From Myxococcales bacterium (GTDB taxonomy: Bacteria; Myxococcota_A; Polyangia; Polyangiales; DASUME01), in the NCBI GenBank assembly GCA_047601445.1, contig JASGJH010000001.1, positions 5,920,001-5,984,000 on the forward strand: a stretch of 64,000 nucleotides of DNA, written 5' to 3'. Within the stretch, counting starts at the first letter, position 1. Each line of letters opens with the position of its first letter. Made by a program: the position numbers and the translations under genes. This document shows, piece after piece, positions 1 to 64,000 of this stretch. The notes below the pieces were generated by a model, which was not told where the DNA came from, did not search any database, and was given only the letters and a program-made list of their open reading frames with translations.

Positions 1-618
1 GACGGCAGCGCGTTTTGGGCCCTGCTCTCGGCGCGCACCGTGCAGTTCGGTGAGGAGGACTCGGCGCTGATCGCGTTCACCGACCTCACGGCGCAAAAGG
101 CCGTCGAGCATCAGCTGCGCACCTTGGCCCAGCGCGATCCCTTGACCCAGGCCTACAATCGCCACCACTTCTGGCAGATTGCCCACAACGAGCTCTCGCG
201 CGTGAAGCGCTACCAGCGACCGCTCTCGCTGGCGATGGTCGACGCCGACCTGTTCAAGGCCATCAACGACCAGCACGGCCACGACGCGGGAGACATGGTG
301 CTGCGAGCCATCGTCGACACCTGTCACGAGACCCTGCGCGAGAGCGACGTGCTGGCGCGCTACGGCGGCGAGGAGTTCGTGGTGCTCTTGCCCGAGACGC
401 CGAGCGAGGGCGCCCAGACCGTGATGGAGCGCCTGCGAGAGCGCGTGGAAAGCACCAGCATCATGCTCGACGACGGGCGCGAAGTGCGGGTCACGGTGAG
501 CATCGGGTTGAGCGCGCTTTTGGAGTCCGATCCGGACGTGGAGACAGTGCTCAAGCGCGCCGACGAAGCCCTCTACGCAGCCAAGCACAGCGGCCGCAAT
601 CGGGTGGTGTTGCGCTGA
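1..618 (+). CDS. Diguanylate cyclase (PAS/PAC-GGDEF), 5'-truncated by the window edge
   Basis: Frame open from base 1 (DGSAFWALLSAR, PAC-like); DPLT..NR, DADLFKAIND, RESD I-site and GGEEF motifs. Confidence 0.93.
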   Translation, partial: DGSAFWALLSARTVQFGEEDSALIAFTDLTAQKAVEHQLRTLAQRDPLTQAYNRHHFWQIAHNELSRVKRYQRPLSLAMVDADLFKAINDQHGHDAGDMVLRAIVDTCHETLRESDVLARYGGEEFVVLLPETPSEGAQTVMERLRERVESTSIMLDDGREVRVTVSIGLSALLESDPDVETVLKRADEALYAAKHSGRNRVVLR

Positions 619-677
619 GCCGCCTGGCTGTGGTTTGCTCTGGGGTTGGTGAACGCGTCTCGTCGAAGGCACATCCC

Positions 678-1133
678 ATGAAGCTGGACCACGACCTACT
701 CAAGGCGGACTTGGCGGCAGCCCAGGAAGAGCTCGGCGTGGTGATCCGCAGCGAGCAGACCACCCATGCCGGCGATGGCGGGCGCATGGTGCGCGAGCGG
801 GTCCTCGAGGTGAAACTGCCCAAGCGCTCGCCGGTCTGTGCCCGCTTCGTGCGCGAGGGGCTCATCGAGCGCGCCAAGAAGTTGTTCGTCGACGAGGTCG
901 AGGTGGGTTCTTCGTGGTTCGACGACCATGTCTACGTGGTCACGTCCACCCGCGAAGCTACCTCGGCGCTGCTCGAGAGCGAGCGCGTGCAGCAGGCCCT
1001 CATCCTGCTGGTCGATCCATCGCGACATGTGGAAGTCGATCACGACACCGTGCGCGTGGTGGACGACGACGCACTGGACGACGGCCGCGACGCGAGCGCC
1101 GAGCTACTCGCTTTCGTGGCCCACCTGGTGTGA
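678..1133 (+). CDS. Hypothetical protein
   Basis: ORF with GC-rich third positions; ATG at 678 after GAAGG; no recognised motif. Confidence 0.7.
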   Translation: MKLDHDLLKADLAAAQEELGVVIRSEQTTHAGDGGRMVRERVLEVKLPKRSPVCARFVREGLIERAKKLFVDEVEVGSSWFDDHVYVVTSTREATSALLESERVQQALILLVDPSRHVEVDHDTVRVVDDDALDDGRDASAELLAFVAHLV

Positions 1134-1145
1134 TGCGAGTCGGCT

Positions 1146-1227
1146 GCGAGCGTTAGCGAACCTCGCGGTGGGGCGGGTCCCGGCGCGGCTTTGCCGCGAC
1201 GGGCGGGGAGGTCGCGTGACCTCCCCC
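1146..1227 (+). repeat. Dispersed three-hairpin REP-like element, copy A
   Basis: GCGAGCGTTAGCGAACCTCGC-GGTGGGGCGGGTCCC-GGCGCGGCTTTGCCGCG-..-GGGGAGGTCGCGTGACCTCCCC; matches copies at 36596, 38540 and 56735. Confidence 0.9.
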
Positions 1228-1249
1228 GTGCAACAGCTGATCAAAGCGC

Positions 1250-2029
1250 TCAGCTGCGGGGCGCGGTGACGCGTTCCAGGGCGGCACGGCCCAGGAGCTC
1301 GAAGGCAAAGGGCAAGTCTTCGATGAGATAGCGTCGGAACAGCCGGCGCGGCTCCTGGACCAGGCGATGGATCCACTCGAGCCCCAACACCTGCACCAGC
1401 TCGGGCGCGCGCTTCACGTGGCCAGCCAGGAAGCTCAAGCTGATGCCAATTCCGGCCCACCAGGTCCCGGGCAGGCTCTCCTTGAGCGCCGCGATCACGT
1501 GTTCCTGCTTGGGCGAACCGAAGGCCACCAGCACGATGTCTGGGCGCGTCGCCAGGAGCTCGGCACGCAGGCTCGCCACTTCTTCGGGGCTCGGCGGAGA
1601 ACCCACGAAGGGCGAGCTGCGCCCGGCGATCTTCAGACCCGGGCTCGCGGCCAACAGCTTGGCGGCTGCCACCTCACTGGCGGCCGGGTCGCCGCCGAGC
1701 AGGTACACCGAGCGCCCTTCGCGCCCCGCGCGCTGGCAGAGGGGCAGCACCAGGGAGGAGCCCGCGACGCGCTCGGGCAGGGGCGTGCCCCGCACGATGC
1801 TCGCCCACACCAGAGGCATGCCGTCTGCCACACGCAGGTCGGCGGCAGCGTAGATGCTACGCGCCTTGGGGTCCTTCACATGCCGTCGCAGGAAGTCCAG
1901 GTTGGCAGTGACTAGCCAGCCGCCGCGTCCGCCTGCGAGCTCGCTGAACATGTAGTCGATCAACTGGCCGGTCTGGATGCACGCCAGGTCCATTCCACAC
2001 AACGCGACCTTGTCGAAAGGAGCTGCCAT
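1250..2029 (-). CDS. WecB/TagA/CpsF family glycosyltransferase
   Basis: VTANLD, VADGMPLVW, ERVAGS, VAFGSPKQE and GLEWIHRLVQEPRRL motifs. Confidence 0.95.
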   Translation of the reverse strand: MAAPFDKVALCGMDLACIQTGQLIDYMFSELAGGRGGWLVTANLDFLRRHVKDPKARSIYAAADLRVADGMPLVWASIVRGTPLPERVAGSSLVLPLCQRAGREGRSVYLLGGDPAASEVAAAKLLAASPGLKIAGRSSPFVGSPPSPEEVASLRAELLATRPDIVLVAFGSPKQEHVIAALKESLPGTWWAGIGISLSFLAGHVKRAPELVQVLGLEWIHRLVQEPRRLFRRYLIEDLPFAFELLGRAALERVTAPRS

Positions 2030-2145
2030 CGCCTCGCGATGCTGGAAGGGAATGCGCTGGTCGTCAAGCGTGCCCGGTCACGGTCCTGGTCTGGTGCGCT
2101 TCGGACGCGGGCTCGTCGCGAGCCAGCTCACGCGCCACGTTCGGC

Positions 2146-3979
2146 TTGCGCTCCGCCCCTTGCGCTTCGACACTCCGCGCCGTGTTTCCCCGGCGCATCC
2201 GCCTGTCACTCGGCTTGCTCATGCTGTTTCAGTTCGGGCTGTTCTTGGCGCTCGCCTGGCTCCGCTTTTCGAACGTGCACCAGCGTACGTTCGACCTCGC
2301 GCTTTATACCCGGGCGGCCTGGGGACTGGCTCACGGCGACGGTTGGGCCCCGGTGCTCGACATGCACGTGCTGGGCGCCCACCTCTCGCCCGCACTCCTG
2401 GCGTTGGGCTTGCTAGGACGCCTCCTGAGCCCGCTGTCCGACTCCGCGCAGGTGCTCGTGCTCCTGGTGGCGCAGGCGGCCTGTGCGGCCCTTGCGATGT
2501 GGCCCCTCGCGCGCATCGCGGCGCGCCGCGTGGGGATGCGCGGGGTTGCCCTCGCAGCGGCCGCCTGGTTCCTCTATCCGAACCTCGGTCACGTGACGAC
2601 CTACGAGTTCCACCCGGGCACCTTGGCGGTGCTCCCGATGGTCTGGGCCTTCGACGCACTCGACCGCGGCAAGCTCTCCGCGCTCGCCTGGGCCTGCCTC
2701 GGTGTGCTCCTTTGCCGCGAGGACCTGGGCGCCTTCTGCGTGTTGATCGCCTTGCTCGATTTCGCCGAGCGCGAGCGCAGGCCCGCCCTCTGGCTCGCCC
2801 TGGGCTGCTTGCTCTACTCCGGCATGGGCACCTGGTTGGTGGCGACCCATGCGCCGGCCAACAGCTCGCTGAATCAGCACTTCGGCGCCTGGGGAGGCTC
2901 GCCACTCGGGGTGTTCCGCGTGATTGTCAGCGACCCCGCGCGCGCCTGGGAGCACTTCGGCAGCCGCGAACGCCTGGCCTACCTGCCGCGTGTGCTCGCG
3001 CCGCTCTCGCTCTTCTCGCTGCGGGCCCCGAAGCTGCTGCTGCCGGCGCTGCCCTTCCTGGCCCTGAATCTGATCAGCACGTTCCCCACGGCCGACGAGC
3101 AGTACTCGCACTACCTCACGCCCGCCGTGCCCGCCATCGTGGTCTCGGGCCTCGTCGGCGTGGCCCAAGTGCGCGCTCGCTTCGTGCAAGGGTTGTGGTT
3201 CGTGACCCTGGCCATCGGCTTCCACGCCATGGGCGGGCTCCCGCTCGCACGCGACTTCGATCGCGCTGCTTTCGCCCCTGACACGAGCACCGACGCCGCG
3301 CGCAGCGTGCTCGCTCGAAATTCCCGCCGGGGCCAGCGTGCAGGCTCCCGATCCGCTGCTCCCGCACCTCGCCACTCGCAGGCTCGTCTACCGCGCGCCC
3401 CCGCCCGAGCGCGGCACCGACTTCGTGGTGCTCGACGTCTCCCACCGCGCCCGCTTCGCCAAGCGCGAGGACCTCTTGCGCACCTTCGAGGAGCCCCGCG
3501 TGCGCCCCTGGTTCGCGCGCAAGGACTACGCGCTCATCGCCTACGCCCCGCCCTACGCGCTCTTCGCGCGCGGTCGCGACCCGCGCACGAGTCCCGCCCT
3601 GGCGTCCTACTTCACTCCCGCGCCGATCTCTCCCGGGCTCGCCCCCATCCTGCTCACCGACTGCCTGTCCGTGAATCACGCTGCGCTCGAGGAATCCCAG
3701 ATCGTGCTCGGGTTCGTGGCCCACGGCCCCTGTCCCTCCGATCTCGCGCTCTACCTCGGTCCCACCGAGACGCCTGCGCGCACGGACCTCTTGTTCGACG
3801 GCGCGCTCTCGCCGGCCCAGCTACACGCGGGCGATCACCTGCGCAGCGTGCATCTCCTCAGCCCGCGTGAGCAGAAGCTCTACACGCGCGAGCTCCACAT
3901 CTCGGTGCTCCGCCAGAACGGTGCTCGCCCGTCCCCGAGCGATCCGCGTGCCGTTCGACTCGAGCTCACCCATGATTGA
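2146..3979 (+). CDS. DUF2079-like membrane protein (putative GT-C fold); one frameshift near 3318-3320; start uncertain
   Basis: FDLALY, HLSP, EFHP, CRED and HYLTPAVP motifs; removing one A from CGAAATTC joins ORF 2146 to ORF 3338..3979 (ARIPAGASVQAPDPLLPHLA). Confidence 0.75.
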
Positions 3980-4042
3980 GTGCCGAGTCCGCCCGCGTTC
4001 GTCCTCGCCTCGCTCCTCGTCCCACCGCCTTCTACCGCCACC

Positions 4043-4675
4043 ATGACCGAGCTCTACGTCATCATCGATCCCGAACACTGCGCAGAGCGCGACCCGCTCT
4101 GGGTCGCGGAGCAAGCCCTGCGCGGAGGCTGTGCGCTGCTGCAGCTGCGCAGCAAGGTTCAGCCCGATCGGGACCGACTCCGACTCGCCCAGGCCCTGCG
4201 CGAGCTGACGCGCGCGCACCGGGTCCCGTTTTGGGTCAACGACCGTGCCGACCTGGCGCTCCTGGTGGAAGCCGATGGACTGCACTTGGGCCAGGATGAC
4301 CTCCCACCCGCCGCAGCGCGGCGCCTGGTGGGACCCACCATGCGGCTCGGTCTCTCCACCCATTCCCTGGCCCAAGCGCAGGCCGCCAGCGAGCTCGACG
4401 TGGACCTGCTCGGATTCGGTCCGCTGTTCAACACCACGAGCAAAGCCAAGCCCGACCCCAAAGTCGGACCTGCCGGACTCGAGCAGGTGCTGCGCGCTAT
4501 CACCAAGCCCGTCGTCGCCATTGGCGGAATCAAGCTCGAGAACATTACGCCCGTGGCTCACCTGGCCCCTGCCTACGTGGCGGTCATCGGCGCCGTGTGC
4601 GGCGCGCCCGACCCCGAAGCCGCGGCACGCGACCTGGTGCGGGTCCTTCGAGGCTCAGCAGCTCAGGCTCAGTAG
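4043..4675 (+). CDS. thiE: Thiamine-phosphate synthase
   Basis: LYVI, LQLRSK, VNDRADLA, GLHLGQDD, GLSTHS, TTSK and VAIGGI motifs. Confidence 0.95.
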   Translation: MTELYVIIDPEHCAERDPLWVAEQALRGGCALLQLRSKVQPDRDRLRLAQALRELTRAHRVPFWVNDRADLALLVEADGLHLGQDDLPPAAARRLVGPTMRLGLSTHSLAQAQAASELDVDLLGFGPLFNTTSKAKPDPKVGPAGLEQVLRAITKPVVAIGGIKLENITPVAHLAPAYVAVIGAVCGAPDPEAAARDLVRVLRGSAAQAQ

Positions 4676-5427
4676 CCGAGGCTCTCGAAGTACTTGATGG
4701 CGCTCTCCACGGAGGAGCGGAACGCGGCGTGGACCAGGGCGGCCATCTCGTTCTGCTCGGCGCGCAGCGCTTCGTAGTACTGCTGGCGTTCGGTGCTGTG
4801 CACGATGACGGGCGGGAACCCGTGCCGGAGCAGCAGCAAATTCATGAACAAGCGAGCGACCTTGCCGCTGTGCTTGGAGAACGGATAGATGTGCAGCAGC
4901 TGGTAGTGAGCCTTGGCCGCCAGGCGCACCGGATGGGTGGCGCGCCGCGCCTCGGGGGAGTTCACCCAATCGATCAAGGTGCGCAGCTTGGGGGCGATCT
5001 TGTCGGGCTGGGTGATCTCGTGGAAGTAGAGCCGGTGAACCGGCATCTCCTTGCGGTACTTCGGCGGCCCCTTGGCTTCGTTCTCCTCGGGAGCCAGCGC
5101 GCAGTAGATGAGCTTGATGGTATCGAGAGTGATGGGCTGCTTCTTCTTCTCCGCCATGCTGCGGATCAGATCGATGGCCGCCTTGTGCTGCCGAATCTCG
5201 TCGTAGGCCGGGAGCAACGCCGGGTCGCTCAAGGGCTGCTGGTTCATCGCTGCCAGCAGTTCCTCTTGTCCGTAGACCACGCCCTCGATCGCGGAGTCGT
5301 GGTAGATCCACGACATATCAAAGCGCTGGTTGAACTTGGCAAGGATCTCGGGATCGGCCTTGGACACCAGTTCGTGGAAGCGATTGACGCGTTCTTCTAC
5401 GGGATCAGAGGGCAGGACGGGTTGCAC
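4669..5427 (-). CDS. Fic-domain protein with a non-canonical active-site motif
   Basis: YHDSAIEG (inhibitory-helix-like) and HIYPFSKHSGKVARL in place of HPFxDGNGRxxR; GGAGG RBS before GTG. Confidence 0.85.
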   Translation of the reverse strand: MQPVLPSDPVEERVNRFHELVSKADPEILAKFNQRFDMSWIYHDSAIEGVVYGQEELLAAMNQQPLSDPALLPAYDEIRQHKAAIDLIRSMAEKKKQPITLDTIKLIYCALAPEENEAKGPPKYRKEMPVHRLYFHEITQPDKIAPKLRTLIDWVNSPEARRATHPVRLAAKAHYQLLHIYPFSKHSGKVARLFMNLLLLRHGFPPVIVHSTERQQYYEALRAEQNEMAALVHAAFRSSVESAIKYFESLGY

Positions 5428-5570
5428 CGTACCTCCACCAACGCGCGCTAAGGACGAGGAGGCGGGGAATCACACCACTCCAACCAGGTCACGCCCGCGT
5501 CTCAACTAGGGCTGTTCGACGACAAGAGTATCGGCACCGATCCGCGAACGAGGCAGGGCGGTGCGGGCCG

Positions 5571-5599
5571 AATCTAAGCACGCGGTATTCTCAGGTCAA
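5571..5599 (-). promoter_or_regulatory. Sigma70-type promoter upstream of the fic-like gene
   Basis: Minus strand TTGACC-N17-TAGATT. Confidence 0.65.
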
Positions 5600-5614
5600 G
5601 AAAATCGTGTTCAA

Positions 5615-6145
5615 CTACTCGAGAACGTTGAGTAATTCTCGTTCGATCAGAGTTTTGGTCGGGGCGCCCGCGACGGCATAACGGATCACCTGCTCACGAT
5701 CGACGATGAACAAACTGGGGAAGGCCTGGACCTGATAGGCGATATGAGCCGCGTTTTGGCTATCGCTGACCAGCGGATAGCGGAAGCCCCACGCTTTCTC
5801 CAACAGACGATAGGCCGTGGGCGGGAGTGCCTCACCATTGACACCCACGAAGCGGACCCCGCGGCCCGCATACTTCTCGGCGAGCTCGCTGAGGTCCGGG
5901 GTGCTCATGCGGCAGGGACCGCACCAGCTGGCCCAAAAGTCGAGCACCACCACCTGACCTTTGAGGTCCGACAGGCGCATGCGATCGCCTTCGGCCGCGC
6001 CCTCGCCAGCCATCACTTGCAGGGCGAAGTCGGGGGCTGGCTTGCCCTCCATCTCGGAACCACCGAACTGCTTCAGGAGGAACCAACCGAACAGGAAGGC
6101 CACGCTCACGAAGAGCAGGTTGGAGCGTAGGCGTTGCCAGTTCAT
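5615..6145 (-). CDS. TlpA/ResA-like thiol-disulfide oxidoreductase
   Basis: N-terminal TM anchor; APDF and DFWASWCGPC motifs. Confidence 0.92.
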   Translation of the reverse strand: MNWQRLRSNLLFVSVAFLFGWFLLKQFGGSEMEGKPAPDFALQVMAGEGAAEGDRMRLSDLKGQVVVLDFWASWCGPCRMSTPDLSELAEKYAGRGVRFVGVNGEALPPTAYRLLEKAWGFRYPLVSDSQNAAHIAYQVQAFPSLFIVDREQVIRYAVAGAPTKTLIERELLNVLE

Positions 6146-7680
6146 GGGCGCGACTCGGGGACCCGTGAGGCACGGCTCATGGGCAACCTGATCTGAAAGC
6201 AGGCGCCACCTTCCGGGGCCTTCGCGCAGCTGATCTCGCCGCCGTGTTCGAGCACGATCTTCTTCACGATGGCCAACCCCAGGCCCGTGCCTTCGCTCTT
6301 GGTCGTGTAGTACGGATCAAACACGCGCTCCCACGCCTCCTCGGGCACACCCGGACCGTTGTCGCGGACCTCGAGGATAGCTTGGTCTTCGCGGTTGCGG
6401 GCCGCCACGACGATGCGGCCGTTTTGCTTGGCGGCACCACGCAGGGCTTGGGCTGCGTTGCGCACCAAGTTGTCGAGGCAGCGCTTGAGCAGCATGCCGT
6501 CGATCATCACCGGCAGCGCGCGGGGCTCGATCTCGGCCACCAGCTCCAGTGGGGTAGCGTCGTCATCATGGGCCTCGTCGCCGCGAAAGGGCGCGTCCAC
6601 CGCTTCGCGTGCGAACACGCCGAGATCCGCGGGCGATAGGTGCACCTCGGGCAAGCGCGCGAACTCGCTGAACTCACCCACCAGACGGCGTAGCGTGGCG
6701 ATCTCTTCTTCGACGATGGCGCGGGCATCCTCGAGCGTGCGTCGAAAGCGTGCGTCGTCGCCCTTGTAGGTGCGATGCACTTCTTGCACGGCGAGCTGGA
6801 TGGGGGTCAGCGGGTTCTTGATTTCGTGGGCGAGGCGGCGCGCGAACTCCTGCCAGGCACCGATGCGCGAGAGGTATTCGATGCGCGTGCGGGACTCCCG
6901 CATGTCTCGCACCATGTCGTTGAAAGCGCGCGTGAGGTCGGAGACTTCGTCGGCTTCTTCTACGGGCACGCTCACCGAGAGGTCGCCTGCACCGAGGCGC
7001 TCGGTGGCCTCGGCCAGCTGTGTGACGCGACGCGTGACGCGACGGGAGAGCGTGAGGCCGATGCCGAGCGCCACCACGATCACGCTCATCAAGAGCGCGA
7101 TGTAGACGGCGAGGTAGAAGCCCGAGACGTAGTCCGAGCCCTCCTTGAGTGCGCGGAACACCTCGCTCACCTCGCCGGCGCGCTGGTAGTCGCCGAAGGC
7201 GCGCGCGTCGGTACCCACGGTCACGCGTACGCCCACGTTGGGCACCCGGGCGAGTGGGACCTCGAGGTTGAGCAAGCGCAGGCTCGGTAAATCCACGCCC
7301 GGACGTTCCGCGGTGAAGAACGCTTGCTGGGCCTGCACCAGCTCCACGCGTTCCAGGTTTTCGTAGCGCGCGAGGATCGCGCCCAGGAGTGCGTGCAGCT
7401 CCGAGTCCGGAGGACGCTGCGCGTCGGCCAGGGCCAGGTTGAGCGACACGTCGTTCGCCACGGCCAGAGAGGTGCGCTCGGCGTCGGCACGTAGGGCGTT
7501 GAAATGGGTCTGGTACAGCGCGAGGCCGCGCTCGATCTCGCCACCCACCTGTTCGTTCACACCCACCGCGTAGGCCTCGCTGAGCACGCGCTGGCCCAAC
7601 ACCAGTGCGCCAATCAGTGGCATCAGGGCCACGGCGGCGATCGCGGCCGCGATCTTGCGTTCGAAACGACTCACCGCCAT
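6142..7680 (-). CDS. HAMP-domain sensor histidine kinase (NtrY-like)
   Basis: Two TMs, HAMP, H-box ARRLAHEIKNPLTPI, N-box NLVRNA, DNGPG and GTGLGL; ATG at 7680 overlaps the upstream gene. Confidence 0.93.
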   Translation of the reverse strand: MAVSRFERKIAAAIAAVALMPLIGALVLGQRVLSEAYAVGVNEQVGGEIERGLALYQTHFNALRADAERTSLAVANDVSLNLALADAQRPPDSELHALLGAILARYENLERVELVQAQQAFFTAERPGVDLPSLRLLNLEVPLARVPNVGVRVTVGTDARAFGDYQRAGEVSEVFRALKEGSDYVSGFYLAVYIALLMSVIVVALGIGLTLSRRVTRRVTQLAEATERLGAGDLSVSVPVEEADEVSDLTRAFNDMVRDMRESRTRIEYLSRIGAWQEFARRLAHEIKNPLTPIQLAVQEVHRTYKGDDARFRRTLEDARAIVEEEIATLRRLVGEFSEFARLPEVHLSPADLGVFAREAVDAPFRGDEAHDDDATPLELVAEIEPRALPVMIDGMLLKRCLDNLVRNAAQALRGAAKQNGRIVVAARNREDQAILEVRDNGPGVPEEAWERVFDPYYTTKSEGTGLGLAIVKKIVLEHGGEISCAKAPEGGACFQIRLPMSRASRVPESRP

Positions 7681-8318
7681 GGCGGAATCTCGACGTCCTG
7701 GGAACGCAAACGCAGCACCCGTTCGGCGGCGCCGATGCGATCGTTCACGAACAAGCTGACGAAGGAGCCAAAGAACGACTTGGTCTCGACGTTGTAGTCC
7801 GTGCGCGGCCGCGCCAGCCAACGGCGGATGCGTGCCACCGTGGAAGTCGAGAGGGGGTTGAGCTGAATCAAGCTCGCGACGTAGATGCGGTTCACGCCGC
7901 GGTAGTCGAGTGGTTCGCCCAAGGCGACGTCGCGCATCACGAGGCAGCGCTCGAGCACCTCGGCGCGGGTGCGCAGCGCCATGCTGGTGGTGACGCCGCC
8001 GATGACCTCGTGGTCCACGCGATACACGGCTTGCCACAGGTCGTAGACGATCTTGCAGCTGTGACCGGCGGCGGCGATGGGCTCCTCGGGCCGCGGTCCG
8101 TAGGCGAAGTGCTGCACGGCGATGCGCTGGGGCAGGCCGCTATCGAGCTTCTTGTCCACCTCGGCGTTGATCAGATCGCGCGCGGAGAAATAGAGGTGCG
8201 GGACGCCGTTGCTCCACACGATGCCCATGGTGCGGTTGCGGATGGCGTCTTCGGCGAGCGCAATGCCAGTGATCCACAGGAGGATCAGGCTCACGACCGT
8301 GACGAGGCGCTTGTTCAT
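7671..8318 (-). CDS. DUF4390-like exported protein
   Basis: Signal peptide MNKRLVTVVSL; IVYDLW motif; position just upstream of an NtrY-like kinase. Confidence 0.7.
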   Translation of the reverse strand: MNKRLVTVVSLILLWITGIALAEDAIRNRTMGIVWSNGVPHLYFSARDLINAEVDKKLDSGLPQRIAVQHFAYGPRPEEPIAAAGHSCKIVYDLWQAVYRVDHEVIGGVTTSMALRTRAEVLERCLVMRDVALGEPLDYRGVNRIYVASLIQLNPLSTSTVARIRRWLARPRTDYNVETKSFFGSFVSLFVNDRIGAAERVLRLRSQDVEIPPWR

Positions 8319-10186
8319 CGGGTGGAACTCGCGCTCATTGGCGTTGGAGAGGGAATCTTTTTGACCCCGGCCGGCAGCCACAGGAGCTTGGCGAGTCCAA
8401 TCTGGAACACACCGGCGTCCGTATCGAGACGCACGCCGAGATCGAAGGTGAGGTCCACCGGCAGCTTGGCGATGCCGTGGTAGCCGGGGATGGCGACCTT
8501 GAGATCGTGGGGATCGGCCATGGCATACAGGCCGATCAAGCCGAACACGTCCACCGCGCGCAGGAACTTCTTGCGGCCGCGCACGGCCGGCCACACGTAC
8601 TCCATGTCGACGCGGGCAGCGAGCTCCTCCTGGCGCATCACGGCAATGGCGGTGCCGCAGCCGGGTTGGAAGGCGGGCCTGCCGCACTCGAACACGCCGA
8701 ACAGGTTGGGTGCAGGGCGGTGATCGAGGTTCAAGCCGAGGATGCGCGAGGGCATCAGGTCGGTCAGGTCGGCCACGAAGAACTTGTAGAAGAAGGGCGG
8801 GTCACCGTAGACCGCGCCCGCGAAGGCGCCGAAGCGGAGGGTGTGCCCCCAGCGCGTCTGGCTCCAGTGGTTGATGCTCGCCTGCAGGCGCACGAACTGG
8901 TAGCTCGAGCCCATCAGAGGGCTCGAGAGGTCTCCCGAGAAGTTGGCCAGGATGCCACGCCGCGGGAGCGCCGCGCTGTCGCGCTTGTCGTAAGTGAAGC
9001 CGATCGAGAACATGGAGACGAAGCTCCAGCCACGGTCGATGCCGAAGTCGATGGGGGAGCGCGAACCAGGCCCCACGCCGCGCGCCTCGCTGGCCTCGTA
9101 GGGCATGCTGCCGGGCGGCACGTCGACGATGTCACCGTGCCAGTCGAGGGAGAGGCGTGTGAAGAATCCGACGTCGCGTGCGGTGCCCACGCCGAGCCCC
9201 GCGCGGTAGTAGTCCACCGTGGCCACGGGAGGCTTGAGGTAACATTTCTCCTGGGCTTCGGGGTTCGACTTTTCGTCGCACGGGACGTCCACGTACACCG
9301 CGCTATCGCCGCCGAAGTACTCGCGTCCGTTGACGAAGCTCGTCGTGGCGCGCAGCGACCAGCGCGAGTTGCCGAGCAGGGGATCGAAGTAGTTCAGGGC
9401 CACGCCCTGCTGGTCGGGCGCGAGCAGGAGCTGCCCGCCCAGCATGTGGCCGCTGCCCAGGAAGTTCGTGTCCGCCAGGGCCAGGCCGATGTAGGGCTCC
9501 GCTTGGCGCGTGGGCGTCGGCGAGTTGCCCTGCTTCTCTTTGACGCCTTCCACCGTCCAGCCCACGCCGGCGGCCAACTGCTGAAAGACGATGGTCTGGC
9601 GTTCCTCGACCTCGATTACCAACACGACCCAGCCGGGGCGCTTGCCGCGTTCGAGCCTCAGGTCGACCCGGTCATACCAGCCCGTGCCGAGCAGGCGATA
9701 GCGCAGGGCCTGGATCTGGGGGTCATCGACGTCGAACGTGCTCCCGGGCTCGATGGGCACCAGGCGCTTGATGAGGCGCAGCTTGGTCCGCTTGTTGCCG
9801 ACCACCTCGACGCGCTCGAGCAGGTAGTGCAGGCCGCCTTCTTCGGTGACGACCTCGTCCTCCTCGAGGTCGTCGGCCACGGGGACCTGGACTTCGTTGG
9901 GCAGGCCGGAGCTTTCGGCCTCGGGGACGCGCGGCGAGACGGTTACGTCGCCGGCTTCGCCCGCGGGCTTGGCCATGACAGGCGAGGGTAGAGGGCCGGG
10001 GGTCGCTTCAGGACCGGGCGCCGGGGTAGAGGCCTGGGCGGAGGGGCCGGGCTCCTGCGCGGAGATGAGGTCGGGCGCGGCGGCCAGCCACGCCAGGACG
10101 CAGAGCAATACTCGCGCACGCGCCAGCTGACGCGCGACGGGACCGCGGAGCGCTTTGCGGGTGGGGCGCGCTCCGCCCACGTCCAT
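8315..10186 (-). CDS. Omp85 (BamA/TamA) family outer membrane protein with one POTRA domain
   Basis: VEVVGNKRTK..LLGTGWY..LVIEVEER POTRA; DTNFLGSG; YDKRDSAALPRRG barrel motif. Confidence 0.85.
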   Translation of the reverse strand: MDVGGARPTRKALRGPVARQLARARVLLCVLAWLAAAPDLISAQEPGPSAQASTPAPGPEATPGPLPSPVMAKPAGEAGDVTVSPRVPEAESSGLPNEVQVPVADDLEEDEVVTEEGGLHYLLERVEVVGNKRTKLRLIKRLVPIEPGSTFDVDDPQIQALRYRLLGTGWYDRVDLRLERGKRPGWVVLVIEVEERQTIVFQQLAAGVGWTVEGVKEKQGNSPTPTRQAEPYIGLALADTNFLGSGHMLGGQLLLAPDQQGVALNYFDPLLGNSRWSLRATTSFVNGREYFGGDSAVYVDVPCDEKSNPEAQEKCYLKPPVATVDYYRAGLGVGTARDVGFFTRLSLDWHGDIVDVPPGSMPYEASEARGVGPGSRSPIDFGIDRGWSFVSMFSIGFTYDKRDSAALPRRGILANFSGDLSSPLMGSSYQFVRLQASINHWSQTRWGHTLRFGAFAGAVYGDPPFFYKFFVADLTDLMPSRILGLNLDHRPAPNLFGVFECGRPAFQPGCGTAIAVMRQEELAARVDMEYVWPAVRGRKKFLRAVDVFGLIGLYAMADPHDLKVAIPGYHGIAKLPVDLTFDLGVRLDTDAGVFQIGLAKLLWLPAGVKKIPSPTPMSASSTR

Positions 10187-10305
10187 CAGTGTCCTCCGAC
10201 CGGACCGAGCGCGCTCAGAATAAGCACTGCGACAATGGAGAGAACCACCACCACGCCAACCCAGCCAAGGGTGCCGAGGGCCGTAGTCTCCGGGGATTGG
10301 GGCAT
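10186..10305 (-). CDS. Putative 39-aa single-TM small protein (below the ORF-track cutoff)
   Basis: MPQSPETTALGTLGWVGVVVVLSIVAVLILSALGPVGGH; its TGA overlaps the ATG of the Omp85 gene. Confidence 0.55.
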   Translation of the reverse strand: MPQSPETTALGTLGWVGVVVVLSIVAVLILSALGPVGGH

Positions 10306-10385
10306 GTTACCGGGTGCGCTCATGGTCCGCTGACTTCGCTCACGGGGGGAAAGTTGTCAAGTCTCGAGGTGCTACCCTGAGCAGG

Positions 10386-11405
10386 ATGCAAACGCTGGTT
10401 CAAGGGGTGCGGCCGCTCGGCTTTCCACGGGTCACCGAAGACCCGTTCCTGTTCTGCGTCTATCACCGGGACGACTACCCGGCGGGAGACGGCCGTATGG
10501 GGCCTGCTGCCTCCCTGGCCGGGCGGAACCTGGGGCAAGACTTCGAGCTCAAGGACGGCTTCCGCATGTATCACGGGGAGCGCGTGCCAGGGTTTCCCCA
10601 GCACCCTCACCGGGGCTTCGAGACGGTGACCATCGTGCGCCGGGGGCTGGTCGACCATTCGGACTCGCTGGGGGCGACCGCTCGCTTCGGCGCCGGGGAC
10701 GTCCAGTGGCTCACGGCGGGGGCGGGCATCGTGCATTCGGAGATGTTCCCGCTGGTGCACACGGACCAAGCGAATCCGCTCGAGCTCTTTCAGATCTGGC
10801 TCAACCTGCCGCGGGCCCGGAAGATGGCTGCGCCTCACTTCGCCATGTTGTGGAGCGAGGCGGTGCCCCGGCTCACCCGTCGCGACGAGGCGGGTCGGGA
10901 GACCGAGATCACCCTGGTGGCAGGCGAGCTCGATGGGGTGCGTCCGCCCCCACCTCCGCCCGACTCCTGGGCCAATCAGCCCGACAGCGATGTGACGATT
11001 GCCACCCTGCGCATGGCCGCGGGGGCCCATTGCGTGTTGCCGCCGGCCCGGCCCGGGACTCGGCGTACGGTCTACTTCTTCGCGGGGAGCAAGTTGCGGG
11101 TGGGTGACGAGGAATTCACTTCCCACGCGGCCATCAGCGTGGCGCCGGAGCTGGAGTTGCCGCTCACGGCCGGTTCCGAGCCCTGCGACCTCCTCTTGCT
11201 ACAGGGGCGCCCCATCGGGGAGCCGGTGGTGCAGTACGGTCCATTCGTGATGAACGAGCGCGCCGAGATTCAGCGCGCCATGCTCGATTATCAGCGCACG
11301 GGCTTCGGTGGCTGGCCCTGGTCGGCGGATGATCCCGTGCACCCCAGTGACGCCGGGCGCTTCGCGCGCCATGTGGACGGACGTGTGGAGGAGCGCGATC
11401 GCTGA
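10386..11405 (+). CDS. Pirin family protein
   Basis: DPFLF, GFPQHPHRGFETVT, GIVHSE, QIWLNLP and GPFVMN motifs. Confidence 0.95.
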   Translation: MQTLVQGVRPLGFPRVTEDPFLFCVYHRDDYPAGDGRMGPAASLAGRNLGQDFELKDGFRMYHGERVPGFPQHPHRGFETVTIVRRGLVDHSDSLGATARFGAGDVQWLTAGAGIVHSEMFPLVHTDQANPLELFQIWLNLPRARKMAAPHFAMLWSEAVPRLTRRDEAGRETEITLVAGELDGVRPPPPPPDSWANQPDSDVTIATLRMAAGAHCVLPPARPGTRRTVYFFAGSKLRVGDEEFTSHAAISVAPELELPLTAGSEPCDLLLLQGRPIGEPVVQYGPFVMNERAEIQRAMLDYQRTGFGGWPWSADDPVHPSDAGRFARHVDGRVEERDR

Positions 11406-11439
11406 GCGCCTGCGTGCGGATCCCATGGCAGGCGAGATC

Positions 11440-11472
11440 GTGAGCGCGGCGAACCTCGCGGAGGGGTGGCCC
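11440..11472 (+). repeat. Partial (5') copy E of the dispersed element
   Basis: GTGAGCGCGGCGAACCTCGCGGAGGGGTGGCCC matches the first third of the element. Confidence 0.6.
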
Positions 11473-11520
11473 TCGCGGCGGTGCTTGAGTGAGGGCGCGG
11501 CTTCCGGTACCTAGGGTGGC

Positions 11521-12273
11521 ATGAACATGCGCTCGCTGCTCGTGACGCTGTCGGCTCTCGTTGCTTTGCTAGGTGGCCTGCCAGGCTGCTCTTCCGGGGA
11601 AGCGCCCGCCTCCGCGGCGCCGCCTCCGCCTCCGCCCCTGCCGGGGCAGGTGCCCGGCGCGCCGCCGGTGCCCGCCGCGCCAGCGATGCCCCAACAGATC
11701 AACAATCCAATGCAAGCGTTGCAGGCGCTCGGGGCGCTCGGACAACAGGCCGAACAGATGCTCGGGCAGCAGGCTGGGCAGGCTGAGCTCGGACCGGTGG
11801 TCAATTGGCGCGACCTGTCCGCGTTCCTGCCGGAATCCCTGGGTGACCTGAAGGCGAGCGGTGAAATCGACGGTGAGACCACCAGCATGCAAGGGTTGCA
11901 AGTGACCACCGTGAAGCGTCGCTACAAGAACGGGGAGACTGGTGCCCGGGTGGAGCTCGTGGACACGTCGCTGGCGCCGTTTCTACGGGCTCCCTTCGCC
12001 ATGGTGCAGTTGATCCAGGAAGACTCGAGTCGCGGCTACAAACGCGGCACGCAGGTCAAGGGACAGCCCGCGATCGCGCAATGGGAAGAGAAGCAAAAGC
12101 GCAGTGAGGTGCACATCCTGGCCGCTGGTCGCTTCCTGGTGAACGTGGAGCTCGACGACGCCAAGCAGGGGCAGGCCGAGGGCCTCGCCGAAGCGCTCGA
12201 CCTCGCGGGCATCATCGCGAGCGCGGCCAAGGCCAAAGCGCAGCCGGGCGCGGCTCCGGCGCCGAGCCCTTGA
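11521..12273 (+). CDS. Hypothetical lipoprotein
   Basis: Signal peptide with lipobox LPGC; Pro-rich linker. Confidence 0.8.
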   Translation: MNMRSLLVTLSALVALLGGLPGCSSGEAPASAAPPPPPPLPGQVPGAPPVPAAPAMPQQINNPMQALQALGALGQQAEQMLGQQAGQAELGPVVNWRDLSAFLPESLGDLKASGEIDGETTSMQGLQVTTVKRRYKNGETGARVELVDTSLAPFLRAPFAMVQLIQEDSSRGYKRGTQVKGQPAIAQWEEKQKRSEVHILAAGRFLVNVELDDAKQGQAEGLAEALDLAGIIASAAKAKAQPGAAPAPSP

Positions 12274-13571
12274 GCGCGAACCTCGCTCGTGAGTCGCTAG
12301 GCCCTCGGCGCCGTGCGCCGAAGGAGTCGCTGGTCGTCACCTCGAGCGCACCTGAAGCGCAGGCGGCCCTGGAGCGCGCCGGCTGGTCCCTGCTCTATCA
12401 CCGCGCAAATGTTACGGAACAGCTCGAAGCAGCGCTGCGCCATGATCCGGGCCTCGTGCTCGCCCATGTCTTGCGCGGCTTTCAGCTGCGCTTGCTGGCG
12501 CGTCGCGATCTCGCACCACAGCTGACCCAGCATCTCGCCCATGCGCGTGAATCGCTCGCGGATCGCGGTGGCACGGCGCGCGAGCGCCTCTTGTTCGCGG
12601 CGCTCCAGGCTTGGCACGCCGGCGCAGTGAACTCCGCCATCGACGCGCTGCGCGCCGCCTCGTCGGCCCACCCGAGCTGCCTGTTGAGCATGAAGCTGCA
12701 GCACGCCCTGTGCTTCATGTACGGTCGGCTCGACGAGACACGGGCCAGCCTTTCGGCGGCGCTCGCAGCCCACGAAGCAGGCTCGGCCGGCCACGGTGCA
12801 GTGCTCGGTTGCCTCGCCTTCGCGCTCGAGGAAGCGGGCGAGCTGGAGGCAGCTCGGCGCGCGGCCGAGTGCGCGCTCGAAACGGCACCCTGCGATGCCT
12901 GGGCCTTTCATGCCCTGCTGCATGTGCACGGCGCGCGCGGGGAACGCGGCCGCGCCCTGGCCCTGCTGGCGCGTGGTTTCGAGCCCTTCGAGGGGGGCGG
13001 CAATTTTCTCCAGCACCTGGCTTGGCATCATGGGCTGTTGGCGTTGGAGGACGGGCACGTCGACGCTGCACTGGCGATCTATGACCGCCAAGTCGCGCGC
13101 GGCCTCGGTACCGATTACCGCGACCTGATCAACTGCGTGTCGCTCCTGCTGCGGCTCGAGCGCGCGGCCGTGGACGTGGGGACGCGTTACGAGTCGCTGG
13201 CCAGCTGGAGCGCGGCCCAGCTCGGCGACCACTCGCTCGCTTTCGCCGACGTCCACCATCTCTTGGCGTTGCTCGCGTCGGGTCGAGCGCCCCAGGCGCG
13301 TGAGTTCCTGGCGTCCTTGCGCGCGCAGCTGGCGCAGCGGACCGACGCCGACGCCGAGCTCGCGTCTCGGCTCGCCATCCCCTTGATGGAGTCGCTGCTC
13401 TCGCGTTGGGAGCAGCGTGAGCTCGGATCAGCGCAGATCCGCCGCGCGAGCGCTCACGCGCTGCGCGGGCTAGGCGGGAGTCACCTGCAGCGCGAGCTGT
13501 TCGCGCTCATGCTGAGTGACGCAGGCGGAGCTTCAGCATCCGCCGTCCCAATCGAGAGGAGGAGCGTGTGA
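12270..13571 (+). CDS. TTC38-like tetratricopeptide repeat protein
   Basis: LAFALEEAG, DAWAFHALLHV, HLAWH, FADVH and GGSHLQR motifs. Confidence 0.85.
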   Translation: MSANLARESLGPRRRAPKESLVVTSSAPEAQAALERAGWSLLYHRANVTEQLEAALRHDPGLVLAHVLRGFQLRLLARRDLAPQLTQHLAHARESLADRGGTARERLLFAALQAWHAGAVNSAIDALRAASSAHPSCLLSMKLQHALCFMYGRLDETRASLSAALAAHEAGSAGHGAVLGCLAFALEEAGELEAARRAAECALETAPCDAWAFHALLHVHGARGERGRALALLARGFEPFEGGGNFLQHLAWHHGLLALEDGHVDAALAIYDRQVARGLGTDYRDLINCVSLLLRLERAAVDVGTRYESLASWSAAQLGDHSLAFADVHHLLALLASGRAPQAREFLASLRAQLAQRTDADAELASRLAIPLMESLLSRWEQRELGSAQIRRASAHALRGLGGSHLQRELFALMLSDAGGASASAVPIERRSV

Positions 13572-14263
13572 GTGCAGGCCCGAAGGCGAGTGTCTTGATC
13601 ACCGGGGCCAGCGGCAATGTGGGCCAGGCCATCGCGCGTGAGCTCGCCCCCAAAGTCAGGCTGGCATTGTTCGATCGTCGCGCGAGCGCGCTCGGCGACT
13701 TACCCAACGCTTCCGAGCACCAAAGTTATGGAGGGGTCGATCTGAACGACGAGCCCAGGGTGGCGTCGGCCGTCGGTGACGTGTCCGCTCGCCTCGGCAG
13801 CATTCGCGCGCTGGTCCATACCGTGGGTGGTTGGGCAGGTGGCACGGACGTGCGCGACCAGGGTACGGACCTGGTGCGCCGCATGCTGGAGATCAATTAT
13901 CTCTCCGCCGTCACCATCGTCCGCGCCGTGTTGCCTGGCATGCTTTCGGCGGGCGGCGGAACCATCGTGTTGTTCGGCAGTGCGGACGCTCTCAAGGGGC
14001 GAGCCGGGAGCTCTGCTTACGCGGCCTCCAAGGGCGCACTCCTGCGTTTCTCCGAGTCGTTGGCCGAAGAAGTGGGCTCTGGTGGCATCCGCGTACGCGT
14101 GATCCTGCCCACCACCATCGACACCGAGATCAATCGAAAGGCCATGCCTAACGCGCGCTTCAGCGATTGGGTTACGCCGGAACAAATCGCGCGCAGCGTG
14201 TCTTTCCTCATCGACGATGCCTCGGATGGGATTCGCTACGCCACCGTCCCCATGGGAAGGTGA
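13568..14263 (+). CDS. SDR family oxidoreductase
   Basis: TGASGNVG and YAASK motifs. Confidence 0.93.
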   Translation: MSAGPKASVLITGASGNVGQAIARELAPKVRLALFDRRASALGDLPNASEHQSYGGVDLNDEPRVASAVGDVSARLGSIRALVHTVGGWAGGTDVRDQGTDLVRRMLEINYLSAVTIVRAVLPGMLSAGGGTIVLFGSADALKGRAGSSAYAASKGALLRFSESLAEEVGSGGIRVRVILPTTIDTEINRKAMPNARFSDWVTPEQIARSVSFLIDDASDGIRYATVPMGR

Positions 14264-14343
14264 AATGTTTCCACTCGCGGCGTGATGGACGCATGCGTTG
14301 ACAATCGCGCGGCGCAGGCGTTCACTGAGTGAAGGAGGCTCGA

Positions 14344-14778
14344 GTGAGCGCGCACGGAGCTGCATCGCAGGTTCGTCATGCGGCAAGCACGCCTCCTCCT
14401 TGCCCGCGCTGCTATTGCCAGGAAGAAGTTCTGTGGCCCTGGGCGGGCTTCCGCGTGGCGCGCGTCGTCTGGTGCTTGGGTCTGTGTGTGATCGTGGTGT
14501 TGGCGCCGATCTTGGCCTCCGACATCCTCGTGATGACGCCCCTCACGGTCTTGTTCTTGTTCGCAGGCGGACCTTTGTTCGGCTTCGCCAAGCAAGAACC
14601 CACCTGCCGCGTATGTGGTTTGGCGCGGCCTTCGCCGGGTTGGCACGAGACACCCTGTCGACCGCTGCGCGGCCTGGCGAGCTCACGGCTCAAGGTGCAG
14701 CGCAGCGGGCAGCCCGAGCCTCCCGTCGAGGAGAGCGGAGTCAGGGAATTGCCGAAGAGGCGACCCGCCGGGGAATAG
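14344..14778 (+). CDS. Small membrane protein with CxxC-(two hydrophobic segments)-CxxC
   Basis: GAAGGAGG RBS then GTG; CPRC ... CRVC flank the hydrophobic stretch. Confidence 0.6.
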   Translation: MSAHGAASQVRHAASTPPPCPRCYCQEEVLWPWAGFRVARVVWCLGLCVIVVLAPILASDILVMTPLTVLFLFAGGPLFGFAKQEPTCRVCGLARPSPGWHETPCRPLRGLASSRLKVQRSGQPEPPVEESGVRELPKRRPAGE

Positions 14779-15031
14779 GACGGGGTACGGCTGCGCAGCG
14801 CTACTCGTACCCGTGTTCGTGAGACGAAGTCGTGCACGTGCGCGAGGCCCCCTGCCACACGGAAGTCGGGGGCCAAGCACGGGCCATGTCACCAAGAGCT
14901 CCGTTCACCTTGTCACCTCACGAAAAGCCGAATTCGTGTGCGTTCGTTTCTTGCAAACAGCCTTCGATCTTGCGGGCTTTCGTGGCGCGCACACGTGTTC
15001 GAGAAAGGTGCTTTCTCGAGAGGAGGCTCGG

Positions 15032-15487
15032 ATGGAGGCCACGTGGGTTGTGACGGCCGATCGCGCGGGCGCGCGGCTGTTGGAGAGAAACCGTGACGTT
15101 CGAGAGGGCTACGAGGTCATCGAACAGGTGGAGCACCCCGAGGGGCGGCTGCGCGATAACGAGATCGACACCGACCGCGCTGGCACGAGTCGCACCGCGC
15201 GCGGCACTTCCGCCAGCAGCGCGGTGAGCCACACCATGGGAGGCGGCAACGCGGACTCGGCCCACGATCACAAGGCGCAGTTGTTCGCCAAGAGCATCGC
15301 CGAGAAGCTCCAGCACGCACGCGGCGCCGGCCGCTTCAGTCGCCTGGTGCTGGCGGCGGAGCCACGCTTCTTGGGCTGGCTGCGCGACTCGTTGGATCCA
15401 CCCACCGCGCGCTGTGTGGTCGAGAGCATCTCCAAGAACCTGCAGAGCGTGGCGTTGGGCGAGCTCGCGAATCACCTCAAGAGCTAG
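15032..15487 (+). CDS. Host attachment protein (baeRF1-like family)
   Basis: TWVVTADRAGAR, TDRAG and LVLAAEPRFLGWLR motifs; GAGGAGG RBS. Confidence 0.88.
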   Translation: MEATWVVTADRAGARLLERNRDVREGYEVIEQVEHPEGRLRDNEIDTDRAGTSRTARGTSASSAVSHTMGGGNADSAHDHKAQLFAKSIAEKLQHARGAGRFSRLVLAAEPRFLGWLRDSLDPPTARCVVESISKNLQSVALGELANHLKS

Positions 15488-15507
15488 TCCCAGCGCGCAC
15501 TGCGCGG

Positions 15508-16968
15508 TCAGTCCTTGCGTGCCACCAGGGCCGAGGGCCGCAGCTGCACGTAGCCTACGATGCCGAACGCGAGCCGCGTCCCGTAGATGGGCTCGAGTTC
15601 GGCGTCCAGGGGCACCATCGAGGTGCGCAGGCCCACGCCCGGCGAAAGCGACAGCAGCGGCCGGAAGTAGTAGGCGTAGCCCAGGGAGAGCATGCCCACC
15701 GCGAAGCGCTTGCGGGATCGCGGGTCGTCGGGGATCAGCGTGCGCGCGAACTTGTCGGCGTACTCCGCGCGCCCGTAGAGCGTGTGATGCCCGTCGATGT
15801 TCCAGTTGGTCTCTGCCAGTGCCGAGGGCGAGGTGGCCGTGCCTTGCACGACGTTTTGGCCGAATACCAGAGTGCTCGCCCAGTTGGCCTCCGGACCCGA
15901 GCGCACGTTGTACATGGCCGAGGTCGTCAGGCGGTGCACCGAGAGATCCGAGACGTGGGGGTCGGGTCTGTGGAAGTACCCATAGGACGCCTGGATGCTC
16001 CACTTGTTGCTGGGGTTGTAGGTAAGGCGCGTGGCCAAGGAGTCGGGCACGTTGAGGTCGATGTCCCACCAGGTTTGATCCGGACCACGCCCGTTGAACC
16101 AGGACACCTCGTACTTGAACTGCCGACTGAATAGACCGGCCGTGATCACGCCGGCGCTGGTGCGTGGCGAGTCTTGGTAACTGTAGCCGAGGGGCGCCAG
16201 CGGGTCCGAGACCGCCGACACGCGGTACAGATAGGAGCCGGGTCCCAGCGCAGGCTCGCCCACCAGCGCCAGGTACAGCTGCAGCGCGAGCTCCTTGTGC
16301 ACCGGGAACGAGAACATGGTGGCGATCTCGCTGAACAGGTCGTGGGGGTGCTGACGGTCGTGCAGCAGTGAGCCCTCGGAGTAATCTCCGGTCTGCCCCA
16401 CCAGCGGATAGCCGTGCTTCATGGTGAAGGCCTCCCAGCTGAGGATCACTCTGGGCAGGAACTCTCCCCGCCCCAGCGCGTGCCACATCATGAACAGGAG
16501 CGAGTTGGTACTCAGGAAGCGCTTGCCGCCGCGATCGCTGCTGAACCAGTCGTAGCCCAGGAAGATATTGCCGCGGGCCATGAAGCCCCAGCTTCCGAAG
16601 TTGGTCATCAGCCCGTACATCGGCGAGGACGAAGGCATCCACGAGGTGCCCGAGCCCATGCGCGAGCGCGCCAGGTCGAAAAAGTCCGTCATCAGCTCGG
16701 CGGGAGGCGTGTGCGCCTGGGCCAGGCCCGAGGCGGCCTCCTGGACCGGCTCCGGGAGCTTCTGGAGAACGGGCCCCTGGGGCGCGTTCTCGGGCAGCTC
16801 CTCGGGCGCATGCTCGGTGGTGCTCTCGTGGTGGACCTCGGCCTGGTCGGGCGCGGTCCCGGCGTCCTGAGCGCGCGCCACGCCGCACAGGCAGACCAGG
16901 CACAGGCTGATTTTCAGGAGCTTCAAGGGCCACCGTTTCCGCCGGGACGACGCGGCGCCCTCGTTCAT
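15508..16968 (-). CDS. Exported, probable outer-membrane beta-barrel protein (GSGTSW family); start uncertain
   Basis: Signal peptide; GSGTSWMP, QTG..DRQHPHDLF and GEPALGP motifs; amphipathic beta strands. Confidence 0.7.
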   Translation of the reverse strand: MNEGAASSRRKRWPLKLLKISLCLVCLCGVARAQDAGTAPDQAEVHHESTTEHAPEELPENAPQGPVLQKLPEPVQEAASGLAQAHTPPAELMTDFFDLARSRMGSGTSWMPSSSPMYGLMTNFGSWGFMARGNIFLGYDWFSSDRGGKRFLSTNSLLFMMWHALGRGEFLPRVILSWEAFTMKHGYPLVGQTGDYSEGSLLHDRQHPHDLFSEIATMFSFPVHKELALQLYLALVGEPALGPGSYLYRVSAVSDPLAPLGYSYQDSPRTSAGVITAGLFSRQFKYEVSWFNGRGPDQTWWDIDLNVPDSLATRLTYNPSNKWSIQASYGYFHRPDPHVSDLSVHRLTTSAMYNVRSGPEANWASTLVFGQNVVQGTATSPSALAETNWNIDGHHTLYGRAEYADKFARTLIPDDPRSRKRFAVGMLSLGYAYYFRPLLSLSPGVGLRTSMVPLDAELEPIYGTRLAFGIVGYVQLRPSALVARKD

Positions 16969-17061
16969 ACCGTAGAGCGCAGGACAGCTTAGCGCCTGCT
17001 CTGGCGGCTCATCGAGCAATTGCATTTTGCGCCCGCGTCCCGTCTGGGTTACGCAGACTCT

Positions 17062-18036
17062 GTGTCCCTGGCTGAGCAGTGTCGCTCCGATCGCTACGAC
17101 GAGATCTACGTCTCACCGCACCTCGACGATGCGATCTACTCCTGCGCCGGCCGCATCACGCAGCAACGCCGGGCCGGGCGCTCGGTGCTGGTGGTCACCT
17201 TGTTCGGAAACGGTAAGAACGACCCGGCCGCCACCGAGGGGCGCTTCGGCGACTTCGCGCTGCGCCGTGAGGAGGACCGCGCCGCCATGGCGCGCGTGGA
17301 CGCCGACTACGTTTGGTACAACGAGCCGGACTTCGTTTTCCGCCGGCCGGGGCCCGGCGACCTGTTACGCATCGCGTTCCCGTTCCTGCGGCTGCCAGCC
17401 AGCCAGATGCAGTCGCGCCTGCTCTCCGCGCTGCTCGCTCTGTTCGAGCAGCGCCTCAAGCCGGGCGGGCGCGTGATGTTTCCACTCGCGGTGGGCTTCC
17501 ATCCGGATCACCGCATCGCGTTCGACGTGGGACGCGCGGTGCACGCGCACGGTCGTTTCCAGGTGTCGTTTTACGAGGACATCCCTTACACGCTCGCGCC
17601 CGTGATGCGCACGCTGCGCCTGCGATACCTCGGCTTTGCACCTACTCGGACGCCGCTCATTCAAAGCGCACACGAAATGAACGTCGCGCTCTTTCGGTTC
17701 TTCCACGTGCCGTGGCTGACGTTCTTGCCGACCCTGCTGTACACCTTGCTCCTCCTGCTGGCGCAGCGGCTCCTCAACGCCCAGGACCGCCTGCGCGGGG
17801 AACCCGCTCCCATTCCGGAAGCCGAGACACGCATCGACGACGTCATCGACGACAAGGTGGCAGCGATGCGTCTCTACCCGACGCAGACAGAGCTGTTCTT
17901 GGCGATGGACGACAAGCTCTACGAGATGCTGCGCGAGCCCGCCGGCTACTTCGAAAGACGCTGGATTTTCCCGCGTTTCGAGCCGCCGAGCCAGCGCCTA
18001 CTCCAACTCGGGGTGACGCCCCGCGAACCCATGTGA
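17062..18036 (+). CDS. PIG-L/LmbE family deacetylase
   Basis: SPHLDD, RREED, HPDH and YEDIPY motifs. Confidence 0.9.
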   Translation: MSLAEQCRSDRYDEIYVSPHLDDAIYSCAGRITQQRRAGRSVLVVTLFGNGKNDPAATEGRFGDFALRREEDRAAMARVDADYVWYNEPDFVFRRPGPGDLLRIAFPFLRLPASQMQSRLLSALLALFEQRLKPGGRVMFPLAVGFHPDHRIAFDVGRAVHAHGRFQVSFYEDIPYTLAPVMRTLRLRYLGFAPTRTPLIQSAHEMNVALFRFFHVPWLTFLPTLLYTLLLLLAQRLLNAQDRLRGEPAPIPEAETRIDDVIDDKVAAMRLYPTQTELFLAMDDKLYEMLREPAGYFERRWIFPRFEPPSQRLLQLGVTPREPM

Positions 18037-18167
18037 GGATCGGTGCGAGGGTTGCTCTCACTGCTCTTTTGTAGTCCTCCTCATTTGTCGATGGGCATTC
18101 ATTTCGCCTCTGGAGGCTCACTTTTGCGTATGATGCGAAGCAACCCAGCCGGGGGACAGGCAGGGAT

Positions 18168-20019
18168 ATGGGGAGCGAAGTAGTGGAGCTGTCGGCGGAC
18201 AGGGCTCTCGGAGCGAGCAATTTCGGCAAGTACCGTCTGATCGCATCGCTCGGTCAAGGCGGTATGGCCAATGTCTACCTCGCGGTGGTATTGGGGCCCG
18301 CCGGGTTTAACAAGCTGCTCGTCGTGAAGGCGTTGCGCGAGGACGTGCTCGGAGACTCGGAAGAGTTCGTGCACATGTTCCTCGACGAGGCGCGCCTCTC
18401 GGCTCGCTTGAATCATCCGAACATCGTGCAGACCTACGAGATCGGCGAGTCCGAAGGTCGCTACTTCATCGCCATGGAGTATCTCGAGGGGCAGCCGCTG
18501 CGCGTCGCACAGCGCAAGCTCGGGCCCATCGGCCTGCCGCTCGAGGAGGAAGTTCGCATCATCGCGGAGACCGCGCGCGGTCTGCACTACGCGCACGATT
18601 TGAAGGGGCTCAACGGCGAACCGCTCGAGGTGGTGCACCGCGACGTGAGCCCGCAGAACGTGTTCCTCACCTACGACGGCAACATCAAGTTGCTGGATTT
18701 CGGCATCGCCAAGGCGCTCGATGCCGAGCACCTCACCAAGGTGGGCGTGATCAAGGGCAAGCTCGACTACATCGCCCCGGAGCAAATCCGCGGCGAGCAG
18801 AATCGACCGCCGCGCCGACGTGTTCTCGCTGGGCGCCATGTTGTGGGAAGCCGTGACCGGTCAGCGCTTCGCCGGTGGCTCCAAGGTGCAGGACGTCACC
18901 AAGCTCCATCGTCGCCTCACGGGCGGCGAGCCCAAGGCCAAGGATCTCAAGCCCGACCTGCCCGATCAGCTCGCTTTCATCATCGACCGCGCGCTGGCCG
19001 TGGACGTGTCGATGCGTTACCCCACGGCCGCCGTGCTGGCCGACGAGCTCGAGAACTTCCTAGAGAAGTTGGGCATGCGCCCTTCGGCCAAGACCCTCAG
19101 CGAGCGCTTGGTGGCGCCCTTCGCGGCAGAGCGCGCCAAGATCGGCTGGATGATCGAGGAGCAGGTCAAGCAGGCCATGCAGAGCACCCCGGGTGCGCGC
19201 GGTCTGCCGAGCCTCGGACGTGCGGACCTGAACCAGAGCACTTCCGGCGTGCGCACGGGCGGACTCGCTGAAGAAGGCGACACCGGCAGCCTCGACGCCA
19301 GCAGCGTGGGTGCGCCGAGCCGCACCGGATCGAATCCGGCAATGCAGCAGCCCACGACCGAGGCCGGGCCCACGCTCGCGAACCCTTCACCCGCAAGCCA
19401 GCTTGCAGGCGGTGAGCAGAAGGGCGTGCTCAGCAAGCCCAAGCTCATCGTGATCGGCGCGGCGCTCGCCGCTGCGATCGGGTTCGCGGTGATCTCTGGA
19501 GGGAGCGATCCAGCGCCCGCAGCGCAGCCCTCTGCGCCCGCCGCACAGCCCGCAGCGCCAGTTCCCGGCCCACAACAGCCCTTGGCTGCGGCTCCCACCG
19601 CGGAGTCGGCCAAGGCCGTTGCCGCCAGCGTGCGCCTGCACATCTTCGTATCTCCGCCCGAAGCCCATGCGGTGATGGATGGCGCCAGCCTGCCCAAGCT
19701 CCCCTTCAATGCCGAGCTCCCTCGGGATGGCCAACTCCACTACGTGGAAGCCTCTGCTCCCGGCTACGCCAGCAAGCGCGTCATGGTCCCGCTCGACCGT
19801 GACCGGGAAGTGAGCATCGTTCTCGACAAGCTCCCCGTGGAGCCGCCCGTGGCTTCGCGCTCCGGTAAGCGTCGCGAGCCCGAGCGCCCGGCCCCTGCTC
19901 CCAGCACGCCCGAGAAGGCCAACACTGCGCAGTCTGAAGACATCGCGCCCGGTGGTCTGATACCCTCCAAACGCAGGGTACGTACGGACATCGACACGGC
20001 CGATCCGTACGCGAACTGA
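18168..20019 (+). CDS. Hanks-type Ser/Thr protein kinase with TM and C-terminal PEGA-like region; frameshift near 18801
   Basis: LGQGGMA, VVK, HRDVSPQN, DFG and APE motifs; removing one A at 18801-18802 restores GEQIDRRADVFSLG. Confidence 0.9.
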
Positions 20020-20145
20020 GGGGCACCCTGCTGCGCTCGCGGACCTCCATCTGGAGCCGCGCGCGCAGGTCGGAGTGGGTCACCGCGACCACGCACCGGA
20101 TCTTCGTGAACCCTCGTGAAGCTCGAGACGGAGCCAGCACCTCCC

Positions 20146-21174
20146 ATGCGTAAGTTCAGCGTTTTTCCAATCCTCGGCTTTGTGGCCTGCCTCGCGCTCG
20201 GCTCGGCCCACGCGCAGGCACCCAAGCCTGCTGAAGCGGCGCCCGCGCCCAGCGCGAGTCCCGGCGACGACGCCAAGAAAGAGGCCAGCGGCCACTTCCG
20301 GCGCGCCGTGGAGCTCTATCAAGAAGGCGCATTTCGAGCAGCCCTCGTGGAGTTTCAGCGCGCCTACGACATCGCGCCCGACTATCGCTTGCTCTACAAC
20401 ATCGGTCAGGCCCAGCTGCAGGTGCAGGACTACTTGGGCGCGACGCGCAGCTACGAGCGCTATCTCGCCGAGGGTGGCACCCAAGTCTCGCCCGAGCGTC
20501 GCACCGAAGTGGAGACGGCGCTGGGAGCCTTGAAGGAGCGCGTGGCGCGCCTGGCGATTCGAGTGAACCTCGACGACGCCGAGGTGTTCGTGGACGACCA
20601 GGCAGTGGGCAGGTCTCCGCTGGCCAACACGGTCGCGGTGAACGTGGGCCGGCACCGCGTCTTCGCGCGCACCGCGGACGGGGTCGAAGGCGAGCGGATC
20701 ATCGACGTGGCGGGCGGCGATCTGGCGGAGATCGCGGTGGAGCTGATTCCGAAGGTCACGCAGGCGCCGGTGGCCGTCGCGGCCGAGCCCGCGAAGACCG
20801 AGCGCGCTCCGCTCTCGCGCAAGAAGCGCGCGGCGCTGGCCACCTGGGGCGTGGCCGCGGCCACGGGCATCGGGGCCATCATCACGGGCGTGCTCGCCAC
20901 CAGCAAGACGAACGACCTCGACGACGCGCTCGACGTGAAGCCGCCCAAGGGCGAAGCCAATCAGGGCAAGGTGAGCGATCTGCGAGACTCCGCCAACGCG
21001 CTCGCCATCACCACCGACGTGCTGGCCGCCACCGCGCTGGCTTCGGGCGTCACTGGACTCGTGCTGTGGTTGGTCGACGGTAAGGCAGATCAGGCGGCCG
21101 AAGAGAAGCCCGCTGCGACGCAGGTTTCCTGGGGCGTGGGTCTCGGTACCCTCAGCGTAAAGGGTAAGTTCTGA
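20146..21174 (+). CDS. TPR plus PEGA domain exported protein
   Basis: Signal peptide; ALVEFQRAY..LLYNIGQA TPR; AEVFVDD..VGRSPL..VNVGRH PEGA; C-terminal LSVKGKF. Confidence 0.88.
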   Translation: MRKFSVFPILGFVACLALGSAHAQAPKPAEAAPAPSASPGDDAKKEASGHFRRAVELYQEGAFRAALVEFQRAYDIAPDYRLLYNIGQAQLQVQDYLGATRSYERYLAEGGTQVSPERRTEVETALGALKERVARLAIRVNLDDAEVFVDDQAVGRSPLANTVAVNVGRHRVFARTADGVEGERIIDVAGGDLAEIAVELIPKVTQAPVAVAAEPAKTERAPLSRKKRAALATWGVAAATGIGAIITGVLATSKTNDLDDALDVKPPKGEANQGKVSDLRDSANALAITTDVLAATALASGVTGLVLWLVDGKADQAAEEKPAATQVSWGVGLGTLSVKGKF

Positions 21175-22241
21175 TGGGCTTCGGAGTGAATCACGTGCGT
21201 GGCACGCAAACCTGGTTGAACGCGCTGCTGCTCTCGTTCGCGCTCGGCGGATGCAGCGCCATCCTCGACACCAACAAGCAGCAGTGCAAGTCGGACACCG
21301 ACTGCGGCGAGCTCAACGGCCAGCCCCTCTACAGCTGTGTAAAGAACTTCTGTCAGGCGGTCACCTGCACCGCGGATGCGGAGTGCCAGTCTCGCGGCGG
21401 GGCCATCTGTGACGACGGCAGCTGCGCGCCGCCCCAGTGCACGACGAGCGAAGAGTGCAGCGATGGCATGGCGTGCAACCAGTCGCGCTGCGGCATGCCG
21501 GTGGACCCCGTCTTCGGCTGCTTCAACGAGAAGCCGCCGCAATCGAGCAGCGAGCCCGCGGTGCTCAAGATGCGGGTCTACCAGTTCTTCGGCAACGACG
21601 TGCCGGTGAAGAATCTGGTCCCCACCGTCTGCGATGCGCTCGACACGCAGTGCATGACTCCGATCCCCGTCACCTTCGATTACACGGGCATCAACCTGAC
21701 CATCAACGGCTTGAGCAACGCGCAGCGCTACGTGATCCGCCTCAACGGCCAGGACGACGACGGCAATCCGCTGCTCGAGACCGACTACATCATGCAGCGC
21801 CCGGTGGTGGGACTCACCGAGGAGGTCGACAGCGTGCAGCTGCTTCCCACCGCGATCCCCGAGCTGTTCGCGGGCGCGGCCTCGGTGACCTACGACCCCA
21901 AGAAGGCCTTCATGGTCACGCAGGTCTTCGGCTGCGACAACAAGCCTTTGGCGGGCGTGTCCGTGATCGACAGCCGCGCTGGCACCCTCTTCTACCTGAC
22001 GGGTGAAGGACCCGACCCGAACCTCACCGAGACGGATGAGACGGGCCAGGTGGGCTTCGTGAACATGGACGCGGCAGAGAACGGCCAGCCCTTCACGCAC
22101 AAACTCACGTTCAAGTACAAGGGCCAGACCCTGTTCTCGTTCGCCGTGCAGCCCCGTCCGGGGGTGCTCAATTTCTCCCTCGTCTATATGCCGGATTGGG
22201 AAACGACCACGGATCGCGCTACGGTGCCTCTCACGAGGTAG
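21174..22241 (+). CDS. Cys-rich lipoprotein
   Basis: Lipobox LGGC; repeated CxxDxxC units; start overlaps the previous stop. Confidence 0.8.
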   Translation: MGFGVNHVRGTQTWLNALLLSFALGGCSAILDTNKQQCKSDTDCGELNGQPLYSCVKNFCQAVTCTADAECQSRGGAICDDGSCAPPQCTTSEECSDGMACNQSRCGMPVDPVFGCFNEKPPQSSSEPAVLKMRVYQFFGNDVPVKNLVPTVCDALDTQCMTPIPVTFDYTGINLTINGLSNAQRYVIRLNGQDDDGNPLLETDYIMQRPVVGLTEEVDSVQLLPTAIPELFAGAASVTYDPKKAFMVTQVFGCDNKPLAGVSVIDSRAGTLFYLTGEGPDPNLTETDETGQVGFVNMDAAENGQPFTHKLTFKYKGQTLFSFAVQPRPGVLNFSLVYMPDWETTTDRATVPLTR

Positions 22242-22243
22242 GA

Positions 22244-22810
22244 ATGCTTGAGTCTCCCGCGCCGACCACGCTCCAGGAGCTGGTCACCGCCTTCGAGAAG
22301 AGTGGCCGTACGGCGTTGGGCGAACTCAGCCAGCATCCTGCATTGATTCAGTGCGACGGGGCGGGCTCTCAGAAGGCCTGGGGATTCGACACGGTGGCCG
22401 TTTCTTCGCCGTGGGATCTCAAGGTGGCGCTGGGTCTCGCCCAGTCGGGGCTCAAGGCCGATCCGGAGATCTTGGTGAAGGCAGGGGCCGTCTATCCGGT
22501 GGCCAAGCGCCCAGGTGGACCCTTTCCAGATCGCATCGGCGTGGGACGCGCGCGCACGGCGGACATTTCGCTGCGGCTCTCGAGTGTGTCCAAATATCAC
22601 GCCTATTTCGCCATCGACGAGGCCAAGCGGGCCTGGAGTGTCTGGGACGCGCGCTCGCGCAACGGCACCACCGTGGGGCAGCGCAAGCTCGAGGCCGGAG
22701 AAGGTGCGGCGATCGAAAACGGCGCCAGCATCTTGTTCGGTGAGGGACTGTTCCTGTTCTTCACGCGCGACGGCTTCTTGAGCTTGGTAAAAGGTCTGGC
22801 GGCGAGCTAA
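22244..22810 (+). CDS. FHA domain protein
   Basis: VGR..ADI..VSKYHA..SRNGT FHA signature. Confidence 0.9.
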   Translation: MLESPAPTTLQELVTAFEKSGRTALGELSQHPALIQCDGAGSQKAWGFDTVAVSSPWDLKVALGLAQSGLKADPEILVKAGAVYPVAKRPGGPFPDRIGVGRARTADISLRLSSVSKYHAYFAIDEAKRAWSVWDARSRNGTTVGQRKLEAGEGAAIENGASILFGEGLFLFFTRDGFLSLVKGLAAS

Positions 22811-22819
22811 GGGAGAGCC

Positions 22820-23617
22820 ATGCAGACCCGCCCGCTTCGACGTTTTGCTCGCGAGCGGACGCGCCTGCTTCGACGAAGCCTGCTTGGCGTGCTCGCGGTG
22901 GTCCTCGTTGGACTCTACCTGGGGCTGCCCAGTGTGCAGCCGGTGGCCGCCCGCTCGGGCTTGCAGTTCATCGAGCGCACCACGCGAGGCGCCGCGCAAA
23001 ACGCCAAGGACAGTGCGCTGCCCATGCTGGTGGTGCTGCACGGCTTGGGCGACTCACCCGAGAACTTCGTGGGTCTGTTCGAGGAGCTCGCGGTGCCTGC
23101 GCGGATCATCGCGGTGCGCGCGCCCGATCCCTGGGGCCAGGGCACCTCGTGGTACCCCATCGACGCGGATGCGCAGCGCAAGTCGCGCCAGATCCTCGCG
23201 CGCGCCGACGCCGTGGCCAGCTTGATCGCCGAGCTGCGCGCCGCGCGCCCTACGCGCGGGAAGCCGGTGGTGAGCGGGTTCTCGCAAGGGGGCGTGCTGA
23301 GCTTCGCAATGGCGTCCTATCATGCGGCGGAACTCCAGGCGGCAGTACCCATCGCGGGCTCACTGCCCGAGGGCCTGCCCGCGCCGAAGAAGCCGCCGCA
23401 GGGGTTCTCGGTGCTGGCCTTCCACGGCGAAAAGGACGCTCGCATCCCCGTTCGCGACGGTGAGCGCACCTTCGAACGCTTGAAGCAGGCCGGCTACAAG
23501 GGGAGCATCATCACGTTCCCGGGTTTGGGGCACGGTGTGAACGCGGCGATGCACGCGCATTTGACGGCGGCGCTGAACGAGCTGCTTGATCTGGCGAGCG
23601 CGAGCAAAAGCCCGTAG
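22820..23617 (+). CDS. Phospholipase/carboxylesterase (alpha/beta hydrolase)
   Basis: LHGLG, GFSQG, HGEKD and GLGH motifs. Confidence 0.92.
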   Translation: MQTRPLRRFARERTRLLRRSLLGVLAVVLVGLYLGLPSVQPVAARSGLQFIERTTRGAAQNAKDSALPMLVVLHGLGDSPENFVGLFEELAVPARIIAVRAPDPWGQGTSWYPIDADAQRKSRQILARADAVASLIAELRAARPTRGKPVVSGFSQGGVLSFAMASYHAAELQAAVPIAGSLPEGLPAPKKPPQGFSVLAFHGEKDARIPVRDGERTFERLKQAGYKGSIITFPGLGHGVNAAMHAHLTAALNELLDLASASKSP

Positions 23618-23628
23618 CGTGAGGGCAC

Positions 23629-25338
23629 ATGCCCGAAAAGCAGCCCACTTTGCTCGGCTCCGCCAAGCGCGATCTCGGTCGCCTGCACAAGCTCGCGGCC
23701 ACCGTGGTGCGACACGGCTTCGGTGAGCTCCTGCTCAAGACGCCGATGGGGCGGCGCCTGCACGCGCGCGGCGAAGTCCCGGAGGGCGAGGCGGTGCAGG
23801 GCTCCGCAGCCATCCGCTTTACACGCATGCTGGGCTCGCTCGGCCCCACCTTCATCAAGCTCGGGCAGATCCTCTCCATGCGTCAGGATCTGTTTCCCCA
23901 GGAGTGGATCTCGGCGCTCGAGACGCTGCAGGACAAGGCGCCGGTGGTGCCCTTCGAGGAGGTCCGCGCCGCCGTGGAGGACGCGCTGGGCTTGCCGCTG
24001 GCGGAGGCCTTCAAGAGCTTCGACCACGAGCCGCTCGCCACCGCGTCCATCGGTCAGACGCATCTCGCGACCACCCACGAGGGGGACCGCGTGGTGGTGA
24101 AGGTGCAGCGCCCGGGCATCGAAAACGTGATGCGCGGAGACCTGAACTTGCTCTATCTGGGCGCGCAGATCCTGGAGGCCAGCATCGACGAGATGCGCCT
24201 GGTGGGCGTCACCGACATCGTGTCCGAGTTCGAGAAGGCGCTCTTGAGCGAGCTCGATTTCCGGGAAGAGCTCGGGAACCTGCTGCACATGCGCAGTCAG
24301 CTCGACCCCGAGCGCCGCGTCACCGTGCCCCAACCTTATCCCGACCTGAGCACCAAGACCGTGCTCACCATGCAGTTCTTCGAGGGCAAGCCGATGCGCA
24401 AGCTGGTGCCCCAGAGCGACCAGGCCAAGCACGCCGTGGAGGAGATCATCCACGTCACCTGCAAGCAAATCTTCGAAGACGGCTTCTTTCACGGCGATCC
24501 CCACGCGGGCAACATCCTGTGCGCGGACGACGGCCAGCTCTGCATGATCGACCTGGGTATGGTGGGAAGGCTCTCCGAGGCGCAGCGCGAGGACGTGGTC
24601 ACGTTGATGGTGGCAACCTTTGCCAACGACAGCGCCAGCATTGCGCGCATCCTGCTCAAGATGGGCACGCCCACCGTGCGCGTGAATCTCAACGAGCTCA
24701 AGAGCGAGATCGAGCGCATCCGCGGCAAGTACATCGAGAAGTCCAGCGTGGTCACCGACATCGACTCGTCGGGCTTCGTGCAGGAGTTCGCCGAGGCGGC
24801 CCAGCATTTTCGCATCAAGTTGGCGAGCGAGTACTCCATCTTGATCAAATCCGTGGCCACCCTGGAAGGCATCGTGCGCAGCCTACATCCAGACGCCAAC
24901 ATCGTGTCCATCGCGCGGCCTTACGTGCAGCGCACCCTGACGCAGCGCTTCTCGCCGACGACCTTGTTCCGCGACCTCGCGTCGGAGGCCAGCACGCTGG
25001 GGGCGCTGGCCGTGCGCTTCCCGGGCCAGGTGGATCAGCTCATGCACGATCTCGAGACGGGGAACCTGCAGATCCGCGCCATGACACCCGAGCTCGACAC
25101 GCTGCCGTGGGCCCTGCACTACGCCTCGAGTCGGCTCTCGCTCGCGCTGTTCGCCTCCGTGATGGCGATCTGCGCGGCCGTCGTGTTTCCCGGCAACCTC
25201 GACGATCTCTTGCCGCTGGCGATCAGCGTGGTGCTCACGGTCACGGCCAGCGTCGCTTGGCTGATCGTGTTGGGTTGGCACTTCGTGCGCGGCAAGCCAC
25301 TCAAGCTCACGCCGTTGATCCGCTTTTTCAAGCGCTGA
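23629..25338 (+). CDS. ABC1/AarF/UbiB family atypical kinase
   Basis: LGPTFIKLGQ, ATASIGQ, VKVQRP, FHGDPHAGN and DLGMVG motifs; two C-terminal TMs. Confidence 0.94.
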   Translation: MPEKQPTLLGSAKRDLGRLHKLAATVVRHGFGELLLKTPMGRRLHARGEVPEGEAVQGSAAIRFTRMLGSLGPTFIKLGQILSMRQDLFPQEWISALETLQDKAPVVPFEEVRAAVEDALGLPLAEAFKSFDHEPLATASIGQTHLATTHEGDRVVVKVQRPGIENVMRGDLNLLYLGAQILEASIDEMRLVGVTDIVSEFEKALLSELDFREELGNLLHMRSQLDPERRVTVPQPYPDLSTKTVLTMQFFEGKPMRKLVPQSDQAKHAVEEIIHVTCKQIFEDGFFHGDPHAGNILCADDGQLCMIDLGMVGRLSEAQREDVVTLMVATFANDSASIARILLKMGTPTVRVNLNELKSEIERIRGKYIEKSSVVTDIDSSGFVQEFAEAAQHFRIKLASEYSILIKSVATLEGIVRSLHPDANIVSIARPYVQRTLTQRFSPTTLFRDLASEASTLGALAVRFPGQVDQLMHDLETGNLQIRAMTPELDTLPWALHYASSRLSLALFASVMAICAAVVFPGNLDDLLPLAISVVLTVTASVAWLIVLGWHFVRGKPLKLTPLIRFFKR

Positions 25339-25474
25339 GCCCGTGGTTCGAAGGTGTGCAGCGCGCGCCGCGGGCTGCGAAACTGTGCGCCCTTCGATCG
25401 GGAGCGCGGTGCGCGGAATCATCGTCGCGCGCGTTGCTGCGGCTCGCATGCGAGGAAAAATCGGCCCATCGTGA

Positions 25475-26476
25475 ATGATGCTCGCGACGACCCCGAACGC
25501 GGCGAAGGACCGCGGAATCTGTGGACTGTGCGAGGCTCGGCTGCCCGTCTGGCAACACGTGCCTGTCGACCACTGGAAGTTGCGAGAGAACTTCCACTCC
25601 GACGCGTACTGGTGTGTGCGCTGTGGCTACGGATCCGTGCAGCCCATGCCGAGCCGCAACGACGTGAGCGAGTTCTATCGCTTCGAGCAGTACTACACGC
25701 ACCGAGAGCCCGTTCAGGTTCGTGCGGACGAGGAGCAGTTTTTGGATCGCCTGCGCGTGCACCTGGCCTGGCGGCTCGATCACGGCGACCCGCTCACGGA
25801 GTCGCACGTCCATCGTGCGCTCAAGGGGAGCTTGAGCCGCATCTGCGATCTCGGTTGTGGCGGAGGCGACCTCTCGAGCGAGTTGCGCGAACTCGGGCAT
25901 ACCGTGGTGGGGGTGGAAGTGGACGCGGCAGCGGCGTCGCGCCGCTGTGCGGGGGAAGTCGAGATCCTCGAGGGGACGGCCGAGGAATTGCCGGCAGCGC
26001 TACGTGGGCGGCGCTTCGACTGCGTGATCTTGCGGCATGTGCTCGAGCACTGCCGCGAGCCCGCGCGGGCGCTCGCGAACGCCTTCGCACTGCTCGAACC
26101 CAGGGGCATCATGCTCTGCGAAGTCCCGAACAACGCGGCTCTCGGATTGCGTAACGTCGGCTGCGCTTGGGCGATGTTCGACATGCCGCGCCATTTGCAC
26201 TTTTTCACGCGTCAGAGCCTGATGCGGGTCTCCGAGCAGGCGGGCTTCCGCGTCCACGAGGCCTACTTCGCCAACTACCATCGTCAGTTCGAGAACGACT
26301 GGATCGAGTCGGAGCAGCGCATCTGGAGCAAGTTGATGGGATTGTCGCGCAAGCCGCATCCCGCGCCGCTGCGCAACTCTCGCCTGCGCGCTTGGCGTCA
26401 GCTGATCACGAGTGCTTTCATGCCCGCCGCACTCAAGTACGACAGCGTCGGGGTGGTCGCAGTGCGTCCTGCATGA
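25475..26476 (+). CDS. Class I SAM-dependent methyltransferase with N-terminal Zn ribbon
   Basis: CGLC..CVRC; DLGCGGG, HVLEH, EVPN and PRHLHFF motifs. Confidence 0.9.
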   Translation: MMLATTPNAAKDRGICGLCEARLPVWQHVPVDHWKLRENFHSDAYWCVRCGYGSVQPMPSRNDVSEFYRFEQYYTHREPVQVRADEEQFLDRLRVHLAWRLDHGDPLTESHVHRALKGSLSRICDLGCGGGDLSSELRELGHTVVGVEVDAAAASRRCAGEVEILEGTAEELPAALRGRRFDCVILRHVLEHCREPARALANAFALLEPRGIMLCEVPNNAALGLRNVGCAWAMFDMPRHLHFFTRQSLMRVSEQAGFRVHEAYFANYHRQFENDWIESEQRIWSKLMGLSRKPHPAPLRNSRLRAWRQLITSAFMPAALKYDSVGVVAVRPA

Positions 26477-26599
26477 GGCAGTTTGGCGCGTGAGCGACGC
26501 ACAATAGCGAACCGAAGCTGCTGTCGAAGCACGCGCGCGATCCCTGGACGGGAAGCGTATCTATTTGATCCGTCACGCTTAAGCACGGGAAGCTAGGCT

Positions 26600-26615
26600 T
26601 GGAACGCAGGTTGCA
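26600..26615 (+). promoter_or_regulatory. Sigma54 -24/-12 promoter
   Basis: TGGAACG-CAGG-TTGCA (GG-N10-GC) just upstream of the hydrolase ATG. Confidence 0.6.
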
Positions 26616-26627
26616 GAAGTCCCACGT

Positions 26628-27512
26628 ATGGACAACGCAATCGAAGATCTTGAGTTTCGCTTCGAGTTCTTGCGCGTCGGCCACAGAGCAACCCGGTTCT
26701 CCACGCGGCGCGCTGAGCCCATTGTTTTGCTCCATCCGTTTTCACTCTGTCCCGAAGTATGGAAGCCCATCCTGCCGGAGCTCGAGAAGCATCACCCGGT
26801 GTACTCGCTCGGCTTGCCTGGCCACCACGGGACGGATCCGCTGCCGCACGACTTCGACCACTCCATCGAGTCCGCCGTGGATCTCATGGAGCAGAAGCTC
26901 GACGAGGTCGGCATCGAACGCGCGCACCTGGTGGGCAACTCACTCGGCGGTTGGATCGCCATCGAACTGGCGCGGCGTGGACGCGCCCTGTCCGTGGTGG
27001 CCATCGCGCCCGGTGGTGGCTGGGAAGCCGGCAGCCCGGAAGAAGAGCGCCTGGTGCGCAAGTTCAAGCTCACCAACTTGCTCCTGCGTCTCGGTGGACC
27101 GCTCTCGCTGATGATGGCGAACTATGCCCTCACGCGGCGCGTCTTCCTGGGCGACGCCGTGGCGCGACCGGAGCGGCTCGAACCAGAGGACGCCGCATTG
27201 TTCATCGACGCCGCGCGCCGCTGCACCTGTTACATGGGCATCGTGGAAGCGCTGCCCAGGCAGCCGGCGCCTTCCGCCTTCGAAGCGTTGCCGTGTCCAA
27301 TCCGCGTGATCTGGGGAACTCACGATCGCGTGCTGCCGCTCGAGGGCTATTCGGGGCGTTGGCAGCGTCTGTTGACGGGTGCCGACTGGGTCACCATCGA
27401 GAACGTCGGACACGTGCCGATGTACGATGATCCCAAGCGCGTCGCGGAGGCCATCCTCGAGTGGACGCGCAGCGCGCTTGGTTACGACGAGCCGCCCCGC
27501 CTGGCGAGCTGA
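26628..27512 (+). CDS. Alpha/beta fold hydrolase
   Basis: LLHPF, GNSLG, WGTHD and GHVP motifs. Confidence 0.92.
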   Translation: MDNAIEDLEFRFEFLRVGHRATRFSTRRAEPIVLLHPFSLCPEVWKPILPELEKHHPVYSLGLPGHHGTDPLPHDFDHSIESAVDLMEQKLDEVGIERAHLVGNSLGGWIAIELARRGRALSVVAIAPGGGWEAGSPEEERLVRKFKLTNLLLRLGGPLSLMMANYALTRRVFLGDAVARPERLEPEDAALFIDAARRCTCYMGIVEALPRQPAPSAFEALPCPIRVIWGTHDRVLPLEGYSGRWQRLLTGADWVTIENVGHVPMYDDPKRVAEAILEWTRSALGYDEPPRLAS

Positions 27513-27588
27513 GTCGAGTGGACCTGGGTGCGTTGGCGGGTCGGTCGGCAGGGACTGTATTCGCCGGTGCCCGCGCCGTGTCTCGTGT

Positions 27589-28323
27589 TCAGCGCGCGAG
27601 CGCGTTCGAGACTTGGGCGCGATAGCGGCCGCGTGGATAGCGCGCCAGGTACTGCTTGGCATAGAGCTTCGCCCGTGTGTCGCCGCGGGCCACGGCGGCC
27701 TCCACACGCAACGACATGACTTCTTCGGCCAGCACGCCCGCTGGGTCGCGCGTGTAGACACTCTCCAGGAGTTGCGCCGCGCGGGTTGGGTCGTGATCCC
27801 GGCGCAGCGCTTTGACGGCCTGGTGGACGAGCTCGGTGTCGGGGCTGCGCGGCGCTGGAGCGTGGCGGGTCGTGCGCTTGCCGGAGTGCGCCGGGGTGGA
27901 CGCAGCGGCGCTGGGGTCCTCGACGGGCTCCGAGACCGCACCTCGTGGGGGCTCGGCGAGCGTGGACACGGCTTGCTTTTCGTGGGCGTGGCGGGCGTCG
28001 TGTGTCTGCGTGGGGGCGTGGACCTGGTTCGTTGCGCTGAGCAGCTCGCGCAGCGCTTCGAGGTTTTGCGCGGCAGCAAGAGCCGAGAGCGCGAGCACCA
28101 TGACCAGCGCCAGACTCAGGCTCGTCTTGCGGCGTGAGGCGGCGCGCTCGCAGCCACGCGCCGCGAGCGCCGCGCGCACGCGGTGCTTGCGGCTCGGTGA
28201 ATCCGCGAGCGGCTCGAGCACGCCGAGCAGCTTGCGAGCGCGCAACAGCGTCGCGGCGTCGAGCTCCTCGCCAGCTTGCGCTCGCCCGAGCTCCGCCGGA
28301 TCGATGTTCCGCAAGGGCCTCAT
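27589..28323 (-). CDS. Putative anti-sigma factor (TM plus C-terminal TPR-like region)
   Basis: Start overlaps the sigma gene stop; one TM; GVLAEE..YLARYPRG TPR-like end. Confidence 0.7.
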   Translation of the reverse strand: MRPLRNIDPAELGRAQAGEELDAATLLRARKLLGVLEPLADSPSRKHRVRAALAARGCERAASRRKTSLSLALVMVLALSALAAAQNLEALRELLSATNQVHAPTQTHDARHAHEKQAVSTLAEPPRGAVSEPVEDPSAAASTPAHSGKRTTRHAPAPRSPDTELVHQAVKALRRDHDPTRAAQLLESVYTRDPAGVLAEEVMSLRVEAAVARGDTRAKLYAKQYLARYPRGRYRAQVSNALAR

Positions 28324-29042
28324 GGTGCACCTCTGGTCTCGGTGCGCGCGGTCATCAGGCGAAAGAAGTCTTTTCGCGCGTGGTGCAGGCGCGTGTACAC
28401 GGTATTCACGGGCACGCCTTCGAGTTCGGCGATCTCTTCTCCGCTGAAGCCCTCGATCTCGAACAGGATGAAGGTGCTGCGTCGCAGTTCGGACATCTCG
28501 TCGAGGATGGCGGCCACCAGGCGCTGCGCCTCCTTGCGCTCCAGGGTGTCGCCGGGGTTCGCGGATCGGGGAGCCTCGCTGTCGGCGGGGTCCGCGCCCC
28601 GAAACCAACGTCTGAACCAGGCTCGTCGGCGATGGTCGCTCACGGTCTTGCGGGCGATGCCGTAGAGCCAGGCCTGCAGGTTGAGTCCGTCGAAGCTCGC
28701 GAGCTTGCGCTGCACCACCAGGAAAACCTCCTGGGTGAGATCGTCGATGTCGGCATCGAGCCCGCCGAACGCCCTGACCCAGCGTGCGACCTGGTGAAAG
28801 TGTGCGGCGTATACGGTCTCGAAATCCAAGCGCTCGTCCGGGCGCGCATGGACTTGGCTCTCCCGAGGGGCGTTCACCTCGGCGGGGTCCCTGGTCGAGA
28901 CCTGGCCCGCGTGGGCAACCGAGAGCGTAGAGTTCGAGCGCACTCCTTCCCATGGGCGCAGCAGGCGAAATCCTTCTACCGCTTCCGCGATTTTGCTGCG
29001 CGCTATCGGCGCTCGGGGGGGACGCCACATGCCTAGAGGCAT
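28320..29042 (-). CDS. ECF RNA polymerase sigma factor; true start probably downstream of 29042
   Basis: DDLTQEVFLVV, WLYGIA, LFEIEGFSGEEIA and NTVYTRLHHAR motifs. Confidence 0.92.
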   Translation of the reverse strand: MPLGMWRPPRAPIARSKIAEAVEGFRLLRPWEGVRSNSTLSVAHAGQVSTRDPAEVNAPRESQVHARPDERLDFETVYAAHFHQVARWVRAFGGLDADIDDLTQEVFLVVQRKLASFDGLNLQAWLYGIARKTVSDHRRRAWFRRWFRGADPADSEAPRSANPGDTLERKEAQRLVAAILDEMSELRRSTFILFEIEGFSGEEIAELEGVPVNTVYTRLHHARKDFFRLMTARTETRGAP

Positions 29043-30199
29043 CTAAACTCGAGACCGACCAGTCCGGAAAGCCAAACCTTGGGGGTGTCGGCCGTGCGCC
29101 CGGCCGGTTCCACCACCAGCGCGTACGCGCGGGGAAAAAGCGAAGCAGCCAGAGCACCTACGAGCTTTAGTCGCGGCGACAGGCGGAGTCCCAGGCGCAG
29201 GCCTAGACGCAGACCGAGGTTGCTTCGTAAGGCGCGCACCGTGCGCGCCAGGTTCTCGCCCTCGGCGCGCAATAGATCGAGGGCTAGACCAAGGCTCGGC
29301 CCCCCCTCGAAGCGTGAGCGCGCCCACAGCACGGAGCCACTGAACCCGAGTGGAATGCGCGCGAGCGCTACCTTGCCTCCGGGTTCGGCCGGTTCGAGCG
29401 TCAAGCTGGCGCGCGCTTGGCCGCCGACGTTCATGTCCACCAGCAAGGACGGGCCACCTGCGCTCCAGACGCGCTGCAGCCACAGGCTCCCCGCGCCGCC
29501 GGGCTGCACGCCGCTGGTACCGGGGGCGCCTGCCAGGAGGGCGTAGGCGCCGACGCCGAAGCTCGACCCTGGTTCGGCCCGCGTCCAACCAGCCACTTCG
29601 CGCGGCGCTCGGGGAGAGGGGTCGGTCTGGGTGTTCGGGCTCTCCGCGTCGGGCGCGGCGCTGTCCGACGAGTCTGGGTCGCCCTGGGCATCCTGCGGCG
29701 CGCTGTCGAGCATGTTCGCCTCGACCGCGGGCGTGCCCTGTGGACTGACGATCGGCGCGTCGGAGGCGTTCAGGTTCAGCGCGATGAATACGGCGGCGAC
29801 GCGCGCGCGCTCCCTGCAATCGCGGGCGGGGTCACGCTGGATGCGTTGCGTGCCAGCGAGTGCAACCTCGTAGCGATCGCCCAGATCACGCAGTTGCACG
29901 AGCGAACGCTCCGAGGGTGAAGTCCCATCCACCAGGTCCACTTGCGAGCCCGCGCCCAGCAGAGGCAAGAGCAACGCTCGCACGCTGCTCGGGTCGGGGC
30001 ACTCGTCACCGACGATGGTCAGCTGCGCTGCCTGGGCTCGCGCGACGTTCACGCTTGGAGCACGCCCGAGCAGAAGGGGTGAACCGAGCCAGCCCAAGAG
30101 CGCGCCGAACCCTGCGAGCAAGGCCGTGAGCCAGACGTTGCGCCGGCGATCCTCAAGCCTTGAGCAGACTCGGTCGAACACGAGCATGCAGGCTGGCAA
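29033..30199 (-). CDS. Hypothetical exported protein
   Basis: Hydrophobic N-terminus; CP..C pair; beta-rich C-terminus; co-oriented with the sigma gene. Confidence 0.7.
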   Translation of the reverse strand: MPACMLVFDRVCSRLEDRRRNVWLTALLAGFGALLGWLGSPLLLGRAPSVNVARAQAAQLTIVGDECPDPSSVRALLLPLLGAGSQVDLVDGTSPSERSLVQLRDLGDRYEVALAGTQRIQRDPARDCRERARVAAVFIALNLNASDAPIVSPQGTPAVEANMLDSAPQDAQGDPDSSDSAAPDAESPNTQTDPSPRAPREVAGWTRAEPGSSFGVGAYALLAGAPGTSGVQPGGAGSLWLQRVWSAGGPSLLVDMNVGGQARASLTLEPAEPGGKVALARIPLGFSGSVLWARSRFEGGPSLGLALDLLRAEGENLARTVRALRSNLGLRLGLRLGLRLSPRLKLVGALAASLFPRAYALVVEPAGRTADTPKVWLSGLVGLEFRCL

Positions 30200-30369
30200 C
30201 GTGCGTGCGGCGAGTCAAAGTTTTTTCGACGTCGATAGAAGGATTTGAACTTCACCCACCATTTGTCCTCCGAAGTCCGGCTGCTCCTCCGCCGTCGCGC
30301 GTGCGGTGCGGTGCGGCGCGAGGAGGAGGCGTGCTCGTGTGCTTGCAAGGCCACCATCGAAGTCGACGC

Positions 30370-32058
30370 ATGGCGATGCTGCTGTGCCTTTCGTCGTGGT
30401 GCTTCGCGTGCTCGGGCGAGTTGAGCGCCCCGCTCGGCCCCGTGGCCGGGGATTGGTCCGACAGCACCCGTGGCCGCGACGCAGACGGCGACGGCGTGGC
30501 CGATGAGCCCGGAGCGCACGAGAACCCCATTCTTGCCCGCTGCGAGAGCAAGGCCGTGGGACCGAGCGCGCTCAAGCGGCTCACGCACCGTGAGTACGAC
30601 AACGCAGTGCGCGACTTGCTGGGTGATACGTTGCAGCGCGCTCAGGCCTTCGCGCCGGATACGCAGCAGGATCTGTTCGACACCATGGCCGATCAAAGTG
30701 TCTCTAGCTTGCTCGGCGAGCAGTACCTCACGAGTGCGGTCGAGCTTGCGGAAGCGGTGAGCGACGTGCCCAGGCTCCTGGGTTGTGATCCGGCGGGCGC
30801 GACGGGCAGCGGCTGCGTGGAGGACTTCGTGAAGCGCTTCGCTCGGCGTGCTTTTCGGCGGCCGCTCGTCGCCGCAGAGAAGGACCGACTGCTCGTCCTC
30901 TACGAGCAAACCCGTACGGCTGCGGACGCAAACACCGGCGTGCGTGCCGTACTGTCGGCGGTGCTCGCCTCACCCAATTTCCTGTTTCGCCCCGAGTTCG
31001 GCGGCCAGTCCTCGAGCTTGCCCGAGGCGCTCAAGGCCTCCGCCTTCGAAATCGCAGCGCGCCTCTCGTTCCTTCTGTGGTCTTCCGTGCCCGACGAGGT
31101 CGTGCTCGACGCCGCGGCGAATAACCTGCTCTCGAGTCCGCAGCAGATCGAGAAGCAAGCCAGGCGCATGCTCGCCGATCCGCGCGCGCGCACGAGCATC
31201 GAGCACGTCTATCGAGAGTGGTTCGGCCTCGGCCTGCTCGACACCACCACCAAGGACAGCCAGACCTATCCCCAGTTCGACGACGCGTTGCGCGCAGCCA
31301 TGCTCGAAGAGACCCGGCGCTTCGTGAACTACGTGATGTGGGAAGACGACGCCAAGCTCGCCACGCTCCTGACGGCGCCCTATACGTTCGTCGACGGCGC
31401 GCTGGCGAAGCTCTACGACCTGAACACACCCAACGATGCCGCCAGTTTCACGAAGGTCTCGCTGGATCCCGAGCGACGCGCTGGCGTGCTCACTCAGGCC
31501 AGCGTGCTCACCGCCTACGCGGCCTCCAACGAGAGCTCTCCCGTGAAGCGAGGCAAGTGGGTGCGCACGCGCATGTTATGTCAGGATCTGCCGCATCCAC
31601 CGCCCAACGTGCCGGCCTTGCCGCCGCCCAAGCAGGGAGTATCCACACGCGAGCGCTTCGCCATGCACACAGCGAGCCCTGCTTGTGGCGGCTGCCACCA
31701 GTTGATCGACGGCCTTGGTTTCGGGCTCGAGCATTACGACGGCATCGGGGCCTATCGCACCAAGGATCTCGGCGTGCCCATCGACGCCAGCGGTGAGGTC
31801 ACCTCCACCGCGGACATCGACGGCGCATACGAGGGCGGACCCGAGCTCGCCGACCTGCTCGCCGACAGCGCTCAGGTGCGAGCTTGCGCCCCGCTGCAGT
31901 GGTTCCGCTACAGCCTGGGCCGCCGCGAGACCGATGAGGACGCATGCTCGCTGGCAGCCCTACAGAAGACCTTCGCGGAGAGCGACGGCGATCTCAAGGA
32001 GCTCGTGGTGGCGCTGACCCAAACGGACGCCTTCCTGAACTATCGAAAGCCCGACTAG
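30370..32058 (+). CDS. DUF1592-family multi-domain protein (DUF1587/1595/1592/1588/1585)
   Basis: RLTHREYDN, RAFRRP, SPNFLFR, RLSFLLWSSVPD, SPVKRG and CGGCH motifs. Confidence 0.9.
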   Translation: MAMLLCLSSWCFACSGELSAPLGPVAGDWSDSTRGRDADGDGVADEPGAHENPILARCESKAVGPSALKRLTHREYDNAVRDLLGDTLQRAQAFAPDTQQDLFDTMADQSVSSLLGEQYLTSAVELAEAVSDVPRLLGCDPAGATGSGCVEDFVKRFARRAFRRPLVAAEKDRLLVLYEQTRTAADANTGVRAVLSAVLASPNFLFRPEFGGQSSSLPEALKASAFEIAARLSFLLWSSVPDEVVLDAAANNLLSSPQQIEKQARRMLADPRARTSIEHVYREWFGLGLLDTTTKDSQTYPQFDDALRAAMLEETRRFVNYVMWEDDAKLATLLTAPYTFVDGALAKLYDLNTPNDAASFTKVSLDPERRAGVLTQASVLTAYAASNESSPVKRGKWVRTRMLCQDLPHPPPNVPALPPPKQGVSTRERFAMHTASPACGGCHQLIDGLGFGLEHYDGIGAYRTKDLGVPIDASGEVTSTADIDGAYEGGPELADLLADSAQVRACAPLQWFRYSLGRRETDEDACSLAALQKTFAESDGDLKELVVALTQTDAFLNYRKPD

Positions 32059-32066
32059 GAGCTGCC

Positions 32067-33368
32067 ATGGATTCTCGCTTTCTGCTCTCGCGACGCACGC
32101 TCCTGGGCGGTCTCGGCGCGCTCGCCCTGTCGAGCGTGCTTCCCGGCACGCGTCCGCGGGCGCGCGCCAAGGCGCCTACGCGGCTCCTGCTGGTGCACGT
32201 GCCGGAAGGTATGTGGAGCGGCGCGGCGCGACCGGCCGCTGGGTCCACCCAGCTCGGGCCCATCCTCGAGGCCTTGCAGCCCCATCAGGCGAACCTCAGC
32301 GTATTGAACAACCTCGACATGCAGTCGCGCGACTACGGTCCTGGCGGGGATGGACACCACCGTGGCGTCGTGCACATGTTCACGGGCACCGAGCAAGTCG
32401 ACGAGAACAATGCGGGTGGGCCCTCGGTAGACCAGAAGATTGCACAGAGCATCGGCGGTGGTTTGCCCTTTGCCTCGCTGCAGTTCGCGGTTCGCATCGT
32501 GTACGGCGACACCAACTCGCGTCCGATCTGGTCCGGACCCGGCAAGGTGGTGCCGGCCATGCAGAGCCCGTGGGAAGCCTACAAGCGCATCTTCGGCAAT
32601 TTCACTCCACCCGGCTCGAGTCCCGCGCCGACCCCCAAGCTCGATCTGCGCCGCAGTGCCCTGGACTACGCGCTCGCCGACAGCGCAGCGCTGCGTAACA
32701 AGCTCGGCGCGCGTGACCGTGAGCTACTCGATTCCTACCAGGCTTCATTGCGTGACATCGAGCAGCGTCTGATGACGACGCAGGCGCAGATGCCCGCAAG
32801 CTGCGCGCTGCCTCAGCTTGGCGCCGCGGTGGACGAGAAGGCGGAGGCCAACTATCCCGCCATTGGGCGGTTGCAGATGGACTTGATCGTGGCGGCGTTC
32901 CAGTGCGGGCTGACCCGCGTGGCCAGCTTGCAGTGGGGCAACTCGAACGATCAATGCACTTACTCGTTCCTGGGCGTCAACACGCTCGGCCACGACATGG
33001 CCCACAACAACAACAACTGCGACCCCGATCACAGCAAGAAGCTCAAGGTGTACCGCTGGTACTCCGAACAGGCCGCATATCTCCTGAGCAAGCTGAAGTC
33101 CATCCCCGAAGACGGCGGCACGATGCTCGACAACACACTCATTCTTTGGGCCTCCGAGTTCAGCGACTCCAATGGTCACAGCGCCGACAAGCTGATGTGG
33201 CTCTTGATGGGCAACGCGGGCGGCTTCTTCAAGACCGGCAAGGTGCTCGACTGCGGAGGACGCTCCGTGAACGATGTGCACGTCTCGTTGTGCAATGCCC
33301 TCGGCCTCCAGACCTCGAGCTTCGGCAACCCTGCCTATTGCAAAGGCGCGCTGCCCGGGCTCACATAG
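32067..33368 (+). CDS. DUF1552 family protein (Tat-like signal)
   Basis: SRRTLL; SVDQ, LTRVASLQ and TMLDNTL motifs; AGGAG RBS. Confidence 0.9.
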   Translation: MDSRFLLSRRTLLGGLGALALSSVLPGTRPRARAKAPTRLLLVHVPEGMWSGAARPAAGSTQLGPILEALQPHQANLSVLNNLDMQSRDYGPGGDGHHRGVVHMFTGTEQVDENNAGGPSVDQKIAQSIGGGLPFASLQFAVRIVYGDTNSRPIWSGPGKVVPAMQSPWEAYKRIFGNFTPPGSSPAPTPKLDLRRSALDYALADSAALRNKLGARDRELLDSYQASLRDIEQRLMTTQAQMPASCALPQLGAAVDEKAEANYPAIGRLQMDLIVAAFQCGLTRVASLQWGNSNDQCTYSFLGVNTLGHDMAHNNNNCDPDHSKKLKVYRWYSEQAAYLLSKLKSIPEDGGTMLDNTLILWASEFSDSNGHSADKLMWLLMGNAGGFFKTGKVLDCGGRSVNDVHVSLCNALGLQTSSFGNPAYCKGALPGLT

Positions 33369-33373
33369 GCCTC

Positions 33374-34477
33374 GTGTTCTCGTCTTTGTCGGAAGCAGCC
33401 TCCAAGCGCGTGCCGCGGCACCTGCGCATGCTCGTGCTGACGCTGGCCGCCTGCAATCCCGAAGCGCTGATCGGCTACGATCCCTCGCCTGAGGCTCCTA
33501 CGGACGCCGGGCTCGACGCGGGCCTCGGCGACGCGGCGCTGAGCGACGCTGGCGATGCAGGCGCTGTGGGCGAGGTCGATGCCCGCTTGCCCATCAAGGG
33601 GCCACTCTCGGGTCTGCCGTGGGTCTCCGGGGCGCACCACAGCAACGAGCCCGCCAAGTACCTCGAGTTCGGTGACTGGCGTGGGCGTACGCTCGACTTG
33701 GCCACCCTCTACGTGGACCGGACGAGCTGGGTCAACGTGGTCACGCCGACCTGGTTCCTGGACACCTTCGCCTCGTTCCCAGGGCAGCTGGTGCTGAACG
33801 AACCGTTGTATCCGCCTGACCTGGGCGACAATCAAGCGTGCGCGCGCGGCGACTACGACGGCCAGTGGCGCATGCTCGGAGATCTGTTGGTGAGCAGGGG
33901 TCGCGCGGACTCCATCGTGCGCCTCGGCTGGGGGCCCACCGATCCCGAGCACGCCTGGCGCTCGGACGCCGATCCGAGCGCGTGGATCGCCTGCTATCGA
34001 CGCGTGGTCGACGCGCTGCGCGAGCGTGATCCGAGCGTGCTCATCGACTGGTCCTTCGACCCCATCGCCTCCTCCATCCCGCAGAGCGGCGATCCCTACG
34101 ACACCTATCCCGGTGACGACTACGTCGACATCGTGGGGATCGACGCCTTCGACCGCTACCCGCCCACGCGTGACGAGGCGGCCTGGCAAGCCAAGTTCGA
34201 GAGCCCGCTCGGCCTGGGGCGCGCCATCGCCTTTGCGCGCGCGCACGGGAAGCGACTCTCCGTGGGCGAGTGGGGCGTGGTTACCTGTGGCGACAGCAGC
34301 GGGGGCGACAACCCCTTCTACGTGCGCAAGATGGTGGAGACCTTCCGCGCCAACGCGGACATCCTCGCCTACGAGAGCTACTTCGACGATCGGGAGGAGA
34401 GCTGCTCTCAACTACTGGACGCGAGCAGCGCACCCATGGCCGCAGCCGAATACGTGAAGCAATACAGCGCGCCGTAG
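33374..34477 (+). CDS. GH26-like lipoprotein (start 33374 or 33428)
   Basis: LAAC lipobox; GDYD, IVRLGW, YPGDDYVDIVGIDAFD and HGKRLSVGEWG motifs. Confidence 0.8.
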   Translation: MFSSLSEAASKRVPRHLRMLVLTLAACNPEALIGYDPSPEAPTDAGLDAGLGDAALSDAGDAGAVGEVDARLPIKGPLSGLPWVSGAHHSNEPAKYLEFGDWRGRTLDLATLYVDRTSWVNVVTPTWFLDTFASFPGQLVLNEPLYPPDLGDNQACARGDYDGQWRMLGDLLVSRGRADSIVRLGWGPTDPEHAWRSDADPSAWIACYRRVVDALRERDPSVLIDWSFDPIASSIPQSGDPYDTYPGDDYVDIVGIDAFDRYPPTRDEAAWQAKFESPLGLGRAIAFARAHGKRLSVGEWGVVTCGDSSGGDNPFYVRKMVETFRANADILAYESYFDDREESCSQLLDASSAPMAAAEYVKQYSAP

Positions 34478-34497
34478 AGCTTCCTCCAAGGCTGCGC

Positions 34498-35274
34498 TCA
34501 AGCGAGCAGCCGCTCGAGCTCGTCGAGGCCCGCGGTGAAGCAGGCCGGTCCCGGCTGCAGGATGATCGCCGGGTCGAGCTCGTGCACGCGCCCTGACTTC
34601 ACCGCAGGCAGAGCCGAGAAGCCCGGGCGCGCTTCGAAGCTCGCGCGATCGAAGGGCTTGCCGCACCAGCTGGCGAGCACCACGTCGGGCGCGCGCGCGA
34701 TTACCTCGGCCTGGCTCACGAAGCGGTCCTTGGCGAGTCCGGCTTCGGCGCGATCCTTGAACACGTTGTCGCCGCCGGCGATCTCGATCAACTCGGAGAC
34801 CCACTGGATGCTGGTGATCATGGGGTCATCCCACTCCTCGAAATAGACCTTGGGTCGCGTCACGCGTGCCGCCGCGCGCGTACGCAGCGTTTCGACGCGC
34901 GTTCGGTAGGACGCGACGAGCTGCGCCGCACGTGGCTCGGCCCCGACCAGGCGGCCCATCGTCAGCATCACGCCCAGGATCTGTTCCAGCGAGCGTTGGT
35001 TGAAGATCAGCACCTGCAAGCCTGCCGCGATGAGCTCGCTGGCTAACTTGGCTTGAATGTCCGAGAAGCCGATCACCAGGTCCGGCTCGAGTGCCTTGAT
35101 CTTCTTGACGCTGCCTCCGATGAAGGCCGACACGATGGGCTTGTCGCGCTTGGCCTCGGGGGGCCGCACCGTGTACGCACTGATGCCCACGATGCGCCGC
35201 TCCTCGCCGAGCAGATAGAGCAATTCGGTCGGTTCCTCGGTCAGGCAGACGATGCGTTCGACGGGATCGCGCAT
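34498..35274 (-). CDS. Cobalamin-binding/BtuF-like helical-backbone protein, no signal peptide
   Basis: RIVCLTEE, VYFEEWDDP, SWCGK and LQPGPA motifs. Confidence 0.85.
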   Translation of the reverse strand: MRDPVERIVCLTEEPTELLYLLGEERRIVGISAYTVRPPEAKRDKPIVSAFIGGSVKKIKALEPDLVIGFSDIQAKLASELIAAGLQVLIFNQRSLEQILGVMLTMGRLVGAEPRAAQLVASYRTRVETLRTRAAARVTRPKVYFEEWDDPMITSIQWVSELIEIAGGDNVFKDRAEAGLAKDRFVSQAEVIARAPDVVLASWCGKPFDRASFEARPGFSALPAVKSGRVHELDPAIILQPGPACFTAGLDELERLLA

Positions 35275-35547
35275 GGGCCTTCAAGGATGCCACGTCAGGT
35301 CAGTCGGGTCTCCGCCCCGTTCCATTGCGGGCGCGATTTCGCAGCCCGAGTGCGCGGCCAGTGGGGGAGTCGTCTCAGAGCTCACGGAAACGGACCCCGC
35401 TGGCAGCCCCTCCGCTCGCCGATCTCAGATTCGGCGGGTCGACCGCGATTCGCTTGAGAGAAACCCTCGATTTTCGCGACACACCGTCCGTCCCGCAGCT
35501 CGCGTCCACGCCAGGCTGCCGCAACACGCAAGGAAAGCTCCTAGATC

Positions 35548-36540
35548 ATGCAGAAAACTCCTTCGTACCGCGATCTCGCGCTGTGGGCCCTGTTGACGGC
35601 GGCGGGCTGCAGCGAGGACACCACGCCCACGCGTGACGGTGGCTCCGACCATGAGGGCGACAAGTTCGACGGCGGAGGCGACGGCGACGGGGACGGCGGC
35701 GTTGGAGCCGACACCACGGCCAAGCTCGGGGACAACGTGGCCGGCAAGGCCTGCGGCTCCGCCGCCGACTGCCAGGGGACGAACGCCAAGTGCGTGACCA
35801 GCGTCGGCGGCCTGCTCGGCTTCGGTGCCACCGCCACACCCGGCGGCTACTGCAGCGGAGATTGCGCGCAGGATAGCGATTGCGGCGCGGGCGGCGTGTG
35901 CTCTGGATCGCAGCTCGGCATGGGCAGTTGCCGGCGCGCTTGCGACAAGGACGCCGATTGCACTCGCTCGGGCTACTACTGCGCGGCGGGCCTCAATCTG
36001 CAGCTCGTGACGCTGCCCGACAGCTGTCTGCCGCGGCCCGAGACCGACAAGCTCGGTGACGGCATCGTGGGTAAGGCGTGCACCTCGGACCGCAACTGCG
36101 GGGATGGGCGCTGCGCCGACACGATCGGCGGTGCCAGCGGCTTCGGCATGTCCTACGGCGACGTGCCGGCGCCCGACGGCTACTGCACCGGCTCCTGCCT
36201 CCAGGACAGCGAGTGCGGAGCCAACGGCAAGTGCGTCACGTTCCTGCCCAACGAGCCTGGTGAGTGCTACCTCGAATGTGGCGCCGCCTGTGACAAGCGC
36301 GAGGGCTACCACTGCGGCCCGGTGTTCGCGACCGGTGGCGGCAACCGCGGCGGCAACGGAGGTGGCGTCTTCGGCGGCGGCGGTGGCGCCGGTGTCGACA
36401 TCCCAAACGTCTGCATGCCCAAGCCCGTCAGCGACGGTGGAATGCCCGATGGTGGCTCACATCACGACGGCGGCACAGAACACGACGGCGGCACCGATGC
36501 GGGCCACCACGACGCCGGACCCGACGGCGGCCACTCCTGA
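35548..36540 (+). CDS. Cys-rich lipoprotein with two internal repeats
   Basis: AAGC lipobox; duplicated KLGD..GKAC..GYC..C..DS.CG..G.C unit. Confidence 0.85.
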   Translation: MQKTPSYRDLALWALLTAAGCSEDTTPTRDGGSDHEGDKFDGGGDGDGDGGVGADTTAKLGDNVAGKACGSAADCQGTNAKCVTSVGGLLGFGATATPGGYCSGDCAQDSDCGAGGVCSGSQLGMGSCRRACDKDADCTRSGYYCAAGLNLQLVTLPDSCLPRPETDKLGDGIVGKACTSDRNCGDGRCADTIGGASGFGMSYGDVPAPDGYCTGSCLQDSECGANGKCVTFLPNEPGECYLECGAACDKREGYHCGPVFATGGGNRGGNGGGVFGGGGGAGVDIPNVCMPKPVSDGGMPDGGSHHDGGTEHDGGTDAGHHDAGPDGGHS

Positions 36541-36595
36541 GGTCGTTTCACTGGGAGGTCGCGTGCCTTCACTGGGGACGAGGCGAGCGCACTTC

Positions 36596-36672
36596 GTGAG
36601 CGAAGCGAACCTCGCGGTGGGGTGGGTCCCAGCGCGCCTTCGCCGCCGGCGGGGAGGGCGCGTGCCCTCCCC
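36596..36672 (+). repeat. Dispersed element, copy B (preceded by a remnant 3' hairpin at 36553-36570)
   Basis: GTGAGCGAAGCGAACCTCGC-GGTGGGGTGGGTCCC..GGGGAGGGCGCGTGCCCTCCCC. Confidence 0.9.
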
Positions 36673-36675
36673 GTT

Positions 36676-37878
36676 CTAACTCGACTCGCTCGCGTGCAGG
36701 ATGACGTGGGCCACTTGACGATAGAGCTTGAAGAACTCGTCGTCGCCGAAGCAGCTGCCGCTGTGCAGGAGGCCCGCCATCACCTGGTGTGGGCGGTCCA
36801 GGCCCTCGGCGTCGGTGACCCACACGGAGCGATCGTAGTAGCCCACCACGTCGAAGTGATCGGCCACCACCACCGCCGCGAGCTCCGCCGGATCCCGCGG
36901 GTTGATCAGCTGGCGGGCGGTGTTCACCACGCCGTCGTTGCTGGCCAAGTCGAGCGCCGCCGGCAGGCGCGCGTGGCGGCTGATGATCACACGCTCGGGG
37001 GAGGCTACAGCCTCCTCTAGCAAGCGCAGGGTCGGCCGCACGGCCTCGCCCTTGAGCATGCTGCCCGTGTGCTGACCCGAGGTGCGCATCCACATGTCGT
37101 CGAAAAAGGCGTCGGTGTCCGGGCCAGGGGCGGGATCGAGCGCATCGGGCAAACCCGCGATGGTGACGAAGCTGGCGCGACGCACCCGGGGCAGATCCGG
37201 CACGGCGCGTTGATAGAGCTCCTCCATGCGGTCGGGGCGCAGTGCTTCGATGAGGTCGTTCCAGCGCAGCACCTCGAAGAAGAACTTCCAGACCTTGTGG
37301 CCCTCGCGCGCGACGCTGATCAGGGTCTCGCTGGTGCTCACGTCGCTCGCCGCCGACACCATCAGCTTCAACAGAAGGTTGCCGAAAGGCACGGCCCCGC
37401 CGGGCGCGTGCTTGGGGCTGGCCAAGAACTGCGCCACCGGATCATCCGCCAGGCAGGTGCCTTGATGCGGGCTGCCGATGGAGATCACGCTGCGCAGGCG
37501 CTCGCGCAACGGGCGTGCATCGACGCCGTCATGGGAGGCCCAGCTGACTTGGCCCACGGGCTCCGAGAGCGTGAGCAGGTGAGCGTCCACGCCGCCCGTG
37601 CTGTGACCCACGAGGTGCACGTTGCCCACGCAATCGAAGACGGACATGCGATTGAGCAGGGTCTTCACCAGCGCGCTCTGGCGCTGCGCGAAGGACCCCG
37701 TGGGGAGGATGGGGACGGGTACGACGTACACCGTACGGCCGAGTCTATCTTCGAGGCAGGCGCGCAGGGCCGCAGTCACGCGGTCGGCGAAGTAGCCGAA
37801 GTTGCCGAACCGCTCGAACCCGAGAAAGCCGGGGATCAAGAACACGAGGTCGCAGGGCCTCGCACGTGAAACTGCCAT
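36676..37878 (-). CDS. Lipase-like alpha/beta hydrolase
   Basis: LIPGFLGF, GHSTG, SPHQGT, NDGVV and ADHFDVVG motifs. Confidence 0.88.
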   Translation of the reverse strand: MAVSRARPCDLVFLIPGFLGFERFGNFGYFADRVTAALRACLEDRLGRTVYVVPVPILPTGSFAQRQSALVKTLLNRMSVFDCVGNVHLVGHSTGGVDAHLLTLSEPVGQVSWASHDGVDARPLRERLRSVISIGSPHQGTCLADDPVAQFLASPKHAPGGAVPFGNLLLKLMVSAASDVSTSETLISVAREGHKVWKFFFEVLRWNDLIEALRPDRMEELYQRAVPDLPRVRRASFVTIAGLPDALDPAPGPDTDAFFDDMWMRTSGQHTGSMLKGEAVRPTLRLLEEAVASPERVIISRHARLPAALDLASNDGVVNTARQLINPRDPAELAAVVVADHFDVVGYYDRSVWVTDAEGLDRPHQVMAGLLHSGSCFGDDEFFKLYRQVAHVILHASESS

Positions 37879-37960
37879 GGGTCGAGGGTACCAGGTTCCG
37901 CGCCAGCCCGCAGAGATTGGGCGGCCTCGTGGAGGCTGCACTCGGCTCGCTCTCGGCGCG

Positions 37961-38395
37961 TTACTCCGCGAGCGTTACGCCCGAGCCGCCCAACTCGGCG
38001 GGGAAGTCTTTCTGCTTGGGCAGGCCGTCGTGCAGGCGCAGTACCGTCTCGGCGTAGTTGACGTGCACGCCGGGCTTGAACTCGAGTTCCGGTAGCACGG
38101 CCGCGTAGACGTCAGTGAGGTTGAAGCCTGGATGCTCGGTGAGCAGGTGGCCTCCGCATTTCTTGCACCACTTGCGAATACTGCGCTCCGTCTTGGCGTA
38201 CGAGCCCACCTGGTCGGCCCCGCGCGTAATCTTCACGGCGCTCGGCGGCCACAAGGTGAACGCGTTGACCGGTCCGGCTGACCACTGCCTGCAGGATTCG
38301 CAGTGGCAGTAGCCCATGGCGGCGGGCTGGCCCTCTGCTTGCACTTCGACAGCGCCGCAAAAACAGTGTCCGGTGTATGCACTTTTGGTCGACAT
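37961..38395 (-). CDS. GFA (glutathione-dependent formaldehyde-activating) family protein
   Basis: GHCFCGAV, CHCESCR and CKKCG motifs; AGGAGG RBS. Confidence 0.93.
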   Translation of the reverse strand: MSTKSAYTGHCFCGAVEVQAEGQPAAMGYCHCESCRQWSAGPVNAFTLWPPSAVKITRGADQVGSYAKTERSIRKWCKKCGGHLLTEHPGFNLTDVYAAVLPELEFKPGVHVNYAETVLRLHDGLPKQKDFPAELGGSGVTLAE

Positions 38396-38539
38396 GGATC
38401 CTTCCTCCTGAAGGTGGGCCCGGCTAGAGACCGGGCTCGCTCACTCCTTGAGTATCCGCACCAGAGCCATCCGTAGTATGGCCGTGCGTCCGAGGTCCAT
38501 ACCCGCAAATCCGAAATTGCCGCTCAATCCCCTGTTGTC

Positions 38540-38620
38540 GAGGAGGTCACGCGACCTCCGCGCCGGTCGCAGCAAAGCTGCGCCGGGTCCCACCCGCACC
38601 GCGAGCTTCGCTTCGCTCAC
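38540..38620 (-). repeat. Dispersed element, copy C
   Basis: Minus strand GTGAGCGAAGCGAAGCTCGC-GGTGCGGGTGGGACCC-GGCGCAGCTTTGCTGCG..GGAGGTCGCGTGACCTCC. Confidence 0.88.
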
Positions 38621-38624
38621 GAAC

Positions 38625-39608
38625 TTAGGACTGGGTGCTCTCCGACTCCATGTTGGTGCGGCGGTAGCTCGCGGGGGAGAGCCCGACCTCGCGCTTGAAA
38701 GCACGGCTCAACGCGAACTCGGTGCCGTAGCCCACTTGCTGCGCGATCTCCGCCAGGCTGCAGTTGCTCGTGCGCAGCAGTGCGGCCGCCAGCTGAATAC
38801 GCCACTGGGCGAGGTACTGGATGGGTGCCATTCCCATCAGCTGACCAAAGCGTTCGGCCAGCGTGGAGCGCGACACGCCGGCCTCCTTGGCGAGCTCTTC
38901 GAGGCTCCAGGCGTGGGCGGGTCGCTGGTGGATTTGCTGCAGCGCTCGGCCCACGTTCGGATCCTGTAGGCCTGCCAAAAATCCAACCTGACCAGGGGGC
39001 AAAGTGGCCACGTGGCGTCGTACCAATTCCACGAACAGCAGTTCACTCAGGCGCGACAGCACGCAATCGCTGCCGGGTCCGGGCGCGCTGGTCTCGGCCA
39101 CGGCGAGCTCTACCAGCTTGCGTAGCGCGCTGTCGTTCTCGTTGCTGCCGCGCAGGTGAATCATGCGCGGCAGCGTGGAGAGCAGCGGGTTGAAGGGCTT
39201 GGCGTCGCAGCCGAAGAACCCGCAGATCACGCTCACCTCGTCCTTGCCGCCACCGCGGATGGAGATGGGCACGGGGAGGCGCTGCTCGTGCAGGGAGCGA
39301 TAGGGTTCGATCACGGGCTCGCCGCGTGCGCCCGGTGCGCTCGAGAGTACGTGGCGATCGCCCTGGGGGAACGCAATCACGTCGCCCGCCTGAAGCTGCA
39401 CGTGGGGGCCCTCGACGAGTCCCGCCCAGCAAGAGCCCTTGGTCACGAGGTGATACTCGATGACATGCTCGGCGTTCGGCATGATGAAGCGCGCGATGCT
39501 GGAGGCGTCCGGGGCTTCGGCGACCCAGGGGGTTGACGCGTCGATGGAGAAGAACACTGCGCCGGTGAGCCTGACCGCGCGCAGCACCTCCGACAGAGGA
39601 TCCCTCAC
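38625..39608 (-). CDS. AraC family transcriptional regulator (cupin N-domain)
   Basis: DPLSEVL, YHLV..GSCW, WSLEELA..SRS and VGYGTEFALSRAFKR motifs. Confidence 0.94.
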   Translation of the reverse strand: MRDPLSEVLRAVRLTGAVFFSIDASTPWVAEAPDASSIARFIMPNAEHVIEYHLVTKGSCWAGLVEGPHVQLQAGDVIAFPQGDRHVLSSAPGARGEPVIEPYRSLHEQRLPVPISIRGGGKDEVSVICGFFGCDAKPFNPLLSTLPRMIHLRGSNENDSALRKLVELAVAETSAPGPGSDCVLSRLSELLFVELVRRHVATLPPGQVGFLAGLQDPNVGRALQQIHQRPAHAWSLEELAKEAGVSRSTLAERFGQLMGMAPIQYLAQWRIQLAAALLRTSNCSLAEIAQQVGYGTEFALSRAFKREVGLSPASYRRTNMESESTQS

Positions 39609-39810
39609 GTTTGTTTGCCCTTTCCGCCGTTCTGCACGCGATTTCTAGCACAGGGGTGTCTCGGGCGGACCTGAACGGGGATCGAAGCGGCCCGCGTAAC
39701 GCTCACCGGTCGAGCGCGTACTGATCGGCATGCGAGCGCACGAGCGTGATGAAAAGGCGGGCGGGGCGGCTCCCAGCAGCACCTGCCTCGCGAGTGCCAC
39801 GGGCAGTGGT

Positions 39811-40179
39811 GTGGCGTCTTACACCGAAGTTTTGCCCTCATTTCTCGAGGTCGCCCGGGCCTGCACCCGCGATCACGAGCTCTCCTCGGAGCGAGTCCAG
39901 GCTTTCCAGGGGGTGTTCGAACACCTCGTGGACAGCACCCGGAAGCCAGGCTCCATGCGCTGGTCCTTCAGCAACTCTCCGGGCGTGGAGCGCCATGTGC
40001 GCGAACTCGCGCGCAGGGAGCATCGCTGTTGGCCCGAGCTCACGTTCGCGGTGAGTGTACAGGCCGATCTCATCGTTTGGCAGGCCTGCGGCACGGCCGA
40101 AACTGCGGACTCGCTGGAGGCGCTCTATCGCCTGCGCGAGCTACGCGCGGCCGAGCCCACACTTCCAGCGTCGAACTAG
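39811..40179 (+). CDS. Hypothetical protein; start uncertain
   Basis: ACT..ER..F..ELARREHRCWP..F pattern recalls small metal-linked hypothetical proteins. Confidence 0.5.
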   Translation: MASYTEVLPSFLEVARACTRDHELSSERVQAFQGVFEHLVDSTRKPGSMRWSFSNSPGVERHVRELARREHRCWPELTFAVSVQADLIVWQACGTAETADSLEALYRLRELRAAEPTLPASN

Positions 40180-40188
40180 GAAGAACTC

Positions 40189-42317
40189 CTAGGGCAGCGG
40201 GACGATGAAGGCGTCGCTCGAGGTGTTGTCGTCGTTCACGACGATGTCGTCGGCCGCCGTGTGGAACACCACGAAGTCTCCGCTCGACGAGATCACGGAG
40301 TCGTACCCGGTGCCGCCGCTCGGCGCTGAACCCAAGAAGCTCTTGGACACCAGGGTGAAGGCCTGGGTACCGCGGTCGAACGCGTAGGTCTGCACGAAGC
40401 CGCTGACCTCGTCCGTGCGTGACGCCATCGTCGAGAACACGAGCCGCTGACCGTCACTGGAGAGCGAGGGCCCCGAGCAATAGTCTTGTGAGCCGTTCGG
40501 GTCGAGGTCGAGGTTCACGCGCGACCAGGCGCTCGTACTCCGCGTGTACACCCAGATGTCCGTCTTGCCGGTGAGGTCCGTGCTCGGGCCGAGGTTGGTG
40601 GCGGCCGAGCTGACCGCGATCACGTTGCCGTCGCTGCTAACGGCCGGGCGATCACTCGCGGCGTTGGCGGCCTCGGTCGAACCGTAGGCGTGGCTGATGC
40701 GGCTCGTCGTGGACCCGGTGCGCATGAAGACGTCGCTGCGACCGTCGGTGTCGACCACGCCGTCGACCAGGTTCTTGGCCAGACTGGCGAAGACCACCAC
40801 GCTCCCGTCCCCGCTGATGGCGGGTGCGCTGGAGGCACCATTGGCCTCCGTTCCGGCGCTGCTCACGCTCAGGCGGACCGTCGTGCCGAGCGTGCGGTCG
40901 CGGAGGAAGACGTCATCCACGTTGTTGGTGTCGGTGGCGATCAGGTTGGAAGCCGAGCTCCGGAACACGACGTAGCGCCCGTCGTCGCTGATGCCCGGGC
41001 GTTCTTCGTCGAACTGGGGCGGGAACGAGGCCGCGTTGGCCTCCGATTCGTCGCTCGACAAGCTGATGCGCTCGAAGCTCGCGTTCTTGGTGTCGTACAC
41101 GTAGACGTCGGCCACGCCGTTGGTGTCATTCCCCACGAGGGCGCGGTCCGAATAGAACGCGATGTAGCGCCCGTCGGGTGTCATGACGGGGCGCTCGTTG
41201 TGGCCGAACCCGGAGGTGATGCGCTTCGTGGTCTTGGCCTGACGATCACGCAGGAAGATCTCGGTGTACGAGGCATAACCGTCGAGGTTCTTGGCGTTGG
41301 ACTCGAAGGCGACGTAGCGGCCGTCGCTGCTGACCGCGGCGCGCAAGCTGTACGAGTCACCGATCACAGGGTTGGGATCGCTGCTCTGGCTTACCAGCTC
41401 GGCACCGTTCTTGGCGCTCGAGATCAGGAGGACGTCGAAGCTCCGCTCGCTGGACAACCCTTCGGCGTCCTGGATCTTCAGCGTGACCGTCGCGGAGCCG
41501 GCCCCGGAGGTGGCGGGAACAAGCGTGATGTCGCGGTACACGTGGCCCGGGCTGGACGCGTTGGCGCCATAGGCCGCGCCGATCTGGATCCCGTTGTCCG
41601 GCAAGAAGGCTTGGTTGGACGAGCTGGCTGTCACCGTGAGCGTGGCGAGATTGGAATCGTCGTAGATATGCGCCTTGAAAGGCTTGATCGGCGTGCCCGC
41701 GAGGGTACCTATGTCGACGATGGGGAAGAACGCGGGCGTGCCGTTGACCCGCAGGTTCATGGACTGGGTCACCTTGCTGGTTCCATCGTCGGCGGTGACG
41801 GTGACCTGGTAGAGGTTCGGGACAGAGGTCTTCACGGGTGCAAAGGTGATGTTGCGCGCGCTCCCCGAGCCGCCGAAGACGAGTGTGCCCACGTCGGTGA
41901 ACGTGCCCTCCGGCGTTACCGTTGCGCTCAAGGTGACGTTCGATGGATCCCCCCCGAGACGGTGAGCGGAAGCGGACCCAGTGTCTCACCTGGATTCACC
42001 ACACCGTCTGCCAGCGCCGAGAGACCAAGCGCCACCGGCGTCGTCGCGTCGCCCGCGTCCTCTCCTGCGTCGGAGGGGCGAGGTAGATCCGCGTCGGAGC
42101 CAGGCGATGCGTCCAGTGGCTCAGGCGAATCGTCGTGGATTGCGGCATCCATGGGGATTCCGCTGTCCCCTGCGGGCGGTGTCACTCCGCTGTCCAGGGA
42201 ACTCGGATTCCCCGCGTCCACATCCCCTTCCATGGGCAAGGGGCTTCCATCGTCCCCGCAAGCACCAAGCACTCCTAGACACGCCACGCGCGCGAGCAGA
42301 CCCCACCGTGCGAACAT
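40189..42317 (-). CDS. Lipoprotein with Ig-like domains and a TolB/PD40-like beta-propeller; frameshift in the C7 run at 41949-41955
   Basis: LGAC lipobox; repeated S.DGRYVAF.S and DTN.V.DV(F/Y) blades; one extra G joins ORF 41928..42365 to ORF 40189..41931. Confidence 0.85.
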
Positions 42318-42421
42318 CGAAACGCCCCCAAGGCCACCACGGGCCACGAGGCATCGATCATACACATCCGCGTGCGCGGGTCACACGACTTTGGGCCTCG
42401 GTGCACGGCTCGAGCCGGCCT

Positions 42422-43270
42422 TCAGGTGGTCGTCTCCACCCGGGCACTGCAGATGCGGTTACGCCCGGAACGCTTGGCGGCATAGAGCGCGCCGTCGGCG
42501 GCGCCGAGCAACAAGTGTGGTTCGTGCGCGTGCTCCTGGGAGTTCGCCACGCCGAAGCTCGCCGTGACGCCCTCCAGCGCGAGCTCACGCTCGATGCGTC
42601 CGCGCAGACGCTCGGCGATTTCCATGGCCTCCGCCAGGCTGCGTTCGGGCAAGACCACGCAGAACTCTTCGCCGCCGTAGCGCGCCGCCATGTCGGTGTT
42701 GCGCACGGAGTCACGCAGCAGGGCACTGATCTTCACCAGCACGCTGTCACCGGCCAGATGGCCCAGGCGATCGTTGAAGTCCTTGAAGTGGTCCAGGTCG
42801 ATCATGATCACGCTGACCAGGCCCCTCGGGTTCGCAAGCGCGCGCTTCAGGCACACGCGCAGCGTCTCGCGATCGTAGAGGCCCGTCAGCGCGTCGCGCG
42901 TGGCCGAGTCCATCAGCCGCGTGAGCTTGAGCTCGTCGATCAGGGCGGGTCGGTTGAAGGCACCCTCCATGTTGGTCAGATAGTCCAGCGCCGCCACGGC
43001 CACTCCGGGGCTGCGACCGAGCAGCGCCGTCAGGTGATCGCGGTGGCAGAGGATGCGCATCCAGACCTCCTGGGCTCGATGATCCGCGTAACGCTTGTGG
43101 GTGAGCACGAACAGCAGATCGCCGTAGTAGCTCCTCCCCTCCAGCCGCATGCGCCTGCACGCTCGCAGCGTGGTCTGGTTCGAGCTCTGCTCGCCGGCCT
43201 CCGCCAGCACGTGCTCGTAGGTGACTCTTTCTGACTGCAGCGTGCCCGGCCAAAGCTCCGAAGTCGGCAT
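42422..43270 (-). CDS. Diguanylate cyclase (GGDEF)
   Basis: DALTGL, DLDHFKDFND, RNTD I-site and GGEEF motifs. Confidence 0.92.
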   Translation of the reverse strand: MPTSELWPGTLQSERVTYEHVLAEAGEQSSNQTTLRACRRMRLEGRSYYGDLLFVLTHKRYADHRAQEVWMRILCHRDHLTALLGRSPGVAVAALDYLTNMEGAFNRPALIDELKLTRLMDSATRDALTGLYDRETLRVCLKRALANPRGLVSVIMIDLDHFKDFNDRLGHLAGDSVLVKISALLRDSVRNTDMAARYGGEEFCVVLPERSLAEAMEIAERLRGRIERELALEGVTASFGVANSQEHAHEPHLLLGAADGALYAAKRSGRNRICSARVETTT

Positions 43271-43403
43271 CTCTTCGAACACGGATCGCCCCCTCTTGTT
43301 CTGCGTGCGTTCCCTGGCTGACGGGTGGGATGAGCGCCTACGTGGCATGCCCTACTTCGTGCGCCGATCCACGCCCCACCATGGATTTCATGCACAAAAC
43401 ACG

Positions 43404-43419
43404 TGCACCAACCGTGCCT
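43404..43419 (-). promoter_or_regulatory. Possible sigma54 promoter for the GGDEF gene
   Basis: Minus strand AGGCACG-GTTG-GTGCA (GG-N10-GC). Confidence 0.4.
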
Positions 43420-43651
43420 TCGCCGCGCTCATTCGTTCGCGCACGCCAACCACGCGGACTTTCGCGAACTCGATCGGCTCGGCGTGCCAAAGGCGCACGG
43501 GGCGTTATGGCGGGTGTTGCATCGGGCCACGGGTGAAAGGTGGGCGCGGCGCGGCGAGTGTCCGAGGGCGCGCCCGCTTTTCGCCTCGCGGCCCTGGCTC
43601 GCGCGCTTGCGTGAGCCCGCAAGCAAGTGCGTAGGCGCGAGCCTGAGCGGA

Positions 43652-44440
43652 TCAGAAGCGCAAACGCAGGTCGATTCCTGCCTGGGTACCGCTCACGTTC
43701 AGCTGGGTATCGAGGTCTTTCAAGATCGCCCGGCGGGTCGGCGTGATGGCGTTGATCTCCCGCGTGAGCCGGGCGCGCTGGCGCTTGCGGATGGCCAAGA
43801 ACACTCCCGACACCACGCCCGCTGCCAGCGGCGCGAGGCTCGACAGGATCAACCCGCGCGCGACTCGCCGCGCGTGTGCCTCGTCGCTCTTGTCCACGTC
43901 GCCATCGTTGTCCTTGTCGTAGGTGTCCGCATCCGGCACGCAGTCGTCCTTGTCCAGCTCTCGCTTGATGCTCTCGGCGTTGCCAAAGGCCACCAGCGCG
44001 CCGTAGGCCAAGATGCCCGCCACACTCAGGGCGGCGATGGTGCCGATGCGAGGGCCCCAGACCTTGACCTCCTTGCGCTGCGTCTCGAGCGCGATCTGCT
44101 TTTGCTCGAGCTCCACCAGGCGATGACTCAACTCGTGCACCTTCAGGTGTTCGGGCTCGGGCGTGGGCACGGCGGCCGGCGGGGGCGCCACCGAGAGCGA
44201 GGAGGCCTGGGGGGCTGGTGCCGCCTCCGATGCGGTCGTTGGTGCGGCAGGACCGGCAGCAGGCACTGGGGCAAGCACCTCGGGGGCTGCGGGGGCCATG
44301 GCGGGTCCTGGAGCGCTGGCGGCCGGCGGCGCCGGGTTCGGGGTCGCTGCCGGGCTGGTCTGGGCGGCGGCCCAGGCGGGCGTCTGCAGCGCCCAAAAGG
44401 CCACTATCAACAAGGTCGGGGAGAACTTTGGAAGGGTCAT
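43652..44440 (-). CDS. Hypothetical exported/membrane protein
   Basis: Signal peptide, Pro/Ala linker, coiled coil, two hydrophobic segments, C-terminal GIDLRLRF. Confidence 0.75.
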   Translation of the reverse strand: MTLPKFSPTLLIVAFWALQTPAWAAAQTSPAATPNPAPPAASAPGPAMAPAAPEVLAPVPAAGPAAPTTASEAAPAPQASSLSVAPPPAAVPTPEPEHLKVHELSHRLVELEQKQIALETQRKEVKVWGPRIGTIAALSVAGILAYGALVAFGNAESIKRELDKDDCVPDADTYDKDNDGDVDKSDEAHARRVARGLILSSLAPLAAGVVSGVFLAIRKRQRARLTREINAITPTRRAILKDLDTQLNVSGTQAGIDLRLRF

Positions 44441-44584
44441 GGCGGGGTTCGTACTGTGGACACTCACGGGTCTCAACTGTCCCGCTCGACCTGAGGCTGA
44501 CCTCAGTGACGCCTTTCGTTGACAAGCCTCGCCAGCCCCGCGTAGAGCGTTGGCCGGACTCTCCCTGCCCGGAAGGACACGTTC

Positions 44585-45682
44585 ATGGCGACGAGCTACG
44601 CGCGACACTGGACCCGCGCCACGATGCACCTCACGACCCTCGGCCTGTTGGGCGCCCTGTGCGGCTGCGGGAGCGACGCCGAGCCCAGCCCGGGCGCAGT
44701 CAACACCGACGCGGCGCGCATCTACGCCACCATCTCGGGCAAAGACGAGGTGGTGGTCATCGACGACGAGAGCCACGTCATCCTCGACACCATCAAGGTG
44801 GGCAAGGGGCCGGCCATTTTGCTCCACAGCCCCGACTACAAGAAGCTCTACAGCGCGAACTGGGAGGACAACAGCGTTTCCGTCATCGATACGACGAGCA
44901 ACGAAGCGCGCTCCATCACGGTGAAGGATCGTCCCTACGTGATCGCGCTCTCACCGGACGGCAAGCGACTCTATGCGGGCCTCAACAACAACGAGATCGC
45001 GGTGATCGACACCGCGAGCGAGAGCGTGGCCCAGAGCTTCCCGACCGACGAGCTGGCGTCCTCCATCATCGTGAGCCCCGACGGGCAGACGCTCTACGTA
45101 GCCACCGGTCTCGGCGCGGGGTCCCTGCGCGCGATCTCCTCGACGGACGGCTCGCTGATCAAGCCGCCCATCCCGGTGGGGAGCTCGCCCGACTGGATCA
45201 CCATCGGCAAGGACGGTTCCAAGGTCTACACGCTCAACTTCCTCTCGGACGACATCTCCGTGGTGGACACGGCCAGCTTCAGCGTGGCGAAGACCATCAC
45301 GACGGGTACCGGCAGCCTGGGCATCATCGGCAACGTGACGCCGGACGGCTCGCGTCTGTACGTGACGAACTTCGGTGCCGCGGACCTGATCGGCATCGAC
45401 ACCGCCACCAACCAAGTCGTGCAGACCATCCCTCTCCACGGTCGTCCGGTGGGCATCAACTTCGACCCCGAGGGCAAGCGCCTCTACGTCACGGACTTCG
45501 GCCCGGAATCGCTGGGCGAATCGCCCGTCGACGGCTCACAGTTCTTGCTCACCGGCATGTACACCAAGACCTATCCCGGCCAGGTCAGCGTCTTTGATCG
45601 CGAGACCGGCACGCAGATCGGTGACACCGTGACGGTGGGCCCCGGCGCCACCAGCGTCGTCCTGGTGCCTGCGGCGAACTGA
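44585..45682 (+). CDS. YVTN/YncE beta-propeller lipoprotein
   Basis: LCGC lipobox; repeated SPDG..LYV(T/A)N..VSVIDT blades. Confidence 0.92.
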   Translation: MATSYARHWTRATMHLTTLGLLGALCGCGSDAEPSPGAVNTDAARIYATISGKDEVVVIDDESHVILDTIKVGKGPAILLHSPDYKKLYSANWEDNSVSVIDTTSNEARSITVKDRPYVIALSPDGKRLYAGLNNNEIAVIDTASESVAQSFPTDELASSIIVSPDGQTLYVATGLGAGSLRAISSTDGSLIKPPIPVGSSPDWITIGKDGSKVYTLNFLSDDISVVDTASFSVAKTITTGTGSLGIIGNVTPDGSRLYVTNFGAADLIGIDTATNQVVQTIPLHGRPVGINFDPEGKRLYVTDFGPESLGESPVDGSQFLLTGMYTKTYPGQVSVFDRETGTQIGDTVTVGPGATSVVLVPAAN

Positions 45683-45740
45683 GCGTGAGCGCTCGCGCGC
45701 CGGCGCGACGAGCGTCCGCGCGCTCGTGCAGTCCCAAAGC

Positions 45741-45770
45741 AAACGGCCGGCTCCACGCGGAACCGGCCGT
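45741..45770 (-). terminator. Hairpin, probable intrinsic terminator between convergent genes
   Basis: ACGGCCGG-CTCCACGCGGAA-CCGGCCGT, followed by a short T run on the minus strand. Confidence 0.5.
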
Positions 45771-45798
45771 GCTTCTGTGCCTCGAGGGAGAGCTTCGC

Positions 45799-47595
<1,797 letters not shown>

Positions 47596-47760
47596 GAGCT
47601 CAATTTCTCCAGCGAGGGCTGTTGTAACTGGCCTTGGCGGTCAAGCAACCGGTGTCGAAATGGTAGCCATGTCAGCTAGCCCGCAGGCTTTGTTTCTCGG
47701 GTATGTCCGAGGCCCCGGCGCCTGCGTGCGCAGACTCCGGTGCGCTCGGGAAAACTCTCC

Positions 47761-49491
47761 TCATGAGCTACACGAGAGCATCGAGCAGCCCGCGCGATTC
47801 CTCGCCCATTCAGGGCGTTTGGCTGCGAAGGCCTCGCGCCCTGGCTGCTCGTCATAGGGATGTCTCAAGACCTCCAGGAGCTCGTCCACCAGCGTGGGCC
47901 CCTCCGTGCGGGGCTCGGCTTCGGCCTGGTCGATAGCCATTTGGGCTAGGTAATTGCGGAAGATGAATCGGGGATTCACCCGGTTCATGCGGGCGCGGCG
48001 CTGCGCGTGCGGGGTGCCGTCGGCGGCCACGCGGGCGAGGTAGCGACGGACCCAGTTCGCGAGCTCGTGCTTGGCCGTGGCGCTCTCGGACGAGCTGCTG
48101 TCGGGCTGATAGAAGGCCTCGCGCAGGGGAGTGAGGAGTTCTTCATCAGAGGCGCCAGAGATGGAGGAGCCGGCGGCAGGGGCCACGTCGGCCAGGCCGC
48201 GGTAGAAGAGCGTGAAGTCGATCTCCGTGAGCTTGAGCACGCGGAACAGCTCGTTCACGAGCTCCTGGTCGGGGGGCAGCACCGCGTCGCCGTGCAGGTG
48301 AGGCTCCACGTGGAAGCTGTTCAGCCCGAGCTTCTGCGCGAGCATCCCGCGCAATCCGGATTCCAAGGTCTCCCCATACACCGCCAGGGCCTGCTCGAGC
48401 GGCTCCGGGGCATCGAACAGGGCGTACAGCGCGTTGGCCAGGCGCAGCAGGTTCCACTGCGCGATGCCGGGCTGGTTCTCGAAGCGATAGCGACGCCCCG
48501 AAGCGTCGGTGATGTTGGGGGTGAAACCGGGATCGTAGGGCTCCACGAATCCGTAGGGCCCGTAGTCGATGGTGAGCCCGAGGATGGACATGTTGTCCGT
48601 GTTCATCACGCCGTGCACGAAGCCCACGCGCATCCAGTGCACGATCATCACGGCGGTGCGTCGACAGACCTCGGTCAGCAGCGCCACGTAGCTGGACGGA
48701 GCGCGGGGATCGCCGAGCTCGGGGTAATGCGTAGCGATGGTGTACGCGAGCAGCTTGCGCATCAGCTCGTGCTCGTCGCGCGCGGCCAGGATCTCGAAAT
48801 TGCCGAAGCGCAGGAACGAGGGGGCCACGCGGCACACCACGGCGCCGGGCTCGTAGCGCGGGTGTCCGTCGTAGAGGATGTCGCGCACCACTTGCTCGCC
48901 CGTGGTGACCAAGCTCAGCGCGCGCGTGGTGGGCACGCCCAGATGGAACATGGCCTCGCTACACAGGAACTCGCGCAGCGAAGAGCGCAGCACGGCGCGC
49001 CCGTCGGCGGTGCGGGAGTAGGGTGTGGGCCCCGCGCCCTTGAGCTGCAGCTCCCAGCGCTCGCTGCGCGCGTTGACGGTTTCACCCAGCGTCATGGCGC
49101 GTCCGTCACCGAGCTGGCCCGCCCAATTTCCGAACTGATGCCCGCCATAACAGGCTGCGAAGGGCTCCATCCCGGAGAGCAGACGGTTGCCCGAGAACAC
49201 CTCTGCGAGCTCGGCGGCATCGAGCTGGCTCGGCGCGAGTCCCAGCAGCTCCGCCACTTCGGCCGAGAAGCCGATCAGCTCGGGCGCCCGCACCTGCGTG
49301 GGCGAGACCCGCGAGAAGCACGCGCCGCGCACCTGTCGCACGCGGCGTTCGCTGCTGGGATCCGCCGGCAAGCTGCGCACGAAGCTGTTGTCGAAGCGGA
49401 GGGAGTCGAGCGTGCCTTTCGCAATGCCCGCGGAACCCTCGGCGCCCTGGGCGCGCGCGCCCGCAAGAACATCATCGACCGCACTACTCAA
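47761..49491 (-). CDS. selO: Protein adenylyltransferase SelO/YdiU
   Basis: YGGHQFG, QLGDGRA, LKGAG, DGRAVLRS, HGVMNTDN and IDYGP motifs; C-terminal GCSMLSCSS. Confidence 0.96.
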   Translation of the reverse strand: MSSAVDDVLAGARAQGAEGSAGIAKGTLDSLRFDNSFVRSLPADPSSERRVRQVRGACFSRVSPTQVRAPELIGFSAEVAELLGLAPSQLDAAELAEVFSGNRLLSGMEPFAACYGGHQFGNWAGQLGDGRAMTLGETVNARSERWELQLKGAGPTPYSRTADGRAVLRSSLREFLCSEAMFHLGVPTTRALSLVTTGEQVVRDILYDGHPRYEPGAVVCRVAPSFLRFGNFEILAARDEHELMRKLLAYTIATHYPELGDPRAPSSYVALLTEVCRRTAVMIVHWMRVGFVHGVMNTDNMSILGLTIDYGPYGFVEPYDPGFTPNITDASGRRYRFENQPGIAQWNLLRLANALYALFDAPEPLEQALAVYGETLESGLRGMLAQKLGLNSFHVEPHLHGDAVLPPDQELVNELFRVLKLTEIDFTLFYRGLADVAPAAGSSISGASDEELLTPLREAFYQPDSSSSESATAKHELANWVRRYLARVAADGTPHAQRRARMNRVNPRFIFRNYLAQMAIDQAEAEPRTEGPTLVDELLEVLRHPYDEQPGREAFAAKRPEWARNRAGCSMLSCSS

Positions 49492-49497
49492 CGGATC

Positions 49498-50529
49498 TCA
49501 CTGCCTTTCTGCCGTGTACACGTCGACCCGCTGTTGCTCGGGGCGTTCCCTGCGAACCGTCAGCGTGTTGCCCTGCACGCAGTAGCTTAACACCTCGCTC
49601 GGCGCGCTTCCGCCCGCCTCGGTCAGCTGCAGCATCGCACCCTGGAGGGTGTAGGTGCCCATGCCTGTCTCGGGCGTGGTTTCTGGAGTTAAATTGCGGA
49701 CGCACAGCTCGCCCATGGGGATGCCTCCCAGATCCGCACAGGTGACTGGGCTGCCCTGTTTGGCGGAGAGCTCGTCGAGGCAGCTTGCGGGGATCTGCAA
49801 GCTCGGGTTGAGGGTCACCATCTGCTCGATGCTGTAGGACAGGTCGGCGCCGAAGGTGGTGTTGCCGGTGACGCCGATGGCCACCACGGGCACCGGCTTC
49901 ATGCTGCAGCTGGCCACCTCGCTCGGCAGTGTGACGCCGAGCGCCTCGGGGGGTGCCGAGATGCAGCCGGTCTTGAAGGCCCAGCTGCCCACGACGTCGC
50001 CGCCACAGGCCACGAAGTCCGCGCCGCAAGAGCCGGGAGCAGGAGCGTTCTTCGGGTTCAGGATCACCGTATAGAGGCTGAAGTGGGCGACCTCGGCGCT
50101 GATCTTCCCGTCCTTGCCCTTGGGGTTGGGCAGCGCCTGCCAAGTGTTCGACTCCTTGTCGAGCACCGCCACGTCCACGCGCTTGTCGGCTGGCACCGTG
50201 ACCTTGGACACGTCGAACTCGAGTTCGGCCGGCGCCTTGAAGCTCAGGCCGTCGGGGCCGAAGTCGTAGGCGTCGATCGCGATCTCTTTGCTCGAGGGCA
50301 GGTCCTTCTTGGACACCACCTTCAGTTCGATCTGGGTGTCTTGATCGAGCGCTCCCGCAGGGATCTTGAGCTTGGCCGCGCCCAGGCTGACCTCGGCCGC
50401 TTCCCCGGCCTTCACCAGCTGCGAGGTCATCTCGCCCACGTAGCTCTCCGGTGTCGGTGTGTCGCCCGAGTCACCGCAGGCCGTGAGCAACCAACCAACC
50501 ACCACCCAAGTTCTCAGCGCTCGCACCAT
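49498..50529 (-). CDS. Lipoprotein with ZU5-like domain
   Basis: LTAC lipobox; LKIPAGAL, FGPDGLSF and VAHFSLY motifs; ACGGDVVGSW Cys-rich module. Confidence 0.78.
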   Translation of the reverse strand: MVRALRTWVVVGWLLTACGDSGDTPTPESYVGEMTSQLVKAGEAAEVSLGAAKLKIPAGALDQDTQIELKVVSKKDLPSSKEIAIDAYDFGPDGLSFKAPAELEFDVSKVTVPADKRVDVAVLDKESNTWQALPNPKGKDGKISAEVAHFSLYTVILNPKNAPAPGSCGADFVACGGDVVGSWAFKTGCISAPPEALGVTLPSEVASCSMKPVPVVAIGVTGNTTFGADLSYSIEQMVTLNPSLQIPASCLDELSAKQGSPVTCADLGGIPMGELCVRNLTPETTPETGMGTYTLQGAMLQLTEAGGSAPSEVLSYCVQGNTLTVRRERPEQQRVDVYTAERQ

Positions 50530-50605
50530 GTAACCCCCCACCCGAACCGCGATTCTAGCCCCATTCTCGGGTTTAGGGGTGGGTCGTGGGGGGCGCGTTC
50601 GAAAG

Positions 50606-51493
50606 CTAGAAGTCGAGCACCACGTCCCCGTGCGCTACCAGCGCGGCCGTGTTCACGAACCGCACCCCCGCGTCGTGCTCGGCCTTGGGGAAGATCACGT
50701 CGCAGCCGGCCTTCGCGTGCCAGCCACCGAGTCGTTCGGGGACCCAGCGCTCGTCGAAGTCCATTTGGAAGCCCACGGCGGCAAAGCCGAGGCCGTAGTT
50801 CTTGAGCGCAGCGCCGGGAGCAGGACGGAACTGATAGTAGTCGTGCAAGTTCAGGCCCACGCTGGCGGGAAACACGAAGTCGAGGCCGAGGATGGCACCG
50901 TGCAGCAAGCGCAAACGCGGCGCCATTCCGAGCTCCAGGTAGGTGCCCATGTTCTGGCCATCGCGCGCACCGCTGACTTCCTGGGCGAACGTGATGGAGG
51001 GGAAGAAGCCGCGCCAGGTCTGGTCGTCGTAGGGACCCGCCCAGTACACGTCGTCCTTCAGTACTCCCAAGAGGTCGAGCTCGTAGACGTCGCCGAAGCT
51101 GCCGTTGGGGCTCGTGTACGCGAGGAAACGCCCGCTGATCTCCAGGGTCGGAGTCCACACACCGAGACCCAGCCAACCGCGCGCCTCGAGCAGCGAAGCG
51201 GACAGCGTGTCGCCGCCGCGCTGGTCGCCCGGGTGAAAACTCACGAAGGCGCCGCCGCCGGCGTGGAACTTGAACTCGTCCTCGTCGTAGAGCGCCACGC
51301 GCATGTCCGCAGCGCCCTGCATCACCACGCCCTTGCTGGCCTGGCGCATGCCGCGAAAGTAGTACTGGTTGAGCAGCGCCCCGTACATGTCGAGGTAGAT
51401 GGATTCGCCCTTCTCGTCGGCGCGCGCGCAGGTGGCGGGCAGCGAACAGACGAACAACGCGCAAGCTAGACAAAGCGTCCAAGCAGACTTCAT
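50606..51493 (-). CDS. Probable outer-membrane beta-barrel (TorF-like)
   Basis: Signal peptide; YYFRGMRQ motif; amphipathic strands; terminal Phe. Confidence 0.65.
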   Translation of the reverse strand: MKSAWTLCLACALFVCSLPATCARADEKGESIYLDMYGALLNQYYFRGMRQASKGVVMQGAADMRVALYDEDEFKFHAGGGAFVSFHPGDQRGGDTLSASLLEARGWLGLGVWTPTLEISGRFLAYTSPNGSFGDVYELDLLGVLKDDVYWAGPYDDQTWRGFFPSITFAQEVSGARDGQNMGTYLELGMAPRLRLLHGAILGLDFVFPASVGLNLHDYYQFRPAPGAALKNYGLGFAAVGFQMDFDERWVPERLGGWHAKAGCDVIFPKAEHDAGVRFVNTAALVAHGDVVLDF

Positions 51494-51796
51494 GGGTGGA
51501 CTCCGCGGGTCGATTTTCGGGAGCGAGTATGCGCGATCCGTCGAGTGAACCAGCACCTTCCGTGCTGACCGCCGCGACCAACTCAGCTGACCTGGAGGTG
51601 CGGTTTTGGCGCAGTTCTGCACAGCGGGTCCGTTGGTTCGAGGTCCCTAGCCGCAAACTCGGGGCGTGCACGAGAAAACACCCGCGCGGAAAAATCAAGG
51701 TGCATTCGTGCACGCACTGGCGATCGCGATGGACGCACGCGCATGAAGCTGCGAGCGCGCTTGACGATTGGCCCGGGCTCCCCCACTCCTTCGGGC

Positions 51797-52621
51797 ATGG
51801 CAAAGAAATCCGAGGCGGGGCCGGCGCTCCGTGGTGCAAAGCTGATCAAGAAGGCGATCGAGGCAGGTCGCGGCGAAGCGTTCTCTTCCCCCGAGCCTGT
51901 GGCGCCGGTGGTGCTCAAGCGTCTGGTGCTGCCGAATGGCGAGAGCATCTCCGCGAGCATGAAGGAACTGCTCAAGGTCGACTCGCTCTGGCTCGGCATC
52001 GAGTTCGATGAGGACGAAGGCGACATCGAGGCGGCGGCCTTCGATGACCTGATCGAGGACAACTTCGGCAAGCAGGCGGTGCATCTATTCGCCGAAGCCA
52101 GCGAGATGTTCGACGGGGATTGCATCGTGGTAGGCGGCGCCTCGGACGCCGTGCGCTTTCTCTATGTGGGCGAGGCCGACGAGTCGGGCGAATATGCGGT
52201 GATCACCGTGCGCAACGATCCCGAGCCGTGGGTGGGAGGCTTCGTGCCCTTCGACGTGTGGGTGGCCCAGGAAGTGGGCGCCGTGGATGCGCCCGCCGAA
52301 GCAGGCTCGGTGGCACCTCAGTACGAGGAGGCCGCCAAGGCGCTGGCGGACGCCAACGGCGACGGTCGGCTCGGCTTCAAGCCCACGGCGGGTGAAGCGT
52401 CCGACGAGGACGAAGAGGAAGAGGACGAAGACGACGAAGAGGACGAAGACGACGAAGAGGAGGAGGACGAGGAAGGCGACGACGACGAGCTCGACGAAGG
52501 CGAGCCGGATGACGGCGAGCTCGGTCCCGAGGGCGAAGACGACGAGGATGACGACGATGACGACGACGACGGCGACGAGGACGAGGACGACGAAGGCGAC
52601 GCCGACGACGAGGAAGACTGA
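51797..52621 (+). CDS. SUKH/DUF5066-like protein with a long Asp/Glu tail
   Basis: LPNGESISASMKELL, GGASDAVRFL..DESGEYAV and FDVWVAQ motifs; ~70-aa acidic C-terminus. Confidence 0.65.
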   Translation: MAKKSEAGPALRGAKLIKKAIEAGRGEAFSSPEPVAPVVLKRLVLPNGESISASMKELLKVDSLWLGIEFDEDEGDIEAAAFDDLIEDNFGKQAVHLFAEASEMFDGDCIVVGGASDAVRFLYVGEADESGEYAVITVRNDPEPWVGGFVPFDVWVAQEVGAVDAPAEAGSVAPQYEEAAKALADANGDGRLGFKPTAGEASDEDEEEEDEDDEEDEDDEEEEDEEGDDDELDEGEPDDGELGPEGEDDEDDDDDDDDGDEDEDDEGDADDEED

Positions 52622-52718
52622 GGCCGCTCCCAATCCGGGGTGATCGCCGCGACAAAGTTGGCGTTCCCCCGTCGCCGCTGCTGACGGCGCTCGCGCCCTC
52701 GGTTTACGCTGCTGGGCC

Positions 52719-53477
52719 ATGAGCGCCTCGCCCGAGTCTCCTCAGCCCAACGCCGAGAACCTCGAAGATTTGAGCTTCGAACGGGCCAATCCCGCGAGCC
52801 AAGAGCAGGCTTTCTTCGGCGGCGGAGGGAAGTGCTCGAGCTGCGGCGAGGGCTTGGTGCGCGAGTACTGGGCCAGCGCCGACCAGACGTTGTGCGCCAC
52901 CTGCGCACAGAAGATCACCGCGCGGAACCAGGGCAAGGCAGGCTTCCGTGGGTTGATCAAGGCAAGTCTGTATGGCGGTGCGGCGGCCCTGGCCGGTGGC
53001 GGCATCTACTACCTGGTGTCGCTGTCGGGCTACGAGTTCGGGCTGATCGCCATCTTGGTGGGCTTCATGGTGGGCTACGCGGTGCGCGCTGGCTCAGGGG
53101 GTTACGGAGGACGCGGCTTTCAACTCATGGCCGTGATGCTCACCTACATCGCGATCGCGGGCATCCACACACCTTACATGATCGAGGGTTTACGCGCGCA
53201 CGATGCCGAGAGTGCGCAGGCCGCCGACCATGCCGCGGGCACGAACGCGGGAGACCCACCCCCAACGAGCTGGCTTTACGACACGATGCTCTACGTGTTC
53301 GCGTTCTGCCTCGCGCTGGCGGCGCCCTTCATGGCGGGCGCCGAGAACTTCATGGGCATCATCATCCTCGCCATCGGCCTGTGGGAGGCGTGGAAGATGA
53401 ACCGCCGGGTCCCGATCGATCTCGCAGGTCCGTATCCCATCGCCGCCCCGTCGGCGCCCAATCCCGCGCAGTTCTAA
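52719..53477 (+). CDS. Membrane protein with N-terminal Zn ribbon
   Basis: CSSC..CATC followed by about five TM segments. Confidence 0.8.
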   Translation: MSASPESPQPNAENLEDLSFERANPASQEQAFFGGGGKCSSCGEGLVREYWASADQTLCATCAQKITARNQGKAGFRGLIKASLYGGAAALAGGGIYYLVSLSGYEFGLIAILVGFMVGYAVRAGSGGYGGRGFQLMAVMLTYIAIAGIHTPYMIEGLRAHDAESAQAADHAAGTNAGDPPPTSWLYDTMLYVFAFCLALAAPFMAGAENFMGIIILAIGLWEAWKMNRRVPIDLAGPYPIAAPSAPNPAQF

Positions 53478-53482
53478 GATCC

Positions 53483-54517
53483 ATGCACGCCGAAGTCGCG
53501 GTTTGCACGGGGTGCGGCACTCAGCTCGCGAGCGCGCTGAAGAGCTGCCCCGGTTGTGGTGTGCTGCTGCATCGCGCCGAGCTCGAGACGCTGCGCCAGC
53601 GTGCCGAGGCCCATCGCGCTGCGGGCTCGCTGTCCCTCGCGCTCGCCGACCTGCGCAAGATGCTCGAGCTCCTGCCCAAGGGCTCCAAGCAACACCAGGC
53701 CATCGAACAGCAAGTCGCCGCGCTCTCGAGCAGCGTCGATGGTGAGGCGCGCTCCGCCCCACTCGAGGGCCCCGCTGCAGCGCCGCGTTGGCTCGCGGGC
53801 CTCGGCGGCGTGGGTCTGTTGCTCTGGAAGTTCAAGTGGCTGCTCGTGGTCGTGCTGGGCAAGGCCAAGTTCCTGCTGTTGGGGCTCACCAAGGCCAAGA
53901 CCCTGCTCACCATGTTGCTGAGCCTGGGCGCCTACTGGGCCATCTGGGGTTGGCGCTTCGCGCTGGGCGTCGTGCTCTCCATGTATGCGCACGAGATGGG
54001 GCACGTGGCGGCGCTCTCGCGCTTCGGCATCCGCGCCTCGGCGCCCATGTTCGTGCCCGGCCTGGGGGCCCTCGTGCGGCTGGAGCAGCGTCTCACCTCT
54101 CCCATCGAAGAAGCCCGCGTGGGTTTGGCCGGGCCCGTCTATGGCAGCGCGGCCGCCGTGGCCTGCTTCGCGCTGTACCAGGCCTTCGATGCACCCTTGT
54201 TCGGCGCGCTCGCCGGCTTCGGTGCCTGGCTCAACCTGTTCAATCTGTTGCCCGTGTGGCAGCTCGACGGGAGCCGCGCCTTCGCGGCCCTCTCCTCGCG
54301 CCAACGCCTGGCCTGCGCGAGCGTAAGCTTGTTGTGCGCGCTCTGGAGCGGCGACGTGATCCTGTTCGCGATCGCGGGCCTCTCATTGTTGCGCTCCTTC
54401 AAGCCGAGCACGGAGAACACCACGGGCGATGCCGCCACCATGTTCGAGTTCGGCTTCCTGCTGGTGTTGCTGACGGCGCTCTTGGTGGCCACACGGAGTG
54501 TCCGCGAGCTGCACTGA
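53483..54517 (+). CDS. Site-2 protease (peptidase M50) with N-terminal Zn ribbon
   Basis: CTGC..CPGC; HEMGH, LAGP and NLLPVWQLDG motifs. Confidence 0.92.
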   Translation: MHAEVAVCTGCGTQLASALKSCPGCGVLLHRAELETLRQRAEAHRAAGSLSLALADLRKMLELLPKGSKQHQAIEQQVAALSSSVDGEARSAPLEGPAAAPRWLAGLGGVGLLLWKFKWLLVVVLGKAKFLLLGLTKAKTLLTMLLSLGAYWAIWGWRFALGVVLSMYAHEMGHVAALSRFGIRASAPMFVPGLGALVRLEQRLTSPIEEARVGLAGPVYGSAAAVACFALYQAFDAPLFGALAGFGAWLNLFNLLPVWQLDGSRAFAALSSRQRLACASVSLLCALWSGDVILFAIAGLSLLRSFKPSTENTTGDAATMFEFGFLLVLLTALLVATRSVRELH

Positions 54518-54518
54518 G

Positions 54519-55356
54519 TCAGGCGCGCCTGCGGACGAGAGCCCACGCCAGCGCAAGGAATGCCGTGGCGGTCCAAGCGAGTGGGCTTTCGCGTCTCCCG
54601 GGTACACCGACGGCGCAGCCCGATCCCGATTCGGCTCCCTGCGTGCTCGCGTCCGAGCCAGGGCTTCCCGTGGCTGCGTCGTGCGGTGTCGCACCAGCGT
54701 CGGCGTGCGTCTCGCCTGTCGCTGCGTCCTGCCGCGGGCCGCTAGCACCGGGCGTGCTCGCATCGTGCACCGGTCGACCGGCATCCACCGTCTCGCCCGC
54801 ATCTCGCTCCATGCCCGCATCGACCATCGAAGTCGGCGCCACGTAGGTCGAGCCAGCGCTCACGATGGCCACCTCCACGTGCAGCTTGGTGGGCACGTAC
54901 AGCGGGTCGCCCTGTGGCTTGTTGTTCTTGGTGTCCTTGAGGATCAGCGCGACCTTGTTGACGCCCTTGCTCCAATCGACGCTGCCTCCGTAATAGAACG
55001 AGCTGAACGGGGTGCTCCACTCGTAGGTGCCGGTGGTCGTGTAGGTGGGTGACTGATCGGTGCATGCGTAGCTGGGCGACGCTTCGAAGCAGAATCTGGA
55101 ACTTGGTCGGCGTCGGGCCAGGCTTGGTCAGCACCTGGAGCTTCACGTGCGCGGAACCCCCCGCGTAGTTCACGGGTGAGCTCCAGTTCTTTGGCGTGCC
55201 CGCCAGCGGCACCACGCGATAGTGGGAGTCCTCCGTGGTGTCGGCGGCGTGGGTGTAGGTGACGTCGGTCACCATGAACTGTTCGGCGCGCGCGGGCAGC
55301 GCCGCGCACGTCACGATGACAACGAGTCCCAGCGCCCGGAGAGAAGCCGCTTGCAT
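54519..55356 (-). CDS. MYXO-CTERM sorted surface protein; frameshift near 55093
   Basis: Signal peptide ..PARA; C-terminal GSGCAVG..hydrophobic..RRRA; removing one base restores KFQICFEASPSYAC. Confidence 0.8.
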
Positions 55357-55401
55357 GTCAGCGTGGTTATCACGGGTCTGGACGTGACCACCAGTCGAGT
55401 C

Positions 55402-55590
55402 TCACTCGCTGCCCGCGATGTCGTCCTCCCAGACGTTCGAAGCACCCTTGCGACCGCTCTCCCTGGTGTAGGGATGGTTCGACCTGCCCTGCTCGATTTT
55501 GCCGTAACGTTCGGAGAGGTCTGCTTGATCGGGGCGCTTGGGGCCAAACCAGCTCTCCATTTGCCACATAATTTGGCGTTGTAGCTGCAT
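55402..55590 (-). CDS. Putative 62-aa small protein
   Basis: AGGAG-N7-ATG; MQLQRQIMWQMESWFGPKRPDQ.. Confidence 0.45.
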   Translation of the reverse strand: MQLQRQIMWQMESWFGPKRPDQADLSERYGKIEQGRSNHPYTRESGRKGASNVWEDDIAGSE

Positions 55591-55768
55591 GTTCGATCTC
55601 CTGACTCCTACACTCGAAAAGGTAAACCGCCTCACGCGCGGCGCTATCGCCCCGCACGCCGAGTAAGCGCCGCCCTCCACACGCTCGAAAGAAACAGTGA
55701 TGAGCCGCGCCGCGCTCGCTTCACGACGTTCGGCACGCGTTTGCACGGACGTTGCATGGGTTCGCTGC

Positions 55769-57045
55769 ATGGACCGAGGCATGGTCGCGTCGGAGCGTGC
55801 TCCTGAACTCGCCACCTTGGTGGAAGCTCCGCCGAGCGGGCCAGGCTGGTTTCACGAGATCAAGCTCGACGGCTATCGTCTGCTCGCCGAGTGCTCGGGG
55901 CGTGGCTCTCGCGGAACACGCGTCACGCTGTACACACGCGGCGGCAAGGACTGGACGGCCCGTGCGCGACGCGTGGCCGAGGCGCTGGCCGCGCTTCGCG
56001 CCAAGAGCGCCATCCTGGACGGTGAAGTCGTGGTGCTGCGCAAGGACGGCGTGAGCGACTTTCAGGCTCTGCAGAACGTGCTGCAGGAGGGCAAGCAGGA
56101 TGCCCTGACTTACTTCGTGTTCGACCTGCTGTTTCTGGATGGAAAGGACCTGCGCGCCCGACCCTTGCGTGAGCGCAAGGAGATGCTCGCGGCGCTCCTG
56201 CGCGAGAGCGCGCTGGGGCCCCAGGTCCGCTACAGCGAGCACTTCGAGCGCGAGGGCTCGGAGGTGTTGGCCAAGGCTTGCAAGATGGGGCTCGAGGGCA
56301 TCGTGTCCAAGCGCGCTGATTCGCCCTATCTCGGCAAGCGCAGCAGGGATTGGCAGAAGGCCAAGTGCAGCGCGCGGCAGGAGCTGGTCATCGGTGGCTT
56401 TACGGCGCCCGCGGGGGCACGCAAGCATTTCGGTGCGCTGCTGATGGGCGTGCGCGAGAAGGGCGCGCTGCGCTACGTGGGCAAAGTGGGGACCGGCTTC
56501 AGTGAGCGCAGCTTGCGTGAACTAAGCGCGCGCTTGGGGGGCCTCGAGAATCTTCCGAGCCACCCTTCCGCGACCCACCTCGGGGCGCCGAAGCGCGCGG
56601 CGTGCGCTGGGTGGAGCCCGAGTTGGTGGCAGAGATCGAGTTCACCGAGTTCACCCACGATCACCGCATGCGTCACCCGAGCTTTCGTGGCCTGCGCGAG
56701 GACAAGCAAGCCCGCGAGGTGGTGGAAGAGAAGCCACTCCGTGAGCGGAGCGAACGTCGCGGTGGGGTGGGTCCCGGCGTGGCTTGGCCGCGCCGGGCGG
56801 GGAGGTCGCGTGACCTCTCGCGAGAGAGCGCAAGGGCACTCCGTGAGCGGAGCGAACGTCGCGGTGGGGTGGGTCCCGGCGTGGCTTGGCCGCGCCGGGC
56901 GGGGAGGTCGCGTGACCTCTCGCGAGAGAGCGCAAGGGCACTCCGTGAGCGGAGCGAACGTCGCGGTGGGGTGGGTCCCGGCGTGGCTTGGCCGCGCCGG
57001 GCGGGGAGGTCGCGTGACCTCCCCGTTAGAAAAGGAGGCCGCTGA
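55769..57045 (+). CDS. ligD: NHEJ ATP-dependent DNA ligase (LigD ligase plus OB domain only); frameshift near 56549-56556; C-terminus carries the repeat array
   Basis: ELATLV, EIKLDGYR, LDGEVV, FDLL, EGIVSKR, GKVGTGF and, after the shift, WVEPELVAEIEF..RHPSFRGLREDK. Confidence 0.9.
56735..57024 (+). repeat. Tandem array (2 x 102 bp plus a third ~86-bp copy) of the dispersed element, copies D1-D3
   Basis: Units start at 56735, 56837 and 56939; the first two are identical. Confidence 0.95.
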
Positions 57046-57842
57046 TGGCGTTGCGCAGCATGTTCAAGGGCAGCCTGGTGGTCGGCAAGATCAAGCTCCC
57101 CGTGAAGCTCTATGCGGCCGTGGAAGAGCGGCGGATGCATTTTCGTTTCCTGTCGCCCAAGGATCACCAGCCCGTAACGCAGCAAATGGTGGATACGACG
57201 ACCGGCAAGGTGGTTTCCTCGAGGGACATTCGCAAAGGCTTCCACCTCGACGACGGCTCCTTCGTGCTCCTCGACCCGGGCGAGCTCAAGTCCCTTCAGC
57301 CCAAGGCCTCGCGCGATCTGCGCGTCACGGAGCGTCTGTCCCAGGACAGTGTGCCCGCGCAGTGGTTTCTGCGACCCTACTATCTGGGACCCGACGGCAG
57401 CACCGATGCCTACACGGCCCTGCACACCGCACTGCGCGAGAGCGGCGAATTGCTGCTGACTCACTGGGTCATGCGCGGCAACGAGTACGTCGGTGTGGTG
57501 CGGGCCGAGCCGGCGTGCCTATCGATCACCACGCTGCGTCACGCCGACGAAGTGGTCGACGCGAGCCAGCTGACGGGCCCGAGCGTCCAGGCCAGCGCGA
57601 AGGAGGTCAGCATGGCCAAGCAGCTGGTGGAGGCATTTACGGGTGAGTTCGATCCCGCGCTCTTCCAGGACGAATACACTAAGCGCCTCGAGGCCCTGGT
57701 GGCAGCCAAGCGCGCCGGCAAGAAGGTGCGACTGTCGCGGGCCAGCGCCAAGCCAGCCTCCGAGGGGTCCCTGGAGCGAGCACTGTCCCAAAGCTTGAAG
57801 CGGGCCAAGAAGCCCACCAGAAAGGAGCGCGCGGTTGCCTAA
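57045..57842 (+). CDS. ku: Ku protein (NHEJ), paralog 1
   Basis: FKGSL..LPVKLYAA, IRKGF, RPYYLGP and WVMRG motifs; AAAGGAGG RBS; start overlaps the ligD stop. Confidence 0.92.
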   Translation: MALRSMFKGSLVVGKIKLPVKLYAAVEERRMHFRFLSPKDHQPVTQQMVDTTTGKVVSSRDIRKGFHLDDGSFVLLDPGELKSLQPKASRDLRVTERLSQDSVPAQWFLRPYYLGPDGSTDAYTALHTALRESGELLLTHWVMRGNEYVGVVRAEPACLSITTLRHADEVVDASQLTGPSVQASAKEVSMAKQLVEAFTGEFDPALFQDEYTKRLEALVAAKRAGKKVRLSRASAKPASEGSLERALSQSLKRAKKPTRKERAVA

Positions 57843-58710
57843 ACGAAAGCCAAAGCAAAAGCCCACGACGAAGTCCGAGCGAGCACCCAACGTACGTCCT
57901 CTGTGGTCAGGCACCCTGAGCTTTGGGCTGGTCACGGTGCCGGTGGACCTGTTCCCCGCCCTGCGCAGCGCGCGCACACCGCTCCGCATGATTTCGTCGG
58001 AGGGACACGCGCTCGCACGCCAATACGTGAGCCAACAGGGCGACGTGGTGGAGAGTTCCGAGATCGAGCGCGGCGTGGCCGGGGCGCGCGGGCGCTTCAT
58101 CGTGCTGAAGGAGACCGAACTCGAGGGCCTGGCACCCGAGAAGTCCCAGGACATCAATGTGGTGCGCTTCGTGGATCAGACGGCCATCTCGCCGATGTTC
58201 TTCGAGCATCCCTATCTGCTCGCCCCGCGCGGAGCCCAGCGTGCCTATCGCTTGTTGGCGAGCACCATGGAGGAACTGGGCAAGGTGGCACTGGCGTCGT
58301 TCGTGATGCGCGGAACGGAGTACGTGCTCGCGGTGCGTGCCGAGCAGGGGGTGCTGCGGGCGGACGTGATCCGCTTTGCGGACGAGCTACGCGAGGCGAG
58401 CCTCGTGCCCGGGGTGGGTAAGGCCAAGCCGAGCGCGGCCAAGCTGCGCAGCATGGAGCGCGCGCTGCACGGCGTGAAACGCAAGGTGTTCGCGCCGAAC
58501 GAGGCGCGCGACGTGTACTGGGAGGGCGTGGAGAAGCTCGCCAAGTCCAAGGCCAAGAAGAAGGTGGACGTGGTGACTCCAGAGAGTCCTGAGCCCTCCA
58601 CGAGTGGACGCGAGCCGCTCGCCGATGTGATCGACCTGATGGCGGTGCTCGAACGCAGCCTCAAACAAGGCAAGCGACAGCCGGCGCGCAAGGCCAAGCG
58701 CTCTGGGTGA
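57835..58710 (+). CDS. ku: Ku protein (NHEJ), paralog 2
   Basis: WSGTLSFGLVTVPV, FEHPYLLAP, AYRLL, FVMRG and VIDLMAVLERSL motifs; TTG start after AAAGGAG. Confidence 0.93.
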   Translation: MPKRKPKQKPTTKSERAPNVRPLWSGTLSFGLVTVPVDLFPALRSARTPLRMISSEGHALARQYVSQQGDVVESSEIERGVAGARGRFIVLKETELEGLAPEKSQDINVVRFVDQTAISPMFFEHPYLLAPRGAQRAYRLLASTMEELGKVALASFVMRGTEYVLAVRAEQGVLRADVIRFADELREASLVPGVGKAKPSAAKLRSMERALHGVKRKVFAPNEARDVYWEGVEKLAKSKAKKKVDVVTPESPEPSTSGREPLADVIDLMAVLERSLKQGKRQPARKAKRSG

Positions 58711-58735
58711 GCCGACGTCGAGCGCGTGCGCTCGC

Positions 58736-59029
58736 TCAGTGCGCAGAGCCCAGCCGAAAGGCGCGCTGAAGCTCGGCGATCTTGTTGGCCTTGAGCCCCT
58801 CGATCTGGGCCAGTTGATCCCAGCGCTCGAAGCCGCCGAGGCGCGTGCGCAGATCGACGATGGCCTTGGCGTAGGTGGGACCCACGAAGTCCGAATGAGA
58901 GATCTCCTCGACGCTCGCCGTGTTCAAGTTGGGGATGCTGGGGTCGGTGCGCGCGTCGAGAGGTCCGACGGGCAAGATCTCGCTGGGGCCGCGCTCGAGA
59001 CTCACTTTGCCTGCCTTGCTGGGGTGCAT
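58736..59029 (-). CDS. ComEA-like helix-hairpin-helix protein, no membrane anchor
   Basis: NLNTASVEEI..VGPTYAKAIV..R..GGF..L..IEGL. Confidence 0.8.
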   Translation of the reverse strand: MHPSKAGKVSLERGPSEILPVGPLDARTDPSIPNLNTASVEEISHSDFVGPTYAKAIVDLRTRLGGFERWDQLAQIEGLKANKIAELQRAFRLGSAH

Positions 59030-59136
59030 GCCGTCGCCTTCCTTGTGGGACTCGCGGAACTCGCGGTATTCGCCGGTTACGGAGAGGGTAGGGCCCAGCG
59101 CGGTGGTCGCTAGGTCGGTGCCGAAACAATCGTGGT

Positions 59137-59152
59137 GGGCACGGCCGTTGCA
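59137..59152 (+). promoter_or_regulatory. Sigma54 promoter for sodC
   Basis: GGGCACG-GCCG-TTGCA (GG-N10-GC). Confidence 0.55.
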
Positions 59153-59180
59153 CCGCAGCTCCCGGATGGGAGGGCCTACT

Positions 59181-59816
59181 ATGAAGATCCATTCGAGGAC
59201 GTCGCTAGCGTGCGGAACGGCGCTGTTGCTCTGTCTGTCCGTCGCCGGCTGCGCGCGACACGCCAAACAAGAGCCCGCTTCCGCCGCGCAGACGCCGGCC
59301 GCCGGTGCGAGCGCTGCAACGAGCGATGAGACCGGCGCTGCGGGAGCCGCCAATCAAGGAGCCGACGCTCGCAAGCGAGCCGAAGCCAGCTTCGAGGACG
59401 CGCCCGGCGTGAAGCTCAGCGGGCAAGCCAAGCTCAAGGAGGTCCAGGGCGGCGTGCAGATCGAGGTCGAGGTGGAGAACGCGCCGAGCGGTGCCAAGGG
59501 TGTCCACATTCATCAGAAGGGCGACTGCAGCGATATCCCCGGCAAGAGCATGGGAGAGCACTACGCGGTGACCAGTCCGCACCACGGCTTGCCCACGGAG
59601 TCCGAGCATCACCTCGGCGACCTCGGCAACATCGACGTGGGACCCAACGGCGAGGGCAACCTGATCATCGTGGTCCCGGGTGCCAACCTCGAGCCCGGTC
59701 AGGATCGCTCCTTCGTGGGAAAGGCCATCGTGGTTCACGAGTCGGAGGACGTGGGCGTCGACCCCTCGGGCAACTCGGGCAAGCCCATCGCGTGCGCGGT
59801 GGTGCGCGCGGACTGA
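59181..59816 (+). CDS. sodC: Cu/Zn superoxide dismutase family lipoprotein
   Basis: VAGC lipobox; GVHIH, GEHY, HHG, HLGDLGN, VVHESED and IAC motifs. Confidence 0.9.
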   Translation: MKIHSRTSLACGTALLLCLSVAGCARHAKQEPASAAQTPAAGASAATSDETGAAGAANQGADARKRAEASFEDAPGVKLSGQAKLKEVQGGVQIEVEVENAPSGAKGVHIHQKGDCSDIPGKSMGEHYAVTSPHHGLPTESEHHLGDLGNIDVGPNGEGNLIIVVPGANLEPGQDRSFVGKAIVVHESEDVGVDPSGNSGKPIACAVVRAD

Positions 59817-59819
59817 AGC

Positions 59820-60473
59820 TCACTCGGCGCTGGGCGCGGCGGCTCCTTCGTGCTCCGGGTTGAGCGCGCTGCGCAGCTCCAGTTCCTCGCGGACGCGGCG
59901 CAGGAGGCTAGACGTGCTCATGCGCAGGCGCACCAGGGAGCGGTCATCGAGCTCGTCGACGTTGTCGCTCAGACGCTCCATTTCACGCAGCACCTTGGTG
60001 TCGAGGCGCCCGTGGAGCGCCGCCAGGGACCATTGCACCTCGCGGATGCGTCCCGCGAGCGCTCGGGCCTCCGCGCGTCTGCGCACCTCCATGAGTCCGA
60101 GCACCGCCACGCTGGCGGAGAGCGCGGCGGTTCTCAGCACGTGGCCCCACGCGTCGTTCTCGCCGTACAGCGAGCACGCGAGCCAGAGGCACGCTGTGAA
60201 GAACACGACGGCGGTGAAGCCATGACCGTGGCCTCGCTCGCGCACCCGCTGCGCCATCGAATGCGTGCTTCGACGCCAGTTCGTCCAGGCAAGGGCGCCC
60301 GCGCTGGACCTCCGCGCCCAGCTGCTCGCTGCGCGCGAACGGGCCAACGCCCAGGCGCGTGTGACGGAGCGGCGACCGAGCCGGACCACCCTGCGGCCGG
60401 ATCGGCTCAGCAGTTCGATACGAGGTCGAATCAGAGTCTCGATCCAGAGAAAGGATTCGGTGGTGGTAGCCAT
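59820..60473 (-). CDS. Hypothetical membrane protein (two TMs plus coiled coil)
   Basis: ORF with two hydrophobic segments; sigma54-like site upstream. Confidence 0.55.
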   Translation of the reverse strand: MATTTESFLWIETLIRPRIELLSRSGRRVVRLGRRSVTRAWALARSRAASSWARRSSAGALAWTNWRRSTHSMAQRVRERGHGHGFTAVVFFTACLWLACSLYGENDAWGHVLRTAALSASVAVLGLMEVRRRAEARALAGRIREVQWSLAALHGRLDTKVLREMERLSDNVDELDDRSLVRLRMSTSSLLRRVREELELRSALNPEHEGAAAPSAE

Positions 60474-60542
60474 GGTGCACCTGGGGGAACGGGGGCGTAC
60501 GAGACGTTGACGTTGATGTCAGCCAGTCAGCGAGACGCGCAC

Positions 60543-60558
60543 TGCAATCCAGATGCCA
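60543..60558 (-). promoter_or_regulatory. Sigma54 promoter
   Basis: Minus strand TGGCATC-TGGA-TTGCA. Confidence 0.55.
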
Positions 60559-60795
60559 CTGACGCTGCTTTCCGATGGAAGCGTGAACTTGTAGCGGCCG
60601 TGCGATGGCGCTGCACTTTAGGGGAGTGTTGGCCCTTGTCCGAGCGGCCGATGAACTAGCCGCGCATCGCAGGATGGCAGCGGCAGACCTGCGCGCGTGG
60701 GGCGAGATTGCAGCGTCGCGAGCGCGGCTCGGCCTGCGCCGCGTGGCGCCGCGTGTTTCGAAGGGATGAACAGGGCACGACTTCCCGCAAGCACG

Positions 60796-61020
60796 TGAAT
60801 GCCGAGCTGCCGCCCGCTTCCAAGTCTGCCCGCGACGCCGCGCTCTATTACGTCAACGATGGCGAGCCAGGCATCAGCGGGGCACGCGCCGCGCTTGCGG
60901 TATCGCACCGAGCGCGGGCGGCAGGTGCGACGCCGCGACGTTGAAGCGGATCCGCTCTCTCACTGTGCGCCTGCCTGGCATGACGTCTGGACTTGCGCGA
61001 AGCCACGCTCGAGCGCGCCG
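60796..61020 (+). pseudogene. Decayed 5' remnant of a bacterial DNA topoisomerase IB gene
   Basis: Fragments in different frames: SARDAALYYVNDGEPGI / LRYRTERGRQV / KRIRSL / PAWHDVWTCAKPR. Confidence 0.7.
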
Positions 61021-61207
61021 ATGTGGCGGCATCACGTCACCACGCTTTTTCACAGGCGTGACTCGAGCACCACAGCGTGGCCGTGACTTGGTGGGCAAGC
61101 GCACCGCGGATAGTGCCAAAATCTCGGAAAAATTGCCCCTCGGTGCAGGCACGCTTTTCGCTCTCGGCCCCATGCGCGGTCCCGAGCGAAGGCCGCTTGG
61201 GGGCGTC

Positions 61208-61609
61208 ATGCTGCGTCGAGTCACCCTGGTGCTCTTGTTGTCGAGTCTGCTCGCGAGCTCGAGTGGCTGTGCCCATCGCTCGGCCAAAGCGCGGGCCGCC
61301 ATGGCCATCGGTGGGCTCGCGCTCATCACGGGGCTGCTGCTGGCCGGCGGCTGCGACGACGACAATCAGCCGAATTCAGGCTGCGGCTCTTCCAGGGGAG
61401 GTCACCCGAAGATCGGCGCACCCCTGGCCGCTGCGGGCCTGGCCGCGATGGCCGCCGGCGATGTCGCGTTGCGGTCCGAGCATGGGCGCGGCCCGCGTCG
61501 AAGAAACCGCGGCCTGCCGCCTCTCCCCCCGCCGGTGCTACCCGATCCCTTCGTTCCCAGCCTGTACGAGCCGGTGGCGGGGTCCCCAATCATCACGCTG
61601 GTGCGCTGA
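61208..61609 (+). CDS. Hypothetical exported/lipoprotein
   Basis: Signal with SSGC; hydrophobic segments; AGGCACG-CTTT-TCGC sigma54-like site at 61147-61161. Confidence 0.55.
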   Translation: MLRRVTLVLLLSSLLASSSGCAHRSAKARAAMAIGGLALITGLLLAGGCDDDNQPNSGCGSSRGGHPKIGAPLAAAGLAAMAAGDVALRSEHGRGPRRRNRGLPPLPPPVLPDPFVPSLYEPVAGSPIITLVR

Positions 61610-61663
61610 CCTTTCACGGGCGCGTGCCCGTGCGTAGCTTCTGCGCGCCTTCACGCCGCGAGC

Positions 61664-62656
61664 TCAGCCGTTCGCCGGCGGCTCGGGGCTCTCGGTCTTG
61701 CCTCCGAGCAGCTTCTTCACCGCCAACACCACGCCCGCGCCCGCGGCTACCAACAGCTTCTTGCTCGCCAGCAGCGCCGCCACGATGATCTTGAACAAGC
61801 CGGCCTTGGCTGCGAGCTTGCCCGCCACCAGCGCTCCGATGCCATAGGCAGCCATCTTGTCCACACCCGGGTTGAAGTCGGCGTAGCGTTGGCCCGGATT
61901 GAACTCCACCGCGCTCAGCACGGAGGGCATGGCGGCCTTCACCATCGCGAGCTGGTCCACGGCGGCCACCGCGCTCAGCTCGAGTACACCCTTACGCCCG
62001 AGCACGCGGATGTCGTAGTTCAGCGTGTGCGCGTCCGAGCCTTCGAAGCTGAGCTCCTTGGCCCAGTACACCTTGCGTGTGCTGGCATCGTAGTGCGGCG
62101 GCTCGGCCCACTTGAGCAGGTGCACGGCCGGATAGCCCGCCTCCTTGCGCTGCGAGTTACCCTCCTCGGTGTCTTCCTTCATCTCGTCGAGCAGCTCGTT
62201 GAAGTCGAGATCCTTGGCGTCTTCATCGTCGACGTGGCCGTCTTCGGTGTAGGTCACGATCACGGCCCAGGAGGCGTCGGCGAACACCGACTCCTGCGTG
62301 GGCACCACCATGCCCAGCGTCTCGCTGCCTGGGGGATTGCCCCAAGCGACCAGCACCTTCTCGGTATCCGCCGCCGACAGGTAGCGCTGTCCATCCTTGA
62401 GATGCAGCGTGGCCAGCTTGTCACCCAAGGTGATCTCGCCCGTTTTGAAGGAGAGCGAGGCCTCGAGCTCGGCTCGCGGGTCCTGCTGGGCTTCCTCACT
62501 CGGCGCGCTCGGAGCAGCTTCCGGTGTGGCTCCGGGGCTGGGCTCGCTGGGCAGGCTGCCGGTGGCTTGCGGAGCGGGCTCGTCCGCGCGTGCCGGCGCG
62601 CTGGAGGCCAAGGGCGACAACAAGAGAGCGGCGGACAACGCGGCGATGGAGCGCAT
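61664..62656 (-). CDS. DUF2167 family membrane-anchored protein
   Basis: WGNPP, WAEPPHYD, LNYDIRVLGRKG, GQRYADF and AAKAGLF motifs. Confidence 0.92.
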   Translation of the reverse strand: MRSIAALSAALLLSPLASSAPARADEPAPQATGSLPSEPSPGATPEAAPSAPSEEAQQDPRAELEASLSFKTGEITLGDKLATLHLKDGQRYLSAADTEKVLVAWGNPPGSETLGMVVPTQESVFADASWAVIVTYTEDGHVDDEDAKDLDFNELLDEMKEDTEEGNSQRKEAGYPAVHLLKWAEPPHYDASTRKVYWAKELSFEGSDAHTLNYDIRVLGRKGVLELSAVAAVDQLAMVKAAMPSVLSAVEFNPGQRYADFNPGVDKMAAYGIGALVAGKLAAKAGLFKIIVAALLASKKLLVAAGAGVVLAVKKLLGGKTESPEPPANG

Positions 62657-62778
62657 GCATGCCTTTCTGGGGCAGCGAGAGTACCGCCCCGGGTGAGGCC
62701 GGAACGCTAGCACCGCTGCATCACGGGCTGGAAGTCTTCACCCTGAGAGAATGCGCATTCCGCAGCGCGCACCAGGTC

Positions 62779-63153
62779 TCAGGTGACCACCCAGGCTTCG
62801 GCCGACGCGCGATCCTTGAAGAACGCGAACTCGGGAATTCCCATCTCCTGGCTCAAGCGCTTGATTTGCAGCTGGGTCATGGCGCTACTCACGATGTCGG
62901 CGGCCTTGGCCATGCCCCCCTTGGTGGCATGTTCCATGGTCTTTCCGATCTGCACGTTGACGGCGTCGCTCTGCGCAGGGAACTCCGAGATGTCCGCCAC
63001 CACGTACCACTTCTTCCCGATCAGCGACGCGACGCGATCCCTGAAGTACGCCACGTAGGCCACACCGTCTGCCTCTTCCCACAACCCCCACACGCGCAGA
63101 TACACGACGTTGGTCTTGGTGTTGACCTCGACCAGGAACCCCTTGTTGCTCAT
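62779..63153 (-). CDS. Small STAS/SEC14-like protein
   Basis: RVWGLW, VVADISEF and FKDRASAEAW pattern. Confidence 0.65.
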   Translation of the reverse strand: MSNKGFLVEVNTKTNVVYLRVWGLWEEADGVAYVAYFRDRVASLIGKKWYVVADISEFPAQSDAVNVQIGKTMEHATKGGMAKAADIVSSAMTQLQIKRLSQEMGIPEFAFFKDRASAEAWVVT

Positions 63154-63192
63154 GCAAGCAATTGTGCACCGAGTTTTCGGCGCCCCTCTAGC

Positions 63193-64000
63193 CTAATCGA
63201 AGGCTTGCGCGACCAGGCGCTCGAGCTCGGCCACATCGATGGGCTTGGCGATGTGTTGCTCGAAGCCCGCTTGTCGGCTGCGTTCGCGGTCGCTCGCGGT
63301 GCCGTAGCCGCTGAGCGCGACCAGCTTCAAATGCTGTTCAGGCAAGAGCTCGCGCAGCTTTTGGGCGAGCTCGTAACCATCCATGACCGGGAGGCCCAGG
63401 TCCAGTACCGCCAATTCCGGACGAAAATCCGCGGCCACGGCAAGCGCAGTGGGGCCGTCGAAAGCGGTAGCGGTCTCGTGGCCGAACGACTCGAGGGCGA
63501 AGGCGAGCATCTCCGCGGCATCTTGGTTGTCGTCCACCACCAAGATTCTGCGCGGCGCGTGTGGACTCCGCTCGAGCGCGGCGGGCAGGGGTGTCCGCGT
63601 TCGCCGTCGGCGGGCGTAGGGAGGCAGCACCACGGTGAACTCGCTACCGCGTCCCACCCCATCGCTGCGGCAGGTCACCTGACCGCCGTGTGCGGTCACG
63701 ATGCCGTGCACGATCGCGAGCCCCAAGCCGAGACCACCCTGGGATTGATCGAGTCGTCGCTCTCCCTGCACGAAGGCTTCGAACAGCTTGGGCAAGAGCT
63801 CGGGCGCGATGCCTTCGCCGGTGTCCAGCACGCTCAGCATGAGGCCCTCGTCCGAGCGTCTTCCGACCACGCTGACGCGACCTCCCACGGGTGTGAATTT
63901 GGAGGCGTTGGTCAAGAGGTTCGAGACCACTTGGCCGAGCCGTTCGAGATCGCCGTCCACCGACAGACCTAAGGGAGGCACGTGCACGTCGAGAAACTGC
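63193..64000 (-). CDS. Hybrid histidine kinase (HATPase plus receiver), truncated by the window edge
   Basis: NLLTNASKFT, DTGEGI, GGLGLGL, VVDDN, LDLGLP and KP motifs. Confidence 0.94.
   Translation of the reverse strand, partial: QFLDVHVPPLGLSVDGDLERLGQVVSNLLTNASKFTPVGGRVSVVGRRSDEGLMLSVLDTGEGIAPELLPKLFEAFVQGERRLDQSQGGLGLGLAIVHGIVTAHGGQVTCRSDGVGRGSEFTVVLPPYARRRRTRTPLPAALERSPHAPRRILVVDDNQDAAEMLAFALESFGHETATAFDGPTALAVAADFRPELAVLDLGLPVMDGYELAQKLRELLPEQHLKLVALSGYGTASDRERSRQAGFEQHIAKPIDVAELERLVAQAFD

Follow-up and report, generated by a model that had tools for sequence, protein, structure and literature searches.

At the 3' end of a ligD-type DNA ligase gene of a Myxococcales bacterium, three copies of a REP-like palindromic element stand in tandem, in register with the second half of the OB domain of the ligase and with a stop codon that overlaps the start of the following gene, ku1. 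The reading that we favour, with moderate confidence and on the condition that a frame break upstream of the array is an assembly error, is that the element replaced the tail of the ligase and that the resulting Arg-rich extension of approximately 96 residues is likely tolerated and probably functionless. The repeat family, the compensatory changes in its hairpins, an empty site in a relative and the register of the array are observed directly. If translated, the tail would represent a non-coding repeat that adds about 96 residues to an enzyme, with an empty-site control and with the coupling to the next gene surviving the insertion; the case illustrates an origin of new protein sequence and repeats published cases of REPs and Rickettsia palindromic elements (RPEs).

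The array at the end of ligD and its reading frame

The array lies in a window of 64,000 nucleotides, the whole stretch of DNA analysed here, within a 9.5-Mb genome (G000). As proposed in the initial annotation, TRF identifies in the window a tandem repeat with a period of 102 bp, 2.8 copies and 100% matches at 56735-57021; the terminal hairpin of the third copy closes at 57025, which places the array at 56735-57025. The relevant features are as follows.

55781..56547, + strand: ligD-type ligase-only gene, 5' part, with the adenylation domain and the first half of the OB domain
56540..56552, + strand: frame break in the assembled ligD, on GAATC at 56548-56552 (tblastn frame switch, codon-score switch)
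56551..56736, + strand: ligD 3' part, with the second half of the OB domain up to ...EVVEEKP (PF04679 positions 61-94, E 8e-13; alignment)
56735..56836, + strand: repeat copy 1 (TRF, hairpin analysis)
56745-56751, + strand: GCGNAGC mini-hairpin motif of copy 1
56767, + strand: GTGG of copy 1, before the 11-bp hairpin at 56773-56797
56798, + strand: start of the terminal hairpin of copy 1
56815-56826, + strand: linker palindrome of copy 1
56837..56938, + strand: repeat copy 2, identical to copy 1 (TRF)
56939..57025, + strand: repeat copy 3, without the linker, ending in the 10-bp terminal hairpin 57002-57025
56737..57024, + strand: 96 codons contributed by the array, in frame with the ligase C-terminus and without a coding-type codon signal
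57026..57047, + strand: A/T-rich element tail, AGGAGG ribosome-binding site (57033-57038), ancestral GGR codons and TGA/ATG overlap (57043-57047)
57045..57842, + strand: ku1 (PF02735, E 2e-29)
57835..58710, + strand: ku2 (PF02735, E 7e-30)

Read from 56737, the array frame gives LRERS...RDLPVRKGGR* and is free of stops up to the TGA at 57043-57045. Several details already pointed out in the initial annotation hold: this TGA shares one base with the ku1 ATG, a 12-bp palindrome occupies the junctions at 56815 and 56917, and the AGGAGG begins at 57033, 7 nt past the last hairpin. The array folds better than all of 100 shuffled sequences (z -4.7), and in the fold predicted for its RNA the terminal hairpin is self-contained and makes no pairs with the ribosome-binding site. 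Arg accounts for 30 of the 102 residues between 56737 and the stop, a richness that probably stems from the GC-rich DNA. The codon score of the array frame, -0.29 per codon, is a non-coding profile (genes score about +0.2); two of the three forward frames of the 102-bp unit are open, and single copies of the repeat are open in 54, 48 and 2 of 71 cases in the three frames. Since two of three unit frames are open and the peptide carries no coding signal, the fact that the array stays in frame is unremarkable. The whole 102-bp units are identical and lack unique spacers, which sets the array apart from CRISPR. By eye, four runs of at least three G occur on one strand in the repeat core (window 56762-56804); they might fold into a quadruplex in competition with the central hairpin.

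The protein carries the ATP-dependent ligase and OB domains expected of LigD, spread over two frames. The 5' part, in an ORF starting at 55697, matches PF01068 (E 1e-27) and positions 2-49 of the PF04679 profile, and is 66–68% identical to its closest homologues P0001-P0003, with aligned starts; positions 61-94 of PF04679 and the repeat peptide lie in a separate ORF, 56602-57045. Neither polymerase nor phosphoesterase Pfam domains were detected among the five proteins scanned, and the gene is ligase-only, as are P0001-P0003 (340–362 aa). With three intact homologues as queries, tblastn places a frame switch near 56540-56552. In the assembly as it stands, the ligase frame crosses the array in another open frame and then runs through ku1 out of frame to 57646, and the original proposal that the array is in frame with LigD holds for the half of the OB domain towards the C-terminus and for the stop, not for the ligase frame as assembled. 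Codon use on the two sides of the break (0.22 and 0.17 per codon) is close to that of ku1 (0.23). The genome encodes a second LigD, unbroken and multi-domain, with 877 codons, beside Ku at 8.827-8.831 Mb.

The break has to be judged against the quality of the assembly. When proteins of a relative (G007) were aligned to G000, 13 frame switches appeared in 12 of 210 genes, as against 1 in 196 in the reverse control. About half of the 446 shift calls genome-wide are near GATC, GAATC or GATTC, and GAATC/GATTC lies within 12 nt of 151 of the 446, compared with 2.1% of random coding sites. DNA alignments reveal single extra bases in or beside GATC, with insertions also next to intact GATC sites, and 172 of 178 motif-associated calls are of one extra base. 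The pattern probably reflects faulty base calling where GATC is methylated, in an assembly of long reads. In the window, extra bases of this kind at GATC-like sites occur also at 55093, 18799 and 3311, the gene at 54519-55275 being one case. With several hundred likely indels of this kind in the assembly, broken genes and odd frames found in it need to be checked for them.

The only GAATC/GATTC in 56401-56740 is the one at 56548, at the ligD break. To account for the ligD break, an error would have to consist of one base fewer or two more, unlike the usual +1 type, and homologue length favours two extra bases. Shifts of the ligD type at GAATC/GATTC number 6 at 6,160 sites where 4.6 are expected, which is no excess. 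In a genome-wide DNA alignment to G007, in which intergenic noise is dominant, the GATC-like events comprise 17 single and one double extra-base event, the latter outside called genes; a seemingly second -1/+2 error at the same 7-mer, at window 8351, was rejected as an artefact of overlapping genes. Because the break falls on GAATC in an assembly with systematic GATC-site indels, we consider it probable that it is an assembly error of this kind, a judgement that weighs a 2% motif coincidence against the rarity of double errors. A second indel at the array junction is unlikely, since no motif is found there and the register with the ancestral stop would be left to chance. The initial annotation overlooked the break, although it had named a real upstream frameshift as grounds for abandoning its proposal; a break is indeed present in the assembly and is likely an error. 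By the same token, the Arg-rich tail of about 97 residues that it postulated corresponds to 96 codons in register, and translation of these hinges on the break being an error.

The ancestral state of the junction can be read from a metagenome contig, L096, one of four loci fetched, the Ku of which is 63% identical. Its ligase ends ...EVVQETAKRSRKRRTLPATNATGGR, with a TGA overlapping the ku ATG, and thus the GGR and the overlap in the window are ancestral and belong to the ligase frame. The search for an empty site that the initial annotation had suggested therefore succeeds in L096, and its reconstruction of the ancestral end as EEKPVRKGGR* is borne out as to GGR*; PVRK, in contrast, is coded by the last bases of the element and its A/T-rich tail, and the L096 orthologue has 17 residues between EVVQE and GGR*. 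By this comparison the array appears to have replaced a variable basic tail instead of being inserted cleanly, unless the ancestral tail was shorter. The orthologues (P0001-P0003 and those of genomes G002, G005 and G008) are unbroken and have basic tails of about 2 to 35 residues past an EERP-like motif; as the closest proteins carry Arg-rich tails of 13–35 residues, such a tail is normal in these ligases. G002 has the order ligD-ku-ku with a short tail and a spacer, its LigD ending two residues past the matching ERP, and in G005 and G008 ligD is elsewhere or inverted. The element is absent from all 12 ligD/ku loci of relatives. In four relatives (L002, L003, L004, L008) a small Cys-rich (CxxC) gene, not ligD, directly precedes ku1. 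Elsewhere in the window, an ORF at 51743-52621 has a very long Asp/Glu C-terminal tract.

A polar, REP-like repeat family

A profile made from 126 near-full-length copies gave 221 matches at 158 loci in G000 and none in the reversed genome. The structured repeat proposed in the initial annotation is thus confirmed as a dispersed, lineage-specific element with covarying hairpins, a dispersed high-copy palindromic repeat and in this broad sense a REP. Its core of about 90 bp consists of three hairpins, namely the GCG[N]AGC motif, an 11-bp central hairpin and a 10-bp terminal hairpin, and is directly followed by about 8 A/T-rich bases. Compensatory changes are evident in both longer stems: one pair of the terminal hairpin is T-A in 87, G-C in 41 and mismatched in 2 copies (n=130), and one pair of the central hairpin is G-C in 74, A-T in 9, G-T in 2 and mismatched in 7 (n=92). 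The loop base of GCG[N]AGC varies (A 53, C 44, G 12, T 10) between neighbours that are more than 90% conserved. Two bases 5' of the central stem stands GTGG in 92 of the 112 copies listed, and GTAG in 2. GCGNAGC is an extra-stable DNA mini-hairpin, a related 8-base form of which is described as much weaker as RNA in the part of PMC13037366 available to us; judging from this behaviour, the repeat would be recognised as single-stranded DNA. Three Rfam matches all fall far below the gathering score. Integron attC sites and intrinsic terminators were considered and rejected by eye, the former for want of matching core sites and the latter as no U-run follows the hairpin on either strand.

Of 41 genomes searched at the DNA level, 14, G000 included, gave matches at E<=0.01. 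Within the genus, 5 of 9 genomes have the repeat at E<1e-13, and outside it the matches are weak only. An exact 27-letter pattern occurs in 18 GTDB contig stretches titled Polyangiales, Myxococcales or uncultured delta proteobacterium; one exact repeat pattern had no match in viral contigs, and a search of plasmids gave two weak partial matches (E 0.002–0.006). Further copies in the window (1146-1229, 11434-11480, 36586-36679 and 38534-38627) are all intergenic. Along the genome the loci are unevenly spread, with 10–18 per 500 kb over most of 5.0–9.0 Mb, 2–6 over 0–2 Mb and none at 4.0–4.5 Mb, and replication-strand bias is not evident in binned counts. An 87-bp repeat of Myxococcus xanthus was reportedly published in 1991, and a paper of 2015 is said to place REPs close to stop codons. 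The family seems undescribed in the literature searched, the M. xanthus repeat and the consensus in Figure 1 of PMC3733652 being left out of the comparison.

Placement relative to genes, called with a custom frameshift-aware caller, follows the pattern of REPs, which are mostly extragenic, near gene 3' ends and enriched between convergent genes. Gaps between convergent genes hold 47 of the 158 loci, compared with 869 of 5,433 gaps genome-wide (p 2e-5). The two ends of the element behave differently: the hairpin end lies a median of 5.5 nt from the stop of the convergent gene (within 10 nt in 43 of 76), and the opposite end a median of 33.5 nt from the upstream stop (within 10 nt in 10 of 66), a polarity with p 1e-8 for copies that are non-independent. 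The abutting stops are TAA in 13 of 41 cases versus 586 of 6,855 genome-wide, an excess which suggests that the A/T-rich tail of the element supplies stop codons; among same-strand upstream genes, 4 of 66 end on the element's own TGA.

Reading into the element is rare. There are 158 gene sides within 70 nt of an element, of which 5 scored too low and 153 were kept; the flanking genes stop at or before the element edge in 151 and read in in 2. The ligD site, where the scoring window spans the break, did not register as read-in in this test. One of the two is a membrane-protein gene labelled by eye as NhaA-like, which gains PRRAGRSRDLP; the other carries a shift call. The NhaA-like gene (G000:C1:7265262-7266599) continues across a half copy, using the frame seen at ligD, and has its stop at the TGA of the copy that follows. 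In relatives none of 38 matches, some of them duplicates, overlaps a called gene. At G000:C1:7710784-7710873 a copy occupies a TGATG-coupled junction between genes that look, by eye, like mrdA and rodA, flanked by a 14-bp direct repeat that preserves the upstream stop as well as the downstream ribosome-binding site. Another copy (G000:C1:7682511-7682604) lies a short way upstream of one more homologue of ATP-dependent ligases, at 7682733. A protein search with the repeat peptide gave one match; in P0057, a prepilin-type protein from a Polyangiales MAG, the repeat peptide stands at the annotated N-terminus, which may be a start-codon error.

Absence of the element from comparable sites is the rule in G007: in a comparison covering 1.08 Mb, about a sixth of that genome, all 23 such sites lack it, one of them keeping, by eye, a hairpin remnant. 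On G007 contig C37, the intergenic gap that corresponds to G000 8879742 holds another hairpin repeat, 32 bp long and present as three tandem copies. The 36 multi-copy loci among the 158 are all head-to-tail on one strand. Copies are 99.2% identical within arrays (39 pairs) versus 85.9% between loci (600 sampled pairs), which indicates that arrays arise locally. Their periods are locus-specific, with whole units of 96–110 nt and half units of 40–43 nt, and the period is a multiple of three in 6 of the 23 arrays of full-size units, about as expected by chance. Direct repeats of 11–14 bp flank 3 of 81 loci, which is no excess over shuffled pairs (p 0.57); polar and without regular target duplication, the element does not conform to a MITE. 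The 5' end is complete at 133 and the 3' end at 141 of the 158 loci. Rolling-circle or retro-type insertion, for which the head-to-tail arrays and the A/T-rich 3' tail might speak, was rejected given the lack of general target duplication and the 5' ends being complete about as often as the 3' ends.

The search for a mobiliser covered several enzyme classes. G000 has one Y1 gene, IS200-like, 196 kb from the nearest element; it scores below the NF047646 cut-off for RAYTs, and a RAYT flanked by the repeat was not found. The region of this sole Y1 transposase (G000:C1:58424-61780) stands out from the rest of the genome by its low GC content and is either an island or a mis-joined piece. Y1 loci from 4 of 10 genomes hold no element, the assemblies of the relatives being incomplete. 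IS110 and TnpB searches of G000 gave no match; two reverse transcriptases and three IS4-type genes are 30–183 kb from the nearest element, none adjoining one. An IS91-type Y2 search of G000 gave no match, nor did its positive controls, and a scan of called genes for HUH-like motifs was likewise negative and also missed the known IS200 gene. Sixteen GIY-YIG matches in 10 genomes of the genus all lie in frames of 289–1243 codons, none near an element. Element pairs no more than 3.2 kb apart enclose what by eye are unrelated housekeeping genes. Genomes bearing REPs may lack a RAYT, according to the part of PMC3733652 available to us. Polar placement at stops without a RAYT bears on how REP-like repeats spread when they lack a cognate transposase.

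Origin of the tail and competing explanations

We propose that the element would spread as a non-autonomous, folded single-stranded DNA without a gene of its own, and would usually survive only outside genes. Tentatively, and with somewhat less than even confidence, it may act as folded single-stranded DNA that was copied in trans by an enzyme of the HUH/Y1 type now missing from the genome. At ligD it would have landed in a dispensable tail, in the phase in which translation would still finish at the stop that overlaps the ku1 start. Arrays would grow locally via slippage or recombination, and a 102-bp unit would be frame-neutral at any copy number. The read-through allele could survive given that the orthologues already have disordered basic tails and that the register keeps termination on the ku1 start codon, and the array-derived tail is probably disordered and neutral. 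Termination followed by re-initiation is established for stop/start overlaps; in the present case ribosomes would unwind the hairpins, stop at the ku1 start and re-initiate. A broader version, that the family is a RAYT-independent Polyangiales mobile element, folded as single-stranded DNA and moved by a yet-undescribed enzyme, which docks its terminal hairpin at stops, rewrites gene ends by providing new stops and now and then new C-terminal peptides, and at ligD-ku1 would have made a frame-neutral tail of variable copy number that keeps the Ku coupling, is speculative and in our estimation rather doubtful.

Were the frameshift real, this ligD copy would be a recent pseudogene, the array would have landed in dead sequence, the tail would never be translated with the ligase, and the register would be a one-in-three coincidence. 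The break not being of the usual +1 error type speaks for such a reading, as do the full-length LigD-Ku locus elsewhere, which would make the loss cheap, and the rarity of read-in to living genes, which a dead gene would explain. However, the motif on which the break sits lies close to no more than about 2% of coding sites taken at random, an assembly where insertions occur also beside intact GATC could acquire two extra bases at the same site, and the gene has no other lesion, a normal codon score and a preserved register with the ancestral stop; on balance, we regard the pseudogene as unlikely, with an appreciable residual chance. A related way of leaving the array untranslated, that a second indel at the junction hides a LigD stop at the element's TGA 56742-56744 and renders the array intergenic, has precedents in the 4 of 66 same-strand upstream genes that use the element TGA and in the LigD of G002, the length of which it would reproduce. 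It demands a missing base within about 30 nt devoid of GATC-like motifs, where the errors of this assembly are mostly extra bases, and makes the exact register with the ancestral GGR* stop a coincidence, and is very improbable.

Returning to the tolerated tail, it has to be asked whether selection keeps the insertion, either by hairpins that set ku1 translation or transcript processing or by an Arg tail that adds nucleic-acid binding. The last hairpin ending 7 nt before the AGGAGG and the kept register of the coupled stop fit this idea, and in the part of PMC3733652 available to us intragenic REPs are frequent in DNA repair genes. It is nevertheless improbable: none of the 12 ligD/ku loci of relatives has the element, the terminal hairpin of the predicted RNA fold does not pair with the ribosome-binding site, and the codon profile of the peptide is non-coding in a frame that is open in most intergenic copies as well. 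With open frames this common and orthologues having Arg-rich tails of varied length, the role for the peptide, or for the array in tuning ku, that the initial annotation envisaged is unsupported. Least credible of all is that a single copy was multiplied into three during assembly, to which the 100% identity of the copies and the systematic errors of the assembly might point; multiple copies are found at 36 of the 158 loci, with periods that differ from locus to locus, tandem pairs occur in the fragmented assemblies of relatives (G007:C167, G002:C222), and a single copy would in any event keep the same frame.

Comparison with known systems

Bacterial NHEJ operons combine a LigD ligase module with Ku. 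The locus resembles such ligase-Ku operons in that a ligase domain and an OB domain are encoded beside two ku genes, with the same order in G002 and L096; it differs from multi-domain LigD, one of which is encoded elsewhere in the genome, in that the gene in the window is ligase-only.

Among repeats, the closest parallels are the GTAG-class REPs as described in the part of the work of Di Nocera, De Gregorio and Rocco (2013; PMC3733652) available to us. These REPs lie near gene ends and supply stop codons; rare in-frame copies are frequent in DNA repair genes, including the DNA ligase Oter_3148, and intragenic clusters code for 43–82 residues, with slightly more than 10% at ORF ends. Going by the same portions of that paper, the present family shares with the class more than 100 copies, a mostly intergenic location near 3' ends, enrichment between convergent genes, compensatory stem changes, termini that supply stop codons and rare in-frame copies; like GTAG-1/-2 and the GTGG variant of O. 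terrae, it has GTGG, then two unpaired bases, then a stem. It departs from what is described there in having about 90 bp and three hairpins instead of 20–40 bp and one, in the internal instead of terminal position of GTGG, and in that no RAYT was found; thus GTAG/GTGG does adjoin a stem but is not a terminal tag on a unit of 20–40 bp. Sorangium, Myxococcus, Haliangium and Anaeromyxobacter are absent from the four supplementary files of PMC3733652 that were searched. As the element fails the tests of terminal tag, size, alternating orientation and RAYT, we file it as REP-like and not as a member of the GTAG family.

The GC-rich hairpins recall the REPs and BIMEs of Nunvar et al. 2010, where the GCG[N]AGC loop appears in enterobacterial REPs (Table 1 of PMC2817692, a source available to us in part). 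Unlike BIMEs, in which orientation alternates, none of the 36 multi-copy loci here does so, and no RAYT scores above the cut-off. The NTS/SRM repeats of Ssn systems, as far as the available part of PMC11893778 describes them, are likewise hairpin repeats that have an orientation and a conserved extension on one side and could be recognised as single-stranded DNA, but the small single-domain GIY-YIG gene of those systems has no counterpart in the genomes of the genus searched, and none flanked by the repeat was found. The RPEs of Rickettsia (RPE-1, RPE-4 and RPE-6, as summarised in the available part of PMC3733652) are likewise palindromic repeats read in frame in protein genes, and the initial annotation was right to draw the parallel as far as an in-frame repeat is concerned. 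It was overstated in other respects: RPEs, going by that summary, reside in many ORFs and often inside the protein, whereas the family here is almost wholly intergenic, with read-in at 2 of 153 scored flanking genes in addition to the ligD site, where the copies lie in a dispensable tail. Intragenic REPs being already known, the ligD array adds one more case to a familiar kind; what is less ordinary is the polarity of the family, with the terminal hairpin a median of 5.5 nt from the stops of convergent genes.
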